The notes: generated by a model from the sequence alone, not told the origin. 64,000 nt of DNA from a bacterium (GCA_963693055.1 OY843751.1:4480001-4544000); one strand, 5' to 3'. Shown: positions 1 through 64,000, numbered from the stretch's first letter. Numbers and translations: made by a program.

Positions 1-891
1 CCCATGTCTCGCGCTGCTGTACGTACTATGGATACTGTAACCGAATACGCGCAAAAGAAATTAAATCACAAAACCGACAAATTTGTTGTAGCCGGCGCAT
101 CTAAACGCGGATGGACCACCTGGGCAACAGCCATTGCCGATGATCGCGTTGTCGCCATTGCACCGATTGTAATCGATGTACTCAATGTTGTTCCATCATT
201 CATGCACCACTGGCGCGCATATGGCGCCTGGTCTCCTGCTGTGGATGATTATGTACATGAACACATTATGGAGTGGATGGGCTCTGTGGAATACCAAAAG
301 CTGTTAGATGCGGTTGATCCCTATTCTTATCGCGAACAACTTGATTTGCCCAAGATGATGATTAACGCCTCACAAGATGAATTCTTTTTACCGGATTCAT
401 GGCAATTTTACTGGGATGATCTGGTAGGCGAAAAAAATATCCGTTACGTACCCAATACCGGTCACTCACTGGATGGTACAGATGCAGCCAATACCCTGGT
501 CTCGTTCTTTCACGACATTGTAACCAAAACACCGCGTCCCGTAATGGATTGGAAAGTAGTGGATGGCACAATCCATGCGCAAACCGGCCCCAACTCTAAA
601 CCCATCGCGGTCAAATTGTGGCAGGTATATAATCCCGATGGCCGTGATTTCCGTAATCAGATGACCAACGTAAAATGGACTTCCACTGACATACCAATTG
701 CAGCCGATGGGAAATATGTTGTGAGCGTTGATGCACCTGAAAAAGGCTGGAAAGGTTTTATGGTAGAGTTTGAATTTAAAGGCGAAAAAGTACCTTTAAA
801 ACTGACCTCAGGCATTGTAGTCGTTCCTGACACATACCCATTCTCAGATTATAAACCCGAAAAAGCATTCGGTACCCCGTTAACAAAATAA
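1..891 (+). CDS. PhoPQ-activated pathogenicity-related (PqaA-family) alpha/beta-hydrolase-like protein, 5'-truncated by the window edge
   Basis: Motifs VAGASKRGWTTW, IAPIVID, VDPYSY, DEFFLPD, YVPNTGH. The frame is open back to base 1. Confidence 0.8.
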   Translation, partial: PMSRAAVRTMDTVTEYAQKKLNHKTDKFVVAGASKRGWTTWATAIADDRVVAIAPIVIDVLNVVPSFMHHWRAYGAWSPAVDDYVHEHIMEWMGSVEYQKLLDAVDPYSYREQLDLPKMMINASQDEFFLPDSWQFYWDDLVGEKNIRYVPNTGHSLDGTDAANTLVSFFHDIVTKTPRPVMDWKVVDGTIHAQTGPNSKPIAVKLWQVYNPDGRDFRNQMTNVKWTSTDIPIAADGKYVVSVDAPEKGWKGFMVEFEFKGEKVPLKLTSGIVVVPDTYPFSDYKPEKAFGTPLTK

Positions 892-899
892 GAATCTAT

Positions 900-934
900 G
901 CCCCCGGTTCAGAAATAGTTCCGGGGGCTTTTTT
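900..934 (+). terminator. Intrinsic terminator
   Basis: GCCCCCGG...CCGGGGGC stem followed by T6, just after the stop codon. Confidence 0.75.
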
Positions 935-991
935 AATAATCCATCATTTCATAAAACAACTCGAACTTATTCCCTGTTTTTATAAAACCTG

Positions 992-2419
992 CTATGGCTT
1001 GTATTCCGGATTTAATTCAGTCGGCACAGGTGCTTTTATTTCTTTTCTCCAGTTTAACAACAACTGATGCAGTTCTCTAACTTTATCAGGATTCTTGTTA
1101 ACGAGATTAATTTTCTCACCAATATCCGTTTTCAGATTGTACAATTCAAGACCGCCATCTTCAAAGTACTCGTGCAATTTCCAATCTCCCAATCGTACAA
1201 CCGAGCCGGGACGCGTTCTGAATTTGGGATCACGAGTTTCGCATGGCTCACCCGGTTTAACATAGGCCTGCAAATAGATAGGAAAGTGCCAGAATAACGG
1301 TCGTTTTTCAACACTTCCATTTCCCAGTAAAAGCGGTATCAGACTCACACCATCCAAAATTTTATTTCCCGGAACAGGTACACTTGCTGCCTCTAAAAAG
1401 GTGGGCATAAAATCAATTCCACTAACAGGCTCATCGCAGCGAGTGCCTGGCTTAATTTTCTCAGGCCATTTGATAATCAAGGGTTCACGAATGCCCCCTT
1501 CATAATACGAGCCTTTGCCGGCACGTAAGGGCCATTGCTTACTGGTTGCCCATACACCGCCATTGTCAGAGGTGAACAAAACCAGGGTATCTTTATCCAG
1601 GCCTTCATCCTTTAGCGCTTTCATCACCTGCCCTATTCCCTCATCCATGCTCTTGATCATGGATGCATACACTGCATGATGCTGCGCTTCCGTACCTTTT
1701 TTCGATTCAAAATAAGCCGCATAATCCGCTTTGGCCTGCAAGGGACTGTGGACCGTATAATAGGCAAGATATAGAAAAAAGGGCGCATCTTTGCTGTCTT
1801 GAATAAATCCCACAGCCTCTTTTGTCAAGCGATCGGTAAGATATTCTCCTTCCTGCTCCTGAACACAATTGGGATACTCGTACGGACTGTGATATCCCCG
1901 TCGGCCCGGAGATCCCCAGGGACCTCCAGCAATATTGATATCGAATCCGTTTTGCAAAGGATCATCACTAATGTGCCATTTACCAACTGCACAGGTGCGG
2001 TAACCGTTTGATTTCAATATCTGTGCAATGGTCAAATTATTCTGTCGAATATGCAGTGTGTTCTTGACCGGTATCAGCATACGATCTTTGGATTCACCTC
2101 TTTCGGAAGTCGCAACAGTATAGACATGATGTCTGGGTGTATATTGTCCGGTCATACAGCTAGCCCGGCTGGGAGCACAATTTGCCGCGGGAGCATAAGC
2201 CTGCGTAAACACCATTCCTTCTGAAGCAAGCCGGTCTACATTCGGCGTTTCGTAATAAGTGCTGCCCTGAAATCCCAGATCGGCCCAGCCCAAATCATCG
2301 ATATTGATGTAAATTATATTGGGCTGTTTAGAACTACCGCATCGTAGGCCGGTTACAGCACCGGCAAGCGCCAAAGTTCCAATGGATTTCATAAAAGATC
2401 GTCGGTCCTGTTTTCCCAT
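992..2419 (-). CDS. Tat-exported arylsulfatase-family (S1) sulfatase
   Basis: DRRSFMK Tat motif; PNIIYINIDDLG; formylglycine motif CAPSRASCMTG; GKWH; SDNGG; KGSYYEGGIR. Confidence 0.93.
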   Translation of the reverse strand: MGKQDRRSFMKSIGTLALAGAVTGLRCGSSKQPNIIYINIDDLGWADLGFQGSTYYETPNVDRLASEGMVFTQAYAPAANCAPSRASCMTGQYTPRHHVYTVATSERGESKDRMLIPVKNTLHIRQNNLTIAQILKSNGYRTCAVGKWHISDDPLQNGFDINIAGGPWGSPGRRGYHSPYEYPNCVQEQEGEYLTDRLTKEAVGFIQDSKDAPFFLYLAYYTVHSPLQAKADYAAYFESKKGTEAQHHAVYASMIKSMDEGIGQVMKALKDEGLDKDTLVLFTSDNGGVWATSKQWPLRAGKGSYYEGGIREPLIIKWPEKIKPGTRCDEPVSGIDFMPTFLEAASVPVPGNKILDGVSLIPLLLGNGSVEKRPLFWHFPIYLQAYVKPGEPCETRDPKFRTRPGSVVRLGDWKLHEYFEDGGLELYNLKTDIGEKINLVNKNPDKVRELHQLLLNWRKEIKAPVPTELNPEYKP

Positions 2420-2451
2420 ATACCTTCCTTTTCAATTTTAGCTGATAATTG

Positions 2452-2480
2452 ATTATAAAAAATCTAATGTTCATTGTCAA
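2452..2480 (-). promoter_or_regulatory. Perfect sigma70 promoter for the sulfatase
   Basis: Minus strand TTGACA (2480-2475), 17 bp spacer, TATAAT (2457-2452). Confidence 0.8.
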
Positions 2481-2501
2481 CAAAGAGTATCAGAATTTAT
2501 C

Positions 2502-2530
2502 TTGACATTATCCCTTTCATTCAATATCAT
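2502..2530 (+). promoter_or_regulatory. sigma70 promoter for the deacetylase (divergent)
   Basis: TTGACA, 17 bp spacer, TATCAT. Confidence 0.7.
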
Positions 2531-2560
2531 AATTTATCAGGGCAAACCAGGAGAATTCGT

Positions 2561-3382
2561 ATGAAAAACATCTATACGTTAACCAATCTACTCATTTTAA
2601 TTGGATTTAATATGATCCTTGCGCAATATGAATCAACAGGCATGCAGTCAGAATCATCATATCCCTGGCCGGATGGGAAACGCTGCGCAGTGAGTTTTAC
2701 TTTTGATGACGCGCGACTGAGTCAGATGGACAAGGGCGTTGCATTGCTTGACAAATTTAAGATTAAAGCCACCTTTTACATCTCACCGGAGAATTGCATG
2801 AAACGTATCGATCAATGGAAACAAACTGCCGCTAATGGTCATGAGATTGGTAATCACACTGCAAGCCATCCCTGCTCCGGCAACCTGAAATTTTCCCGTA
2901 ACAATGCGCTTGAAAATTATACCCAGGAAATGATTCATAAAGAATTAACAGATGCAAACGACTTTATTAAAGAACAATTTGGTGTTACCCCCAAAAGCTT
3001 TGCATACCCGTGCGGACAAAAATTTACCGGTGTTGGTTCAGAATGCCAAAGCTATGTCCCCATGATTTCTGAAATGTTTACCAGCGGCAGGGGTTGGCGG
3101 GATGCGCATACAAACAATCCCTACATTTGTGATCTTGCCCGGTTGCTTGCAATGGAATGTGATGGTAAATCCTTTGAGGAGTTGCAATACTTGGTAGAGA
3201 CCGCTAAAAAAGAAGGCACCTGGCTAATTTTTGCAGGCCATGAAATGGATAACGGCGGCAGACAAACCACACAGCTCAGCAGTCTGGAACAGCTATTCCA
3301 ATACTTGAATGAAGAATCGGATAAAGTTTGGGTGGATACGGTTGGTAATATTGCAGATTTTATTCAGGTTCAAAGAAAATAA
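2561..3382 (+). CDS. Secreted polysaccharide deacetylase (CE4/NodB-like)
   Basis: SFTFDD, GHEIGNHTASHP and FAYPCG motifs; AGGAG RBS before ATG 2561; signal-peptide-like N-terminus. Confidence 0.85.
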   Translation: MKNIYTLTNLLILIGFNMILAQYESTGMQSESSYPWPDGKRCAVSFTFDDARLSQMDKGVALLDKFKIKATFYISPENCMKRIDQWKQTAANGHEIGNHTASHPCSGNLKFSRNNALENYTQEMIHKELTDANDFIKEQFGVTPKSFAYPCGQKFTGVGSECQSYVPMISEMFTSGRGWRDAHTNNPYICDLARLLAMECDGKSFEELQYLVETAKKEGTWLIFAGHEMDNGGRQTTQLSSLEQLFQYLNEESDKVWVDTVGNIADFIQVQRK

Positions 3383-3389
3383 TTAATAC

Positions 3390-4649
3390 TCAACCCTGAT
3401 AATCTTTACGATCGATGACTTTGTACAGCTTGTCGTTTCGGCGGACTTTTTCAGACATTTTTAATGTAGGTGCGTCTCCCTTTTGCGCAGATTCTGCCGG
3501 GGCATCATTTACATAGATACTTTCTACAGTCGCTTCTACAATACCGGTTGTGGGACCGGTTATCATTAAAGCGTCGCCAACATTAACATCGCCTGTTTCA
3601 ATCAAAAACTCGGCTACCCCCGCTTTCCTGAAATAGTGTTTCACATACCCCAGATAGACCTTTTGCTGAGTAGCTCGGGAACCGTACGAAGCGCTCCACT
3701 CGTCCCAGTGTCTTCCCATATAATATCCGCCATGCCAGAAACCACGATTAAATACTTTTTCAAGCTGCTGTTCCCATTCAACAGCTTTATCATGGTCAAA
3801 GGTACCCATTTGTACATGAGCAACAGCATCTTTATAAGCTTTGGTAACCCTATAGACATATTCTTCGCGTCTGCCCCGCCCTTCTATCTTGAATACCGAT
3901 GCACCGGTAGCTACAAGCTGGTCTACAAACCGGATTGTGCACAGGTCGCGTGGAGACATGACATACTTGTTGTCAATAACCAGTTCTTCATCTGTGGTCT
4001 CATCAATCACACGATAGCTGCGGCGACAGGTCTGAAAGCAATCCCCACGATTTGCCGAGTGCCCGGTATTGGCAAGGCTCATGTAGCATTTGCCCGATAC
4101 AGAAACACAAAGCGCGCCATGAACAAACAATTCAATCTGGACCAGTTCACCTTTAGGGCCGCGAATCTCTTCCTTTTCGATAGTATTCACAATATGCCTT
4201 ACCTGTTCAACGGTAAGCTCGCGGGCAAGCACCATTACATCGGCAAATTGCGAATAAAAACGTACCTCTGTTACATTGGAAATGTTCAACTGGGTGGATA
4301 AATGTACTTCTATTCCTATTTCTCTGGCGTATTGAATGACTGCAATGTCACTGGCAATAATCGCGGTTACCTCGGCATCCAGAGCGCTTTTACACAGAAA
4401 CCGCATATCGTCCAGCTCGTAATCATAGAGGATGGTATTCAGGGCAAGATAGCTTTTGATATGATGTTTTTTACATATTTCAGTAATTTTGGCAAGATCT
4501 TCAAGTTGAAAGTTTTTTGCAGACCGCGCGCGCATATTCAACTTGCCAACACCAAAATATACAGAATCCGCACCAGCCTTTATCGCAGCCATCAGCGATT
4601 CAAAAGAACCGGCTGGCGCCATAATTTCCACAGATTTATTATCAATCAT
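3390..4649 (-). CDS. U32 family protein (peptidase U32 / Fe-S hydroxylation family)
   Basis: EIMAPAG, GADSVYFG, ELFVHGALCVSVSGKC, NRGDCFQTCRR, KIEGR. Confidence 0.92.
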   Translation of the reverse strand: MIDNKSVEIMAPAGSFESLMAAIKAGADSVYFGVGKLNMRARSAKNFQLEDLAKITEICKKHHIKSYLALNTILYDYELDDMRFLCKSALDAEVTAIIASDIAVIQYAREIGIEVHLSTQLNISNVTEVRFYSQFADVMVLARELTVEQVRHIVNTIEKEEIRGPKGELVQIELFVHGALCVSVSGKCYMSLANTGHSANRGDCFQTCRRSYRVIDETTDEELVIDNKYVMSPRDLCTIRFVDQLVATGASVFKIEGRGRREEYVYRVTKAYKDAVAHVQMGTFDHDKAVEWEQQLEKVFNRGFWHGGYYMGRHWDEWSASYGSRATQQKVYLGYVKHYFRKAGVAEFLIETGDVNVGDALMITGPTTGIVEATVESIYVNDAPAESAQKGDAPTLKMSEKVRRNDKLYKVIDRKDYQG

Positions 4650-4831
4650 TCACTTTTATTGCTTTTGTAAAATTGCATCAACAATTCAGATTCCATAGGA
4701 TTCAGATCAAATTTGGTTATTGCTTCTTCAATCAGTTTCCATTTATCTTGTCCACTGCCTTCTTCCATATTCGCTGAAATCCATTTAACAGCTCTTCGAC
4801 TGTTATCTCCTTTTGGCATAGCATCTGACAT
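4646..4831 (-). CDS. Small conserved-looking hypothetical protein (61 aa)
   Basis: GAAAGGG RBS-like site; ATGA overlap with the U32 gene; helical RRAVKWIS...KLIEEAITKFDLNP pattern. Confidence 0.65.
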   Translation of the reverse strand: MSDAMPKGDNSRRAVKWISANMEEGSGQDKWKLIEEAITKFDLNPMESELLMQFYKSNKSE

Positions 4832-4863
4832 GGTACGCCCTTTCGGTTAATCTAACTGTCAAG

Positions 4864-5898
4864 TTATAAAGATTCTACCAGCTCTTTATATTTATATTCT
4901 TTTTTCAACTTTTCTCGTAATTCTTCTTCTGCGTTATATCTGGCTCTAAATTCTAATGCCTGCTGCAAACGATTTTTCACATCCTCAAAAGATCTTTTTT
5001 CTTTTTTCCTTTCAACCACCTTTATAAAATGGTATCCCTGTTCGGTTTCAAAAACATCACTAAACTCACCAATTGGTGTGCTGAAAGCAACCTCTTTAAA
5101 CTCATCAAGCATAATGCCGCGCGACACGTTCGTATAAAGCCCGCCTTTATCTTTTGAGCGATTATCCTCAGAGTTGTTTTTTATGAGTTCGTCCAAATCT
5201 TCACCGGCTTGAGCGCGTTTCAACAGATCCTGCATTTTAGCATAAATCTCTTTTTTTTCTTCATCTGTTTTGCCAGCGGTTTTCATCAACATTTGGTGAA
5301 ATGTAGCAGTCTTTTCTTTATTATATTCTGCCAAAAGTTCCTCTTCTGTGGGTTGTGGAATTTTTGCATACACATACTGATCAAGAAAATTCTTAATCAT
5401 CAGGCTTTCCTCAACATCCTGAAGAAAAAACGCTTTGGTCATGCCGCGGTAATTCAGGTCTTTATAGAAGGCCTCTTCTGTTCCCATGGATTTATAGTAA
5501 GCAGTCAAGACAGAATCAATTGCGGATTGCTCTACAGTAATCTTTTTGGATTTGGCTGCATTAACAAAAACCTGCTTTTCAGCTAAAAATTTGGCAGTTT
5601 TGATGATAAGGTCATGAACATATTTTACTTCAAGCATATCTGTATTGGTTTCGTAACGTTTCAATTTAGGATAAATAAACGGAATCACCTGACCAGAATA
5701 AATGCTAAATTTTTTGGTTGAAATAATTTCGGTGTTCACATCAGGATCTAACAGAATCGTCTTGTCCTTGATTGAAGACAAGTACTCATACTCTTCCGAA
5801 CCTTTTTCATAGGGCATTGGCGGGGGTGCACTCTTTTTCGAACAGGCACTAAAAGTCATCATGGCTACGAACAATAGAAAAAGAATACGTGATTTCAT
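4864..5898 (-). CDS. Lipoprotein peptidyl-prolyl isomerase (PpiC/parvulin; PrsA/SurA-like)
   Basis: Lipobox FSAC; NSED..SKDKGGLY, FKEVAFSTPIGEFSDVFETEQGYHFIKV; AGGAG RBS before ATG 5898. Confidence 0.85.
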   Translation of the reverse strand: MKSRILFLLFVAMMTFSACSKKSAPPPMPYEKGSEEYEYLSSIKDKTILLDPDVNTEIISTKKFSIYSGQVIPFIYPKLKRYETNTDMLEVKYVHDLIIKTAKFLAEKQVFVNAAKSKKITVEQSAIDSVLTAYYKSMGTEEAFYKDLNYRGMTKAFFLQDVEESLMIKNFLDQYVYAKIPQPTEEELLAEYNKEKTATFHQMLMKTAGKTDEEKKEIYAKMQDLLKRAQAGEDLDELIKNNSEDNRSKDKGGLYTNVSRGIMLDEFKEVAFSTPIGEFSDVFETEQGYHFIKVVERKKEKRSFEDVKNRLQQALEFRARYNAEEELREKLKKEYKYKELVESL

Positions 5899-6026
5899 AA
5901 AAACAACTCCTGTCAAAATTTACAATTTATAAAGGTATAAAAAAATAACAGCAAAGCCTACTTTTTTTTGTACTTTTTAACCACATCAAGCTTTAATCGG
6001 TTCCCATAAAAAAAACATACTGTATA

Positions 6027-6055
6027 TTGACAAATACACTTGAAATACCTAAATT
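6027..6055 (+). promoter_or_regulatory. sigma70 promoter for the GH74-like gene
   Basis: TTGACA, 17 bp spacer, TAAATT. Confidence 0.6.
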
Positions 6056-6110
6056 TAAGCAGATTGAAAGATTAATAGATCATGACTCGCTCATACATGG
6101 GAAAACATGA

Positions 6111-8279
6111 ATGAAAAATATTCAATTGTTACGCATCACCCGTAAAACACTATTCGTACTTTTGATGGCATTCCAGATCAATTCTGTGTCAGCAGCCGTT
6201 TTGCAAAAGATACCCTATACCTGGGACAATGTTGCAATTGGCGGTGGAGGATCAGTTCCTGGAATGATAATACATCCTCAAATCAAAAACCTGGTCTATA
6301 TCCGTACAGATATGGGCAGCATGTATCGCTGGGATGCCCAATCCGCCAAATGGCTCCCCATTTGGCTGTGGCCCTCGCTGGATGAGTGGAACCTCACTTC
6401 TGTAGCCAGCTTTGCTATTGCTCCATCTGACACAACCGGAAATATTATATATGCGGCAGCCGGTAAATATGCGGATAATAATGCAACTCCCAAACTGGGA
6501 GAAATTTACAAATCAACCGACCGGGGAGAAACCTGGAAAGCAACCGGTTTAAAAGCCTATATTGCTTCCAACTGGGACCAACGGTTCGGCGAACGTTTAA
6601 ATATTGACCCCCATAACTCTAACCATGTTTTTTTTGCGTCAAGAATGGACGGACTTTTCAAGAGTGAAAACGGTGGCAAAACATGGAACAAAATCCAGGA
6701 AGCGCCAAACGGTAACAATTACGAAGCCAGTGCGCAAAACCAGCGTGGCCTGACCTTTCTGGTATTTGATTCCCGCTCGGGAGAAAAAGGTCAATGTTGC
6801 AAAATGCTGTATCTTGGTGCATGGCGCAATGGTGTTTACCGAAGTACCGATGGCGGTGTAACCTGGTCCAAGCTGCCTGGCAGCCCTGAACGGTCTTTTA
6901 GAGCCACTATAGATTCAAAAGGAAGATTGTATGTAACGCACCGTTATGGGCTTGCAAAATTTGACGGTGCCAAATGGACAGATATTACACCTCCAGCCTT
7001 TAAAGAAAAACGGTTCGCGGCTGTTGCAGTTGATCCTTCAAATCCTGACCATCTTTTAACCGCTCCCAACGAATGGGCACACAATATGCCTATTTTCCGT
7101 AGCACAGATGGTGGTATAACCTGGACAAAGATTAAACCCAAAGTAGTTAATGATGTGCCCTGGCGACCCAAAGATCACTGGGCATCGGCTGTGTTTACCC
7201 TCGCATTTAATCCACATGATCCCAAAGGTGCCGGCTATTCGGATTGGTATCATTCATGGATGACTCCCGATATCACGGCAGATGTTACAGAATGGTATAC
7301 ATTTGAAAGAGGCCACGAAGCATTAACGCCTATAGCCATGGCATCTCCTTCAGACGGCAATGTAGTGCTTTACACAGGAATTCCTGACATTGGGGGTTTT
7401 GATCACACCTCTGTAACCGAGTTCCCCAAACAAACAATTCGCAGCAAAGGCCTTGAACGTACATCAACAACCAGTATCGATTTTGCAGCCAATGATCCCG
7501 AGTTTGTGGTACGCGCGAATGCCAAAGACTGGGGAAACTTTGGTGAAATTGGTTGTGCATTCACCTACGATGCAGGTGCAACATGGGAAGTAATGCCCAC
7601 CAAACCTTTTGAAGAAGCAACCGGTGGAAGGGTTGCGGTTTCTGCAACCGGTGACCGTGTTGTTTGGATGCCTCAGGAATCCTGCATGTTTTACACCAAA
7701 GACCTTGGTGAAAACTGGCGCGAGACCTATGGCGCACCGGAAAACCTGATAAACCAGTTTACATCTACCCGCCTTCCCCTGGCATCAGACCGTGTATTAA
7801 ATAATGTGTTTTATGTATACGCGAATGGCAAGTTTTATCGCAGTGATAATGGCGCCGAGTTGTGGGAACAGGTTGGCGTTGTAATAGAAGGTGATGATCA
7901 GCACCCCATTCTTCGTGCTGCCCCTTCTATACCGCATGAAGTCTGGATCAGTCTCAACAATGACGGATTATGGCGTTCTAACGATGGCGGTGAAACTTTT
8001 GAAAAAATACCGGGGGTAACTCAATCCATGTTATTTGATTTTGGAAAGAATCCTCCCGGCAAAATGCATCCAACCGTTTATGTATTTGGCAAGATTTATG
8101 ACAGAGAAGGTATTTATCGTTCCGATGATATGGGTAAGAATTGGCACAGAATTGATACATTTCCCAAGCCTGCATTAGGCGCGCAACCCAACACACTATG
8201 TGCGGACCAGCAGGTTTATGGACGTGTTTATATTGGCACTAATGGAACGGGTATTTTCTACGGAGAACCGGTAAAATAA
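6111..8279 (+). CDS. GH74-like (xyloglucanase-family) double beta-propeller glycoside hydrolase
   Basis: YTWDNVAIGGGG start; catalytic-type RTDMGS and PDIGGF; multiple BNR SxDxGxTW boxes; C-terminal GRVYIGTNGTGIFYG. Confidence 0.85.
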   Translation: MKNIQLLRITRKTLFVLLMAFQINSVSAAVLQKIPYTWDNVAIGGGGSVPGMIIHPQIKNLVYIRTDMGSMYRWDAQSAKWLPIWLWPSLDEWNLTSVASFAIAPSDTTGNIIYAAAGKYADNNATPKLGEIYKSTDRGETWKATGLKAYIASNWDQRFGERLNIDPHNSNHVFFASRMDGLFKSENGGKTWNKIQEAPNGNNYEASAQNQRGLTFLVFDSRSGEKGQCCKMLYLGAWRNGVYRSTDGGVTWSKLPGSPERSFRATIDSKGRLYVTHRYGLAKFDGAKWTDITPPAFKEKRFAAVAVDPSNPDHLLTAPNEWAHNMPIFRSTDGGITWTKIKPKVVNDVPWRPKDHWASAVFTLAFNPHDPKGAGYSDWYHSWMTPDITADVTEWYTFERGHEALTPIAMASPSDGNVVLYTGIPDIGGFDHTSVTEFPKQTIRSKGLERTSTTSIDFAANDPEFVVRANAKDWGNFGEIGCAFTYDAGATWEVMPTKPFEEATGGRVAVSATGDRVVWMPQESCMFYTKDLGENWRETYGAPENLINQFTSTRLPLASDRVLNNVFYVYANGKFYRSDNGAELWEQVGVVIEGDDQHPILRAAPSIPHEVWISLNNDGLWRSNDGGETFEKIPGVTQSMLFDFGKNPPGKMHPTVYVFGKIYDREGIYRSDDMGKNWHRIDTFPKPALGAQPNTLCADQQVYGRVYIGTNGTGIFYGEPVK

Positions 8280-8414
8280 CAATTAAAGGATTGCATCAAA
8301 AACAAAACGTTAGGCTAAAATAAATACAAATCAACTGTAAAATCAATAAATTGCAGAAACTATCAATTACCCACTTTTTTAAATAGCATTCCCCTATTAA
8401 AAAAAACATATTTC

Positions 8415-8444
8415 AAAAAAAGGCCTGATCTCTCAGGCCTTTTT
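8415..8444. terminator. Bidirectional intrinsic terminator
   Basis: A7-GGCCTGA-TCTC-TCAGGCC-T5 between convergent genes. Confidence 0.85.
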
Positions 8445-8448
8445 AAAA

Positions 8449-9366
8449 TCATCCCAGTTTTGCCTGGGCATTTGCAATCATTTCATTAAACAGAGCAAGC
8501 TGTTCCTGCATTGCAACAACCCGATCTGCAGGTTCGGTACGGGCTTCTAATAAAAGATAACCTTTATAATCCATGGCAACAAACAGATCCATCAACTGCT
8601 GGTATGGATAATCACCCACGTTCAGTTCACGAATATGCACAGTATCACCGAAATCTTTTTTCAACAGGTTGAAATTATATTCCAAACCCTGTCCTTCAAG
8701 ATCTTGCTCATTACAGTTCCAGCACATGAAAACATTGGGTTGATCAACATGATCAAAAATAGCTCTCATGTTAACAGGTTTTTGAGTCAAACGGCCATGT
8801 ACTTCAACACGGATTTTCTGTCCATAATCAGCAGCGTATTTACCTATAGTATTCAGAGATTTGCCAATTTGTTCAATTGTTTTTTCTGCAGGTACTTCTT
8901 CGGGTAAAAAGTTGGGTTTAACTTTAACACCGGTTGCGCCAATGTCATGACACAATTTGATCAATTCATATGTACCTTCAATATTTTCCTTTAATTTAGC
9001 AGGATCAGGTGAATGATATTCCTGGTTAGAACCATAGCCTACACATACAACCGGGCTGTCAGCAAACCGTTTTTTCACTTCTTCTCTTTCAGCCGCAGAT
9101 AAAGTAGGTTCAACACCATGCGCATGATGTGTACGCAATTCAACAGAAGAAAATTTTGCTGTTTCACAATTTGCAATCAATGTAGGTAAATCCCAATCTT
9201 TACCCCATTGATAGGTTACCAAACCCAACTCCATACCTGCACCCGGTTTAACAATAGTTTTTGTTGAACATGCAGTCATAGAGCCGGCAGCTACCATACC
9301 CAATCCGGCAATTGATGTTTTTGCCAGAAAATCTCTACGTGACAATGAATCCTTTTTATTGATCAT
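8449..9366 (-). CDS. Tat-exported sugar phosphate isomerase/epimerase (xylose-isomerase-like TIM barrel)
   Basis: SRRDFL Tat motif; VELR, RVEVHG, VHIRE, LLLE metal-binding pattern; GGAGG RBS before ATG 9366. Confidence 0.8.
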   Translation of the reverse strand: MINKKDSLSRRDFLAKTSIAGLGMVAAGSMTACSTKTIVKPGAGMELGLVTYQWGKDWDLPTLIANCETAKFSSVELRTHHAHGVEPTLSAAEREEVKKRFADSPVVCVGYGSNQEYHSPDPAKLKENIEGTYELIKLCHDIGATGVKVKPNFLPEEVPAEKTIEQIGKSLNTIGKYAADYGQKIRVEVHGRLTQKPVNMRAIFDHVDQPNVFMCWNCNEQDLEGQGLEYNFNLLKKDFGDTVHIRELNVGDYPYQQLMDLFVAMDYKGYLLLEARTEPADRVVAMQEQLALFNEMIANAQAKLG

Positions 9367-9491
9367 CCTTTCCTCCACAAAAATTTTCAGCCTCTATAAA
9401 AAAAAATTGTATTCAAACACTAAATTAATATACTAAAAAAAATAATAAATGCACCATTTTTTTGAACCGGTTCAGAAAACTACTGGTATTA

Positions 9492-10934
9492 TTATTCAAA
9501 TTTAAATGAATATATATCTGCGTCTTTGAAAACAAACCGTATTCGAACAGGCTTTCCCTGCAGTGCTTTTAATTGCGCATCGTCTTTCCAACTTATTGTT
9601 CGTTTTGTTTCATTACCAATAATGGTTTGGCAATCTTCCAGTGCAAGTCCCTGAACAGGCTTTCCGCTTTCATCCTGAATCTCTATCCGGATCTCTCCTG
9701 CTGCCGATGTTGAATAATTTAACTCCAGCTTACTGCCCTCAAAGATCAAAGGTTTGGTAATAAACTCTGCTCCCTCATATGGGGCCTCAATCGAACTGAA
9801 ACCATCCAGACGCATGGAATAACGATGTATGTTCGCTGTGGGTTGAGCATAATTTTGGTTCACATACACAGACATTTCATTTTCGCCGGTCTGAACGATA
9901 TTTAATACAGGATAATTGGAACGGGACACCCAATTCTCAAATCCAATTCCGGGACGAATAAAAGATTCCATAAATGTACGGTCATACACACTCCCACCGC
10001 GCGAAGTCATAAATATTGCATCTGAACAGTCTTTATAATATTTGGGATCCACATTGAATGCCTGCGCCTGCTCTTGTGTCAAAACCTGCTTATTAGGCAT
10101 AAAGCGCGCTCCAATAGCAACATAAAGATGTGGTGCCCTGAAATAAGGGCTGGTTTGCTGTGTATAAAGATGTTCATATGGCGTATCACCAAAAGTCATA
10201 GCTGTGGGTTCGGTCCAGTTGATAAAATCTTTAGATGTGGTGCGGCTCACAGATCGAAAACCCTTATATCCCTCACCTGTCCATTCCCGAAAATAGAGCA
10301 CATAACAGTGTTCGCTTTCTGACCAAAACACAACATTCTGCGAATCAAACTTGCCGTCACTGAAAACAGGTTCATTTTGTAATTTTTCCCAATGGATCCC
10401 ATCCTTTGACACATACGGAATCATACCGCTTTTACTGGTTCCACCCAGGGCTTTATAACGCTGATTTTCATCGCAATTGGGATTGGCATCCCAAAAGGGA
10501 CTAAAGTTATGCGTCACTGGTGCGGCATTGAACAAAATCACATTATTCTTTCGGGTACCATGAATTTCATAAATCCCCAGATCCGGTTTGGTCCAGTTTA
10601 TACCGTCTTTGGATTCAGCGTAACAGGTTGTCTCAAGATCAGATCCATCCTTTCCCGCTATTGGCAGGCCTCTGTAATACAACTGATACAAACCATTCTG
10701 ATGTATGATTGTGCAATACCCGCAAAACGCACCTTCCCAGGGATAATCAAATTGTAGCACCGGACCTTCATCATGCGGAGCATGCATAACCAGCTTGCAA
10801 TTTTCCATACTCTCAATGAGATAATGGTCAACAAACAATTCCCGTTTATCCAAAACTTGCAAAGGCTGGGCTGTCAGATTGTGGATTATAGTAAAAATCA
10901 GTAGAATGATTATATGACAAGCAGACCGAATCAT
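9492..10934 (-). CDS. Secreted five-bladed beta-propeller glycoside-hydrolase-like protein
   Basis: Signal peptide; RELFVDHYLI; repeated SKDGINW/SKDGIHW/SKDFINW boxes; C-terminal RLDGF...LYSF-type beta-sandwich. Confidence 0.65.
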   Translation of the reverse strand: MIRSACHIIILLIFTIIHNLTAQPLQVLDKRELFVDHYLIESMENCKLVMHAPHDEGPVLQFDYPWEGAFCGYCTIIHQNGLYQLYYRGLPIAGKDGSDLETTCYAESKDGINWTKPDLGIYEIHGTRKNNVILFNAAPVTHNFSPFWDANPNCDENQRYKALGGTSKSGMIPYVSKDGIHWEKLQNEPVFSDGKFDSQNVVFWSESEHCYVLYFREWTGEGYKGFRSVSRTTSKDFINWTEPTAMTFGDTPYEHLYTQQTSPYFRAPHLYVAIGARFMPNKQVLTQEQAQAFNVDPKYYKDCSDAIFMTSRGGSVYDRTFMESFIRPGIGFENWVSRSNYPVLNIVQTGENEMSVYVNQNYAQPTANIHRYSMRLDGFSSIEAPYEGAEFITKPLIFEGSKLELNYSTSAAGEIRIEIQDESGKPVQGLALEDCQTIIGNETKRTISWKDDAQLKALQGKPVRIRFVFKDADIYSFKFE

Positions 10935-11042
10935 AAAAAACCGCCCTCCAAACGTATGGGTTCTAATTTATAATTAAAATGAATATCAGTCTAGTATAAG
11001 TACAAGGGGTGAACAAATCAAGGACAAAATCAAAACAGAAAT

Positions 11043-11070
11043 AAAACGGCCAACAATTGTTGACCGTTTT
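11043..11070 (-). terminator. Terminator-like hairpin after the transglutaminase gene
   Basis: AAAACGGCCAACAATTGTTGACCGTTTT inverted repeat. Confidence 0.6.
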
Positions 11071-11084
11071 CAGATTGCATCAAT

Positions 11085-13056
11085 TTATAAATGCTTCATA
11101 ACCATGTTTTCTTCATTAGATTCAGCAATCAGTTTGTGGATGTTGCGATAGTATTCGTACTGCAATACATCTATGCTATAACTTTTAAGAGCAAAATTTC
11201 TTTCAAGCTTTATTGTGCCGGGTTCTTCTACACCAACTCTGACTTTAAAAGAAGAAATTTTATAATCTTGATTGAATACCTTGCACGCAGTTTCAAGTTT
11301 GTATTCATTTGGATTATAATGGAGCGTACATTCATCAACTGTTTGACTGGGATAATCAAAATCTAAAAAGTAATGACGTCTTTCATCAGGCAACACATCC
11401 AGATCTGATTCAAGATTAAATATAAATGGCTTAAAAAATTTGCAAATCACCTGCTCTTGAACCCATTCTAGAACGTTCAAAATCAAACTCTATCACAAAA
11501 TCATTGTCAATAATGTTAGCATCGTCATATACCAGGTTGGTTACAGTCATATCCGGTACATTGCTATTGACATAACGTTCAATAATTTTTTTCATATCTG
11601 TTTCATTAGCATTTTTTAACAGAGACCGCATTGCAAGATTTTCGTTTCCCGAGAATGTCAAAACTGCATGACCACTTGTGCTTCCATCTGCCTTTAGGTA
11701 TAAATCAACCTGTCGTTTTTGCAGATTTTGGTTAAATGCACTGGGAGGAACATGGATAAATTCTGATTTTCCATTTTTATAGATCACCAGACCATCTACA
11801 TCTTCATCTGATGCATAGATTTCACCAACGGGGCAAGAGCTACCCGTTGCATCAAGCCAGTATTCATCGCCATTTGCAGCTTTAACAAAAGTAATCATGT
11901 GATTAAAATCCATACTGATAACCTTGGGATTCCGGGTACACCGTCCTCTTGTACTCAGCAATGCAGGAAATGCGTCAATACCGCAGGCGTTAAGCAATAA
12001 AACATTTAAAACGGTCATATCTTTACAATCGCCATACTGGTTCTTTAATATATCTTGCGCGCTATTGGGAATATAGCCCCCATCACCAAAATTTGTTTCA
12101 ATATATCTAAATTTTTCCTGAGTAAAGGCAAAAATACGGGCAATTTTATCTTTCTCATTTTCAGCACCCTGGGTCAATTTCTCTGCCAGCGCTACAACTT
12201 CCGGATGTCCTTTAATAGAAAAATATGGTTTGATACGTTTCCAATAATTGGCTGACCATTCGTTCCAGCTTTCATACTCTACATCAAATCTTGCAAATTG
12301 AGCAATATCCCGATAAGGTGGACGATAAGATTCTTTTTCAAGAGCAGGCACATCTCTACGTTCCCACGTGTATATGCAAGCTCTGTTTAAATTAGAATTC
12401 TGTGTTGCAATATTTTTAATAATTTTGGGTCTTTCCAGCTCTGTATTAATGCCCGAGTAATACCAGTTCAATTTTGCTATAAAAAATATATCCGGTATAT
12501 CTATCTGATAACGGGTATATAATTTAGGCAGCGATTGCTGTATATACCAGGTATCTCCACTGTAAAACGATTCATGTATATTGACTGAATAGTTATATTC
12601 CAAAATAGCACCCGGCTCCACACCCGGGAATGTAAATTTAACGGATTTATCTTCACTCAGCTCATTAAAACCACTATTTGATGCTGGAAACAGATCTTTT
12701 TCAGTAAGCTTTAACACTTTACCATCAGGGCTGGTTGTAGTAGCAGAAAAACTCAAAAGCGTTCTGTTGTCATCTAAATATATTGTTTCAGTAGCCCAGC
12801 TTTCAGCTTTATCACTAAAATAGACAACAGCCTGTTGATAATTCTTTTTTATAAAAAATTCGTAATTCGAATCAAGGCCCAACTTGACATCCGTAGCTTC
12901 ATATAAAACGACGCCGCCAACATCCGGATAATCTGCTTGTTTGGGAATAGTGTTTTGCCCGGAAATTTCCAACATTTTGTTTACGGAAATGCCAGAACCG
13001 CCACAGCTCAAAAAAACAAAACCAGTCAACACAAGTAATAACAACACATTTCTCAT
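11085..13056 (-). pseudogene. DUF3857 + transglutaminase-like lipoprotein split by a +1 frameshift at ~11433 (ORFs 11431-13056 and 11085-11486)
   Basis: Lipobox FLSC; GDCKD, FNHMI, WLDAT triad. ATT TTT TAA lies in a T6 run; removing one T gives ...LQIFKPFIFNLESD, continuing into the 133-aa ORF. Confidence 0.7.
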
Positions 13057-13354
13057 GAGATACCCTTTTTGATGAGTTCAACCAGACTGCATAGAAAAAA
13101 TATTCAAGTTACAATTTTAAAAAAAATATTGTTAATAATAAATCTTGTGGCCCCTTAAATGGGAATACCTGAAACACTCCACCTGCTGTTTCAGGTTAAA
13201 TAATATACTTAAATTTTTACATATTTCATAATACAATACAAATCAAATTCAGCTTTGCGTATTATTTTCATATAATTCAATCCCTTGAAATAAATATCAA
13301 AATCAGTATTGTTGTATTAAACGGATTGAAAAAGGATCCTTAACAGGAGCAACT

Positions 13355-14464
13355 ATGAAAAAAAAAGTTTTTATTTTATTTTTAATAACAATCAGCGGGC
13401 TCTCTTTTGCTCAAGATATTGTTCATCCCCTATCTATTGGCTCTTCTGCGCCGGATTTCTCACTACCGGGAGTAGATGGGAAATTATGGTCATTAAAAGA
13501 TTTTAACCAATCTGACATACTGGTTGTCATATTTACCTGCAATCACTGCCCCACGGCCCAGGCCTATGAACAACGGATTATCAATCTGGTAAATAATTAC
13601 AAATCCCAAAACGTTGCCTTTGTTGCCATCTCTCCCAATGACCCTCTTGCCATTAGGCTCGACGAACTCGGTTATACCGACCTGAACGATGACTTTGACG
13701 CAATGAAAATCCGTGCAAAGGAACGCGGATTCAACTTTCCCTACTTGTATGATGGCGATGAGCAAAAAGTATCCAAACAGTTTGGCCCTACGGCTACACC
13801 TCATGTATTTATTTTCAACAAATCCCGCAAACTGGTCTATCAGGGCCGTATAGACAATGCTGAAAAATCAGCCAAAATAACAATCCGAGACACGCGCAAT
13901 GCGCTTGACGCGTTATTAAAAGGCAAACCCGCTCCGGTCGAAAGCACAAAAACATTTGGGTGTTCTATAAAATGGGCAGACAAACGCTCATCTGTTACAA
14001 AAGCACAGCAGGCATGGGAACAGGAAAAAGCCGAAATATCACCAATATCACTGCAAGAGATTGCAGAGTTAATGAAAAATCCGTCTGAGGATTATATCCT
14101 GCTAAACATGTGGGCAACCTGGTGCGGTCCTTGTGTTGTGGAATTACCCGTTCTGGTAGACCTTCACCGCATGTACCGTAACCGTAGTTTCAAATTAATT
14201 ACAATAAGTGTGGATGACATGAACAACCGTGAAAGGGCGCATAGATTTTTACAGAACAGACAGGCATCTATGACGAATTATATATCAGAATCTGACAACA
14301 TTTATAAATTAATTGAAATTGTTGATCCCCAATGGCAGGGAGCTATACCGTATACTGTACTTATTGCACCCGGAGGAGAGATTGTATACAGACATAGCGG
14401 GATAATAGATGAAACTCTGGAAATAAAACGTGAAATTGTAAACAAGTTGGGAAGAACCTATTAA
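13355..14464 (+). CDS. Secreted two-domain redoxin (AhpC/TSA-like + TlpA-like thioredoxin)
   Basis: APDFSLPG, FTCNHCP and TPHVFIF in domain 1; WATWCGPC in domain 2; AGGAG RBS. Confidence 0.88.
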   Translation: MKKKVFILFLITISGLSFAQDIVHPLSIGSSAPDFSLPGVDGKLWSLKDFNQSDILVVIFTCNHCPTAQAYEQRIINLVNNYKSQNVAFVAISPNDPLAIRLDELGYTDLNDDFDAMKIRAKERGFNFPYLYDGDEQKVSKQFGPTATPHVFIFNKSRKLVYQGRIDNAEKSAKITIRDTRNALDALLKGKPAPVESTKTFGCSIKWADKRSSVTKAQQAWEQEKAEISPISLQEIAELMKNPSEDYILLNMWATWCGPCVVELPVLVDLHRMYRNRSFKLITISVDDMNNRERAHRFLQNRQASMTNYISESDNIYKLIEIVDPQWQGAIPYTVLIAPGGEIVYRHSGIIDETLEIKREIVNKLGRTY

Positions 14465-14557
14465 ACCTGTCACAACAGACTTGGATAATTTGTAAAAAAT
14501 TTTATATTTCAAACTGAAAGAGTAATCAACAAATAAAAAAATAAACTTGGAGTAAAC

Positions 14558-14773
14558 ATGTCAAACGGTAATGTATACGGAAAAATGGAACTAACAGGTA
14601 CATCCCCTGAAGGTATTGAAAAAGCTGTTCAGGTAGCACTAGATAAAGCAGCAGAAAAAGTAAAACATATCCGCTGGTTTGAAGTAGTAGAAACACGCGG
14701 CTATGTTGAAGAAAACAATGTGGCTTACTGGCAGGTAACAATCAAAGTTGGCTACAATTTGGAAGATTTCTAA
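14558..14773 (+). CDS. Dodecin (flavin-binding protein)
   Basis: VYGKMELTGTS, IRWFEVVETRG, WQVTIKVGY; 71 aa; GGAG RBS. Confidence 0.9.
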   Translation: MSNGNVYGKMELTGTSPEGIEKAVQVALDKAAEKVKHIRWFEVVETRGYVEENNVAYWQVTIKVGYNLEDF

Positions 14774-14775
14774 AC

Positions 14776-14811
14776 AAAAAAGCCCCGGGTGATTTACCCG
14801 GGGCTTTTTTT
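14776..14811. terminator. Bidirectional intrinsic terminator
   Basis: AAAAAAGCCCCGGGT-GATTT-ACCCGGGGCTTTTTTT. Confidence 0.9.
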
Positions 14812-16156
14812 ACTTTCTCTCATTCAAGGGAACATATTTGTGAAATTCCCCGACATGCTTGTATGCAGGACGAATAATACGGTTCCCATTCATCAATTCT
14901 TCAATTCGATGCGAACACCAACCCACAACTCTTGCCATAGCAAAAAGTGGTGTATATATTTCTTTGGGGAATCCCAAAAGATCATATACAAATCCAGAAT
15001 AAAAATCAACATTGGGTGAAATCACCTTTGAAGATCCTTTTAACTCCTGGAACAATGCCGGTGTTAATTGCTCTATAGAATCATAAAGATAAAACTCGTC
15101 ACTTCTGCCTTTTGCCTCGGCAAGTTCTTTGGCTTTTTGTTTTAGTATAATAGCACGGGGATCAGATTTTGTATAAACTGCATGGCCCATACCATAAACC
15201 AAGCCTTGGCCGTCATGAGCTTCTTTGTTAAGTATCTTTGTCAGATAGGCTTTTACCTCATCCTGATCATCCCATTTTTTCACATTCTCTTTAATATTGT
15301 TCAGCATATCCATAACATACGAGTTTGCCGCACCGTGCAGAGGGCCTTTCAAAGAGCCAACAGCGGCAGATATTGCTGAATATGTATCGGTATGACTGGA
15401 AGTAACCACATGGGTAGTAAATGTTGAATTGTTACCACCACCATGGTCAGCATGAAGAACCAAAGCCAGATCCAGCAAATCAGCTTCAAGCTGGGTATAA
15501 GATTTATCGGGACGCAGCATGGATAAAAAGTTCTCCGCACAGCACAAATCAGAATTTGGGGGGTGAACAATCAAAGTTTCTCCATGAAGCTTGTGACGCA
15601 GAGCCTGATAAGAATATGCAATAATAACTGCAAATTTTGCAATTAAATTGATAGACTGATAAATCACATTTGGGATGGATATATCATCAGGATTTTTATC
15701 TAAACCATAAAGCACCAGAATCACACGCTGCAATTTATTCATCACACTGGGACTCGGGAATTGCAAAATGGTCAACTCGTTCAATCTGGGAGGCAATGGT
15801 ACAAGGGGATTTATGACTTCCCGAAATGCGGCCAATTCTTCTTCATTTGGTAAATAACCAAATAATAACAAATAAGCAACTTCGGTAAATCCGTGGCGTT
15901 TTTCCTGCTGTATGCCATTAGCAATATCCTGAATACTGATTCCCCGATAATACAATTCACCATCAACAGGAACAACTTCTTCATCTACTACTTTGAATCC
16001 AATAACACTTGAAATCTTTGTCAGACCAACAAGAACACCAGAACCATCGTCATTTCGTAATCCACGCTTTACAGAAAATTTGGTATACAAATCTCTGTCG
16101 ATAAGCACATTATTTTCGATTTTCTTGGAGACATGCTCAATAAAATCTGTTTTCAT
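14810..16156 (-). CDS. gltA: Citrate synthase (citrate/2-methylcitrate synthase family)
   Basis: LHADHGGGNNST, GPLHGAAN, YGMGHAVY..SDPR, PNVDFYSG. Confidence 0.93.
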   Translation of the reverse strand: MKTDFIEHVSKKIENNVLIDRDLYTKFSVKRGLRNDDGSGVLVGLTKISSVIGFKVVDEEVVPVDGELYYRGISIQDIANGIQQEKRHGFTEVAYLLLFGYLPNEEELAAFREVINPLVPLPPRLNELTILQFPSPSVMNKLQRVILVLYGLDKNPDDISIPNVIYQSINLIAKFAVIIAYSYQALRHKLHGETLIVHPPNSDLCCAENFLSMLRPDKSYTQLEADLLDLALVLHADHGGGNNSTFTTHVVTSSHTDTYSAISAAVGSLKGPLHGAANSYVMDMLNNIKENVKKWDDQDEVKAYLTKILNKEAHDGQGLVYGMGHAVYTKSDPRAIILKQKAKELAEAKGRSDEFYLYDSIEQLTPALFQELKGSSKVISPNVDFYSGFVYDLLGFPKEIYTPLFAMARVVGWCSHRIEELMNGNRIIRPAYKHVGEFHKYVPLNERK

Positions 16157-16271
16157 GGTTTCCTCCCAATGATTTATCCCTTTTATATCAATGTATTATA
16201 GATTGCCATACAAAGCAATATTAAAATTAAAAAATTGCAGAAAAAACGAAATGTGAGTAAAACCACTCTTT

Positions 16272-16301
16272 AAAAAAGGGTCCGTGAAACACGGACCCTT
16301 T
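16272..16301 (-). terminator. Intrinsic terminator of the pdh operon
   Basis: GGGTCCGTG-AAA-CACGGACCC, with T6 on the minus strand. Confidence 0.85.
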
Positions 16302-16309
16302 ATATTTTT

Positions 16310-17728
16310 TTATTTTCTTTTGGGTCGATAGACATGAGTACTGGTACCAAACAGCATTTCCGCTGTTTCCATTACCGTCTCTGAAAGTGTAGGATGTGGA
16401 TGTATGCTGAGTTTCAAGTCTGTTGCATTTGCGGCCATTTCAATCGCAAGAACGCCTTCTGCAATCAATTCACCCGCTCCGGCCCCCACAACGCCCATTC
16501 CAAGCACTCGCTCGGTCTCGGGATCAACAATCAATTTTGTCATACCGTCAAGCCGATCCATAGTAAGCGCCCTTCCCGAGGCAGCCCATGGAAAACGAAA
16601 AACCTGAACATCTCGTTTCTGTTCTTTGGCTTGTGTTTCTGTTAAACCGGCCCAGGCCAGTTCAGGATCTGTAAATACAACTGCAGGTATAGCACGTGGT
16701 TCAAATGTGGCTTTATGCCCTGCTATGGCCTCTACCGCTACATGTCCTTCATGCGAAGCTTTGTGAGCTAGCATAGGTTCACCGGCTATATCACCAATTG
16801 CAAAGATATTGGGTTCGTCGGTTCGGCGTTGTAAATCCACTTTGACAAATCCACGTTCGTCCAGTTGAATCTTTGTATTTTCAAGTCCCAGGTTCTCATT
16901 ATTGGGTCTGCGACCTATTGTCATTAGCACACGATCAAATTTCTGTTCAGGATTTTCGAGTTTTTCTCCTTCAAACTTGACAGATATCTGATTTTTCACT
17001 TCTTTCATCTCAACAACTTTGGTGTTTAACAAAATGGAATCAAATTTCTCTTCTAATCCTTTTTGCAGCACCCTTACCATATCGCGGTCAGCTCCCGGCA
17101 GCAATCCGGATGTCATTTCCACAACCGTAACCTTGCTTCCAAGCGCGGCATAAACGGTGCCCATTTCCAGGCCAATATAACCACCACCTATAACCAGCAA
17201 TTTTTCAGGCACATCCTCAAGTTCCAGCGCACCGGTAGAATCCATCACCCTTGGGGTATCGAGCGAAAGCGACGGAATACTCACAGGCCTGGATCCGGTA
17301 GCCAGTATAGCATATTCAAAATCCATTTTGGATTTTTGGCCATCATTATCAGTAATTTCCAGAGTTGAATTATTTACAAATACAGCACGACCCTGAACAT
17401 GATTAATTTTGCGTTGCTTAACCAGCTGGCCCAGCCCGCCGGTAAGTTTATCTACAACACTTTGTTTCCAGGTTCTCAATTTATCTATATCAATTTTAGG
17501 CGGCTGGAACTCTATGCCCCAGGCCGAAGACTCTTTTGATTCGTTGATTAGTTTGGCCGTATGCAGCAATGCCTTTGAAGGGATACATCCTCTGTACAGA
17601 CATACACCTCCGGGATTCACTGCGGGGTCTACCAATGTAACATCCATTCCCAGGTCAGCAGCCATAAAAGCTGCCGCGTAACCACCGGGTCCGCCTCCAA
17701 TTACTACTACACGTTTGGTGTCACTCAT
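16310..17728 (-). CDS. lpdA: Dihydrolipoyl dehydrogenase (E3)
   Basis: GGGPGGY, GGVCLYRGCIPSK, HPHPTLSE. Confidence 0.97.
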   Translation of the reverse strand: MSDTKRVVVIGGGPGGYAAAFMAADLGMDVTLVDPAVNPGGVCLYRGCIPSKALLHTAKLINESKESSAWGIEFQPPKIDIDKLRTWKQSVVDKLTGGLGQLVKQRKINHVQGRAVFVNNSTLEITDNDGQKSKMDFEYAILATGSRPVSIPSLSLDTPRVMDSTGALELEDVPEKLLVIGGGYIGLEMGTVYAALGSKVTVVEMTSGLLPGADRDMVRVLQKGLEEKFDSILLNTKVVEMKEVKNQISVKFEGEKLENPEQKFDRVLMTIGRRPNNENLGLENTKIQLDERGFVKVDLQRRTDEPNIFAIGDIAGEPMLAHKASHEGHVAVEAIAGHKATFEPRAIPAVVFTDPELAWAGLTETQAKEQKRDVQVFRFPWAASGRALTMDRLDGMTKLIVDPETERVLGMGVVGAGAGELIAEGVLAIEMAANATDLKLSIHPHPTLSETVMETAEMLFGTSTHVYRPKRK

Positions 17729-17752
17729 TACACTAAATCTCCAGGTTTCAAA

Positions 17753-19408
17753 TTATCCTTCCAAAACGATCTTGAAAGGTTGCTCAATTGCTTCAACCAG
17801 CCAGCGGATAAACCGGGCCCCGTCTGCGCCATCAATCAAACGATGATCATAAGACAGAGACAACGGCAGCATCAAGCGCGGTACAAATTCACCATTCTTG
17901 TAAACAGGCTCATAGTTACCACGTGAAACTCCCAATATGGCAACTTCGGGTGCATTTACAATAGGTGTAAATGCAGTACCACCAATACCGCCCAGATTCG
18001 AGATTGTAAAATTACCTCCCTGCATTTCATCGAGTGATAATTTGCGATCTCTAGCCTTGACTGCAATTTCTGTCAACTCCACTGAAAGATCAACAATATT
18101 CTTTTTATCAACATCCCGAATTACCGGCACCAAAAGTCCGCGATCCGTATCCACAGCCACGCCAAGATTGACATATTTTTTGTACACAACCTGTTTATTT
18201 GCCATATCTACACTGGCATTAAACTGCGGGAACACTTTGAGCGCAGAAGCACAAATTTTCAATAGAATAGCTGTCATGGTCAATTTGCCACCAGCGGCTT
18301 CTGCTTTATTTCCAAATTGCTTGCGCAAAGCTTCAAGTTCGGTAATATCTGCTTTATCAAACTGAGTCACATGCGGTATTGTTGCCCAGGCCGAGCTAAG
18401 GTGCTCTGCTGTTTTTTGTCGTACCTTTGACATGGCCTGACGATCAACCTCGCCCCATTTGCTGAAATCCGGTAATGGAGGTGCAGCAATAACGCCACCG
18501 GTTACCGCGGTTCCACCCTCACGGTATTTCTGATGCAGGGCTTTTGAATGGGCTTTAACATTTTCAACAGATATCCTGCCGCCTTGCCCTGAACCTTTCA
18601 CCTCATTGATATCCACACCAATTTCACGTGCAAAACGACGTACAGAGGGTGCGGCAGGAGCAGGAACACCTGAAGCCGATGGTGAATATTCCGGAATCAA
18701 TGACTTTGCAGATTTTTCTTCTGCCGGAGCCGGTGCCGGGGCTGACTTGGTTTCCGCTTTGGGTTCCGATGCGGGTGCCGTTTTTGCTTTTGCAGGGGCA
18801 GCGCCTGGTGCGGGCGCTCCCGTTGACGAAACTACAAGCAACGCTTGCCCAATTTTCACTTCATCACCGGCTTTAACATTTACAGCAGTAACTTTACCAG
18901 CGGTATCTGCGGGGACTTCAACAACTGCCTTGTCGGTTTCCAGTTCAATAATAGGTTGTTCATTTTCAATTTCATCACCCACAGCAACCAATACATTCGC
19001 TATGGTTCCTGAGGTAATGCCCTCTCCCAGGTCCGGCACTTTGATCTCTACGTCACCTGCGGGACCGCTAGCGGGTTTCGCTTCGGCTTTTGTTTCTGCG
19101 GGCTTTTCCGGTTCAGGTGCTTCAGCCTTTTTTTCAGGTTTTGGTTTTTCTTCTTTTTCAACAGGTGCGGCATCTCCGGACAATTTTATAATGACCTGAC
19201 CTACTTTGACTTCATCACCAGCTTTTGCAAGAATACTTTCAACAGTACCTGCAACTTCAGTGGGAACCTCTACTACTGCTTTGTCCGTCTCTAATTCCAA
19301 TACCGGCTGCTCAACCTCAACGGTATCACCAACTGAAACCAAAAAATTGGCAACCGTACCTGATGCAATACCATCACCTAAATCAGGAATTTTAATTTCT
19401 AAAGACAT
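17753..19408 (-). CDS. aceF: Pyruvate dehydrogenase E2, two lipoyl domains
   Basis: Two LETDKAVVEVP lipoyl sites; E3-binding PAAPSVRRFARE; DHRLIDGA. Confidence 0.95.
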   Translation of the reverse strand: MSLEIKIPDLGDGIASGTVANFLVSVGDTVEVEQPVLELETDKAVVEVPTEVAGTVESILAKAGDEVKVGQVIIKLSGDAAPVEKEEKPKPEKKAEAPEPEKPAETKAEAKPASGPAGDVEIKVPDLGEGITSGTIANVLVAVGDEIENEQPIIELETDKAVVEVPADTAGKVTAVNVKAGDEVKIGQALLVVSSTGAPAPGAAPAKAKTAPASEPKAETKSAPAPAPAEEKSAKSLIPEYSPSASGVPAPAAPSVRRFAREIGVDINEVKGSGQGGRISVENVKAHSKALHQKYREGGTAVTGGVIAAPPLPDFSKWGEVDRQAMSKVRQKTAEHLSSAWATIPHVTQFDKADITELEALRKQFGNKAEAAGGKLTMTAILLKICASALKVFPQFNASVDMANKQVVYKKYVNLGVAVDTDRGLLVPVIRDVDKKNIVDLSVELTEIAVKARDRKLSLDEMQGGNFTISNLGGIGGTAFTPIVNAPEVAILGVSRGNYEPVYKNGEFVPRLMLPLSLSYDHRLIDGADGARFIRWLVEAIEQPFKIVLEG

Positions 19409-19454
19409 TTTCATTTCCTTATATTTTTTACCCGTTAATCATTTACCTGCAAAC

Positions 19455-22139
19455 CTAGCTGATCATTGGATCTGCTTTATCCGGTTTAATATTCAGGTCT
19501 TTAATTGCAGATTTCAGGGTATCCAGTTTTATTTTTCCCTCTTTGAACAACATGTACAATGCGGCAAAAGCGATATAATTTTCATCTACTTCAAAAAACT
19601 CGCGCAAGTGCCGGCGGCCATCACTGCGGCCAAACCCATCAGTTCCAAGTGTCAGCATGGAAGCCGGTATCCATTTGGATACAGATTCAGGAATAGCACG
19701 CACATAATCGGTCGCAGCGACTACTGGGCCTTCAACACCTTCAAGTGCCTGGGTGATATAAGGTACCTTGGCCTTTTTATCAGGATGAAGCATATTCCAA
19801 CGGTCAACGGAAATAGCATCCTTGTGCAGTTCTTTATAACTGGTAACACTCCAGATATCAGAAGCGATTTTATATTTCTTGGCCAGAATTTCCTGAGCCT
19901 GAATGGTTTTGGTCAAAATGGTTCCGCTACCCATCAGTTGAACAGTTGCTTTAGCATCTTTGGGTTTCTTGGAATTAAATTTATAAATACCTTTGATAAT
20001 GCCTTCTTTGACATTTTTGCCTTTTGGCATTGCAGGCTGCACATAATTTTCATTCATAACGGTAATATAATAAAAACCGGGTTCCTGTTTTTCATACATG
20101 TGCTTGATTCCATCACGAATAATTACGGCTAGTTCGTAAGCAAAAGCAGGATCATAAGCACGAATAGTGGGATACGGATATACCAAAAGATGGCTGTTTC
20201 CATCCTGGTGCTGTAATCCTTCACCAGCAAGAGTTGTGCGCCCTGCGGTACCACCGACCAAAAATCCTCTTACTCGCATATCCGCAGCCAGCCAAACAAG
20301 ATCACCAATTCGTTGAATGCCAAACATGGAGTAAAAGATGTAGAATGGTATTGTATTGATATTATGTGTTGAATACGCTGAACCCGCTGCCACAAAAGAT
20401 GCCATAGAACCGGATTCGGTAATACCTTCTTCAAGGATCTGGCCATTTTTGGCTTCTTTATAATACAACAAGCTTTCACGATCCACTGGCTCGTACAACT
20501 GACCCTGATGCGCATAAATACCAATCTGGCGGAACAATGCTTCCATACCAAAGGTACGGGCTTCATCCGGTACAATGGGTACTACAAGATTGCCAATGGT
20601 TTTATCTCTCAGTAATTTATTCAATACACGCACAAAAACCATGGTTGTAGATACTTCCCGGTCATCTGTGCCCTGGTAAAATTCTTCAAAAACAGACTCT
20701 GCAGGCGTTTTAACTGTTGCACTCTGCTGTCTGCGCTGGGGCACAAATCCATTCAACTGCTCTCTGCGTTCGAGCAGATATTTCATATCGGGACTATTTT
20801 CATCCGGACGATAGAATGGCAATGTATCAATCTCTTCATCAGAGATCTGGATACCAAAACGTGAACGGAAATGACGCAGCTCCTGCTCATTCAGTTTCTT
20901 TTGCGAGTGGGTAATATTTTTTCCTTCACCGGCTTCTCCCAAACCATATCCCTTGATTGTTCGGGCAAGAATTACTGTGGGGGCCCCGGTATGCTCGGTT
21001 GCGGCTTTGTAAGCAGCATAAACCTTACTAGGATCATGACCACCCAGCCGCATTTTTTCAAGCTGTTCGTCAGACAAATGTTCAACCATCTTTAACAACT
21101 GTGGATATTTTCCATAAAAATGTTCACGGATGTAGGCGCCACCGCGTACCGCGTAATTCTGATAATCACCATCAACCACTTCGTCCATACGTTTTTGCAG
21201 CCAGCCTTCATCATCTTTTTCAAGCAGTGCATCCCAATCGCTGCCCCAAATCACCTTGATCACATTCCAGCCAGCTCCACGAAAGACCTGTTCAAGCTCT
21301 TGTATAATCTTGCCATTACCACGTACAGGGCCGTCAAGACGTTGCAAATTACAATTGATCACAAAAATAAGATTGTCCAGCTTTTCACGTACGGCCAAAG
21401 AGATAGCACCCAGGGTTTCGGGTTCGTCTGTTTCACCGTCGCCCAAAAATGCCCATACTTTTTCACTAGTAGATGTCTTTAAACCACGATCTTCAAGATA
21501 GCGGTTAAAACGGGCCTGGTAAATAGCCGTAATGGGTCCCAATCCCATAGAAACGGTTGGAAACTGCCAGAAATCAGACTTTAACCAGGGATGAGGATAC
21601 GATGGAAGTCCACCACCTTCATGCACTTCGTGTCTAAAGTTCTTTAAATCTTCAACTGAAAGCCGGCCTTCAAGAAAAGCGCGCGAATAAATTCCCGGTG
21701 ATGCATGACCCTGAAAATAGATTTGATCTCCACTAAAATCTTCTTTGGGTGCACGAAAAAAGTGATTAAACCCTACTTCGTACAGGGTAGCTGCAGATGC
21801 ATATGTAGATATATGTCCACCAATACCGTTCTCAATACGGTTGGCGCGAACAACCATAGCCATAGCATTCCAGCGGATCATACTCTTGATCCGGCGTTCA
21901 ATTTCACGGCTGCCGGGATATGGGGGCTGTTCCTGTACAGATATTGTATTAATATAGGGAGTATTTGCAGTAAATGGCAGTTTTACTCCTGCCTGGTAAG
22001 CACGCTGCTGTAATTCATGTAATATTTTTTTAACCCGTTCCGGGCCGCCTTTCTGAATCACATAATCCAGCGATTCAAGCCATTCTAATAATTCAACATC
22101 AGTCACATTGTCAAAATTTGGAATATCTTTGTCACTCAT
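19455..22139 (-). CDS. aceE: Pyruvate dehydrogenase E1, homodimeric type
   Basis: GGHISTYAS, QFPTVSMGLG, FLGDGETDEPE, NCNLQRLDGPVRGN, GEGLQHQDG. Confidence 0.97.
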   Translation of the reverse strand: MSDKDIPNFDNVTDVELLEWLESLDYVIQKGGPERVKKILHELQQRAYQAGVKLPFTANTPYINTISVQEQPPYPGSREIERRIKSMIRWNAMAMVVRANRIENGIGGHISTYASAATLYEVGFNHFFRAPKEDFSGDQIYFQGHASPGIYSRAFLEGRLSVEDLKNFRHEVHEGGGLPSYPHPWLKSDFWQFPTVSMGLGPITAIYQARFNRYLEDRGLKTSTSEKVWAFLGDGETDEPETLGAISLAVREKLDNLIFVINCNLQRLDGPVRGNGKIIQELEQVFRGAGWNVIKVIWGSDWDALLEKDDEGWLQKRMDEVVDGDYQNYAVRGGAYIREHFYGKYPQLLKMVEHLSDEQLEKMRLGGHDPSKVYAAYKAATEHTGAPTVILARTIKGYGLGEAGEGKNITHSQKKLNEQELRHFRSRFGIQISDEEIDTLPFYRPDENSPDMKYLLERREQLNGFVPQRRQQSATVKTPAESVFEEFYQGTDDREVSTTMVFVRVLNKLLRDKTIGNLVVPIVPDEARTFGMEALFRQIGIYAHQGQLYEPVDRESLLYYKEAKNGQILEEGITESGSMASFVAAGSAYSTHNINTIPFYIFYSMFGIQRIGDLVWLAADMRVRGFLVGGTAGRTTLAGEGLQHQDGNSHLLVYPYPTIRAYDPAFAYELAVIIRDGIKHMYEKQEPGFYYITVMNENYVQPAMPKGKNVKEGIIKGIYKFNSKKPKDAKATVQLMGSGTILTKTIQAQEILAKKYKIASDIWSVTSYKELHKDAISVDRWNMLHPDKKAKVPYITQALEGVEGPVVAATDYVRAIPESVSKWIPASMLTLGTDGFGRSDGRRHLREFFEVDENYIAFAALYMLFKEGKIKLDTLKSAIKDLNIKPDKADPMIS

Positions 22140-22355
22140 TCTGAATTTTCCTTTATTCTAGCAATTTATTATTCTTTCACAGCCTATAACGGCACACTAT
22201 TTTCTTATATTCCAGTTTCCCCCCCGGACATATTGTAATGCAGAGATTTTAAAAGATAACTCTAGCGGTAAAAATAGAACAGATTTAAAATCCGTTTCAT
22301 TTCTTTTTTATTAATAGGATGTCAAGTAAGGGAAAAAGATTCCAAATAACATCCG

Positions 22356-23294
22356 TTATTTATATAAATTTACACCATTGTTCAAGGCGGTTTGGCGTAA
22401 ATAAGCAAATGCCTCTCTATATTCTGTTTCAGAGGCAAGATGTTCTATCATCAGCGGGGCGTCGAGTTTGCTTAGGTTTTTCAAAAACACACCATAATTT
22501 AAATACCCCTTACCAGGCAGAATTTCATCCAAATGCGTAGACAAGCTGTTGTGTTGGAGAACAATATCTTTAGCATGACAGCTTTTGATATATGGTCCCA
22601 GCTTTTTAAAGCATTCATCAATTAATGCAGCATTGTTAAAATATCGTTGCGGGGAATTGACTATATTCACAGGATCCAAATGCACAGCAAACCGTTCACG
22701 GTCAATGGCTTTGATCAACTGAAAATAAGAATCAGGAGAATCCGGATACAACCATGGCATCATTTCCAGAGTAAAAAAAGTCCGTTTGGGTTTTACAGTG
22801 TCAATGATTTTGCGGTATGTTTCAACAATAAGATCAAAGGTATCATCCGTCAGATTATCCGAATGTATACCATACCACAATGTCTCACTTTTTGATCCCG
22901 AAACATTCACACAGCATCGCGCACCAATTCGGTCTGCAAGGTCAAGACTGCCAATACATTTTTCAATGGCTTTATTACGCTCATCATCATTGGGACTCAG
23001 GGGATTGCTCCACGCTCCAACCTCAGCAATAACGATATCTGCTTTCAGTGCGGCTTTTTTATATTCGCTTACCTCATCATCCGCGCTGCCTATCGAAAGC
23101 GGACAATAAGCGGCAGTGTATCCCATATCCTTAACAGATGCAACCCAGCTTTCGGGATCCGTCCACTTTTTGTATATATTGCCGCCAATACGTACTCCGG
23201 CTTGCTGCGCAGGGTACAGCTTTTGAGACATCGGTGCAGATGCCAATAGCGGAACAGCCACAGTTTTTGCTAAAAAAGTCCGTCTGTTCATCAT
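22356..23294 (-). CDS. Tat-exported sugar phosphate isomerase/epimerase (TIM barrel)
   Basis: MMNRRTFL start overlapping the topA stop (ATGA); LEMMP, HLDPVN, HAKD, MIEH. Confidence 0.82.
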
Positions 23295-25933
23295 GCCTTT
23301 GCTTTGGTTTTGGGTTTTGCTTTCTTTTTGGTTGTTTTTTTCTTGGTTTCCCATTCCCATTTATTGTTTTTATAAAAAGCTTCCCAACCGGTTTTCTTGC
23401 CGTCAACTTCGGTCATGAGATATTGTATTTTCTCTTTTCGTTTAAAACGGATCTGTGCCGGAACACCATCCGGATCGGTTGATGGTGCATCCGCAAGATA
23501 GTAAAATTTCGGGTCCAGCTCGTCCCGATGTCTTGCCAGATCTTCCACTAACGGACTGCGGGTCTCGCGGGATTTGGGAAAAGTATGCGCCGCCAGAAAC
23601 AAGCCCGAGGCCCCGTCTCGAAGTAAAAAATACGCATCCGACTTTTCACATTTCAGTTCAGGCATGGGTACAGGCTCGGCTTTGGGTGGCGCGGCCTCAC
23701 CGTTGCGCAAAAGCTTTCGGGTGTTACTGCATTCCGGATATTTGGTACAAGCGAAAAATTTACCAAACCGTCCCGTTTTTAACACCATATCACTGCCGCA
23801 TTTATCACACTCGAGTACCGGCCCTTCATATCCTTTGATACGGAATTCGCCTGCTTCAATTTCTGTACCACTGCAGTTTGGATTATTGCCGCAAACATGC
23901 AAACGACGTTTTTCGTCAACCAGATAAGCATCCATTGCCGTATTGCATATAGGGCAACGACGTTTATTCATTAATGCCATGGTTTCTTCATCAATATCTG
24001 CATTTTTGCTTACAGTTTCTGATTCTTCACCGGGAATCAGGTTAATAGTCTGCTTGCATCGCTCCTTGGGAGACAGATCATATCCCGTACAGCTCAAAAA
24101 AACACCGGTTTGACCATTTCGAATCATCATGGGTTTTCCACATTCGGTACAAGTAATGCCCTCAACAACAACCGGCACATTGTCTCGCATGCCGGTTTCA
24201 CCGGCACGGAGCTGGTTCTCAAAATCATGAAAAAACTCATCCAATAGATTTTTCCACTCTTGATCACCTTGCGACACCTTGTCCAGATCGGTTTCCATGT
24301 TGGCAGTAAAATCATAATCCATTAAATCGATAAAACTATCCATTAACCGGTCTGTTACAATATCACCAATCTTTAAAGCATAAAACCGTCTTTTTTCTAG
24401 CTTAACATATCCGCGATCCTGTATTGTGGAAATAATTGACGCATAGGTAGAAGGGCGGCCAATTCCACGCTTTTCAAGCTCTTTTACCAGACTTGCTTCC
24501 GTATATCTTGGAGGTGGTTTGGTAAAATGCTGACTGGGATCCAGCTTTAATAATTTTAATATATCTCCAACATTGACTTCCGGCAATACGGCATCATCGG
24601 TATCACGAGAGGGCATAATCTTGAGCCAGCCGTCAAACCGCATGGTTCTTCCTGTAGCACGCAGATCAAAATCGCCCGCTGTAATATTGATGGTTGTGCT
24701 GTCAAATTCAGCCGGCGGCATCTGGCAGGCTACAAACCGGCGCCAGATCAAATCATACAATCTCAATTGATCACGTTCAAGACGTATCATCCGTTCCGGA
24801 GTTTTATTTACATCTGTGGGACGAATAGCTTCATGCGCTTCTTGCGCTGAAGCTTTACTGGAATAAAAATTGGGTTTTTCCGGCAGATATCTTTCACCAA
24901 AATTGGTTTTAATAAACTCACGGCATCCCATAATAGAGCCCATGCTAAGATTTGTAGAATCCGTACGCATGTAGGTAATATGCCCGGCCTCATACAACCG
25001 CTGGGCCATCATCATGGTCTTTTTCACACTGAATCCCAGCTGGGTGCTTGCAGCAGCTTGTAATGATGTGGTAATAAAGGGGGCATAGGGACGTTGCTTT
25101 GTGGGTTTCAGCTTGGCTTCTTCAACGCGGTATTCTGCTTCGGTCAACATGGCCAAAGCTTCAAAGGTCTCTTTTTCATTAGTGGGCTTAAAGGTCTTGC
25201 TTTTATATTTCAGAACCTTGGCTTTAAAGGGAGGTTCACCATCCAGATGAGCAAAAACTTCCCAAAACTCTTCGGGAACAAAGGCACGGATCTCCCGCTC
25301 ACGTTCAACAATCAATCGAACGGCCACAGATTGCACCCGCCCGGCAGACAAACCTCGCGCAACCTTTTTCCACAACAAGGGAGATACCATAAAACCTACT
25401 ACTCGGTCCAGAAAACGTCTGGCTTGTTGCGCATTCACCCGGTTCATATCCAGTTCACCTGGCTCACTGAACGCTTTTTGAATTGCGTTTTTGGTTATCT
25501 CGCTAAAGGTAACCCTTTTATAACGTTTATCATCACCGCCAATAGATTCACGTAAATGCCATGCAATGGCTTCCCCTTCACGGTCAAGGTCAGTTGCAAG
25601 ATAAATTTCACCAGACTCACCGGCAAGCTTTTTCAACTGTCTCAACACTTTTTCTTTACCGGGAATAATCTCGTAACGTGCTTCCCACCCATTGTAGGGA
25701 TCAATAGCCATCGTTCGAACAAGATTTTCTCTGGAACGATTTTTCTTAAATTCAGCTTTTTCCTGATCAGAAAGACCTTTGGGCATTCTATTGACAGTTG
25801 CTTTCCCACTGCTCCGAACAGGCAAATCACGTATATGACCAATACTGGAGACTACAACATACTCATCTCCCAGATACTTGTTTATAGTTTTGGCCTTAGC
25901 CGGAGATTCAACAATAACTAGCGCTTTTTTCAT
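23291..25933 (-). CDS. topA: DNA topoisomerase I
   Basis: [42 protein letters not shown]; C-terminal zinc ribbons. Confidence 0.98.
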
Positions 25934-26044
25934 GTGTATCCGTAATAATAAATAGTAAAATTAAGTTTGATAAAAATAACATCCTGCGGCAACGAATGCA
26001 AGCTATATCTTGAATAAGGAGAGAATTTTCTGGCAGAAATGAGA

Positions 26045-26416
26045 TCAGGCCAATGCTTGTTCTAATGCGTTAAACAAACGCTCATCTACAATAGGTTTTA
26101 CGAGAAAAATTGATTCGGAATCTTGCTCAAGTCTGTCTAATGTACGTTTATCTGAATTACCTGTAAGGTAAATAATTGGAATTGAAAATTCTTTTCTGAT
26201 ATTTGAAGCCGTTTCAATTCCATCCATGTCCCCTCTTAGACCGATATCCATAATAACAATATCGGGTCCATATTCTTTTACACTCTTTAAACAATCTTTT
26301 CCTGAATTTACCACAGCTACAACATTATAACCTTTTTCATTTAGCTTTAATTCAGTATCCAAAGCAATAATTGCATCATCTTCCGCAATAATCACCCTAG
26401 CTTTATCATTGTTCAT
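26045..26416 (-). CDS. Single-domain response regulator (receiver)
   Basis: IAEDD, DIVIMDIGL..MDGIE, IIYLTG, LVKP. Confidence 0.9.
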   Translation of the reverse strand: MNNDKARVIIAEDDAIIALDTELKLNEKGYNVVAVVNSGKDCLKSVKEYGPDIVIMDIGLRGDMDGIETASNIRKEFSIPIIYLTGNSDKRTLDRLEQDSESIFLVKPIVDERLFNALEQALA

Positions 26417-26517
26417 AGATCACTCCGTGTTGTTAATATCTTAAAACTTAAAAGTATTAGAGTCTATTCCATAAAAAACAGGAAAAACAATCAGGAATAA
26501 GCTTTTTTTGATGTCGA

Positions 26518-26558
26518 AATAGGAAATTCCTTACAACAAAATACGTAATTCTCCCTAT
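26518..26558. promoter_or_regulatory. Two tandem NarL/LuxR-type (RcsB/GacA-like) operator boxes
   Basis: AATAGG-AAATTC-CTTACA (26518-26535) and TACGTAATTCTCCCTA (26542-26557), directly upstream of the -35 of the putative sRNA promoter. Confidence 0.45.
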
Positions 26559-26586
26559 TTCATTTTTGGAATCAGTGTATTATATT
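26558..26586 (+). promoter_or_regulatory. sigma70-type promoter of the putative sRNA
   Basis: TTTCAT, 17 bp spacer, TATATT; predicted +1 (~26592) coincides with the first base of the first stem. Confidence 0.55.
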
Positions 26587-26591
26587 TAATC

Positions 26592-26756
26592 AGTTAGTTA
26601 ACGCAAGCAGCAATGCTTATATGTCACCCCCGGTACTGGCGACCCCCCTAAGCTGGTACTGAGACATCTTTTGTGCGTTAACGACTTAATGCCAAGCGTC
26701 ACCCCCGGTACCGGTGACCCCCCTAAATCGGTACTTAGACGGCTTGGCATTTTTTT
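26592..26756 (+). ncRNA. Putative structured small RNA with two tandem C-loop hairpin modules and an intrinsic terminator
   Basis: 43-nt direct repeats (26623-26665, 26698-26740; 37/43 identical). All five stem differences preserve pairing. GACCCCCCUAA loops, a GCAA-tetraloop side hairpin, closing stems and a 3' U-run. Confidence 0.75.
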
Positions 26757-26771
26757 ATTATTAGCATTTTT

Positions 26772-28280
26772 TTAATAAATTGCTTCACCAATTTCCAGCA
26801 CTATATCAATCCTACGATTTTTACGACGACCATCTTCAGTTTCATTACTGGCTATCGGTTTGCTTTTTCCATAACCAATACTCTGTATTTGTTCAGAAGG
26901 CAAGCCCATATTGGCTATCAAATAAGATTTTACAGCATTTGATCGTTGTTCGGAAAGTTTCTGATTCGCGGCATCGTGACCTCTCGAGTCGGTATGACCT
27001 TCAATAACAATAGGTGCATTGGGGAACTCTCGTATAGCTCGCTGTACCTTGGTCAGCAATCCAAAATAACCGGGCTCAATTACACTCTTGCCTGAGGCAA
27101 AGTTTAAACCCACCAAACGAATAACAAGATTGGTGCCCTCGCGCAGTACAACCGCTTCCTGAGGCGCATACATATCTTCAATGCGCTTGATCTTGGCTTC
27201 CTGACGCTTCTTGACTTCAAGTGTCTCTTTCAAGCCAGCTTCCTGTTGTTTGCTTACATCCAGTTCTGCTGTAAGCTTGCGGTTTTTTGCCATACTTTCA
27301 TCAAGTTCTTTATTTACCCGCTCTAATTCCTTGCGCAGTTCACTCTTATCATCCAGAGACGCAGCAATTGCCAGATGCAGTGATTCCATAGCAGGTTCTA
27401 TACCATTGTCATACTGCACATCCAGCTTCATTGTGTTTGAAACGGTCGAGAGATTATCTTCAAGATCCAGAAAAACCTTTTCCCAACTATCTTCTTCTTT
27501 ACGATTTTTTTGAATCAAATCTGAAAGAAAAATAGCATGATTGGCTTCATACTCTGCATCTTCTGCTTTCTCTCTGGCTGTTGATTGAGCGCTGCGGTCA
27601 GTGTTAAGAATATTCTCAGCTTCCTGCAGCAATACCTTTGCCCGGTTATAAGTTCGGGGAGCATAACGATCTGCTTTTGTTTCCCTGGCCTTATCCAAAA
27701 GCAGATGTACCTTGCCAATAATACTGGCCTTGATCGCTTTCAATTCGGCTTGACGATAACGATCTTCTCCATCTTTGGCTCTCTTGATTGCATTGTTGAT
27801 ATCATTATCTTCAATCTCTTCCATTGCATCTTTAAAACTGCGTTCTGCCTGCTCATACAATTCTAAAGCGAATTCAGGGGCATTAGCTATCAATGCGTCA
27901 TCACGTGCCTGAATCAAAAAAGGAAGCTGTTTTTTGGCTTCTTTTGCATTACCAATTGCTTTTGCAAGATACTCTTCAGCACGATTCAAATTCTTTTGGA
28001 TACTTTTAACATCCCGCCCACGCTCAAGATCCAGCTTTGCTTCATCAAAGTGCCGTTGGGCCCGTTCAAAATCATTTGGTGATAAAACATGAACCTGGAG
28101 TGATTGAGCATCTTCAAGGACGTGCTCAATGTCAACCAATTTTTGGTTCATTTGCGCCAATATTCCCTGCTCACCAGCCTGTGAAAAAACAGAACCGGGA
28201 GTAGAAACCAGCACAACGAACAAGATCAACATAAAATAAACAGGCAAGTTTTTATTGCCATTTCTCAAGACTAAAGACAT
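26772..28280 (-). CDS. OmpA-family peptidoglycan-binding protein with long N-terminal helical (DUF4398-like) repeats
   Basis: Signal peptide; repeated A..YAP..Y..A helices; IEGHTDSRG..ANQKLSEQRS, GYGKSKPIASN..GRRKNRRIDI. Confidence 0.88.
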   Translation of the reverse strand: MSLVLRNGNKNLPVYFMLILFVVLVSTPGSVFSQAGEQGILAQMNQKLVDIEHVLEDAQSLQVHVLSPNDFERAQRHFDEAKLDLERGRDVKSIQKNLNRAEEYLAKAIGNAKEAKKQLPFLIQARDDALIANAPEFALELYEQAERSFKDAMEEIEDNDINNAIKRAKDGEDRYRQAELKAIKASIIGKVHLLLDKARETKADRYAPRTYNRAKVLLQEAENILNTDRSAQSTAREKAEDAEYEANHAIFLSDLIQKNRKEEDSWEKVFLDLEDNLSTVSNTMKLDVQYDNGIEPAMESLHLAIAASLDDKSELRKELERVNKELDESMAKNRKLTAELDVSKQQEAGLKETLEVKKRQEAKIKRIEDMYAPQEAVVLREGTNLVIRLVGLNFASGKSVIEPGYFGLLTKVQRAIREFPNAPIVIEGHTDSRGHDAANQKLSEQRSNAVKSYLIANMGLPSEQIQSIGYGKSKPIASNETEDGRRKNRRIDIVLEIGEAIY

Positions 28281-28305
28281 AATACCTCCCCTCTCCTTCT
28301 TTTTT

Positions 28306-28701
28306 TTAATGAGGTAATGTAACTTTTGTCAAAGCTTCTCTCAAGTTTTCAGGTGTTACCGGCTTTGTCAAATACCATTCACACCCTTCATTGAATGAAG
28401 ACATGATATCTTTGACATCATTTTTAATTGTAATCATTAATATTTTTGCTTCCTGAGAGAACTTGACCTTATTATCAGTTTCCCATTTACGGATATAATG
28501 AACTACCTGCTGTCCTGACATATCTGGCATTTCAATATCCATAGTAATCAAATTATAAGGATCAGAATCTTTATGTGCTTTTTCAAACATAGACAGAGCT
28601 TCTTCACCATTCGGAACCGCATCACACGTACCATACTCAGACAATAATGCCTGCAATTTTGTACGGCTCACGTAATCATCATCCACAACCAATATCCTCA
28701 T
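28306..28701 (-). CDS. CheY-like response regulator
   Basis: ILVVDDD, LITMDIEMPDMSG, YLTKP. Confidence 0.9.
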   Translation of the reverse strand: MRILVVDDDYVSRTKLQALLSEYGTCDAVPNGEEALSMFEKAHKDSDPYNLITMDIEMPDMSGQQVVHYIRKWETDNKVKFSQEAKILMITIKNDVKDIMSSFNEGCEWYLTKPVTPENLREALTKVTLPH

Positions 28702-28724
28702 TGCTAACTCCTTTCAGTTGGAAA

Positions 28725-30986
28725 TTATTTTTTATTATTGATATATTCTGTTAAATTATTTGCTTCAGTCTGAAATGACTGAAAATAATCTTGCATATTC
28801 ATTGTGTTATTGACCAGCGCACTCTCTTCAATTTTTTCCGCCCAACTTGCAAGTGGCATTGCCGTAAGATTGGCTGCACCGCCTCTTATTTTATGAGCTT
28901 CTGCAGCGAGTTTTTTCAAATCATTCTCTGCCAACGCCTGCTCAAACCGGGCTAACTGGTTTTTCACATCAACTAAAAAATGTTCCAATACATTATCAAG
29001 GACCTTTTGGTTTCCACCAAATTCTACAATAGCTCGCTCATAATCAATAGGTTTATGATTATTTTCTACTGGTTGTTCTTGATCTATTGGAACACTATTG
29101 TTTTCTACAATTATTTCATCATTTCCGGGCATCCATTTTTTTACCTGACGAACAAATGTTTTTCTTCGCAAAGGCTTTACCAGTACATCACTCATACCCA
29201 ATTCTTTACACTTTTGCCGGGTTGCAGAATCTGCATGAGCAGTAATAGCAAGAATAGGTACATTTTTATAATAGCTGACAAGAGATCTTATCTTTTGCGC
29301 AGCTTCATATCCACTCATTTCCGGCATCTGTAAATCCATCAATACCAGATCATAATGGTTTTTCTTGCATAATTCTATAGCATCTCTTCCATTATCAGCA
29401 GTATCAATCTTGTAATCTGTTTCATTCAAATGCTGTAATGCAACCTGCATATTGGGATAATAATCATCAACAATTATAATCTTTCCCTGCCCAGAACCTG
29501 CAGCCAGCGGCAGAATCACTTTTTCTTCAATTCCATCAACTGCATCTGCATGTACTTCCATTGGCAGTACAAACCAGAAATGGCTCCCTTCTCCTGGTTC
29601 ACTTTCCAGAAAAATTTGCCCGTTCATCAACTCTACTAGTTGATAAGCAATAGTAGTACCCAGGCCGGTTCCGCCATATTTGCGGGTAATGCTTCCATCT
29701 GCCTGTGTAAAACTTTTAAAAATATCTTTTTGTTTATTTTTAGGAATACCGATACCAGTATCATATACATGAAATTCAATATTATGGAATGGGTCAGTTT
29801 TATTTTCAACAGTTACAGCAACCTTCACATGACCTGATTCAGTAAATTTTACTGCATTACTGCATAAATTCATTAAAACCTGAAGCAGACGAAGTTCATC
29901 GCCCAGATATGTCAATTGTTTTTCATTATCAATTTCAATTTCAAAATTTAGATTTTTTGTATCTGCAAGTATTTTAACACTTTTGCTCAATTTCTCCATT
30001 ACATGTCTCAAGCTGAACGGCCTTTGTTCAATCAGCATCTTTCCGGCTTCAATTTTTGCCAGATCTAAAAGATCACTGATCAACAAAAGCAGCATTTCAG
30101 ATTGTTCCAATACTGTTCCAGCATGATCATAAATATTATCAAGTGTGTTTGAATTCAATATTGATTCTGAAAATCCAATTATCGAGTTCAATGGAGTTCG
30201 CATTTCATGAGACATGTTGAAAACAAACTGGGACTTTAATCGGTTTGCATCTTCTGCTACCTTTTTTGCATGTCTTAAATTCTCTTCCGCTCTTTTTCGT
30301 TCAATATAAGCACCCAGCATTTCACTGGCTGTTTGTAAAACTCTTAAATCTACAGAACGCCATTTTTTCTCACGGCTATTATCAACAAAACAAATCATAC
30401 CGTACCATTCTTTGTTGACAAAAATGGGAATAACCAGTAAAGATTCAATAGACAGCTCTACTAAAAATTGCCTCTCTTCTTCTTTAAACTCGCCTGTTAC
30501 ACCAAAAATAGGGTTCCGGGAATTCAATTCAGCTGCCCATCGCTGCAATCCTTTTGAATAGTGCAAGGGAGACAATAATTTATTTTTCATTTGACGATGA
30601 AAGCCTTTGGAGCAACGTTCATTTGTTACTCTTGCTCCCAAACCCCATTTGTAATTGTGGTTCTTTAACACCCATACACGACTAACACCTACTGACTTTT
30701 GTAAAAATCCAAGCCCTGTATCAACAGAATCTTTTTGAGTTACCAGCAAAGCTTTAGAAAAATTTGCAAGCCCCTCTTCATAACGAAGACGAATTGCAAG
30801 GGCATTCTGAGCGTTTTGCTTTTCTTCAATTTCCTGGTTCAGCTGCTCGTTTATATTTGCAAGCTTTGTATATATCTCGTAATAATTTTTCCGTGAAGTT
30901 TCATACTCTTCCTGGGTCAACTGGAGATCATTATTCAGATGCTTAATTTCTGTCTCCAGTAAATGTATCTTTTGTTTGTGATCCAT
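28725..30986 (-). CDS. Cytoplasmic hybrid histidine kinase (coiled coil-GAF-HisKA-HATPase-REC-Hpt)
   Basis: MSHEMRTPLN, NLCSNAVKFT, DTGIGI, GGTGLG, LMDLQMP, AHKIRGGAANL; no transmembrane segment evident. Confidence 0.92.
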   Translation of the reverse strand: MDHKQKIHLLETEIKHLNNDLQLTQEEYETSRKNYYEIYTKLANINEQLNQEIEEKQNAQNALAIRLRYEEGLANFSKALLVTQKDSVDTGLGFLQKSVGVSRVWVLKNHNYKWGLGARVTNERCSKGFHRQMKNKLLSPLHYSKGLQRWAAELNSRNPIFGVTGEFKEEERQFLVELSIESLLVIPIFVNKEWYGMICFVDNSREKKWRSVDLRVLQTASEMLGAYIERKRAEENLRHAKKVAEDANRLKSQFVFNMSHEMRTPLNSIIGFSESILNSNTLDNIYDHAGTVLEQSEMLLLLISDLLDLAKIEAGKMLIEQRPFSLRHVMEKLSKSVKILADTKNLNFEIEIDNEKQLTYLGDELRLLQVLMNLCSNAVKFTESGHVKVAVTVENKTDPFHNIEFHVYDTGIGIPKNKQKDIFKSFTQADGSITRKYGGTGLGTTIAYQLVELMNGQIFLESEPGEGSHFWFVLPMEVHADAVDGIEEKVILPLAAGSGQGKIIIVDDYYPNMQVALQHLNETDYKIDTADNGRDAIELCKKNHYDLVLMDLQMPEMSGYEAAQKIRSLVSYYKNVPILAITAHADSATRQKCKELGMSDVLVKPLRRKTFVRQVKKWMPGNDEIIVENNSVPIDQEQPVENNHKPIDYERAIVEFGGNQKVLDNVLEHFLVDVKNQLARFEQALAENDLKKLAAEAHKIRGGAANLTAMPLASWAEKIEESALVNNTMNMQDYFQSFQTEANNLTEYINNKK

Positions 30987-30987
30987 A

Positions 30988-31869
30988 TTAAAAGATGCCC
31001 ATCTCTTCCATTTTTTTCAATTCAGCTTGCATATTCTTGGCTATAAGATCAAGCGCTTGCTCAGACAGGCTCAAACGCTCCAAGGCAATTTTAAACTCTA
31101 CATGATCTACATACGGAGCATCTCCAAAGCCTACTTGATTTACCTGGCAGTAATAATCTGCAATATATATTGTATTACATAAACGTATATGGTCTTGATC
31201 GTTCCGGGCAGGATTATGATGGTTTCCCACAGCGCGTGCATATTCATTTGGCAAGTTCCAACTTTCAATAAGAGCCTGCCCAATACCTGAATGATTAAAG
31301 CCCAAGATTTCAAATTCAACAGCGTCCAGATTTCTTTGCTGCTGTTCAGTTATTGTAAGTGCTTGTTTAAATTCTTCCTGCATAAACTGGTCCATTGCTA
31401 TTATACCAATATCATGCAGCATGCCTGCCACATAGGCATTCTCACCCCGTTCACCAAATTCACGTCTGTAAATCATTTTAGCAAGTAAAGCCACTGCAAA
31501 GCTATGTCGCCACAGAGCAGGTCTGGAATAAGCCCCAATACAAACCTCTTTTTCAAAAATCTCACATACCTTTTGACTAAGAACAATTTCTTTTACGGTA
31601 TTGAATCCCAGCCATATAACAGCTTGATCAATTTCTTTGATTTTATTCTGAGGAGAATAGTACGCCGAGTTTGCTACCTTTAACACCCTTGCAGTTAATG
31701 GAGGATCAACCTCAATGATCTCCTCGAGGTCTTTTGCAGTAGAATCTGGATCGTTTATGATCTGTATGATCCGGGTAACCACACTTTTAATTGTAGAAAT
31801 GTTGGATTGGTTAATATTTTCAATTAACTCAAGTAAACGTGTATTTTTCACTTCTGTATTTTCAGTCAT
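30988..31869 (-). CDS. HDOD domain-containing protein
   Basis: DPPLTARVLKVANSAYY, LWRHS, AGMLHDIG, WNLP; start placed at ATG 31869 after AGGAAAAAGG. Confidence 0.9.
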   Translation of the reverse strand: MTENTEVKNTRLLELIENINQSNISTIKSVVTRIIQIINDPDSTAKDLEEIIEVDPPLTARVLKVANSAYYSPQNKIKEIDQAVIWLGFNTVKEIVLSQKVCEIFEKEVCIGAYSRPALWRHSFAVALLAKMIYRREFGERGENAYVAGMLHDIGIIAMDQFMQEEFKQALTITEQQQRNLDAVEFEILGFNHSGIGQALIESWNLPNEYARAVGNHHNPARNDQDHIRLCNTIYIADYYCQVNQVGFGDAPYVDHVEFKIALERLSLSEQALDLIAKNMQAELKKMEEMGIF

Positions 31870-32504
31870 CCTTTTTCCTGCTTTTTTAAAATTACTGTTT
31901 ACTATCCTGCTAACATTCAAATCATTCAGAGAATGCCATTCATATATGTCTTGTTCAATATATTTATATTCTTAAAACCAATTTAGCAATATCAACTCAC
32001 TTGATTCGACATCGCTAAACAATGCTCTATTATATAAAATCTACAAACATAAAACTCAAATTTGCTATATTTACCTCCCTTGTACGATCTCTAGTTTTGG
32101 TTTTGCTGACACCATAGCATTCCTTAAAATCAGAAAAAGTTTAATACAACACGTCAAGAAAACTGCACAACATTACCAATAACTATTTAACACATAAAAA
32201 AGACTTAACATTCAATGTTATATAAAACAAAAATTCAAACAGTCTGCTTCGTTATTATAATAATCGGTAAAATTACATTTTATTATTTAAATTCTTGAGC
32301 AAAATAATTTCTTTTTTCTAGAATATCCAGTAATTATTTCTAAAATATGCACCTTTATTCAACATATTCATAAAATTTTAATTTAATAGTGTAAACCTTA
32401 AAGGTATTGCAAAAAAAATGCCCAAGATTAATTATTTGGAAAAAATAACACTTTTTCTATGTTATATGTAATTCAAAACATATCAAGCCAATTTTATGAA
32501 CAAA

Positions 32505-32520
32505 TGGCATGTAATTTGAA
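32505..32520 (+). promoter_or_regulatory. sigma54-like -24/-12 promoter (TTGA variant)
   Basis: TGGCAT-GTAAT-TTGAA upstream of the 1285-aa gene. Confidence 0.55.
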
Positions 32521-32725
32521 TAAATAGAAGTGAAATAGATAAAAAAACAAGTGACACAAGCAGTTAAAACCAATAAAATAAACGACTTGATCAATATGAC
32601 AAGTAAAAAAACAGGAAAAACGAATTACAAAATGAGACATAAAAGCAACAATTTTTGTAATTTAACTCAAGAAATGTCACAGTTTGTTGTATACTTATAT
32701 TTAAGAACCACCACGGAGTAATATT

Positions 32726-35700
32726 ATGGAAAAGAGACACACAATCTTTTTGTTTGCTGTAGCAATATTGATTGCTTTTGGAGGAAATGCATTTTCCGCC
32801 AAGACAGCACCTGTGTGGGTACCCTCTTCGATCGATACACAGTCCCTGCTCTCACAGGTTAGCCCATATAACAGTATGACAGATACACAATTACGCAGCT
32901 TGTTAACTACTGATGGAAAAACAAATTCAAAAAACATTGATATGGTTGACATTGTTTATGCGTACGCATTACTGTATCAGGCAACCGATAATATTGAATA
33001 TGCAAGAAAAGCAACTGTACTTTTAGACAGATATGCTGAAGTTTTTCCCAGTTGGCCCACAAATTACGGCAGCAGTCGTGGATATTGGATGTGGTGGGAT
33101 AACTGGTTCCACAGAGATCTCGGTTGGGTAGCAAAGCATTTAGCACAAGCTTTTGATATGACTCGTTACAGTTCTGTCTATAGTTCTTTTGCTTCTGGCA
33201 CTGAGACAGATATTTACAACCTTTTAAAAGAAATTGTCAAAGTTGACATGGGTTACACATTGTACATGTTTAACTCTTCAGGTTCAAGACCCATGGGATA
33301 TATCATTTTCGGTCGTGTTCTTGAAGACCCGGAATTGGTACACCTCGGTTATTGGTATTACAATAAAATGCTGCATCAGAGCTTTGGTCCTGATGGATAC
33401 TGGTATGAGGGTTGTTATGGATATGGCAATATTGCATATTGGGAACTGTCTAACGATGAATATAAATATTATCTTGATGGCTATTCTGATCCCGATGGCT
33501 ATACCCATGTTCCCTTTGAAGAAGGTTTAGACCCGGTTCGTCTCGATAATGTAGATTACGATGCTGAATTTGGCACTTTATTTTCAAGAATAGATGATAT
33601 TCTCTGGTCTACCGCGCTTCCTGATGGCAACTGGCCTATTATGAACGAAACTGAAGCCTTTCCGGATGGTTATAACGGAACCAACCCCAGAGATATTAAA
33701 GTAATTTTACCTGAATCCAGATTGTTTCATGGAGTAGGGCATGCAGCTATGGCCTATGGCAGTGGAAGCACCCAAACCCAGGCGCGCCTCGATTTTAGTC
33801 ACGCCGCAGCACACGTGCATGATGACGCACTACATCTTATCTATTACGCAAAAGGTGAAGAAGTTTTGGGTGGTACCGGATATGTTTATCAGGACCGCAC
33901 CTGGAACGCGAATGTTCGCAATCAGAACCTGGTAATTGTAAATAATTCTGATCAAAAAACAGGCTATTGGACAGATTATACAAATTCACCCTATATACCC
34001 GATGAAGGCAGACAGTCTGGTTTACCAACCACCAGACCGTTCCCCACATCAACCAATATGCATAATAATATCGTATTGTTTGAACCCGGTTACAAGGGTA
34101 ATAAAGCCATACAGATCACCGAAGTAGACGCTCTAGATGCCTATGACCACATTGGTGTAGACAGATACCAGCGCATGCTTGCCATGGTTAACATTAGTGG
34201 AAACGATACTTACCTGGTTGACTTTTTCCGCCTCAAAGGTGGTACACAGTATGACTGGGCATTGCATGGCGGTCATGTATCCACAATTGCTCCAGTTCAT
34301 CCGGGATACTCTGCCTCTACAAATCTCAGCATGAGCAGTACTTCCGGCTCATTTGGCAGCATCAGTTTCCAATCCAGTGCTACAACTGACAAAAACTGGT
34401 ACGGGGAATTCAATTACAATGGTGTAATCAATCGTTTTTCAATGATTGGTAATTCCAGTACAACCGTATACAAAGGCAGAGCGCCACAATCCGGAAAAAC
34501 CTCATCAGGCGATCAGGATTATATAGTAGCAAGAAGATCCGCCAGCTCTTCTGCCGATGAAAACTTTATGGTATTACACGAAACCTACACCGGCTCTCCA
34601 CGCGTTCAATCCATTGAGGAACTTACATTTGATGGCGATCCTGGTACTGCTATAGGAATGAAAATTACTCTCGACAATAAAACAATAGATTATATAATCC
34701 ATACGCTTGATGATGGCCCCAGTTATCCTGAACATATAGTTTCTCAGGAAAACAATCTTTCCATGACCGGTAAATTTGCCCATATTAGAGTTACCTCAGG
34801 TCAGGTTACCTGGATCCAACTGGTACAGGGTGGTTCAGCATCTTTTGGTTCTCAATCTATTGCTTCGGAAGATGGCGACTATTCCTGGCGCGGTACAGTC
34901 AACTCTGTAACCCGTATTGAAAATGGAAACAGTGAAAACGGTTTTGTTGTAAACAAATCTTTACCCTCTAATGGCGAATTAAACGGGAAAACCGTTATTG
35001 TCACCTGGGGTAATGGATGGAAATGGGGTTACAAGATCAAATCTGTAAATGGAAATAAAATTGTTACAGATGACGAACCAGGCTTTGATTATAGTGGTGG
35101 TTCAGTTAATATGAAATTTTTCCCGGCAGGCACTTATTCCGGGCCGGTAACATTTATCATTCCCGGAACTGCAATTCTTGATGAAAATGGAACGGTTACC
35201 ACAACAGAAGGTAATACTCAATTGTCAGATACTTCACCACCTTCAATTGCAAGTACAACGCCTGCAAAGGGTGCGGAAAATGTTCCAATGAACAGCCAGA
35301 TCACCATATCTTTTAACGAGCCGATGAACACTTCCAGTGTGGAATCTGCTGTTTCTATCTCTCCTTCAGTAGACCTGAACAAAAGCTGGAGCGGTAATGA
35401 CCTGATATTAACACCAGCCGCAGATCTGAACGAAACTACAGGCTATACTGTAACCATTGGTAGCAGTGCACAGGATGTTTCCGGTAATCCTTTGGATGGA
35501 AATGGAGATGGCACAGGTGGAGATGCTTTCCAGCTCAGTTTTACAACCAGTACACCACCTGAACCTGTCTATCTTTATATTGAAGCAGAAACAGCAACTG
35601 TTGTTGCACCTATGCAGGTACTTGCCGATGTAAACGCATCCGGAGGACAATACGTAGGTGTGCCTGAAGGTGGAGGCAATAACACTGGTACAGCCAGTAT

Positions 35701-36583
35701 CACATTCCAGATACCCTTTTCAGACACCTATTATTTATGGGGTTTGGTAAACGCTCCAACAAGTAGTGAAGATTCATATATTATCAGCATTGATGGTGAC
35801 AGAGACAGAATTTGGGACGTATTATACGAATCTCATCCTGCAGAATGGACATGGGACCAATTCTCAGAAAGAGGAACCGGTGCGTTCGATGCTCCACAAT
35901 ATGATCCTGCAACATTTCCTCTCTCGGCTGGCAGTTATACTTTGCAGATAACCAACCGTGAAGATGGTACATTGATCGATCAAATATTGATAACAAACGA
36001 TCCTGATTTTGATCCGTCAAACACCAATCAATCTGTGAGCTATGCCGTACCGGCAGGTTATAGCACTATTGCAGTTCCGCTCAAAAATGCAGATATTGTT
36101 TATGCAAGTGATCTTGCTTCTGCAATAGAAAATCAATTGGGTGAAAATACGGTAAACGGTTTATCGTATTGGAATTCTGATACACAGCGTTATGTCAGCT
36201 TTGCTCCACACCTCCCATCATTTTTACAGGGAACCAACTTTGAGATTCCATGTGGCATGCCAGTTCTGGCAAATACAACCATAAGCGGGATCTGGAACCT
36301 TGAAGGTGCAATGGAAGATATCAACTATTCTCTTACCGAAGGTTATAATTTGATTGCATTAGAGCTAGATAAAGCCGACATTACAAATGCCAGTGAACTT
36401 GCAGCTGCAATAGAAAGTCAGCTGGGTGAAAATACAGTTAATGGTTTATCATATTGGAACGCGGATACACAAAGATGGGTAAGCTTTGCCCCACATTTAC
36501 CATCGTTCCTGCAAGGCACAAATTTTTCAACAACTCCCGGCCAATCATTCTTGGTGAATGTTTTGGTTAGTGGACAATTCTAA
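32726..36583 (+). CDS. Secreted multidomain heparinase II/III-like (putative polysaccharide lyase) + Big_5 Ig + CBM-like domain + duplicated C-terminal domain
   Basis: Signal peptide; DGYWYEG, AHVHDDAL, YQRML, LVDFFR..GG..YDWALHG; DTSPPSI..TP..GA.NVP..SQITISFNEPM (Big_5); YIEAE CBM-like start; two ~95-aa C-terminal repeats. Confidence 0.75.
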   Translation: MEKRHTIFLFAVAILIAFGGNAFSAKTAPVWVPSSIDTQSLLSQVSPYNSMTDTQLRSLLTTDGKTNSKNIDMVDIVYAYALLYQATDNIEYARKATVLLDRYAEVFPSWPTNYGSSRGYWMWWDNWFHRDLGWVAKHLAQAFDMTRYSSVYSSFASGTETDIYNLLKEIVKVDMGYTLYMFNSSGSRPMGYIIFGRVLEDPELVHLGYWYYNKMLHQSFGPDGYWYEGCYGYGNIAYWELSNDEYKYYLDGYSDPDGYTHVPFEEGLDPVRLDNVDYDAEFGTLFSRIDDILWSTALPDGNWPIMNETEAFPDGYNGTNPRDIKVILPESRLFHGVGHAAMAYGSGSTQTQARLDFSHAAAHVHDDALHLIYYAKGEEVLGGTGYVYQDRTWNANVRNQNLVIVNNSDQKTGYWTDYTNSPYIPDEGRQSGLPTTRPFPTSTNMHNNIVLFEPGYKGNKAIQITEVDALDAYDHIGVDRYQRMLAMVNISGNDTYLVDFFRLKGGTQYDWALHGGHVSTIAPVHPGYSASTNLSMSSTSGSFGSISFQSSATTDKNWYGEFNYNGVINRFSMIGNSSTTVYKGRAPQSGKTSSGDQDYIVARRSASSSADENFMVLHETYTGSPRVQSIEELTFDGDPGTAIGMKITLDNKTIDYIIHTLDDGPSYPEHIVSQENNLSMTGKFAHIRVTSGQVTWIQLVQGGSASFGSQSIASEDGDYSWRGTVNSVTRIENGNSENGFVVNKSLPSNGELNGKTVIVTWGNGWKWGYKIKSVNGNKIVTDDEPGFDYSGGSVNMKFFPAGTYSGPVTFIIPGTAILDENGTVTTTEGNTQLSDTSPPSIASTTPAKGAENVPMNSQITISFNEPMNTSSVESAVSISPSVDLNKSWSGNDLILTPAADLNETTGYTVTIGSSAQDVSGNPLDGNGDGTGGDAFQLSFTTSTPPEPVYLYIEAETATVVAPMQVLADVNASGGQYVGVPEGGGNNTGTASITFQIPFSDTYYLWGLVNAPTSSEDSYIISIDGDRDRIWDVLYESHPAEWTWDQFSERGTGAFDAPQYDPATFPLSAGSYTLQITNREDGTLIDQILITNDPDFDPSNTNQSVSYAVPAGYSTIAVPLKNADIVYASDLASAIENQLGENTVNGLSYWNSDTQRYVSFAPHLPSFLQGTNFEIPCGMPVLANTTISGIWNLEGAMEDINYSLTEGYNLIALELDKADITNASELAAAIESQLGENTVNGLSYWNADTQRWVSFAPHLPSFLQGTNFSTTPGQSFLVNVLVSGQF
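36041..36580 (+). repeat. Intragenic tandem duplication, 285-nt period
   Basis: ASDLASAIENQLGENTVNGLSYWNSDTQRYVSFAPHLPSFLQGTNF versus ASELAAAIESQLGENTVNGLSYWNADTQRWVSFAPHLPSFLQGTNF (41/46 aa identical). Confidence 0.92.
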
Positions 36584-36600
36584 GTATCACCTCCCCGGTA

Positions 36601-36650
36601 GGGCCAGTCGCAAAGTCGTTTTTTTTCGATAGCGTGACTGGCCTTTTTTT
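36601..36650 (+). terminator. Intrinsic terminator
   Basis: GGCCAGTCGC...GTGACTGGCC stem followed by T7. Confidence 0.8.
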
Positions 36651-36778
36651 AAATCAAATTACAACTTTGTAATAACAAAACTGAAAACCTGGTATAATGT
36701 CCATTAAAATCGCTTGCAAACTGCAAATTAGCTTAAAAAACAACCCTAAAGTCAATAATTAGATACATTTACACCCAA

Positions 36779-36891
36779 TGTCCATAAAAATGGACAAATA
36801 ATTATATAAATTAAATAATATACCCCAAATTTCTAACAAATTGACCACAAAAATGGACTTTGCGTTTCAAATTTGTCCCTCACAATGGACA
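36779..36891. promoter_or_regulatory. Three 18-bp palindromic operators (candidate enhancer sites for a sigma54 activator)
   Basis: TGTCCATAAAAATGGACA (36779), TGACCACAAAAATGGACT (36842), TGTCCCTCACAATGGACA (36874). Confidence 0.65.
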
Positions 36892-37023
36892 AAAAATACA
36901 TCAAAATAGCCGCAAGCCCATTAAAAACAATATCTTAAGCCATATCAAGGCGCACACCCACACCCCCCCCATACAAACCCTTAAAAAACAACGTATTAAG
37001 ATATGCAATTTTTCTCATTTTTT

Positions 37024-37039
37024 TGGCACACAAGTTGAA
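37024..37039 (+). promoter_or_regulatory. sigma54-like -24/-12 promoter (TTGA variant)
   Basis: TGGCAC-ACAAG-TTGAA, 49 bp before the start and ~130-250 bp downstream of the palindromes. Confidence 0.65.
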
Positions 37040-37088
37040 TATAGAGATAGTGAAAGCAACAAGAACCATCAATTAAGAGGAAAATGAA

Positions 37089-38105
37089 ATGTTTGCATAC
37101 AATATGAAATCGACTAAAACCGGGCTCTTAATCAGCCTGATACTGCTTATCGTTATGAGTGGTTTTGCAAATGCACAAGTTACAAAAAATGTTTGGATGT
37201 ATATTTATAATTCAGATGGATCAGCTCCTTCTACTGGCGACATAAAAATCACTGCTTACCTGCAAAAAAATCCATCAGATAAACTGATCTCATCCAATAG
37301 CGAAAATGGTTGGATTTATGATATAAACACCAAATGGGGTTTCTACCCGAATCCTGACGATGCCGGCGCAACCAATGCAACCGTTGGTGACATTATGGTT
37401 ATAGAGTGTCTCAATATTAGCGGAAATCAGTTCGATGGCGAATTTAAGGCAATCTCTCAGGCTTTGAACGAAAACATGACTCAGCAATTTGGCTCAAATA
37501 ATTTTTCTCTTCCTGTTGAATTATCAAATTTTAAAGCAAATGTTGAACAGGGCAATGTGAACCTGGAATGGAGCACAGAATCTGAAACAATCAACCTTGG
37601 CTTTAACATTTATCGTAGTGAAGCTGGAAAAAACAATTATAAAAAAATCAATACCACACTGGTTCCAGGATCAGGCACAACTACAGAAAAACATTCTTAC
37701 ACTTATACTGACGAAACTGCTGAATATGGAAAAACTTATAGTTACAAAATCCAGAATGTAGACTCTGACGGCAGCCAAAAATTCTACTCTTCACTTTCAG
37801 TAGAAATTGATTCAGAGCAAGTACCAGCTAAATTTGATTTGTCACAAAATTACCCAAACCCTTTTAATCCGGTTACCACTATTAATTACAGTATCGCTGA
37901 AAACAGCGATGTCACCCTTACCATTTTCAACACTCTGGGTGAAGTTGTTAACGTACTTGTAAACGAAGCTCAAACAGCAGGTAACTATAACGTAACCTGG
38001 AACGGCCTTTCAAGTGCCGGTACCAAAGTAGCTTCAGGAATGTACTTTTACCAAATTCAGGCTGGTAACTTTAATCAAGTTAAAAAGATGATGTTATCCA
38101 AATAA
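37089..38105 (+). CDS. Secreted protein: uncharacterised ~110-aa N-domain + LPVEL Ig-like domain + FlgD-Ig/T9SS-type CTD
   Basis: Signal peptide ending ANA-Q; SLPVELSNF; FDLSQNYPNPFNPVTTI...VASGMYFY...KKMMLSK. Confidence 0.85.
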   Translation: MFAYNMKSTKTGLLISLILLIVMSGFANAQVTKNVWMYIYNSDGSAPSTGDIKITAYLQKNPSDKLISSNSENGWIYDINTKWGFYPNPDDAGATNATVGDIMVIECLNISGNQFDGEFKAISQALNENMTQQFGSNNFSLPVELSNFKANVEQGNVNLEWSTESETINLGFNIYRSEAGKNNYKKINTTLVPGSGTTTEKHSYTYTDETAEYGKTYSYKIQNVDSDGSQKFYSSLSVEIDSEQVPAKFDLSQNYPNPFNPVTTINYSIAENSDVTLTIFNTLGEVVNVLVNEAQTAGNYNVTWNGLSSAGTKVASGMYFYQIQAGNFNQVKKMMLSK

Positions 38106-38138
38106 TTTTGTATAAAAATATCTAATTTCATTCCTCTA

Positions 38139-38171
38139 CCTCTCACAATTGCAATTGTGAGGGGTTTTTTT
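38139..38171 (+). terminator. Intrinsic terminator
   Basis: CCTCTCACAAT-TGCA-ATTGTGAGGGG followed by T7. Confidence 0.8.
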
Positions 38172-38256
38172 ATTTATATCAAAAACTGCTTTTCTCTTTA
38201 TATTAATTATTATACATTTAGTTATATAGCTTTATTTACCAAATTTCAGGTTTGTT

Positions 38257-40761
38257 ATGATTAATATTAAATATATATCTGTTCTCGTATTATGCCTGTT
38301 ATTATTCTTCCCGCTTGCACAACTTTACTCTCAATCTCACCCTATATGGCAGCCTCCTGATGAATTTCAGGCAACTAGTCCGAATTTTGGTGACTATGTT
38401 GACCTCACTGAAACCGAACTGCGAAATTACATAGACACACGTGGAATACAAAATTCTTCCAATGCAGATATGGCGTATGTAGTTTACGATTTTGCGGCAC
38501 TCTATTATATAACCGGTAATATGGATTATGCATACAAATCTGCAGTATTGTTGGATGAATATGCTAATGTATTCTCTCAATGGCCCAGAAATATTGGCGT
38601 TACCCGTGGGTACTATATGTGGTGGGACGACTGGTATCACCGTGATTTGGGATGGGTAGCAAGGTATTTACCGCAGGGTTATGACATTATCGCAAACAGC
38701 GGCGTTTATGAACAAAACGCATCCATGAGTAAAACCAAAGTCCTTGAATTATTCAGAGATATTATAAATGTTGATTTACAATATCCATTATTCATGTTTA
38801 ATTCAGCCGGTACAAGACCTTTGGGATTAATGATATTTGCACGTGTATTGAATGATCCAAAACTGGCGCATTTGGCATACTGGTATTACAATAAAATGCT
38901 GCACGAAAGCTATACCTATGACGGATTTTGGTACGAAGGCGCTTATGATTATATGGCCATTATTACAAGGGCTCTTTTAAGCAGCAATTATAAAAAATAT
39001 TTCAATGGCTACACCGACCCTGCAGATTTCACCAGCCATGTTCCTTATGAAAAATGGGACACTCCACGGATAGAAAATTTAGATATGGATGAACGGTTCA
39101 AACTCATTCACAATCGGATGGACGAAACCTTGTGGAACTCTGCCATGCCCAACGCAACCTGGCCGGTAATTAACGAAACATCTCCCTACCCTATTGGATA
39201 CAATGGAGACAATCCCAATTATATTAAAAATATATTATCCGGTTCAAAACTCTATGGCGGTTTTGGTCATGCAGCTCTGGCATCCGGTAGCGGGCCTGAC
39301 CAAACACAAGCCAGGCTCGATTTTTCCCCCGCATTTAGCCATTACCATCGCGATGCACTACATCTCATCTATTTCAGCAAACAATACGAAACCGTTGGCG
39401 GAACTGGTTATGTTTACAGCAACAGGGTATGGAACCGATCAACATTAAACCAAAACCTTGTTGTTATTGATGGCACAGAACAGACAGCCGATTATTGGAC
39501 AGATTTTGTAGACTCGCCATACACACCAGAGAATGGCAGAACTGTAACTGAACTGGAGTCTGTTGATTTTCCTGAAACCAATATACACAACAATATTGTG
39601 CTTTTTGAGACTGAATTTCAAAACTTTAATAAAGTTCAAATTGTTGAAGTAGATGCTGCCAATGCCTATCAAAACATTCCAGCGAGAACATACCAACGCA
39701 TGCTCTCAATGATAGATATTGATGAAACCCATTCGTATCTGATAGATTTTTTCTATTCCAAGGGGGGTACACAGTACGACTGGATGCTGCATGGCGGACA
39801 TCATGATTATCAAATTGAACCTGCAAGCAACATGCATTCGGCATCTGGTAGTTTTGGCAGAATATCTTTAGAAAAGCAAACAAGTTCATTTTCGAAATGG
39901 CAGGCAGACCTGGTTTATGGTTCTGCAACGCATAGATTAACGTTGTTAAATAATGGACAAACAGAAATATTTACGGGGAGCGCACCAGGTTCACGCCAAA
40001 ACGAAGGCAGCCAACAATATTTAATTGCCAGAAAATCAGCTTCTGCAAACGAAATGACAGGCTATTACGCAGTTCACCAGACATTTGACCAGAGCAGTGC
40101 AATCCAGAGCATTAATCCGTTAGCACCTGTTATTAAAAAAGAGGGTGTATATGGTGTTCAAATAAATATGGCGGGTAAAACCGATTATATTATCCACTCG
40201 CTGAATCCCAATGTTGATACATTTAACCAATTTATAATTAATAACCAGAAACTAGAATTTAATGGCAAATTCCTGCACTTGAGATTTACAGGTAACAAAA
40301 TTGAATGGATATACAGTCTTGATGGTACGGTTATGTTTCCGGGGCACAACATCCCCTTCCTCAAAGCAAACGCTTTTCATGGTAATGTTTTAGATGTGCT
40401 TCGCAGGGAAGGTGGAGATTCTATGAACGCATTTGTGACAGATGTAGAATTGCCCAACAACGCATTGCTGGTAGGTAAAACCGTAATTGTTAAATGGGGT
40501 AATGGATGGACATGGGGATATAAAATTCAATCCGTAAATGGCAATGTAATAACTACGATAGAGGAACCGGGTTTTAACATTAATCAGGGTCAGGTAGAAA
40601 TGCATTACTGCCCTGCGGGAACTTATCCCGGACCGGTAACCTTTTACATTACAGGTTCCAGTTTATACAACAATGGGAAAATAACAACAACCAACCCCAT
40701 ATCGAGTGATACCACCCCGCCCAAAACGCCAAGCTTAAAATCTATAAATATTGTTGAATAA
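38257..40761 (+). CDS. Secreted heparinase II/III-like protein, paralogue of the catalytic part of 32726-36583
   Basis: Shared blocks MWWD.W.HRDLGWVA, MFNS.G.RP.G, YWYYNKMLH, QTQARLDFS, GGTGYVY, WGNGW.WGYKI.SVNGN, PAGTY.GPVTF. Confidence 0.78.
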   Translation: MINIKYISVLVLCLLLFFPLAQLYSQSHPIWQPPDEFQATSPNFGDYVDLTETELRNYIDTRGIQNSSNADMAYVVYDFAALYYITGNMDYAYKSAVLLDEYANVFSQWPRNIGVTRGYYMWWDDWYHRDLGWVARYLPQGYDIIANSGVYEQNASMSKTKVLELFRDIINVDLQYPLFMFNSAGTRPLGLMIFARVLNDPKLAHLAYWYYNKMLHESYTYDGFWYEGAYDYMAIITRALLSSNYKKYFNGYTDPADFTSHVPYEKWDTPRIENLDMDERFKLIHNRMDETLWNSAMPNATWPVINETSPYPIGYNGDNPNYIKNILSGSKLYGGFGHAALASGSGPDQTQARLDFSPAFSHYHRDALHLIYFSKQYETVGGTGYVYSNRVWNRSTLNQNLVVIDGTEQTADYWTDFVDSPYTPENGRTVTELESVDFPETNIHNNIVLFETEFQNFNKVQIVEVDAANAYQNIPARTYQRMLSMIDIDETHSYLIDFFYSKGGTQYDWMLHGGHHDYQIEPASNMHSASGSFGRISLEKQTSSFSKWQADLVYGSATHRLTLLNNGQTEIFTGSAPGSRQNEGSQQYLIARKSASANEMTGYYAVHQTFDQSSAIQSINPLAPVIKKEGVYGVQINMAGKTDYIIHSLNPNVDTFNQFIINNQKLEFNGKFLHLRFTGNKIEWIYSLDGTVMFPGHNIPFLKANAFHGNVLDVLRREGGDSMNAFVTDVELPNNALLVGKTVIVKWGNGWTWGYKIQSVNGNVITTIEEPGFNINQGQVEMHYCPAGTYPGPVTFYITGSSLYNNGKITTTNPISSDTTPPKTPSLKSINIVE

Positions 40762-40795
40762 AAAAAAGCCCGGTCTTTGAACCGGGCTTTTTTTT
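40760..40795. terminator. Bidirectional intrinsic terminator
   Basis: A8-GCCCGGT-CTTTGA-ACCGGGC-T8 between convergent genes. Confidence 0.9.
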
Positions 40796-41810
40796 ATTTC
40801 GTATAAATCATTTTTCTAACCTGGGTAACCTGATTGGTGTCTAGCTTGTAAAAATACAAGCCGGCAGAAACAGAGTTCCCCATACCGTCTTTTCCATCCC
40901 ACATGTAGGAATAATATCCAGTAGACTGTTGCTCATTGGCAAGTTGAATAACCAGATCACCAATTGCATTGTAAACACTCAACCTTACGTGAGAATCAGC
41001 ACCCAATCTGTAACGGATCTGGGTTGATGGATTAAAGGGATTGGGGAAATTTTGCATCAGTTCATGTTTATCAGGAGTCGCATTTGCATCCACAGTAACA
41101 GAAATAGATTGATGTTTGTATTTCTGTCCATTAATATCAACAGATTCCAAACTGTATGTATAACTCTCGCCTGCTTTTACATTTGTATCGATATATTCAT
41201 AAGAATGACTGCTGGTACTGGTACCTGCCCCATCTATGATAATGGCATTCAATTGAAATTCACTTTGCCCTGAAATACTTTTGTAAATATTAAACCCAAG
41301 ATTGTTTAATTCTGCCTGGGTTGTCCAGTTAAGAACAACCTGATTGGATTGTATTTTAGCCTGAAAAGATGACAGTTCAACTGGCAAAGAAAAGTCACTG
41401 GGACCAAATTGCTGAGATGATCCACCACCAACAATAAAATCACGAATTTGACCACTTTCACCAAAAAAAGGACTTTCTGAATTTGTATTAAGAAACTCTA
41501 CTATAATATAATCACCCGGGTTCGCATTGGTAGAACCACCCGAACCATCAGAATAATATATCCACCCAGCTTCATATGTCAGCTCAAAACCCCATAAACT
41601 TGCATCTCCATTTGAAAAAACATATGTGTTGCTTGGATTTTTCTCAAGATATGCAGTAATAGTTATATCACCTGTTGCTGGCGCAGAATCATCAGAATTA
41701 TAAACATTCCCATATATTGTATAAGGTACCTGGGCTAATGCCAAAGTAGTGAAACCAATAAATAACAACAGAAAAATATTTATTAAAGTTTTGTAACCAA
41801 ATTTCATCAC
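40794..41810 (-). CDS. Secreted protein, paralogue of 37089-38105 (N-domain + LPVEL Ig + FlgD-Ig CTD)
   Basis: YNSDDSAPATGDITITAYLEKNPS versus YNSDGSAPSTGDIKITAYLQKNPS; FSLPVELSSF; QNFPNPFNPSTQI...RKMIYTK. Confidence 0.85.
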   Translation of the reverse strand: MMKFGYKTLINIFLLLFIGFTTLALAQVPYTIYGNVYNSDDSAPATGDITITAYLEKNPSNTYVFSNGDASLWGFELTYEAGWIYYSDGSGGSTNANPGDYIIVEFLNTNSESPFFGESGQIRDFIVGGGSSQQFGPSDFSLPVELSSFQAKIQSNQVVLNWTTQAELNNLGFNIYKSISGQSEFQLNAIIIDGAGTSTSSHSYEYIDTNVKAGESYTYSLESVDINGQKYKHQSISVTVDANATPDKHELMQNFPNPFNPSTQIRYRLGADSHVRLSVYNAIGDLVIQLANEQQSTGYYSYMWDGKDGMGNSVSAGLYFYKLDTNQVTQVRKMIYTK

Positions 41811-41863
41811 TCTACCTCATTTTTGTTAATATATGAATAAACATATAATTTTAACCTACCTAA

Positions 41864-41879
41864 ATCAAATATTATGCCG
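41864..41879 (-). promoter_or_regulatory. sigma54-like -24/-12 promoter (TTGA variant)
   Basis: Minus strand CGGCAT-AATAT-TTGAT, 53 bp before the start of 40794-41810. Confidence 0.55.
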
Positions 41880-42129
41880 AATTCAAATAAAACTCAAAAA
41901 ACACATATTCAATTATAGATTATGCGTATCAATTCTAATAAAAATCCAGTATAAAAATAAAATAACAGCCGAAATATGGTAATAATTTCCTTTTTAAACA
42001 GCCCAAATGAAATAATAAAGGTTAAATCTAAAAAACATTTATAAACACAAAAAAACAATGGTTAAAAACAGGTGTACCGGGTAAAAAGGTTGCAGTTTAG
42101 GAAGAATTTATTCTATAGGGTTAGAAAAG

Positions 42130-43452
42130 CTAATTCTTGTTATGATGGTTGATAATTACAGGTCTCTTACCAGAAGAAAGCTTGGGGATTGTTTTTACAT
42201 ACTTTATTTGAATATTGGCATCTCCTCCTATTAATTTTGATAGATTTTCAAGAATAACTGCTTTATTATTAAAATCTGGTTTTACTATTAACAAAAGCTC
42301 AAAGTTTGTTTTATCATGTTGAATAAATTGATATTGATTTATCTGCTCACTATAATCACGAAATGCAAGCGCTTCAAATATTGCAGCAGGATTCACCATG
42401 CTTCCATTAGTTGCAATTATATAGTCATCTTTTCTTCCTACAATTTGTTTAATTGCAGGCATATGAGGATGACAAAGATCTTCCTTGCCCACCCATTCCG
42501 CAAGATCACCAATATCATAACGGATCAAAGGTACAGCAAAAGAATTAAAATCCGTAATAACGATCCTTCCCAGCTCTCCGGGATCTACCGGCTCATCACT
42601 GTCCAATTTCAATAATTCCAGATGATAGCTGGGGAAATTCACATGATAATGTCCACAACGTATACACTCGTGAGCAAGTACACCGGTTTCCAGTGTTGCA
42701 TATCGATCATGGACATTACAACCAATAACAGATTTAAACAGTGACCGCATTGACTCTGTAATAACTTCCGCGCTGGTCACAATATTTTCCAATGCAAATT
42801 TATCTGGCGTATCTCCCTTTTCCTGGCAATACATGACTAGAGGTAAAAAACTGGATGGATAACAAACCATGAACTTGTGCTTTTTTGATAATAAAATATT
42901 ACGTCCATTTTCCAACCACTCTTCATCTATTTGGGAAGGTATAAGCATAACACTGTTTTGCATAAATAGAGCCAATTTGCTTTTAGGATGTATTCGAATC
43001 TGCAGAAATGGATCTCCCAAAATATAACCAGCCTTTTCATTAAAGAACAATACTTCGGCATTTTGCCTTTTAAGTTTATTCTTTGTAAAATGAATTTTAA
43101 ACGGCTCACCACATGATCCACTTGTTGAGCGCACTGGCAATTCTTCAGACTTGAATTGGGATGATAAAAATTGTTGATAATTTTCTCTTATTTGATTTTT
43201 GGGGAGAACTGGGAAATCATTCAGACTTTTATAGCCGGAAAATGATCTGTAGTATTGAGTAGTATTAACAGCGTGGTCAAAGAGTCTTTGGGTCAATAAT
43301 GATAAATCATTAACATGCTCATCAGGATTATTAAACTTTTTTTCAATATCCTTATAATTTTCAAGTAAGAGTGAACCTTTAAAAAAATCATGTAACAAAA
43401 ACATATTTCGTCTTGGAGAAAAGAACGCCCTATATCCTTGTTGCTTTTGCAT
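42130..43452 (-). CDS. Phenylacetate-CoA ligase-like (CapK-like) adenylating enzyme
   Basis: STSGSCGEP, DRYATLETG, PLIRYDIGD, GRKDD, SGKRP. Confidence 0.85.
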   Translation of the reverse strand: MQKQQGYRAFFSPRRNMFLLHDFFKGSLLLENYKDIEKKFNNPDEHVNDLSLLTQRLFDHAVNTTQYYRSFSGYKSLNDFPVLPKNQIRENYQQFLSSQFKSEELPVRSTSGSCGEPFKIHFTKNKLKRQNAEVLFFNEKAGYILGDPFLQIRIHPKSKLALFMQNSVMLIPSQIDEEWLENGRNILLSKKHKFMVCYPSSFLPLVMYCQEKGDTPDKFALENIVTSAEVITESMRSLFKSVIGCNVHDRYATLETGVLAHECIRCGHYHVNFPSYHLELLKLDSDEPVDPGELGRIVITDFNSFAVPLIRYDIGDLAEWVGKEDLCHPHMPAIKQIVGRKDDYIIATNGSMVNPAAIFEALAFRDYSEQINQYQFIQHDKTNFELLLIVKPDFNNKAVILENLSKLIGGDANIQIKYVKTIPKLSSGKRPVIINHHNKN

Positions 43453-43577
43453 ATTAACTCCTATTTACAAGAGCAGGCACAACACTATTCATCTAATATA
43501 AGAAATTCTTGTTATTACACAAGTTATATTCACATTTTTCACTAATTCTTTATAAAGTAAAAGAACAGATACAATCA

Positions 43578-44450
43578 CTACATTTTGGCGCCAAAAGCCT
43601 TTTTTAAAATCACTTTTAATACTGGTCTTAGAATAGGGGTTATTTTGAAAAAAGCAGGAATTTGCACTTCATCAAATGTTAAACTCTTTTTGTATACCCG
43701 CAAGCTGTCTTTCATATGAGATACCTGACCATGCACAAGTGTATGAATACCAGGTGATTTTTGACAAATTTTGATCATGTGATAATGCAGACCAATACTC
43801 AAATAACTGGGTAAAGCAAAGGTATGAAAGTTTGCGGATTCCAAATATGCAATTCCATTTACAGCAACAATTTCTATATACCCACCTAGCCTGCCGTCAA
43901 CAAAACCTGCAAGCACCAGATGATTATTTTTTCCATCATTAATATAATTGCCACATTTGGGTAAATATGTTTCTTTAGATTGGGTATTCATGCGTCCTAT
44001 ACGATCACTGCTGGTCTTGTAAAGATCAAAACCTTCATTGTATAAAACATCCTTGTCTAAAAGTTCAACAAAGTCGCATTTCTTAAAACTTCGTCTAATC
44101 TGACTTCTGCGGTTTGAAGACAAATCATCAATGCTGAAATTCTCCAGTTTTTCACCAGTTATCATATGCAAATGATAATTTATGTTTGCTTTATCCTGAT
44201 CTTTTATAGACAAAGCAGATCGAATACCCCATGTGGCAAGATTGGGAAATTGGATTTGTTCCAAATCATTTTTGGAAAATAAATGTGTGGTCTGATAAAA
44301 TCCTTTTTTTACCTTTAACCAATACTGCCCATTTTTTTCAACAATTGGTTTATTCATAGAACGCAACCAATTGGCATATTCTTTTTCAGTAAAAGATACC
44401 AGCTCTACAGATTCTATATCTTTGTAAAGCATGTCATTTGAAAAGCCCAT
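43578..44450 (-). CDS. Hypothetical GNAT/FemAB-like fold protein in the polysaccharide locus
   Basis: LSSNRRSQIRRS, LAGFVDGRLGGY and SLRVYKKSL patterns typical of FemAB-like GNATs. Confidence 0.5.
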   Translation of the reverse strand: MGFSNDMLYKDIESVELVSFTEKEYANWLRSMNKPIVEKNGQYWLKVKKGFYQTTHLFSKNDLEQIQFPNLATWGIRSALSIKDQDKANINYHLHMITGEKLENFSIDDLSSNRRSQIRRSFKKCDFVELLDKDVLYNEGFDLYKTSSDRIGRMNTQSKETYLPKCGNYINDGKNNHLVLAGFVDGRLGGYIEIVAVNGIAYLESANFHTFALPSYLSIGLHYHMIKICQKSPGIHTLVHGQVSHMKDSLRVYKKSLTFDEVQIPAFFKITPILRPVLKVILKKAFGAKM

Positions 44451-44485
44451 ATCATACTACCATTTCTTGTAAAAAAACATGTTTT

Positions 44486-45793
44486 CTATAACCGGGTTTT
44501 ATTCACTATTGCAGGACATTTCCCGGAAGGCAATTCTTTAATTTTATTAACATATTCTATTTTAAAATTAATATTTTGCCCCAACGTTTTATAAATATTT
44601 TCTTTCATGTAAGCCTCCTGATTAAAAGAATCTCCTTTGACAATATAGAGCATATAATCAGAAAGGGTTTCCTGCACAAATTGATATTGAATAATATTCC
44701 TCAAAGATCCCGATGCATCTTCAATAATCTCCTGAATTGTAGCCCAATTAATGATATCCCCATTGGGCCTGTAGACCATGTCATTTTTTCTTCCAACTAT
44801 CTCTTTTATTTTTGACACAAAAGGATAATCAAAATAATCTTTTTCCATAAATGCAATATCACCAATATCATATCGAATTAGCGGCATTACATGTGAATTC
44901 AGATCAGTAATTACCACGCGTCCGGGTTCTCCTGGTTCGACGGGTTCATTACTGTCCAAAGATAAAAGCTCTACCGCATGAGAAGCCACATTAACATGCA
45001 AAGCATCACAATTTTTACAATCATGCGCTACAATACCCAATTCTTCAGTAGCATACCGATTATAGATTCGCACCTGAAAAAAATCTTCAAATGATTTCAA
45101 TAAATTTCGAGAGACTGGTTCCGCAGTACAAATCACACCTTTTAACGAACAATGAGCGTGATTAAGGCCTTTCTTTTTGCAATACGCAATGATTGGCGCA
45201 ATTACGCTAGGCCATCCAATAAGAAACTGAATATTACCAGAACTCATCAGTTTAAATTGCGTTTCAAGCCATTCATCATTCATAATTTTAGGATCAATGA
45301 CTTTGGTATTAACTTTCCATAGATCAAATTTATCAAATTCTTCAGTTCGCACTTGAGCAAACGGCATTCCCAATTTGTAACCTGCCAGTTGATTATAAAA
45401 CAAAACTTCAGCATGTCTTCTTTCTTGTTTGTAATTTGAAACAGGATATTCAAAAGGTGTACCAGTCGATCCACTGGTATATGCCAGAGGCAATTCTAAA
45501 TGTTTATAGGTTTCCGAACGAAAAGAGTCATATTCTTTTTTAAGCAAGTTTTTGTTAATTACCGGAAAATCAGTAAAATTCTTAAATGCTACCAAAGATC
45601 TATAATAGGGTGTTGTTTTAACTGCATGATTTAGCAAATTGTCTAATTTCTCTCGAAAAGGAACAATATTATCTTCAGGATGATAATAGTAACGATGCAA
45701 TTCATCCATATGCTTTTTAAACTTGCCACCTTTGGCAATATCCAAACCCCAGAAAGCGGTTCTTCTTATTTGACTCTTTAATAAACCAATCAT
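44486..45793 (-). CDS. Phenylacetate-CoA ligase-like (CapK-like) adenylating enzyme
   Basis: TSGSTGTP, NRYATEELG, MPLIRYDIGD, PSGK. Confidence 0.87.
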   Translation of the reverse strand: MIGLLKSQIRRTAFWGLDIAKGGKFKKHMDELHRYYYHPEDNIVPFREKLDNLLNHAVKTTPYYRSLVAFKNFTDFPVINKNLLKKEYDSFRSETYKHLELPLAYTSGSTGTPFEYPVSNYKQERRHAEVLFYNQLAGYKLGMPFAQVRTEEFDKFDLWKVNTKVIDPKIMNDEWLETQFKLMSSGNIQFLIGWPSVIAPIIAYCKKKGLNHAHCSLKGVICTAEPVSRNLLKSFEDFFQVRIYNRYATEELGIVAHDCKNCDALHVNVASHAVELLSLDSNEPVEPGEPGRVVITDLNSHVMPLIRYDIGDIAFMEKDYFDYPFVSKIKEIVGRKNDMVYRPNGDIINWATIQEIIEDASGSLRNIIQYQFVQETLSDYMLYIVKGDSFNQEAYMKENIYKTLGQNINFKIEYVNKIKELPSGKCPAIVNKTRL

Positions 45794-47025
45794 TTATTCA
45801 AACTTTTTCTATGGTTCGCTTCTAACACTTTAACAAATTCATCGCCCAGCTTGTCTCGCGAAAATTGTTCTTCCGCAAGTACCCGTGAACGTTTACCCAT
45901 TTCTTCTCGTTCTGTTTTTGAAACGCAAAAAGCTTCAACCGTATTTGCAAAGTCAACCGCATCATCCGGAGTACATACCTTGCCGCATTTTTGTTCCGTA
46001 ATCATATCCGCCAACCATCCCGGATAATTATTCAACACGGGCAATCCGCTGGAGATATAATCAAAAAACTTGTTGGGTGACGTACCGTAATAAAACTCGG
46101 GTATATTTGACAAAATCATCAACCCCACATCAAAACGTGGCAACAACTCTGCCAATTCTGTTTTACGTACACGCCCTACCCAGGTAACATAATCTGACAG
46201 CCCTTCCTTTTCAGAACGTTCTACAAGCTGTTCTTTGAGTGCTCCAGTCCCAATAAATACAAAATGGACTCCGGTTTTTCCGCGTCTTTTCAATTCAGCA
46301 ATGCAATCAAGTACAGCATCCAATCCATTTGCCCTGCCATGTGCGCCGGTAAACACAAACCTCACATCGCCAGGTTTGCCATATTGAGGTTCAGGCGCAT
46401 TTTTTGGTTTGGGCTTGAACAAATCCAAATCGCAACAATTGGGTATCATACTTGTTTGTTCTATGGGATACCCGGTACGCGTAATACCTTTTTGAATACC
46501 GGGAGCCAATGCAACAATATGTTTGGAAGCACGGTAGATGGAATGTTCCATATTTATCAGAATTCTGCGTGCAATAGGATTTTTCATTGCACCCATTGCA
46601 AATATCAATTCCGGCCAAAGATCACGCACCTCAAACACAAAGGGGACCTTTAATTTTCTGGCAGCCCTTTTGGCTGGTAACCCCACGGTTAATGGAGTTG
46701 ATGTAGCAAAAATAAGATCTGGCTTTGATTCCAGGATTTTCAAATACGTGTAAACCGCAAATTTAAAAAATTCAAGTGCACGTTGAAAAAGATTCATACT
46801 GTTTGAATACTCGGAATGGATGAGTTTGACGGAAATGCCATCAATATCTACAACAGAGTTGTTTTTATTATACCGCAATCGTTCATCCAGATTGGTAGAA
46901 TATGTTGAAGTAATCATGGTTACTTTATGCCCATGAGTAATTAATTTTTTTGCCCATTCATAAGAACGAATTCCATGGCCACCCACAGGTGTTGCGAAAT
47001 ACTGATGAATATAAACGACATGCAT
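45790..47025 (-). CDS. Glycosyltransferase family 4 (WbuB-like)
   Basis: YIHQYF, ATSTPL, FEVRDLWPE, SPNKFFDY. Confidence 0.9.
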   Translation of the reverse strand: MHVVYIHQYFATPVGGHGIRSYEWAKKLITHGHKVTMITSTYSTNLDERLRYNKNNSVVDIDGISVKLIHSEYSNSMNLFQRALEFFKFAVYTYLKILESKPDLIFATSTPLTVGLPAKRAARKLKVPFVFEVRDLWPELIFAMGAMKNPIARRILINMEHSIYRASKHIVALAPGIQKGITRTGYPIEQTSMIPNCCDLDLFKPKPKNAPEPQYGKPGDVRFVFTGAHGRANGLDAVLDCIAELKRRGKTGVHFVFIGTGALKEQLVERSEKEGLSDYVTWVGRVRKTELAELLPRFDVGLMILSNIPEFYYGTSPNKFFDYISSGLPVLNNYPGWLADMITEQKCGKVCTPDDAVDFANTVEAFCVSKTEREEMGKRSRVLAEEQFSRDKLGDEFVKVLEANHRKSLNK

Positions 47026-47043
47026 ACGGTTACTCTTTTTTTA

Positions 47044-49086
47044 TTATAATTGAATCAATTTAATTATTGATTGCGAATCTACATCGTGAATCGTTAAGCC
47101 CTGTTCAGCTTCCGAAATACTAATTTTATCAGATGGGGCAATAACAGATACAAACTTGACAGGCAAATCAGAACCGGTAGTGATCTGCATAGCAGCAGAC
47201 TCGTGATTCGAACCATAATATAAAGATTCAAATCCTGCGGGCTCTTTTAAAGATCCGGTCAATATTGAGTATTTCGCCTGAACCGATGTTTTTGTGTATA
47301 ACAACAAGTTACTTTCACCCACTTTTAAATTAGCAAAATTTGAGTTAAATTCAAAATTATTAACGCCAAACTGCCAATTTAATTGTAAATCATGGTAACC
47401 TGTTCCGGTTAAATGATCGGTAACAATCCATAAATCTAAATCTTTATAAAATTCTACACTTCTCCTGTGAACAATATTGCCGCCCAAACGCCTGTAACCA
47501 TAATGTTCGCCCGCAAAGAATACACGGTTGCCCCGTTCAATATATTCTACTTTACCGGTTTGAATCCAGTCAAACCAGATAAAACGGGGACCAGCAGTCA
47601 TTTGATCCAGATTGTCCACAGATATGGTATTATGCGCATTGGTTCCGGAGAAAAAATGCTCAAGTGAACCCGAATTGTTGTACAGATACGAGCCCGAATC
47701 TCTAAATACATTAATTCCTCTAAACCAGATATCAAGATGTAAAGCGTCAGCATGACTTGGACGCGTTTTATAATGATGACAACGCAACAAGCCGTGACTT
47801 GAAGCGCCACGGAATGAGAAATATCCACCCGCAGGAAAAGCGAAATTGCCCTGTGGCTTTTGTGCAGCATCTACAGATACAGCTTGCTCACCAAAAAACC
47901 AGACCAAATCTTCATCCCAGGGACCTTCTGTATACAACTTTTTACTCGTCAGCAAGTAATGCGCTGCTTGTATCACAGGACGATAATCGAGATAATCACA
48001 AGAATTCAAAGGCATGATAACTGCGCCATCATTGGGCCCGTAATTGGGGACCCGCCCTGTTTCAATATCCTGGAACTGATACAGAAAATCTGTGGCTTTT
48101 TCCACTTGCCGAAGCAATGCGTCGCTGAACCGGTCATGGTTTAATTGAGCAATTCGTATTGCCCAGATCATAGTCTGAAGCATTAAACGATGATAATTCA
48201 TGGAATGTTGAATATATGCGCCATCTGCAAAAATTTGCTTTAATGCAATACGTTCAAAAATACGCTTACCTTTTCGCTTCCAGATTTTTGCGCGCTTAAA
48301 CTGCGGAAAAATCAAACCCACAGTATAAATACCCATAGACTCGGTCAATGCATGGTTCGTACGTGTAGAGATAGCATATTGAATATTCTTTTCAACTCGT
48401 TCAGCATGGGTGCCTATGGCTTTGAGTAATTTTTCCAAATTCTCATCCGTACTTGCAGGATGTTCAAAAAACGCAAAAAATGCAAAACACAGGGCCATCA
48501 TACGAATTGATGTTTCCTGTCCGCAATAATAATGAATACCCTGATTCGGGGGATTCGCCTCATACCAGTCTGTAAAAAGCTCCCAAAATTTTTCAACATA
48601 TTTACTGTCACCCGTTGCCGCAAATGCCCGTACCAGTTCATAAGTCCATGCAAAACGAGAGGCTTCCCACACATATTTTATGTCGCCAAATTCAGGGTCC
48701 AGATCCTGTATGGCAGTCCAATGCACATTGGGATTCGCCCGTTTTCCGGTTAATGGATTTAAAAACCAATCCGGTTTTTCTCCCATATCCATTTCATGTT
48801 TAAAGAAATAGAGAAATCGGTTTTGTAAAACTTTATCCGCACGTTCTAACATTTTATAACCATGTACGCTGGGCACCTGGCCTTTTTCAAAAAAGAATTT
48901 ACCAATACTCGCATAAAAAGATTGAACATCCCTTGCAATCAGATCAACTAATCCAAAGCTGTTCCAGGGGCGGATCTTGAATTTCTTTTTCTGTAATCCG
49001 GTTTTCCTCTCCAACGCGTAATAAACCCGAAATACAAGAAAAGGAATACCGTAATATTTTATTATCTGTGATAGATTTTTTAGCAT
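47044..49086 (-). CDS. Heparinase II/III-family protein (polysaccharide-locus type)
   Basis: DIKYVWEASR, NHALTE, DGAYIQHSMNYHR, GPNDG, SHADALH, AHNTISVD. Confidence 0.85.
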   Translation of the reverse strand: MLKNLSQIIKYYGIPFLVFRVYYALERKTGLQKKKFKIRPWNSFGLVDLIARDVQSFYASIGKFFFEKGQVPSVHGYKMLERADKVLQNRFLYFFKHEMDMGEKPDWFLNPLTGKRANPNVHWTAIQDLDPEFGDIKYVWEASRFAWTYELVRAFAATGDSKYVEKFWELFTDWYEANPPNQGIHYYCGQETSIRMMALCFAFFAFFEHPASTDENLEKLLKAIGTHAERVEKNIQYAISTRTNHALTESMGIYTVGLIFPQFKRAKIWKRKGKRIFERIALKQIFADGAYIQHSMNYHRLMLQTMIWAIRIAQLNHDRFSDALLRQVEKATDFLYQFQDIETGRVPNYGPNDGAVIMPLNSCDYLDYRPVIQAAHYLLTSKKLYTEGPWDEDLVWFFGEQAVSVDAAQKPQGNFAFPAGGYFSFRGASSHGLLRCHHYKTRPSHADALHLDIWFRGINVFRDSGSYLYNNSGSLEHFFSGTNAHNTISVDNLDQMTAGPRFIWFDWIQTGKVEYIERGNRVFFAGEHYGYRRLGGNIVHRRSVEFYKDLDLWIVTDHLTGTGYHDLQLNWQFGVNNFEFNSNFANLKVGESNLLLYTKTSVQAKYSILTGSLKEPAGFESLYYGSNHESAAMQITTGSDLPVKFVSVIAPSDKISISEAEQGLTIHDVDSQSIIKLIQL

Positions 49087-49087
49087 A

Positions 49088-50245
49088 TTATTTTAACAAT
49101 TTAGTATAAAATTCTCTCAAGTTCTGTTCACAAATGCCCCAATTGTATTTCTCAATAAATGCACGCTGTCCATATTCAGCCATTGAGCGGGTCAATTCTT
49201 CATCATCTACAATTTTTAAAATAGCATCAACATATGCTTTTATATCATCTGCCGGAACAACCAGACCCACGTTTTCATCTTTAACAAACTGATAACTTGA
49301 CGGCATATCAGATGCAACAATGGGAACTCCTTGCGACATGTACTCAAAAAACTTTGTAGGCACATGAGACGGCAGCACATATTCTCCATGGTGCTGCAAT
49401 AAACTAAGACCAACGCCGCCTTTGCGTACAAATCCCGGTAGTTCCTGACCGGTCATATGCGGCACAAATTCAATCACCTCTTTATATTCAGGTTTTACCA
49501 GTTTTTCATTCATGGCATCTTCATGGTACTGAGACCAAAATCTTTTGGTGACTAAAACCTTCATTTCAGGACGTCTTTGCTTCAATTCACGCGCTACATC
49601 CAACAAAACCAGTGATCCACGTACAGGACTCAGAGTTCCGGTATGGATTACCGTATTTTTGCGTTCTTTAAGCAATTCTTCAGTCACCGGTTCAGGATTA
49701 AAATCTTCAAGTGACGCAAAGTTGGGAGTCCATACAGCCGGGCATCCTAAACGTGAAAATCGTTTAACGTGTTCCATATACACCGCAGAAACAGACCCGC
49801 AAACAACACCGGTAAATGTTTCTGCCAGCCAAACCATACCCGCTACCAACCAGCGAAGCGGTTTAAAATCCGGAAATTTCAATGGAATTTGACGTGTGTA
49901 AAATTCGTGAATATCATAAACCACGGGCCGCCCGCTTATAATTCGAAGCCAGGGTGCAAATATCAACAAATCCGGATCATGAAAATGATACACATCCGCT
50001 TTTTGCTGATACGCAAGCCGTGTGATCCGGTAAAGGGTTTTAATACGTTGTTTTAAACCTTTCCAGCGCTCATAGCCAATGACTTTAACACCTTCCTGTT
50101 CATAACTGCCGGTTTCCGATACTGCTATTAATGTAACATCCATGCCGAGATTTACCAATGAACGACAGTGCCGGTTAAACACACGTACGTCTCGTGATCG
50201 ATGGATGGTAAAAACACAAATTTTTTTGTTTAATTTTTCACCCAT
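49088..50245 (-). CDS. Glycosyltransferase family 4
   Basis: DVYHFHDPDL, VYDIHE, PTKFFEYM. Confidence 0.88.
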   Translation of the reverse strand: MGEKLNKKICVFTIHRSRDVRVFNRHCRSLVNLGMDVTLIAVSETGSYEQEGVKVIGYERWKGLKQRIKTLYRITRLAYQQKADVYHFHDPDLLIFAPWLRIISGRPVVYDIHEFYTRQIPLKFPDFKPLRWLVAGMVWLAETFTGVVCGSVSAVYMEHVKRFSRLGCPAVWTPNFASLEDFNPEPVTEELLKERKNTVIHTGTLSPVRGSLVLLDVARELKQRRPEMKVLVTKRFWSQYHEDAMNEKLVKPEYKEVIEFVPHMTGQELPGFVRKGGVGLSLLQHHGEYVLPSHVPTKFFEYMSQGVPIVASDMPSSYQFVKDENVGLVVPADDIKAYVDAILKIVDDEELTRSMAEYGQRAFIEKYNWGICEQNLREFYTKLLK

Positions 50246-50266
50246 AACTATCCAATTATTCTTATA

Positions 50267-51463
50267 TTAATTTATCAATTTTATAAAATGGCCAATAATT
50301 TTTTTAGCTGTGGTAGCCACACCAAAACGTTCTTCCGCCCTTTCCCTGGCCGCACCTGACATCTCTTGACGTTTTAAATCATTACATAATACATTATTTA
50401 ACGCTTTTGATAATGCGTCAACATCACGCGGTTGAACCAATACTGAACCGTTACAGTCTCCAATAGCTTCCGGTAAGCCGCCTACCTCTGTTGCAACTAT
50501 AGGTAAACCGCATGCCATGGCTTCCATAACCGCATTCGGCATTCCCTCATGATAGCTAGGTAAAACAAACACATCACATGCTTTCATCCATTTATGGACC
50601 TGATCATGTAAAACCGGCCCCATCATTCGGATTCTTTCACCTAATTGATGATCATTAATATATTGAACCATGCCCTGTTTTGCAGCGCCACTGCCGCAAA
50701 CACGCAATTCCAGATCCTCCAGATCATCACTCACTTTGTGAAATGCTTTTAATAATTCAAAAACGCCCTTGTCACTTTTTAAATTACTAAGATATAAAAC
50801 AATCTTTTTATTAAAAGGTAAGCCTAATTCTTTACGAATTTCTTCCTTATCTTTTACCGGTTTAAAAAGCTCCAGATCAACCACACCATAAACAGTTAAT
50901 ACCGGTTTACTGCTTATCTTTGCAAGCTTGTCTGCAATTCCCTGTCCGTTTGCCATTACACCATCCAGACGATCTACAACGGAAGTAAAATGATTATATA
51001 TGGTTTTAGAGTAATTGGGAATTATATTCACATCCCGCCCAATTGCTTCACAAACAACGGGCAATTTCAAATCTTTGGCCAATCGAACAGCCGCATCACC
51101 ATCCGGAAAAAAACTGCGTGCATAGATAATATCAAACTTTTTCTCACGATGTAATTTATATGCCATTTTTTTAAGCGCCCAATAAACAGCAAGTCCATTC
51201 CACCTGTAATACCAGTTCCCGGTAATTCTCAAATACGGTACCGCAAAAGCATCAATACCTTCATACTTACAAACAGGCACATTATTTTCCATGCCCTGCC
51301 ATCTATTGATTTTATTCAAAAACGGGGGCACCCATACAGTGGGTACAATTACTGTAATTTCTTCACCCTGACGGGCCATCTCCCGTACCTGACGGGCCAT
51401 CCATATCCCATAATTGGGATTATTTTCATTAGGATACAAGTGAGAAATGGTCAGTATCTTCAT
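50267..51463 (-). CDS. Glycosyltransferase family 4 (TuaC-like)
   Basis: SHLYP; FVLPSYHEGMPNAVMEAMACG. Confidence 0.9.
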   Translation of the reverse strand: MKILTISHLYPNENNPNYGIWMARQVREMARQGEEITVIVPTVWVPPFLNKINRWQGMENNVPVCKYEGIDAFAVPYLRITGNWYYRWNGLAVYWALKKMAYKLHREKKFDIIYARSFFPDGDAAVRLAKDLKLPVVCEAIGRDVNIIPNYSKTIYNHFTSVVDRLDGVMANGQGIADKLAKISSKPVLTVYGVVDLELFKPVKDKEEIRKELGLPFNKKIVLYLSNLKSDKGVFELLKAFHKVSDDLEDLELRVCGSGAAKQGMVQYINDHQLGERIRMMGPVLHDQVHKWMKACDVFVLPSYHEGMPNAVMEAMACGLPIVATEVGGLPEAIGDCNGSVLVQPRDVDALSKALNNVLCNDLKRQEMSGAARERAEERFGVATTAKKIIGHFIKLIN

Positions 51464-52827
51464 GTATCGCTTCCGGCTTTTTTCACATTCTCTGTTTGTT
51501 GTTTTTCTTCAGTTTCCAGTAAATCTACATTGCCCGCCACCAATGCCAACCCCAGGGCATACCAGTACCCTTTGGTAACAATAGCGGTCATTGTCAGTCC
51601 AATGAATAGAGAATACATCATCATTGTCATTGAAAGCCACTTTAACTGTGGATGTTCAATAGTTAATATTTTCATAAATAGAAAAAAGTATATTAAAAGC
51701 CATAATATTGCGCCAACAACACCCAACTCTCCCGCAATTGAAACAAGATCATTATGAGCAGCACGAACACCTTTATGTTCTGGAAACATTTCCTGAAAAT
51801 TCTTGTACCCCCAGCCAAATATGGGGCGTTTGGAAAGCAATTCAAGACCCGCTTTCCATTGTTCAGAGCGTCCGCCCAAATCTCCATCGCTTTGAGTACC
51901 ACGCAACCTGGCTTTTGCCTGGTCAGATAATACATCCGTTGTTAAAGCAATTGTCAAGACAGATATACCAAGCAGGGTAACCAGAACAATACTTACCACA
52001 CTTTTAACAAGATATTTCCCTTTTGCAGCAAATAGAAATCCCATTACCGGAGCAAGAACAAATGAAGCCAGAGCCGTTCGATTCTGCGTTTTTAAAATAC
52101 CGTATAAAAGTATTGGACCAAAAACAAGAAATCCTAAAACGGCAAACCGTTCTTTTTCATTAAACAAGTAAAAAGCAGACAGGAATCCAAGGAGTAGAGA
52201 ATTACCCAACACTACCGGATTTGTACCTTCAGAAAGTACTACACGTCCCATTGCCTCTCCACCGGCTGAATAACCAACCTGGCCAAAAATAATCATAAAG
52301 GCGCTGGTAATAGAACCAAGAAACACAGCCCACAAAACGAAACGCAAGTTACGCTCATCCCGAATAGTATTAATCAGAATAATAATCAAAATCACATTCA
52401 ATATTAATGCTACAATACCATTATAGGTTGCCTGCTGTACATGTGCCCACAAAAAACTCATCAGTGCAAACCAGGTGAAAATCAGTATAGGAATCATCTC
52501 GCGTGGAATAACCACTTTTAAACGAAACTTGTTAATGACATAACTCGCCACCACTAGCAATCCAATTGCACGGCTTCCGGCGCCAATTTTTGAAAGTTCA
52601 AAAGCCCCTTCAATAGGGAAAAAGAACAACAGCGCCATAATTGCTATAGGAGTATGGTACATACTGGTTGCACCCACCACAATGCCTACCACAATTGCCG
52701 CATGAATTTTACTACCCGAAATAAAATAAATTGCCGCCCCAACAATGGCAGCAATTACAATCAGGATCATGGATCTTTTGGTTTTTTTTAATTCTTTTAA
52801 ATTTTGCTTTATTGTATCCATACTCAA
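51460..52827 (-). CDS. O-antigen ligase/Wzy-type polymerase
   Basis: Many transmembrane segments; TQNRTA, PIFGWGY, AHNDLV..AGELGVVG. Confidence 0.8.
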   Translation of the reverse strand: MSMDTIKQNLKELKKTKRSMILIVIAAIVGAAIYFISGSKIHAAIVVGIVVGATSMYHTPIAIMALLFFFPIEGAFELSKIGAGSRAIGLLVVASYVINKFRLKVVIPREMIPILIFTWFALMSFLWAHVQQATYNGIVALILNVILIIILINTIRDERNLRFVLWAVFLGSITSAFMIIFGQVGYSAGGEAMGRVVLSEGTNPVVLGNSLLLGFLSAFYLFNEKERFAVLGFLVFGPILLYGILKTQNRTALASFVLAPVMGFLFAAKGKYLVKSVVSIVLVTLLGISVLTIALTTDVLSDQAKARLRGTQSDGDLGGRSEQWKAGLELLSKRPIFGWGYKNFQEMFPEHKGVRAAHNDLVSIAGELGVVGAILWLLIYFFLFMKILTIEHPQLKWLSMTMMMYSLFIGLTMTAIVTKGYWYALGLALVAGNVDLLETEEKQQTENVKKAGSDT

Positions 52828-54302
52828 GATTTTAACAAGGGCTCCAGTTTAATCCAGCGCAATACCAGTTCTTTATCGCTTTCATCAAGCAATTTAAACC
52901 GGAATGATAAATACAAAAATAATGTGCCACCAATTGCCATTACAATACTAAAATGGATTAATGGCTGATGTATAAACAATGCAAAAAGTTTTCCTATGCC
53001 AAATGCAATAATAGAAACCAGCAATAACTTCCACACAGCATCAAGAACAAACGCCTGACGCAGTGTAAAGGGTAAATCCCGGTTTATATATTTTAAAGAT
53101 ACCGCAACTTGAGTTATTCTTCCAGCCAGCACACCTATTGCGGGTCCCATTAACCCCAAGGGATAAATCAATACCCACCCAACACCCAAGCCTACAATCA
53201 GTGCCGCCAAGGATGAATAAATAACATATTGAGTTTTACCTGTAATTTTAAACAATGATTGTGTATCACATATTCTAAGCGGTAATAATAAAAGCATTAC
53301 AATAAAAATATACCAGGCACTGCCATACGTATCACCGTACAGAATTGTTAAAAATTCTTTTGAAACAAATGTTAGAAAAACAAACAAAGGTATTGAAACA
53401 ATGGCTACCTTGTGGGCAGTTTTTACCCATAAATTAATTATACCCTGAATATTCCCTCCTTGCATATATTGAATACATACAGGTATCAATACAAGCGCAA
53501 TTTGCGAAGAAAGCTTGGCCAATACAGGCAATTCTGTACTGGCGACTGAAAACAAGGCAAAGTCTTCCGGGGTAAAAAAGGTAGAAACCAACAACCTGTG
53601 TATCTGGGTATAAAACACATAGGTTGCAAAACTGATCCAATACGGTATTGAAAATCCAAACTGACCTTTGAGCAACTCCCAATTAAATGAGGGATGAATA
53701 CCAATAACCTTGATAAACACATACATGTTGTAAAAAAACAAAATCACATTGGCAAGGGTCAATATCTGAATAGCAAACAAAAATGTGGAACCCATTAGCA
53801 ATGGAACCGCAATGGCAAGAACCACAAAAATGGATTGAAAAAAAGAAATAATGCTGTTCAATTTTGCCTTGCCCACCGTAATCAAAGATGTATGGAACAA
53901 TGCGCCAAACATTTGAAATGCCGGAAAAACCGCGGTATACACCAAATATTTTTCCAGTTCCGGGTTATTGAAAGCATTAGCTACATATTTTCGGGTAAAA
54001 AACAAAGTTAAAAAGGCCAACAAGCCCAAAAACGTATACAATACATTGGTTTGAAAAACAAATTGCTTTTTTTCCTTGTCATTCAAACTGGCAAGATAAT
54101 ATGACGCACTCTCTGCAATACTGAGATAAAAAATAATATAAAAAATATAAGACAGCATGATAATTTGACGAAAACTTCCAAAATCATGCTGTGTTAAAAT
54201 TCTCGCCAAAATCATTCCTTGAATGATTGACGTACCCTGAGTCAGGGCATTACCAATCACAAGGAATATGGATTGGTCCTTCAAACTGGTTTTTTCTGCC
54301 AT
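52824..54302 (-). CDS. wzx: Wzx-type oligosaccharide flippase
   Basis: Multi-TM MOP pattern: ILARILTQHDFG, ILYGDTY, LGLMGPAIG. Confidence 0.82.
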   Translation of the reverse strand: MAEKTSLKDQSIFLVIGNALTQGTSIIQGMILARILTQHDFGSFRQIIMLSYIFYIIFYLSIAESASYYLASLNDKEKKQFVFQTNVLYTFLGLLAFLTLFFTRKYVANAFNNPELEKYLVYTAVFPAFQMFGALFHTSLITVGKAKLNSIISFFQSIFVVLAIAVPLLMGSTFLFAIQILTLANVILFFYNMYVFIKVIGIHPSFNWELLKGQFGFSIPYWISFATYVFYTQIHRLLVSTFFTPEDFALFSVASTELPVLAKLSSQIALVLIPVCIQYMQGGNIQGIINLWVKTAHKVAIVSIPLFVFLTFVSKEFLTILYGDTYGSAWYIFIVMLLLLPLRICDTQSLFKITGKTQYVIYSSLAALIVGLGVGWVLIYPLGLMGPAIGVLAGRITQVAVSLKYINRDLPFTLRQAFVLDAVWKLLLVSIIAFGIGKLFALFIHQPLIHFSIVMAIGGTLFLYLSFRFKLLDESDKELVLRWIKLEPLLKS

Positions 54303-54385
54303 CTAGTAGTACTACCTGTCCCTAAATATTAATATAATATAAAAACATTGAGCATAATCTTGGCTGCAATAAATCAGCCACGGAT

Positions 54386-55471
54386 TCAAGTTTCTGAATT
54401 TGAATTCAAAGGTGCTCGGTAAGCCGGGAAAAAAGATTCATTATATAAATCACTTTTAATCTCTATATCACGATTATTGCATAATTCAATGTATTTTTCT
54501 TTATCTATTACCCATTTCCACACATTGAAATCATGTCTGATTTTTGAAAAACCAGATTTAAATTCAAACAATGAATCTTTTTGAGCTCCAACACCACCCC
54601 CCAGATGAAATGTCTTGAATTTATTTTCTGCGGCCCACAACCTTACAGTATCTTTTTCCAATTTCCTCGGAGCGATGTCACGGTATTTTGAAAACATTCC
54701 ACCAAGATAAGATTGCACAATACCGTTACATTCAATATATATACCACCACAAATTACTTTACCCTCTAGCAAACAGATAAATAAATACACATTTGCTTCC
54801 AGTTTGCTTACCAGATTTTCAAAATGCTCTCTGGTAAAATAATAATAATCTGTAGCATTCACACGGTTCATAGTTTCATAATAAAGTGCTAAAAAATCAT
54901 CAAGATATTTATATTCTGTATCTATAATACATTCAGCACCCAAACGACGAAGTTTATTTACACCGCTCTTGTGTCCTTTAGAATATTGACTTCTCTGTTC
55001 ATCAACCGGTAAAGATAAATCTATGGATATGGTAATGCCAATATTAGAAATGCTGCCAGCGTTATCAATTATAAAATTTTGAGGTATAAATGGATGTAGA
55101 CGTGAAAAAACAGTAATAACACCCATATTTTTCAGTTCGACTTTTAAGCTTTGCTGGAAATCATCAATTATCTCATGGGGTATGGAAGAATGTGAGGACA
55201 CAGGTCCGGCATAACCATACACAGATGATGCATCATAAAATCCATTGGCGCCACTCAATTCATCAACACTTTTTAATGATCGAATCATCAAAGGCAATGC
55301 AATATGATAGCCGTCTTTTTCATAACTGAATAAAATAGCTTTACCTTCACCACCCTCTTCAGCTATCTTGTGATAGCTGGGAAGATGATAAAAATCGTAA
55401 AGCTGCATTTTAGCCAGATGCTTGTTCCATTCCTCAGCATTATCGGTATAAATCTTTTGAATTTGGTACAT
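54386..55471 (-). CDS. GNAT/FemAB-like acyl- or aminoacyl-transferase
   Basis: DFYHLPSY, SVYGYAGP, FSRLHP, YYETMNRVNA..YYYF, FHLGGG...LFEFKSGF. Confidence 0.8.
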   Translation of the reverse strand: MYQIQKIYTDNAEEWNKHLAKMQLYDFYHLPSYHKIAEEGGEGKAILFSYEKDGYHIALPLMIRSLKSVDELSGANGFYDASSVYGYAGPVSSHSSIPHEIIDDFQQSLKVELKNMGVITVFSRLHPFIPQNFIIDNAGSISNIGITISIDLSLPVDEQRSQYSKGHKSGVNKLRRLGAECIIDTEYKYLDDFLALYYETMNRVNATDYYYFTREHFENLVSKLEANVYLFICLLEGKVICGGIYIECNGIVQSYLGGMFSKYRDIAPRKLEKDTVRLWAAENKFKTFHLGGGVGAQKDSLFEFKSGFSKIRHDFNVWKWVIDKEKYIELCNNRDIEIKSDLYNESFFPAYRAPLNSNSET

Positions 55472-55486
55472 ATAGTTATTAATTAC

Positions 55487-57310
55487 CTATTTTATATACA
55501 ATAATGATCTGGTCTGAACTGATTCATCAAATTCTAGTACAGCAAAAAACGTACCGCTTGACACAGTTTTGCCAAACACATTTGTGCCATCCCACTGACT
55601 GCTATAAAAGCCAGCAGCCTGCGTTTCTTTTACCAACTGCTTGACCAATTTTCCATTGATATTAAAAATAGACAAACTGACGCTTCCGTTATGAGGTAAA
55701 TAATAAGACAGAACAGTATTCGAGTTGAATGGATTGGGGTAATTGGGGTGTAAAATAAATTTGTCTGCTAATTTCACATCTGCAGTAAGTACATTTGAAA
55801 AACGGGTATTTCCATTTTTCTCATATAGTTTTAAACGATACTCCAGAGTACCATCTGAATTGACTTGATCGTCAGTATATTCATAGGTTTGCTTTCCCGA
55901 AACAACCTGAATATATTGTATTTTAGTAAAATCACTGTTAATATCTTTACGCTGTAATTCAAAACCCAGATAATTATTTTCTTTTTCAACAGTCCAGCGT
56001 AACGCGGGTTTGGAATCAAACATTTGAATTTCAAACGCTACAGCATCAATGTCTGTTGTTGGATCGTTGATGATCATCAAATTTTCATCCAGTGTACCTA
56101 TGCCCTGCTGTTGACAATGTTCAAGATATTGACGCACAGCACTTTCAGGATCATCTACGTTCATTGCTTCTTTATGAAGGTCATTATTCCTTACAGCCGC
56201 AGGATACAGGATATATTTTGTTGCGTAATAATCCAGAGCTACAGGATCGGAGCTTGCGAACAAGTAACCAGCTTGTTCTGCTTTATCAATATCTTCCCTG
56301 CTGCCCCAACCGATCCATTCTGCAGTGGTAAAATGCATATCAGCCTTGCGTATAGTCCGAATAAATGTACCAATAGCATCACCTAATACACCGGGTATGG
56401 GCCCAACAAGGTTTTCGTTAAATGCAAAAGCATGAAAGTTATAATAGTCATCTACCAGTTTTCCATTTTCAGGATTACTTCCCCAAGACAGGTCAACAAC
56501 ACCCATGTAATTCTTGACTGCACTGGTTGTACCTACATAATAGCTGTGACGACACAAACCGGAAAAAATGATAAATTTCAGAGGTTTATCAGAAAGGTAC
56601 TGACCATTTTCCCATACACCATTTTTCAAATCTATAGTAAGACCGCTATATGTAGACTTGAAAACAGGATAGGTCATAATCGTTTCGCGATAATCATCAG
56701 CATTTTCTGCATTATTGGAAACGACATTATCTTCTTCAAAGACATACCCTTCTCCATCTTCAGGGCCATAAATACGCTGACCGCCGTCTTCATAAGAATC
56801 ATTCCAGATAAAGCGGGAAACATTATCATGGCCTTCCGCCTGAATCAATGCTAACAGGTCATTAAGATTTTTAACAACAGGAATGTTGGAATTGATTAAA
56901 AACGGCTCTGCCCAGGCACCTTTATCCTGAGCGGGCCACCGGTGGTTATTGTCTCCCAGAATAATTTCACCATTGAACCCTGGTATATCCAGTATTTTAT
57001 CAATAAATGTTTTTATTGAAGCCAGATTACCTGATCCCTGGTTTATGCGTTGAGCATTGGTTTTAATAACAACAACATCATTGGGTCCAATAAAATTTTC
57101 AATACCACCCATCAGATCAAGGAGATTACTCATATTGTCAGTTGGACCGTTACCATTTGTCATATATATACGAGAATACTCGTCCTCGACAGGTTTTGCC
57201 CAGGTGCGAGTGCCAGCCATTGATGCCGCAATCAAAGCTCCGGCGCCCTGGCCTGTATTTTTTATAAATCTTCGTCTAGAAATATTCTTTTTCATAGTTC
57301 CCATAACCAT
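55487..57310 (-). CDS. DUF362-family protein with Tat signal and C-terminal FlgD-Ig/T9SS-type CTD
   Basis: SRRRFIK; MGGIENFIGPNDVVVIKTN; TSAVKNYMG; ASSDPVALD; NYPNPFNSNT..VSSGTFF. Confidence 0.75.
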   Translation of the reverse strand: MVMGTMKKNISRRRFIKNTGQGAGALIAASMAGTRTWAKPVEDEYSRIYMTNGNGPTDNMSNLLDLMGGIENFIGPNDVVVIKTNAQRINQGSGNLASIKTFIDKILDIPGFNGEIILGDNNHRWPAQDKGAWAEPFLINSNIPVVKNLNDLLALIQAEGHDNVSRFIWNDSYEDGGQRIYGPEDGEGYVFEEDNVVSNNAENADDYRETIMTYPVFKSTYSGLTIDLKNGVWENGQYLSDKPLKFIIFSGLCRHSYYVGTTSAVKNYMGVVDLSWGSNPENGKLVDDYYNFHAFAFNENLVGPIPGVLGDAIGTFIRTIRKADMHFTTAEWIGWGSREDIDKAEQAGYLFASSDPVALDYYATKYILYPAAVRNNDLHKEAMNVDDPESAVRQYLEHCQQQGIGTLDENLMIINDPTTDIDAVAFEIQMFDSKPALRWTVEKENNYLGFELQRKDINSDFTKIQYIQVVSGKQTYEYTDDQVNSDGTLEYRLKLYEKNGNTRFSNVLTADVKLADKFILHPNYPNPFNSNTVLSYYLPHNGSVSLSIFNINGKLVKQLVKETQAAGFYSSQWDGTNVFGKTVSSGTFFAVLEFDESVQTRSLLYIK

Positions 57311-57327
57311 AACCTTTCGTTCCTGGT

Positions 57328-57912
57328 TTAATAAGAGATCCAGTACCAGATATATTTTATCACTTCCATGATCACAATTTTCAGGCTAGAAGGTTTATAC
57401 CACCACCCTTTTGATTGCAATATACCCTGATCAGGATGCGCTACCAACAGTTGCGTATCCAATCCTTTCAAGGCACGTTTAAATATCATATTTGCTCTAC
57501 TGGTATGGAAATCTGTAGTAACTAGAATCACACGCTTGAATTTATTTCTCTCAATGATCTTGCGAATAGTTTTTGCCTGCTCACCCGTCCCCAAGCCATG
57601 ACGTGCAAGAACATCCAGAACAATTTTATCTCCAGGAACCCCCAGCTCCATTGCTTTCTCTTTCATATAATTTGCTTGTACTATGCTTTTATCCTGACCA
57701 GGGCATCCTGATACAATCAAAGTATCTGCAAATCCCTGTTGGAATAGATGAGATGCGTGCTCAACACGCTCACCTCGTCCTCCACTAATCACAATGATAG
57801 CATCTGCATTTTCCAAATCAGATTGTGTAACCAGAACATTATCTGCAACCATCACAAAAAACACTGCCAGTACAAAAATCAGTCCTAATATTATATATAT
57901 TTTTTTCTGCAT
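57328..57912 (-). CDS. YdcF/DUF218 (ElyC/SanA-like) protein
   Basis: N-terminal TM; ADAIIVISGG, LVTTDFHTSRA. Confidence 0.85.
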   Translation of the reverse strand: MQKKIYIILGLIFVLAVFFVMVADNVLVTQSDLENADAIIVISGGRGERVEHASHLFQQGFADTLIVSGCPGQDKSIVQANYMKEKAMELGVPGDKIVLDVLARHGLGTGEQAKTIRKIIERNKFKRVILVTTDFHTSRANMIFKRALKGLDTQLLVAHPDQGILQSKGWWYKPSSLKIVIMEVIKYIWYWISY

Positions 57913-57926
57913 AACCTTTCAATCCA

Positions 57927-58568
57927 CTATTTTGTAAAAAAATTGCCTATCTGGCGCGCCGGGTTACCAAACATAAACACACCTTCGGCAACATCTTTGG
58001 CTATCACTGCACCCGCACCAACCGTACTTTGATTGCCCACCTTGGCCAAGGGAGTTATAGTTGCACCAACACCTACCAAACATCCGCTGCCCAATTGAAC
58101 ACCACCACTGAGCACAGCCCCGCCGCCAACATGACAATAATCTCCCATTTTCACACCATGGCCAATAATACTGGCATTGTTTACAATACAATGGCGTCCT
58201 ACATGGGCTTCCGATTCTATAATTGCATAAGGCATTATAGCCGTACCTTCTTCAATGCTGGAATATTTTCCCAATATTGCCGTAGGATGAATGAATGTTG
58301 GAAAATGAAATTCTTTATACTTATCAGCTATCCGTTTCCTGACGTTACAATCTCCAATAGCTATAAACATATTATTCACTTTAAGGTTTTTATTCTGGTT
58401 CTCAAAACCATCTTCTGAATAAACATTCGCATGCTTGTAAAAAAAACTACCTGCTTTTCGTGGGTCATCATCAATAAAGCCAATTATTTCATACTCTCTT
58501 AAAGAAATGATCAAATCAGCAATTACTGTCGAGTGCCCACCCGTACCATACACCCAAATTTTTTCCAT
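57927..58568 (-). CDS. NeuD/PglD-family sugar acetyltransferase
   Basis: GTGGH, GFIDD, AIGD..R, IHPTA, hexapeptide repeats, GNPAR. Confidence 0.9.
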   Translation of the reverse strand: MEKIWVYGTGGHSTVIADLIISLREYEIIGFIDDDPRKAGSFFYKHANVYSEDGFENQNKNLKVNNMFIAIGDCNVRKRIADKYKEFHFPTFIHPTAILGKYSSIEEGTAIMPYAIIESEAHVGRHCIVNNASIIGHGVKMGDYCHVGGGAVLSGGVQLGSGCLVGVGATITPLAKVGNQSTVGAGAVIAKDVAEGVFMFGNPARQIGNFFTK

Positions 58569-58616
58569 TAGTATTCCAAAACTGTTTTAAATTGAAAATT
58601 TCAAATCTTTTACAGT

Positions 58617-59798
58617 TTATTTCAATGACCGTAATAGTATTGAACAAACAAATTCTATATCAGATTCCTGAATATTTGTATAAAAAGGTAAAGCTATTGT
58701 ACGGTCTGAAACAAATTCTGTAACAGGAAAGTCTCCCGGCTTGTAACCAAACATATCCATATAAAAAGGTTGAAGATGAATTGGGGGAAAGTAATTATTG
58801 CACCCTATGCCATTATCTAATAAACTTTTCATTACGTTGCTTCGATCGTCCTGACTATACGAGCTGTCAAGTTGTATTACATATACAAACCAGCTCATAT
58901 CTATATTATCTGAAAGATAAGGGACTCTCACTCCTTTAATATCTGCAAGGTATTTATTATACAACAGAGCCGCATTGTTACGTTTTTCCAGTATTTCATC
59001 AAGTCTTTCCACCTGAGCAATGCCTAATGCACAGTTGATATCGCTCAAGCGATAATTATAACCCAACCTGACATGCGCAAGCCATTTTCCATCTCCGCCG
59101 CGTCCCTGGTTTCGCATACTTTTGCACAACTCTGCAACATTTTCATCATCCGTTACAATCACGCCGCCTTCACCGGTTGTAATCTGTTTATTGGGATAAA
59201 AGGCAAAAACACCCGCGTTTCCCATAGTACCTGCGTTTGCCCATTGCCCTTTTGTGTAATTATCCGATACCGTTTCTTTGAATTGGTATCTGGCACCAAT
59301 AGCCTCGCAGGAATCTTCAATCACTTTTAGATTATATTCATCGGCAAGTTTCAGAATAGCATCCATATCACAGGGTTGGCCAAATACATGTACAGGTAAA
59401 ATACCCTTAATTTTATCACCTCTACCTTGCGAGTGAGCAAGTTCTAAAGTTTCTCGCACCTTGTCAACATCCAGGTTGTACGTTTGGGGATCAATATCAA
59501 CAAAAATTGGCCTGACATCTTCGTATAACAAACAATTGGATGAAGCAACAAAACTAAATGGAGACGTTATAACTTCATCTCCCGGATTAAATCCCAATGC
59601 TTTAACCAGCAAATGCAAGCCGCTTGTACCGCTGTTGACCGCAACTGCATATTTACTGCCTACAAAATCGGCAACTTTTTCTTCAAATTCTGGTAATTTC
59701 GGTCCTAAACTCAGATTACGGGTATTTAAAACATCTGTTACATACTGAATTTCTTTTTCGGTAATATCAGGACCAGAAAGGTTCACCTTTATATTCAT
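58617..59798 (-). CDS. DegT/DnrJ/EryC1/StrS aminotransferase
   Basis: VNSGTSGLH, IEDSCEAIG, AFYPNKQITTGEGG, GYNYRL. Confidence 0.93.
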   Translation of the reverse strand: MNIKVNLSGPDITEKEIQYVTDVLNTRNLSLGPKLPEFEEKVADFVGSKYAVAVNSGTSGLHLLVKALGFNPGDEVITSPFSFVASSNCLLYEDVRPIFVDIDPQTYNLDVDKVRETLELAHSQGRGDKIKGILPVHVFGQPCDMDAILKLADEYNLKVIEDSCEAIGARYQFKETVSDNYTKGQWANAGTMGNAGVFAFYPNKQITTGEGGVIVTDDENVAELCKSMRNQGRGGDGKWLAHVRLGYNYRLSDINCALGIAQVERLDEILEKRNNAALLYNKYLADIKGVRVPYLSDNIDMSWFVYVIQLDSSYSQDDRSNVMKSLLDNGIGCNNYFPPIHLQPFYMDMFGYKPGDFPVTEFVSDRTIALPFYTNIQESDIEFVCSILLRSLK

Positions 59799-60436
59799 TG
59801 TTCATCCTTTACGTTAGATTGTTTTTGGATCTCAAAATCATCATTCACGCCATCTTCTCCGTACAGTCCTTCACGTAACAAGGCAACCTTGAACGTTTTG
59901 AAAAATATCTTTAGATCCAAAAGTAAAGAATAATTTTCAACATACCAAATATCCAGATCAATACGTTTTGCCCACGGCAACGAGTTACGACCGTTCACCT
60001 GTGCCCAACCGGTTACGCCGGGGCGCATATTCAGGCGTTTACGATGATAGTCAGTATATCTCTCTACCTGACGTTTAATTGTAGGCCGTGGACCAATAAC
60101 GCTCATATCTCCAATTAAAATATTGATCAATTGCGGCAATTCATCAATACTCCAGTTACGAATAAAATGCCCGAATCCCGTAATTCGGCTATCATTTTGC
60201 GTCAATTGTTGACCATTTGCCATTTTTTCAGCATTATTTACCATGCTGCGGAATTTGTAAATCACAAATAATTTTCCATCTTTGCCAATTCGTTCCTGCT
60301 TAAAGAATATGGGGCCGGGGCTCTCTAATCTTATAATAATAGCAACAATCAATAACAGCGGACTCAGAATTAATAAAAGTATGGCAGAAAACAGAAAATC
60401 AAACAGATGCTTTATAAAGATACTCACGCTACGCAT
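59795..60436 (-). CDS. Initiating phosphoglycosyl transferase (PglC/WecP-like bacterial sugar transferase)
   Basis: KFRSM, SIDELPQLINILIGDMSVIGPRP, RPGVTGWAQVNGRN. Confidence 0.93.
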   Translation of the reverse strand: MRSVSIFIKHLFDFLFSAILLLILSPLLLIVAIIIRLESPGPIFFKQERIGKDGKLFVIYKFRSMVNNAEKMANGQQLTQNDSRITGFGHFIRNWSIDELPQLINILIGDMSVIGPRPTIKRQVERYTDYHRKRLNMRPGVTGWAQVNGRNSLPWAKRIDLDIWYVENYSLLLDLKIFFKTFKVALLREGLYGEDGVNDDFEIQKQSNVKDEQ

Positions 60437-60451
60437 TACTTGTTCAAACTC

Positions 60452-61984
60452 CTATGATAATTTTGTTTTTAAAATCTTGCCTGATTCATTTTTAGGCAAT
60501 TCTTTAACAAATTCTATAACCTTGGGCAACTTGTATGCCGGCAGTTTTTGCCGTAAATATTCTATGATTGCCTTTTCATCCGTATCAGATGATGACAGCG
60601 GCACAATAAAAGCTTTTATCGCTTCGCCCATAATCTCATCTTTAATTCCAATAACAGCGGTTTCGTGTACCGCATCTATTTCCAGCAACTTTTCTTCAAC
60701 TTCTTTAGCGCTAACCCGTTCTCCACCAACCTTGATCATATCTTTTTTACGCCCCACTACAAAAAGATAGCCATCCTCATCCATCACACCAATATCACCG
60801 GTGTAATATACACCATTTCGAAGCACTTTTTCAGTCTCAATAGGATCATTCCAATAGCCCACCATTAAATTTGAACCTTTGGCAACAATCTCACCTTCAT
60901 TACCTTGCGGTAATTCAACACCATTATCGTCGGCTATAAACAGATCTACATTAGGAATACCCTTTCCGATAGATCCAAACTTTTTGGGCAGCATTTCGGG
61001 TTCCAGATAAGACAAACGTGCCGAAGCTTCGGTCGCACCATACATGATAAATACACGAGCACTTGAAAAGACCTGGCTAACTTCTTTTTGTACAGATGGT
61101 GCCATAGCTCCACCCGCTTGAGTAATATAGCGAAGTGTTGGAAATTCATAATCCCTGATACTTGAACGGTTTAAAAGGATGATAAAAGTAGAAGGTACTC
61201 CGGAAAATCCGGTTACACCTGTCTTTTCCATATTCTTTAAAACAACATTGGGATAAGCAAAAGCATTATCAATAACAACTGAACCACCCGCGTAAAAATG
61301 AGTATTCAGCAAAGATTTTCCGTAAATATAATAAAAAGGCAAAACAACCATTACCCGATCTTTTCCGGTAATTTCAAGATATGAAACAATTGAACGTGTA
61401 TTACTGACAATATTTAAATGGGTAAGAGTTACTCCTTTGGGCTTGCCGGTACTCCCGGATGTATAGACAATCGAAGCAAGATCAAGATCAATGCCACGAA
61501 CATTAGGGGGCTGTTCACTGCCATTATCAAGCACCTCGGAATAGGATACTGGATTGCAGTGCCCAATTGCCTGATATTCAGACAGATCATCCTGTTGAAT
61601 GACAACATGCCTGAGATTGGGTACTTTTTTCAATGCGGGAACAAGGTCTTTGGAGAAAGATGCGTTGGTAATAATTGCAACAGCACCGGAATCATTCAAC
61701 AGGTACTCTAGAGCATCAGCAGTGGTTGCTGTATTCAAGGCCACGGTAACAGCACCTACCTTTAAAACAGCATAATAAGCAATAATGTAGTGAAATGAAT
61801 TCTCGTAAAGAATAGCAACACGATCACCACGAAGCACATGTTGTTCTTTGAGATAATTTGCAAGCTTGTTAGACAAAAGGTCCAACTCTCCAAAAGTCAT
61901 CCATTCATCTTTATACCAGACAGCCTGCTTGTCTGGTGTTTTTTGAGCTGAATTTTCTAAAAAATTTTGTACCTGCACAACCAT
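60452..61984 (-). CDS. AMP-forming acyl-CoA ligase / adenylation enzyme
   Basis: YTSGSTGKPKG, MYGATEA, YTGD, GRKKDMIK, SGKI. Confidence 0.9.
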   Translation of the reverse strand: MVVQVQNFLENSAQKTPDKQAVWYKDEWMTFGELDLLSNKLANYLKEQHVLRGDRVAILYENSFHYIIAYYAVLKVGAVTVALNTATTADALEYLLNDSGAVAIITNASFSKDLVPALKKVPNLRHVVIQQDDLSEYQAIGHCNPVSYSEVLDNGSEQPPNVRGIDLDLASIVYTSGSTGKPKGVTLTHLNIVSNTRSIVSYLEITGKDRVMVVLPFYYIYGKSLLNTHFYAGGSVVIDNAFAYPNVVLKNMEKTGVTGFSGVPSTFIILLNRSSIRDYEFPTLRYITQAGGAMAPSVQKEVSQVFSSARVFIMYGATEASARLSYLEPEMLPKKFGSIGKGIPNVDLFIADDNGVELPQGNEGEIVAKGSNLMVGYWNDPIETEKVLRNGVYYTGDIGVMDEDGYLFVVGRKKDMIKVGGERVSAKEVEEKLLEIDAVHETAVIGIKDEIMGEAIKAFIVPLSSSDTDEKAIIEYLRQKLPAYKLPKVIEFVKELPKNESGKILKTKLS

Positions 61985-61998
61985 TACCTCCCTTAATT

Positions 61999-62943
61999 TT
62001 AAATAGCCATTAATGGTTCCATACGCAGATATTCAGTCCTTTTGATTTTCTGATCAATATCCTCAACAACTCTTGCTGCCTGTTCCACTGAAATGGACAT
62101 TTTATCTGCAATTTGTTGGGTTGTAGCACCATTTTCATGCATTTCCCAAATTGCATCCATAACATCAAATGAGAGTTTAAAGAAAAATTCCTTTTGCGTA
62201 ACTTCACCGGGATATGTGTCGGTTGTAGGTGTACGATCAATAATATCTTTGGGTACGCCAATTGCTTTTGCAACCTCGTATACCTGAGTTTTGAACAAAT
62301 GAATGATTGGTTTTAAATCAGTGCCACCATCACCATATTTTACAAAGAACCCCAATTCGTGTTCATTTTTGTTTCCTGTTCCGGCAACTGCATAATTACG
62401 CAATTCAGCGTGATAGTACAAGGTTGTCATTCTAAGACGCTGTTTCATATTAGAAGCAGCAACAATTTGCATATACTCTTTTAATGGTAAACGTTTTTCA
62501 ATTTCGTTGCCTGCATTATCAGTAATTGCTCCATAAAACAGATTGAGCATATTATCTTTTAACGGATCACCTTTAAGGATGATTTTAAAATTCATGCCCG
62601 GTTCATAATCCGGGAAAACCCGTTTTACAGCTTCATCGCGACGTTCATAGCAGCCCATGCCGTTCAAGCCACCAGTTATATCTTCAACAACAAATTCAAT
62701 ACCCAACTGTTTGGCAAGATTTTCTGCCAGTTCCCGGCTTTCGGGACTGGAATCTTTTTCAGGCAATGCCAGGCCGGTTACCCTTTCTTTACCCAATGCT
62801 TTAACACACAATGCAGCTACCACGGATGAATCAATACCACCACTGATACCCACAACAGCACCTCTTTTTTTCAAATCTTGCGAAATTACATTGCGAATTC
62901 CGGTAGTAATTGTTTCTATTGCTTTATTTTCATCGAACTTCAT
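61999..62943 (-). CDS. nadE: NadE-like NH3-dependent NAD+ synthetase family amide ligase
   Basis: GISGGIDSSV, NMKQRLRM, GTGNKNE..GFFVKYGDG, KTQVY. Confidence 0.8.
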   Translation of the reverse strand: MKFDENKAIETITTGIRNVISQDLKKRGAVVGISGGIDSSVVAALCVKALGKERVTGLALPEKDSSPESRELAENLAKQLGIEFVVEDITGGLNGMGCYERRDEAVKRVFPDYEPGMNFKIILKGDPLKDNMLNLFYGAITDNAGNEIEKRLPLKEYMQIVAASNMKQRLRMTTLYYHAELRNYAVAGTGNKNEHELGFFVKYGDGGTDLKPIIHLFKTQVYEVAKAIGVPKDIIDRTPTTDTYPGEVTQKEFFFKLSFDVMDAIWEMHENGATTQQIADKMSISVEQAARVVEDIDQKIKRTEYLRMEPLMAI

Positions 62944-62956
62944 AATTATCCTCTCT

Positions 62957-64000
62957 TTATTTCCTGGATCGGTAATCGAAAACCCGACACTCCTGATCTT
63001 GTACAGTAGGTTTATTATTTATAAAATGTTCTTTCAACATTTCTGTTGTAATAATTGCCATCAGCGCCATTTCTTCTCGCGCGGAAACATTTGCGTTTGG
63101 GAGAAACAATCTCTTTTTCAAAATCGAAATTTTATCTGCATCAAAAACCATAGAATTGCGGATGCGTGATTCATCTAACCATGTATCAACAAATTTAGGG
63201 TCAGCGAGCAGGGTATTTCTGACCGGGGCCCTATAAGGCTGTTTTGGTCTGCTAATTACCGGGTCCGGCAATAGATGTTTAAATGTATGTTTTAAAATCC
63301 ATTTTTCATTCAGCACCTTTAATTTCAACTCGGGTGCAAGACGATTTGCAAAATCAATTACTCGCTTATCGAGAAACGGATACCTGCCTTCAACACTGTT
63401 CCCCATTGTCATACGGTCACCTTGCGAGCTCAACAAATATCCACTAAGAAATATTTTTGCTTCAAGAAAATGCGCACGCTCAAGGGGATTTAATCCATCC
63501 AGTAATCCGTCTACTCTGGCTTCCAACTCTGTAACCGGATTATACCCCTTTGTTTCACCCAAAACATCCTGAGTTAAAAATCCGGCAAGATAATCACCGT
63601 TATTCCAACGCAAACGATGCGAATAAAACAGATCAGATGTATTTGCTACATCTTTTTGAAAAAACTGGATCCAGTAATTCAATGTACGCGGATTTGTAGT
63701 TATATATGGATACAATTTTTCATACAACCGCGGACGCCAGGTAGAGCCTGGCATTTTGGCGTTAAACCATCGAACTTTAGTTTCGCGATAGATATTGTAA
63801 CCACTAAAAAACTCGTCAGCGCCTTCACCGGTTAAAACAACTTTGAAATCTGATTCCCGCACAAACTTTGACAGCAAAAACAGAGGTACCGGCGCGGTTC
63901 GCAAAACAGGCTTTTCTGTATGCCATATAACTTTATGCAAATTTTCGCAAACCATCTCATTATTGCTTACAAAAGCAGAATGATCGGTTTCGAGATGTTT
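62957..64000 (-). CDS. asnB: Asparagine synthase-family amidotransferase, 5'-truncated by the window edge
   Basis: VVLTGEGADEFFSGY, GDRMTMGNSVEGRYPFLD, RPKQPY; the frame is open to base 64000. Confidence 0.9.
   Translation of the reverse strand, partial: KHLETDHSAFVSNNEMVCENLHKVIWHTEKPVLRTAPVPLFLLSKFVRESDFKVVLTGEGADEFFSGYNIYRETKVRWFNAKMPGSTWRPRLYEKLYPYITTNPRTLNYWIQFFQKDVANTSDLFYSHRLRWNNGDYLAGFLTQDVLGETKGYNPVTELEARVDGLLDGLNPLERAHFLEAKIFLSGYLLSSQGDRMTMGNSVEGRYPFLDKRVIDFANRLAPELKLKVLNEKWILKHTFKHLLPDPVISRPKQPYRAPVRNTLLADPKFVDTWLDESRIRNSMVFDADKISILKKRLFLPNANVSAREEMALMAIITTEMLKEHFINNKPTVQDQECRVFDYRSRK

Follow-up and report, generated by a model that had tools for sequence, protein, structure and literature searches.

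A putative docking tag and socket shared between CTD-less enzymes and CTD-bearing adaptors in candidate division KSB1 bacteria

Cohesin-dockerin pairs with anchoring scaffoldins of the SdbA/OlpB type are known from the cellulosome. For the Bacteroidota, passages of PMC10202324 describe a SprA/PorV/PorU route of secretion, and report that some T9SS substrates do not remain anchored. Here we analysed a locus that resembles each of these systems in part and differs from each of them. It lies in the complete 6.54-Mb genome of an uncultured candidate division KSB1 bacterium and contains, in the order E1-S1-E2-S2, two genes for predicted lyases and two genes for small CTD-bearing proteins. The window is the whole 64,000-nucleotide stretch that was analysed.

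The E1-S1-E2-S2 locus

E1 (1285 aa, 32726..36583), S1 (338 aa, 37089..38105), and E2 (834 aa, 38257..40761) were plus-strand genes, whereas S2 (338 aa, 40794..41810) was encoded on the minus strand, convergent with E2. They followed one another at the 3' end of an extensive polysaccharide cluster with glycosyltransferase, Wzy_C, and flippase genes, which also encoded a conventional heparinase II/III protein. A preliminary description of this DNA had read the genes as two paralogous pairs, and this was borne out by the four ORFs at these positions and lengths, with E1 and E2 sharing 46% identity across 820 aa, and S1 and S2 41% across 333 aa. The strand of S2 had not been mentioned in that description.

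E1 was composed of an N-terminal signal peptide, a PL17/heparinase II-III-like lyase module (residues ~25-830), a Big_5 domain (835-941) missed by the earlier description, a probable CBM-like domain that matched weakly (~950-1097), and a C-terminal domain, here named D (~1103-1285; 36032..36580, plus strand), of two ~90-aa alpha/beta repeats. E2 was a paralogue of the lyase module without D. Neither enzyme matched a FlgD-Ig/T9SS-type CTD with Pfam or TIGR04183, which confirmed the earlier claim, and their C-termini were as unusual as described, being the two repeats in E1 and a 17-aa PPxxP tail in E2. The label "heparinase II/III-like" was weak by Pfam, as E2 matched PF07940 at E 0.005, below the cut-off, and E1 did not match it; however, a profile of eight orthologous enzymes matched the PL17 alginate lyase AlgL17 (PDB 9irq) at E 1.5e-7, so that the label is fair but remote. 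This match spanned ~165 of 806 positions and fell in the helical domain, where Asn and Tyr motifs aligned, whereas the His after the Asn of the PL17 motif was replaced in the E1/E2 orthologues. An HxHxD motif was invariant across the eight orthologues. Judged by these profiles, E1 and E2 are homologous to members of the PL17/heparinase II-III clan. The E2 tail aligned with the linker at the start of the E1 Big_5 domain, and similar tails ended four homologues (P0157, P0161, P0162, and P0178). As a genome-wide signal the tail was not supported, since the excess at C-termini was not clear: one pattern was found 5 times versus 1.7 expected, and a second, which missed E2 itself, 7 times versus 5.6 expected.

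S1 and S2 each consisted of a signal peptide (identified by inspection), a ~110-aa domain, here named N (residues 30-140 of S1, 37176..37508, plus strand; 41388-41732 in S2, minus strand), an LPVEL Ig-like domain, and a T9SS CTD of the FlgD_ig/Por_Secre_tail type (PF13860 at E 1e-10 and 2e-9, TIGR04183 above cut-off in both), in line with the layout proposed previously. They thereby combine the signal peptide and C-terminal type A sorting domain of type A T9SS cargo. Genes for SprA, PorU, and PorV were present in the genome, all above cut-off, and with their CTD S1 and S2 therefore look like ordinary T9SS cargo. GldM and GldN gave no match with TIGR models, which matched in no control genome either, and secretins below the GspD cut-off were present.

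The sigma54-like promoter described earlier for three of the four genes was recovered as YGGCAY-N5-TTGA upstream of E1 (TGGCAT-N5-TTGA, 32505..32519, plus strand), S1 (37024..37038, plus strand), and S2 (41865..41879, minus strand), but not E2. Among orthologues the motif preceded E1 in 4/4, S1 in 4/4, S2 in 2/2, and E2 in 0/3, with two sites reading TTGT. The -12 element of the E1, S1, and S2 motif reads GA and is thus non-canonical, the canonical sigma54 -12 element being GC; an RpoN gene was present in the genome, and the canonical TGGCAC-N5-TTGC occurred at chance frequency within the window. Genome-wide the motif was spacing-specific, with 25 of 93 sites intergenic compared to an intergenic fraction of 11%, and with 5 of 62 and 8 of 79 sites intergenic in the spacing controls. 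It was also not particular to this locus, as it preceded 20 genes, 17 of them beyond E1, S1, and S2. A terminator scan identified a terminator-like hairpin in the S1-E2 gap (38138..38165, plus strand). Inspection of the E2-S2 gap revealed a hairpin with flanking A and T runs (40768..40787), a probable two-way terminator that the scan did not flag.

The D and N domains within and beyond KSB1

D from E1 was modelled alone with a pLDDT of 97, its repeat unit of ~90 aa being mostly beta. Foldseek gave no match for this fold at E 0.001, and the best structural match was to RCK C-lobe-like chains (VIA Z 4.4). Cohesin and dockerin entries were unlisted in the D fold searches, which excludes nothing. 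Across 74 D members there was no recurring Pfam match; dockerin was not among the matches listed, which comprised 25 of 34 Pfam families, nor was it found in E1, and by its sequence D is not a dockerin. N adopted a transthyretin-like beta-sandwich in the model of a fused protein (see below), with CBM41 as its best fold match (Z 7.7, rmsd 2.5, 83 aligned residues, 7% identity) in a list, also containing CBM20, that CBM41 and transthyretin-like sandwiches headed at Z <8, within the range of a common fold, and that leaves room for families it did not name. Pfam gave no recurring match and no cohesin match for 74 N members. The preliminary description had held that its proposal would fall if N proved to be a known CBM or catalytic module. 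No such family was matched, the best results against CBM families being two weak Cbm74 matches at E 0.024. The D and N profiles matched nothing below E 0.03 among PDB sequences, and the ESM Atlas returned only unnamed clusters, with scores of 0.89 for D and 0.79 for N, which we regard as leads.

The twin repeat of E1 recurred in four other proteins of the same genome, each of which continued with a short linker and a ~95-aa domain before ending in a CTD. We compared this ~95-aa domain with the N of S1 and S2 by hhalign, which gave 93%, rising to 95% with deeper alignments, while S1/S2 N versus other adaptors gave 99.5%. An HMM built only from the adaptors of other genomes found S1 at E 5e-12 and S2 at E 1e-11, and one built only from fused proteins reached S2 at E 0.27. 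Single-sequence phmmer did not link the S-type and fused N, so the homology is based on profile-profile comparison and on profiles of intermediate adaptors. E1 and S1 hence represent the two-gene form of an arrangement that other proteins have in one chain. In total the genome contained five D and nine N domains, a ratio that two sites per D would accommodate. The two D repeats in the E1 family were 60% identical within a protein, versus 27-35% between families, and had in common a nearly identical stretch of ~35 residues. This similarity is compatible with two equivalent, family-specific sites, or with gene conversion.

Across 145 KSB1 genomes, D gave 113 matches in 57 genomes and N was present in 57, with both in 55; kin are not independent in these counts, and some of the genomes counted had served to build A4. 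Of the 113 matches, 82 distinct D sequences were examined, and 49 were fused D-N, 31 D-terminal, one cut, and one of another kind. For 27 of the 31 D-terminal proteins without CTD (22 plus five E1/S1 pairs), a gene encoding a signal peptide, N, and CTD lay directly downstream. Three further D-terminal genes sat just after an N+CTD gene in the same cluster, and for L060, a weak D match, no N+CTD neighbour was seen. An absence of linkage between N homologues and CTD-less enzymes had been named as a further refutation of the earlier proposal, and for these 27 proteins the linkage was seen. The HMM check suggested at that time, for fusion or co-occurrence of N with the duplicated domain, likewise returned both, as D-N fusions and as shared genomes. 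The cargoes with an adaptor partner fell into at least five unrelated sequence clusters, namely those of the E1 lyase, of two families of ~1500 and ~640 aa, of a subtilase, and of an Ig-repeat protein, and one more partnered D gene was nested among fused proteins. Judged from coordinates alone, ten further D matches had a separate N ORF directly downstream; these probably belong with the ~1500-aa family as orthologues and do not represent independent origins. Two D matches lay at the end of a contig, where no neighbour could be read. On a quick tree, 79 D sequences required three changes between the fused and split states, two of them forced, and the split state had more than one origin on this tree, or was followed by fusion. 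Moreover, the spacer between N and CTD measured 101-117 aa in 22 of 22 adaptors versus 1-16 aa in all 46 measurable fusions, which indicates that the adaptors are an architecture of their own and not fresh fission stubs. At 50% identity there were ~1,760 D-containing clusters. The best 150 of these representatives, judged by protein layout, comprised 96 D-N-CTD proteins, 36 D-terminal proteins, three D-N proteins without CTD (one of them truncated), and 15 others.

Outside KSB1, a profile of proteins beginning with D yielded 15 loci. In nine of them, two being identical and one (L087) having an assembly gap between the genes, a gene beginning with N lay directly upstream of the gene with the N-terminal D. 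The other six comprised one reversed cis fusion, one case with N elsewhere in the genome, three cut loci, and one spurious locus. Named records belonged to the Nitrospirota, the Desulfobacteraceae, and one "Pseudomonadota", and a reversed D/N fusion was also seen in a Zixibacteria protein. Among 251 genomes of the Desulfobacteria (the class of G152), D was found in six and N in three, and all five N matches shared an ORF with D. Four of these ORFs read signal peptide, N, acidic linker, GG..CF motif, hydrophobic and basic segments, a second signal-like segment, D, and cargo, from which we infer a polyprotein whose cleavage would leave N tethered and set the D-cargo free. The gene after a D-terminal one in G337 encoded a weak-N protein (E 0.0016) with a C-terminal CFI-box motif. 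Against a cut-off of 15.9 bits, this motif scored 19.2 when the C-terminal fragment was searched and 15.6 on the whole protein; internal CF-type motifs were below cut-off (14.8) or gave no match. Together, the CTD in KSB1 and the CFI-box cases in Desulfobacteria place N repeatedly on an anchor-bearing chain, whatever the anchor of the lineage. D without detected N was seen in G098, G063, G164, and G170, which are partly fragmented, and in several short representatives made of D only.

Predicted packing of D and N and its possible readings

A natural D-linker-N fragment was modelled by AlphaFold from 47 sequences, with a pLDDT of 91.7, a pTM of 0.84, and a low-confidence linker. By arithmetic, the pTM would have had a ceiling of 0.61-0.65 with N undocked, so N is docked on D in this model. 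The packing of D with N is thus predicted from one natural fusion, a paralogue rather than E1-S1. AlphaFold can pack tethered domains, and the docked model was that of a fused paralogue. Inter-domain covariation in 168 natural pairs reached a maximum z of 5.2 versus 5.1-5.8 in three shuffles, at a Neff of 140 that left the comparison underpowered.

From the docked model and the gene arrangements, we think it rather probable that D serves as a docking tag whose socket is N, carried by a surface anchor. E1 D likely binds S1 N, which would hold the CTD-less lyase at the cell surface. In this scheme E1 and S1 would both reach the periplasm by Sec, and S1 would be exported and attached via its CTD by the SprA/PorV/PorU route. 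E1 would dock on S1, probably already in the periplasm, and docking would also carry E1 across the outer membrane; E1 riding with S1 is the simplest reading of that crossing, although the secretins below the GspD cut-off may offer another way. The two similar repeats of D might provide two sites, one for S1 and one that S2 or another copy of S1 could occupy. The predicted lyase would probably act on a uronate-type polysaccharide of the adjacent Wzx/Wzy cluster, and E2 would likely be a D-less paralogue outside the D-N system. The adaptor or scaffold role first proposed for both pairs thus held for one half of the locus. For E1 D with N, it was supported by the same-genome fusions, the split pairs with unrelated cargo, and the docked model. 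The half that joins the E2 tail to S2 was unsupported, as E2 has no D, the tail was not clearly enriched, and at this site G017 had orthologues of S1 and S2 facing each other, without any remnant of E1 or E2. The G017 E1 was found elsewhere, beside another S1-type gene. An obligate E2-S2 pair was therefore rejected, since G017 retains S2 (and S1) without E2. Lone N+CTD genes also occurred in G131, G132, and other genomes. The partner of S2 may be the second repeat of E1.

The same pairing could arise if D and N bind but S1 serves as a secretion carrier only, taking E1 through SprA before both are released. Terminal-D proteins with a signal peptide and no CTD, 27 of 31 of them with an N+CTD neighbour, would suit a carrier, as would the T9SS substrates that passages of PMC10202324 describe as not retained at the surface. 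Of 48 linkers in fused proteins, which are 15-30 aa long, 41 carried a Lys within their first 12 residues, so that the linkers may be cleavable. However, N in Desulfobacteria is joined to a CFI-box-type motif and a hydrophobic segment, which resembles an anchor and not an export signal, and N-bearing CTD proteins adjoin fused proteins that have no need of a carrier. We hence consider release unlikely, and the evidence speaks more for anchoring than for export.

Two further readings dispense with docking altogether. In one, D and N would act in one pathway without contact, for instance with N a new CBM and both domains binding one surface glycan or some other shared partner, which would make S1 and S2 stand-alone EPS-binding surface proteins. 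The fold that N has in common with CBM41 and CBM20, the persistence of S1 and S2 next to the polysaccharide genes, at the end of their cluster, where E1 and E2 are missing, and the null result of the covariation analysis are all consistent with this. The docked fusion model argues against it, as do the lack of a CBM family match in 74 members, save the two weak Cbm74 matches, and a D-N link maintained across unrelated cargoes and across phyla whose surfaces differ, and we judge a lack of contact improbable. In the other, the split pairs would be relics of fission or shuffling of a D-N-CTD cassette, and E1 and E2 ordinary periplasmic lyases of EPS synthesis whose adjacency to S1 and S2 has no mechanism behind it. 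E2 lacks D and CTD yet is kept in four genomes, and the neighbouring Wzx/Wzy cluster encodes a heparinase II/III protein of its own, which would suit such a history; but the adaptors come with a signal peptide, a promoter, and an Ig-like spacer of their own, and the split state, conserved in several KSB1 families and for several kinds of cargo, had more than one origin or was followed by fusion. Relics therefore seem very improbable to us. Beyond the docking of E1 on S1, a broader reading is tentative and on balance doubtful: D-N would be a cross-phylum docking system, possibly of a new fold, in which CTD-less KSB1 enzymes cross a T9SS-like translocon in trans on a CTD adaptor, and the two equivalent sites cross-link anchors or cargoes into multi-enzyme surface assemblies.

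Relation to described systems

Our literature search, in a library with few subscription papers, found no description of the D-N pair, unnamed domains being hard to find by word, and in the accessible part of the KSB1 phylum paper (PMC9012183) the term "secretion system" occurs zero times. D-N is probably a real, undescribed docking pair, its binding being predicted by modelling. If the two domains bind, they would represent a second, unrelated solution to the problem solved by cohesin and dockerin, present across KSB1 and in some Nitrospirota and some Desulfobacteria. The CTD alone could then not predict T9SS substrates, because export or display in trans would be open to enzymes without a CTD. 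The pair could also provide an orthogonal tag for enzyme display.

S1 and S2 share their CTD with the T9SS type A cargo that is attached by PorU in the account given in passages of PMC10202324, and differ from the cargo described there in having no recognisable activity of their own and in that they would serve a CTD-less enzyme. As with SprB and SprF in those passages, the cargo gene E1 is clustered with a putative dedicated partner for surface delivery. SprF/PorP is a PorV-like beta-barrel and type B cargo keeps its CTD (PMC10202324), whereas S1, the proposed partner, is soluble and bears the CTD that E1 lacks. The likeness to cohesin-dockerin extends to both modules: dockerin, like the putative tag D, is of duplicated sequence and often C-terminal on enzymes, cohesin, like N as modelled, is a beta-sandwich module on a surface-anchored protein, and both pairs have been shuffled among unrelated cargoes and occur in cis as well as in trans. 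However, dockerin is a duplicated ~22-aa Ca-loop/helix, whereas D is built of ~90-aa alpha/beta repeats and has no Pfam dockerin match; N has no Pfam cohesin match, and the binding of D to N is so far a prediction. The anchor differs as well, being for D-N a T9SS CTD or a CFI-box-type tail in a diderm cell.

Clusters of D and N proteins in KSB1

In the genome of the window (G000), three fused D-N-CTD proteins, which join the twin repeat domain D (the predicted docking tag) to its predicted socket N and a T9SS-type sorting domain, were clustered at one locus (L001, G000:C1:4726000-4745000). They were followed by a 327-aa protein consisting of two N domains and a CTD, and by a 1793-aa Flg_new_2/ZU5 protein with N at its start. 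This cluster is a candidate multi-protein assembly, and clusters resembling it were seen in G014, G017, G059, and G118. A conserved secreted protein of about 1500 aa with D at its C-terminal end was found in several KSB1 families (L046-L059), and in every case an N-LPVEL-CTD adaptor was encoded downstream of it. A scan of a subset of its members against Pfam and NCBIfam gave zero matches.

Features around the window locus

The CTD-less enzyme E2 ends in a PPxxP tail (window 40708-40758), which resembles the strand that opens an FN3-type domain; tails of this kind also close four homologues of E2, as well as two secreted but unrelated proteins encoded by G000. The G001 orthologue of S2, the small N and CTD protein, is 272 aa long (L015:14158-14976), its frame being lost inside the CTD by a frameshift or an assembly error. 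Within the polysaccharide cluster, a DUF362-like, Tat-type-looking protein carried a T9SS-type CTD (window 55487-57310).

Sigma54-like sites and T9SS genes in G000

Genome-wide, sigma54-like sites lay upstream of 20 genes with GA at -12, 16 with GT, and 26 with the canonical GC. Since upstream enrichment of GA or GT sites was nearly equal to that of GC sites, the RpoN of G000 may have a relaxed -12 preference, as these site counts suggest. The same genome encoded about 185 CTD proteins, 22 PorV-family genes over the cut-off, and two PorU genes; GldM and GldN were not found genome-wide with TIGR models. G000 thus possibly has a T9SS-like translocon whose motor is different or absent.

D and N outside KSB1

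At non-KSB1 loci (L087-L099), large PKD-rich proteins began with D and adjoined RHS/YD-repeat-like genes; at L096 and L099 the C-terminal end of the upstream N protein itself was similar to a divergent D repeat. Inside four Desulfobacteria polyproteins (L089:5302-7869, L121, L122, and L123), a CFI-box-like motif and a hydrophobic segment preceded a second stretch that looks like a signal peptide, and each single ORF apparently encodes both anchor and cargo. By inspection, an N-domain protein of G149 (L103:6787-7782) ended in a dockerin-like motif, a hint that D-N modules can combine with those of the cohesin-dockerin type.
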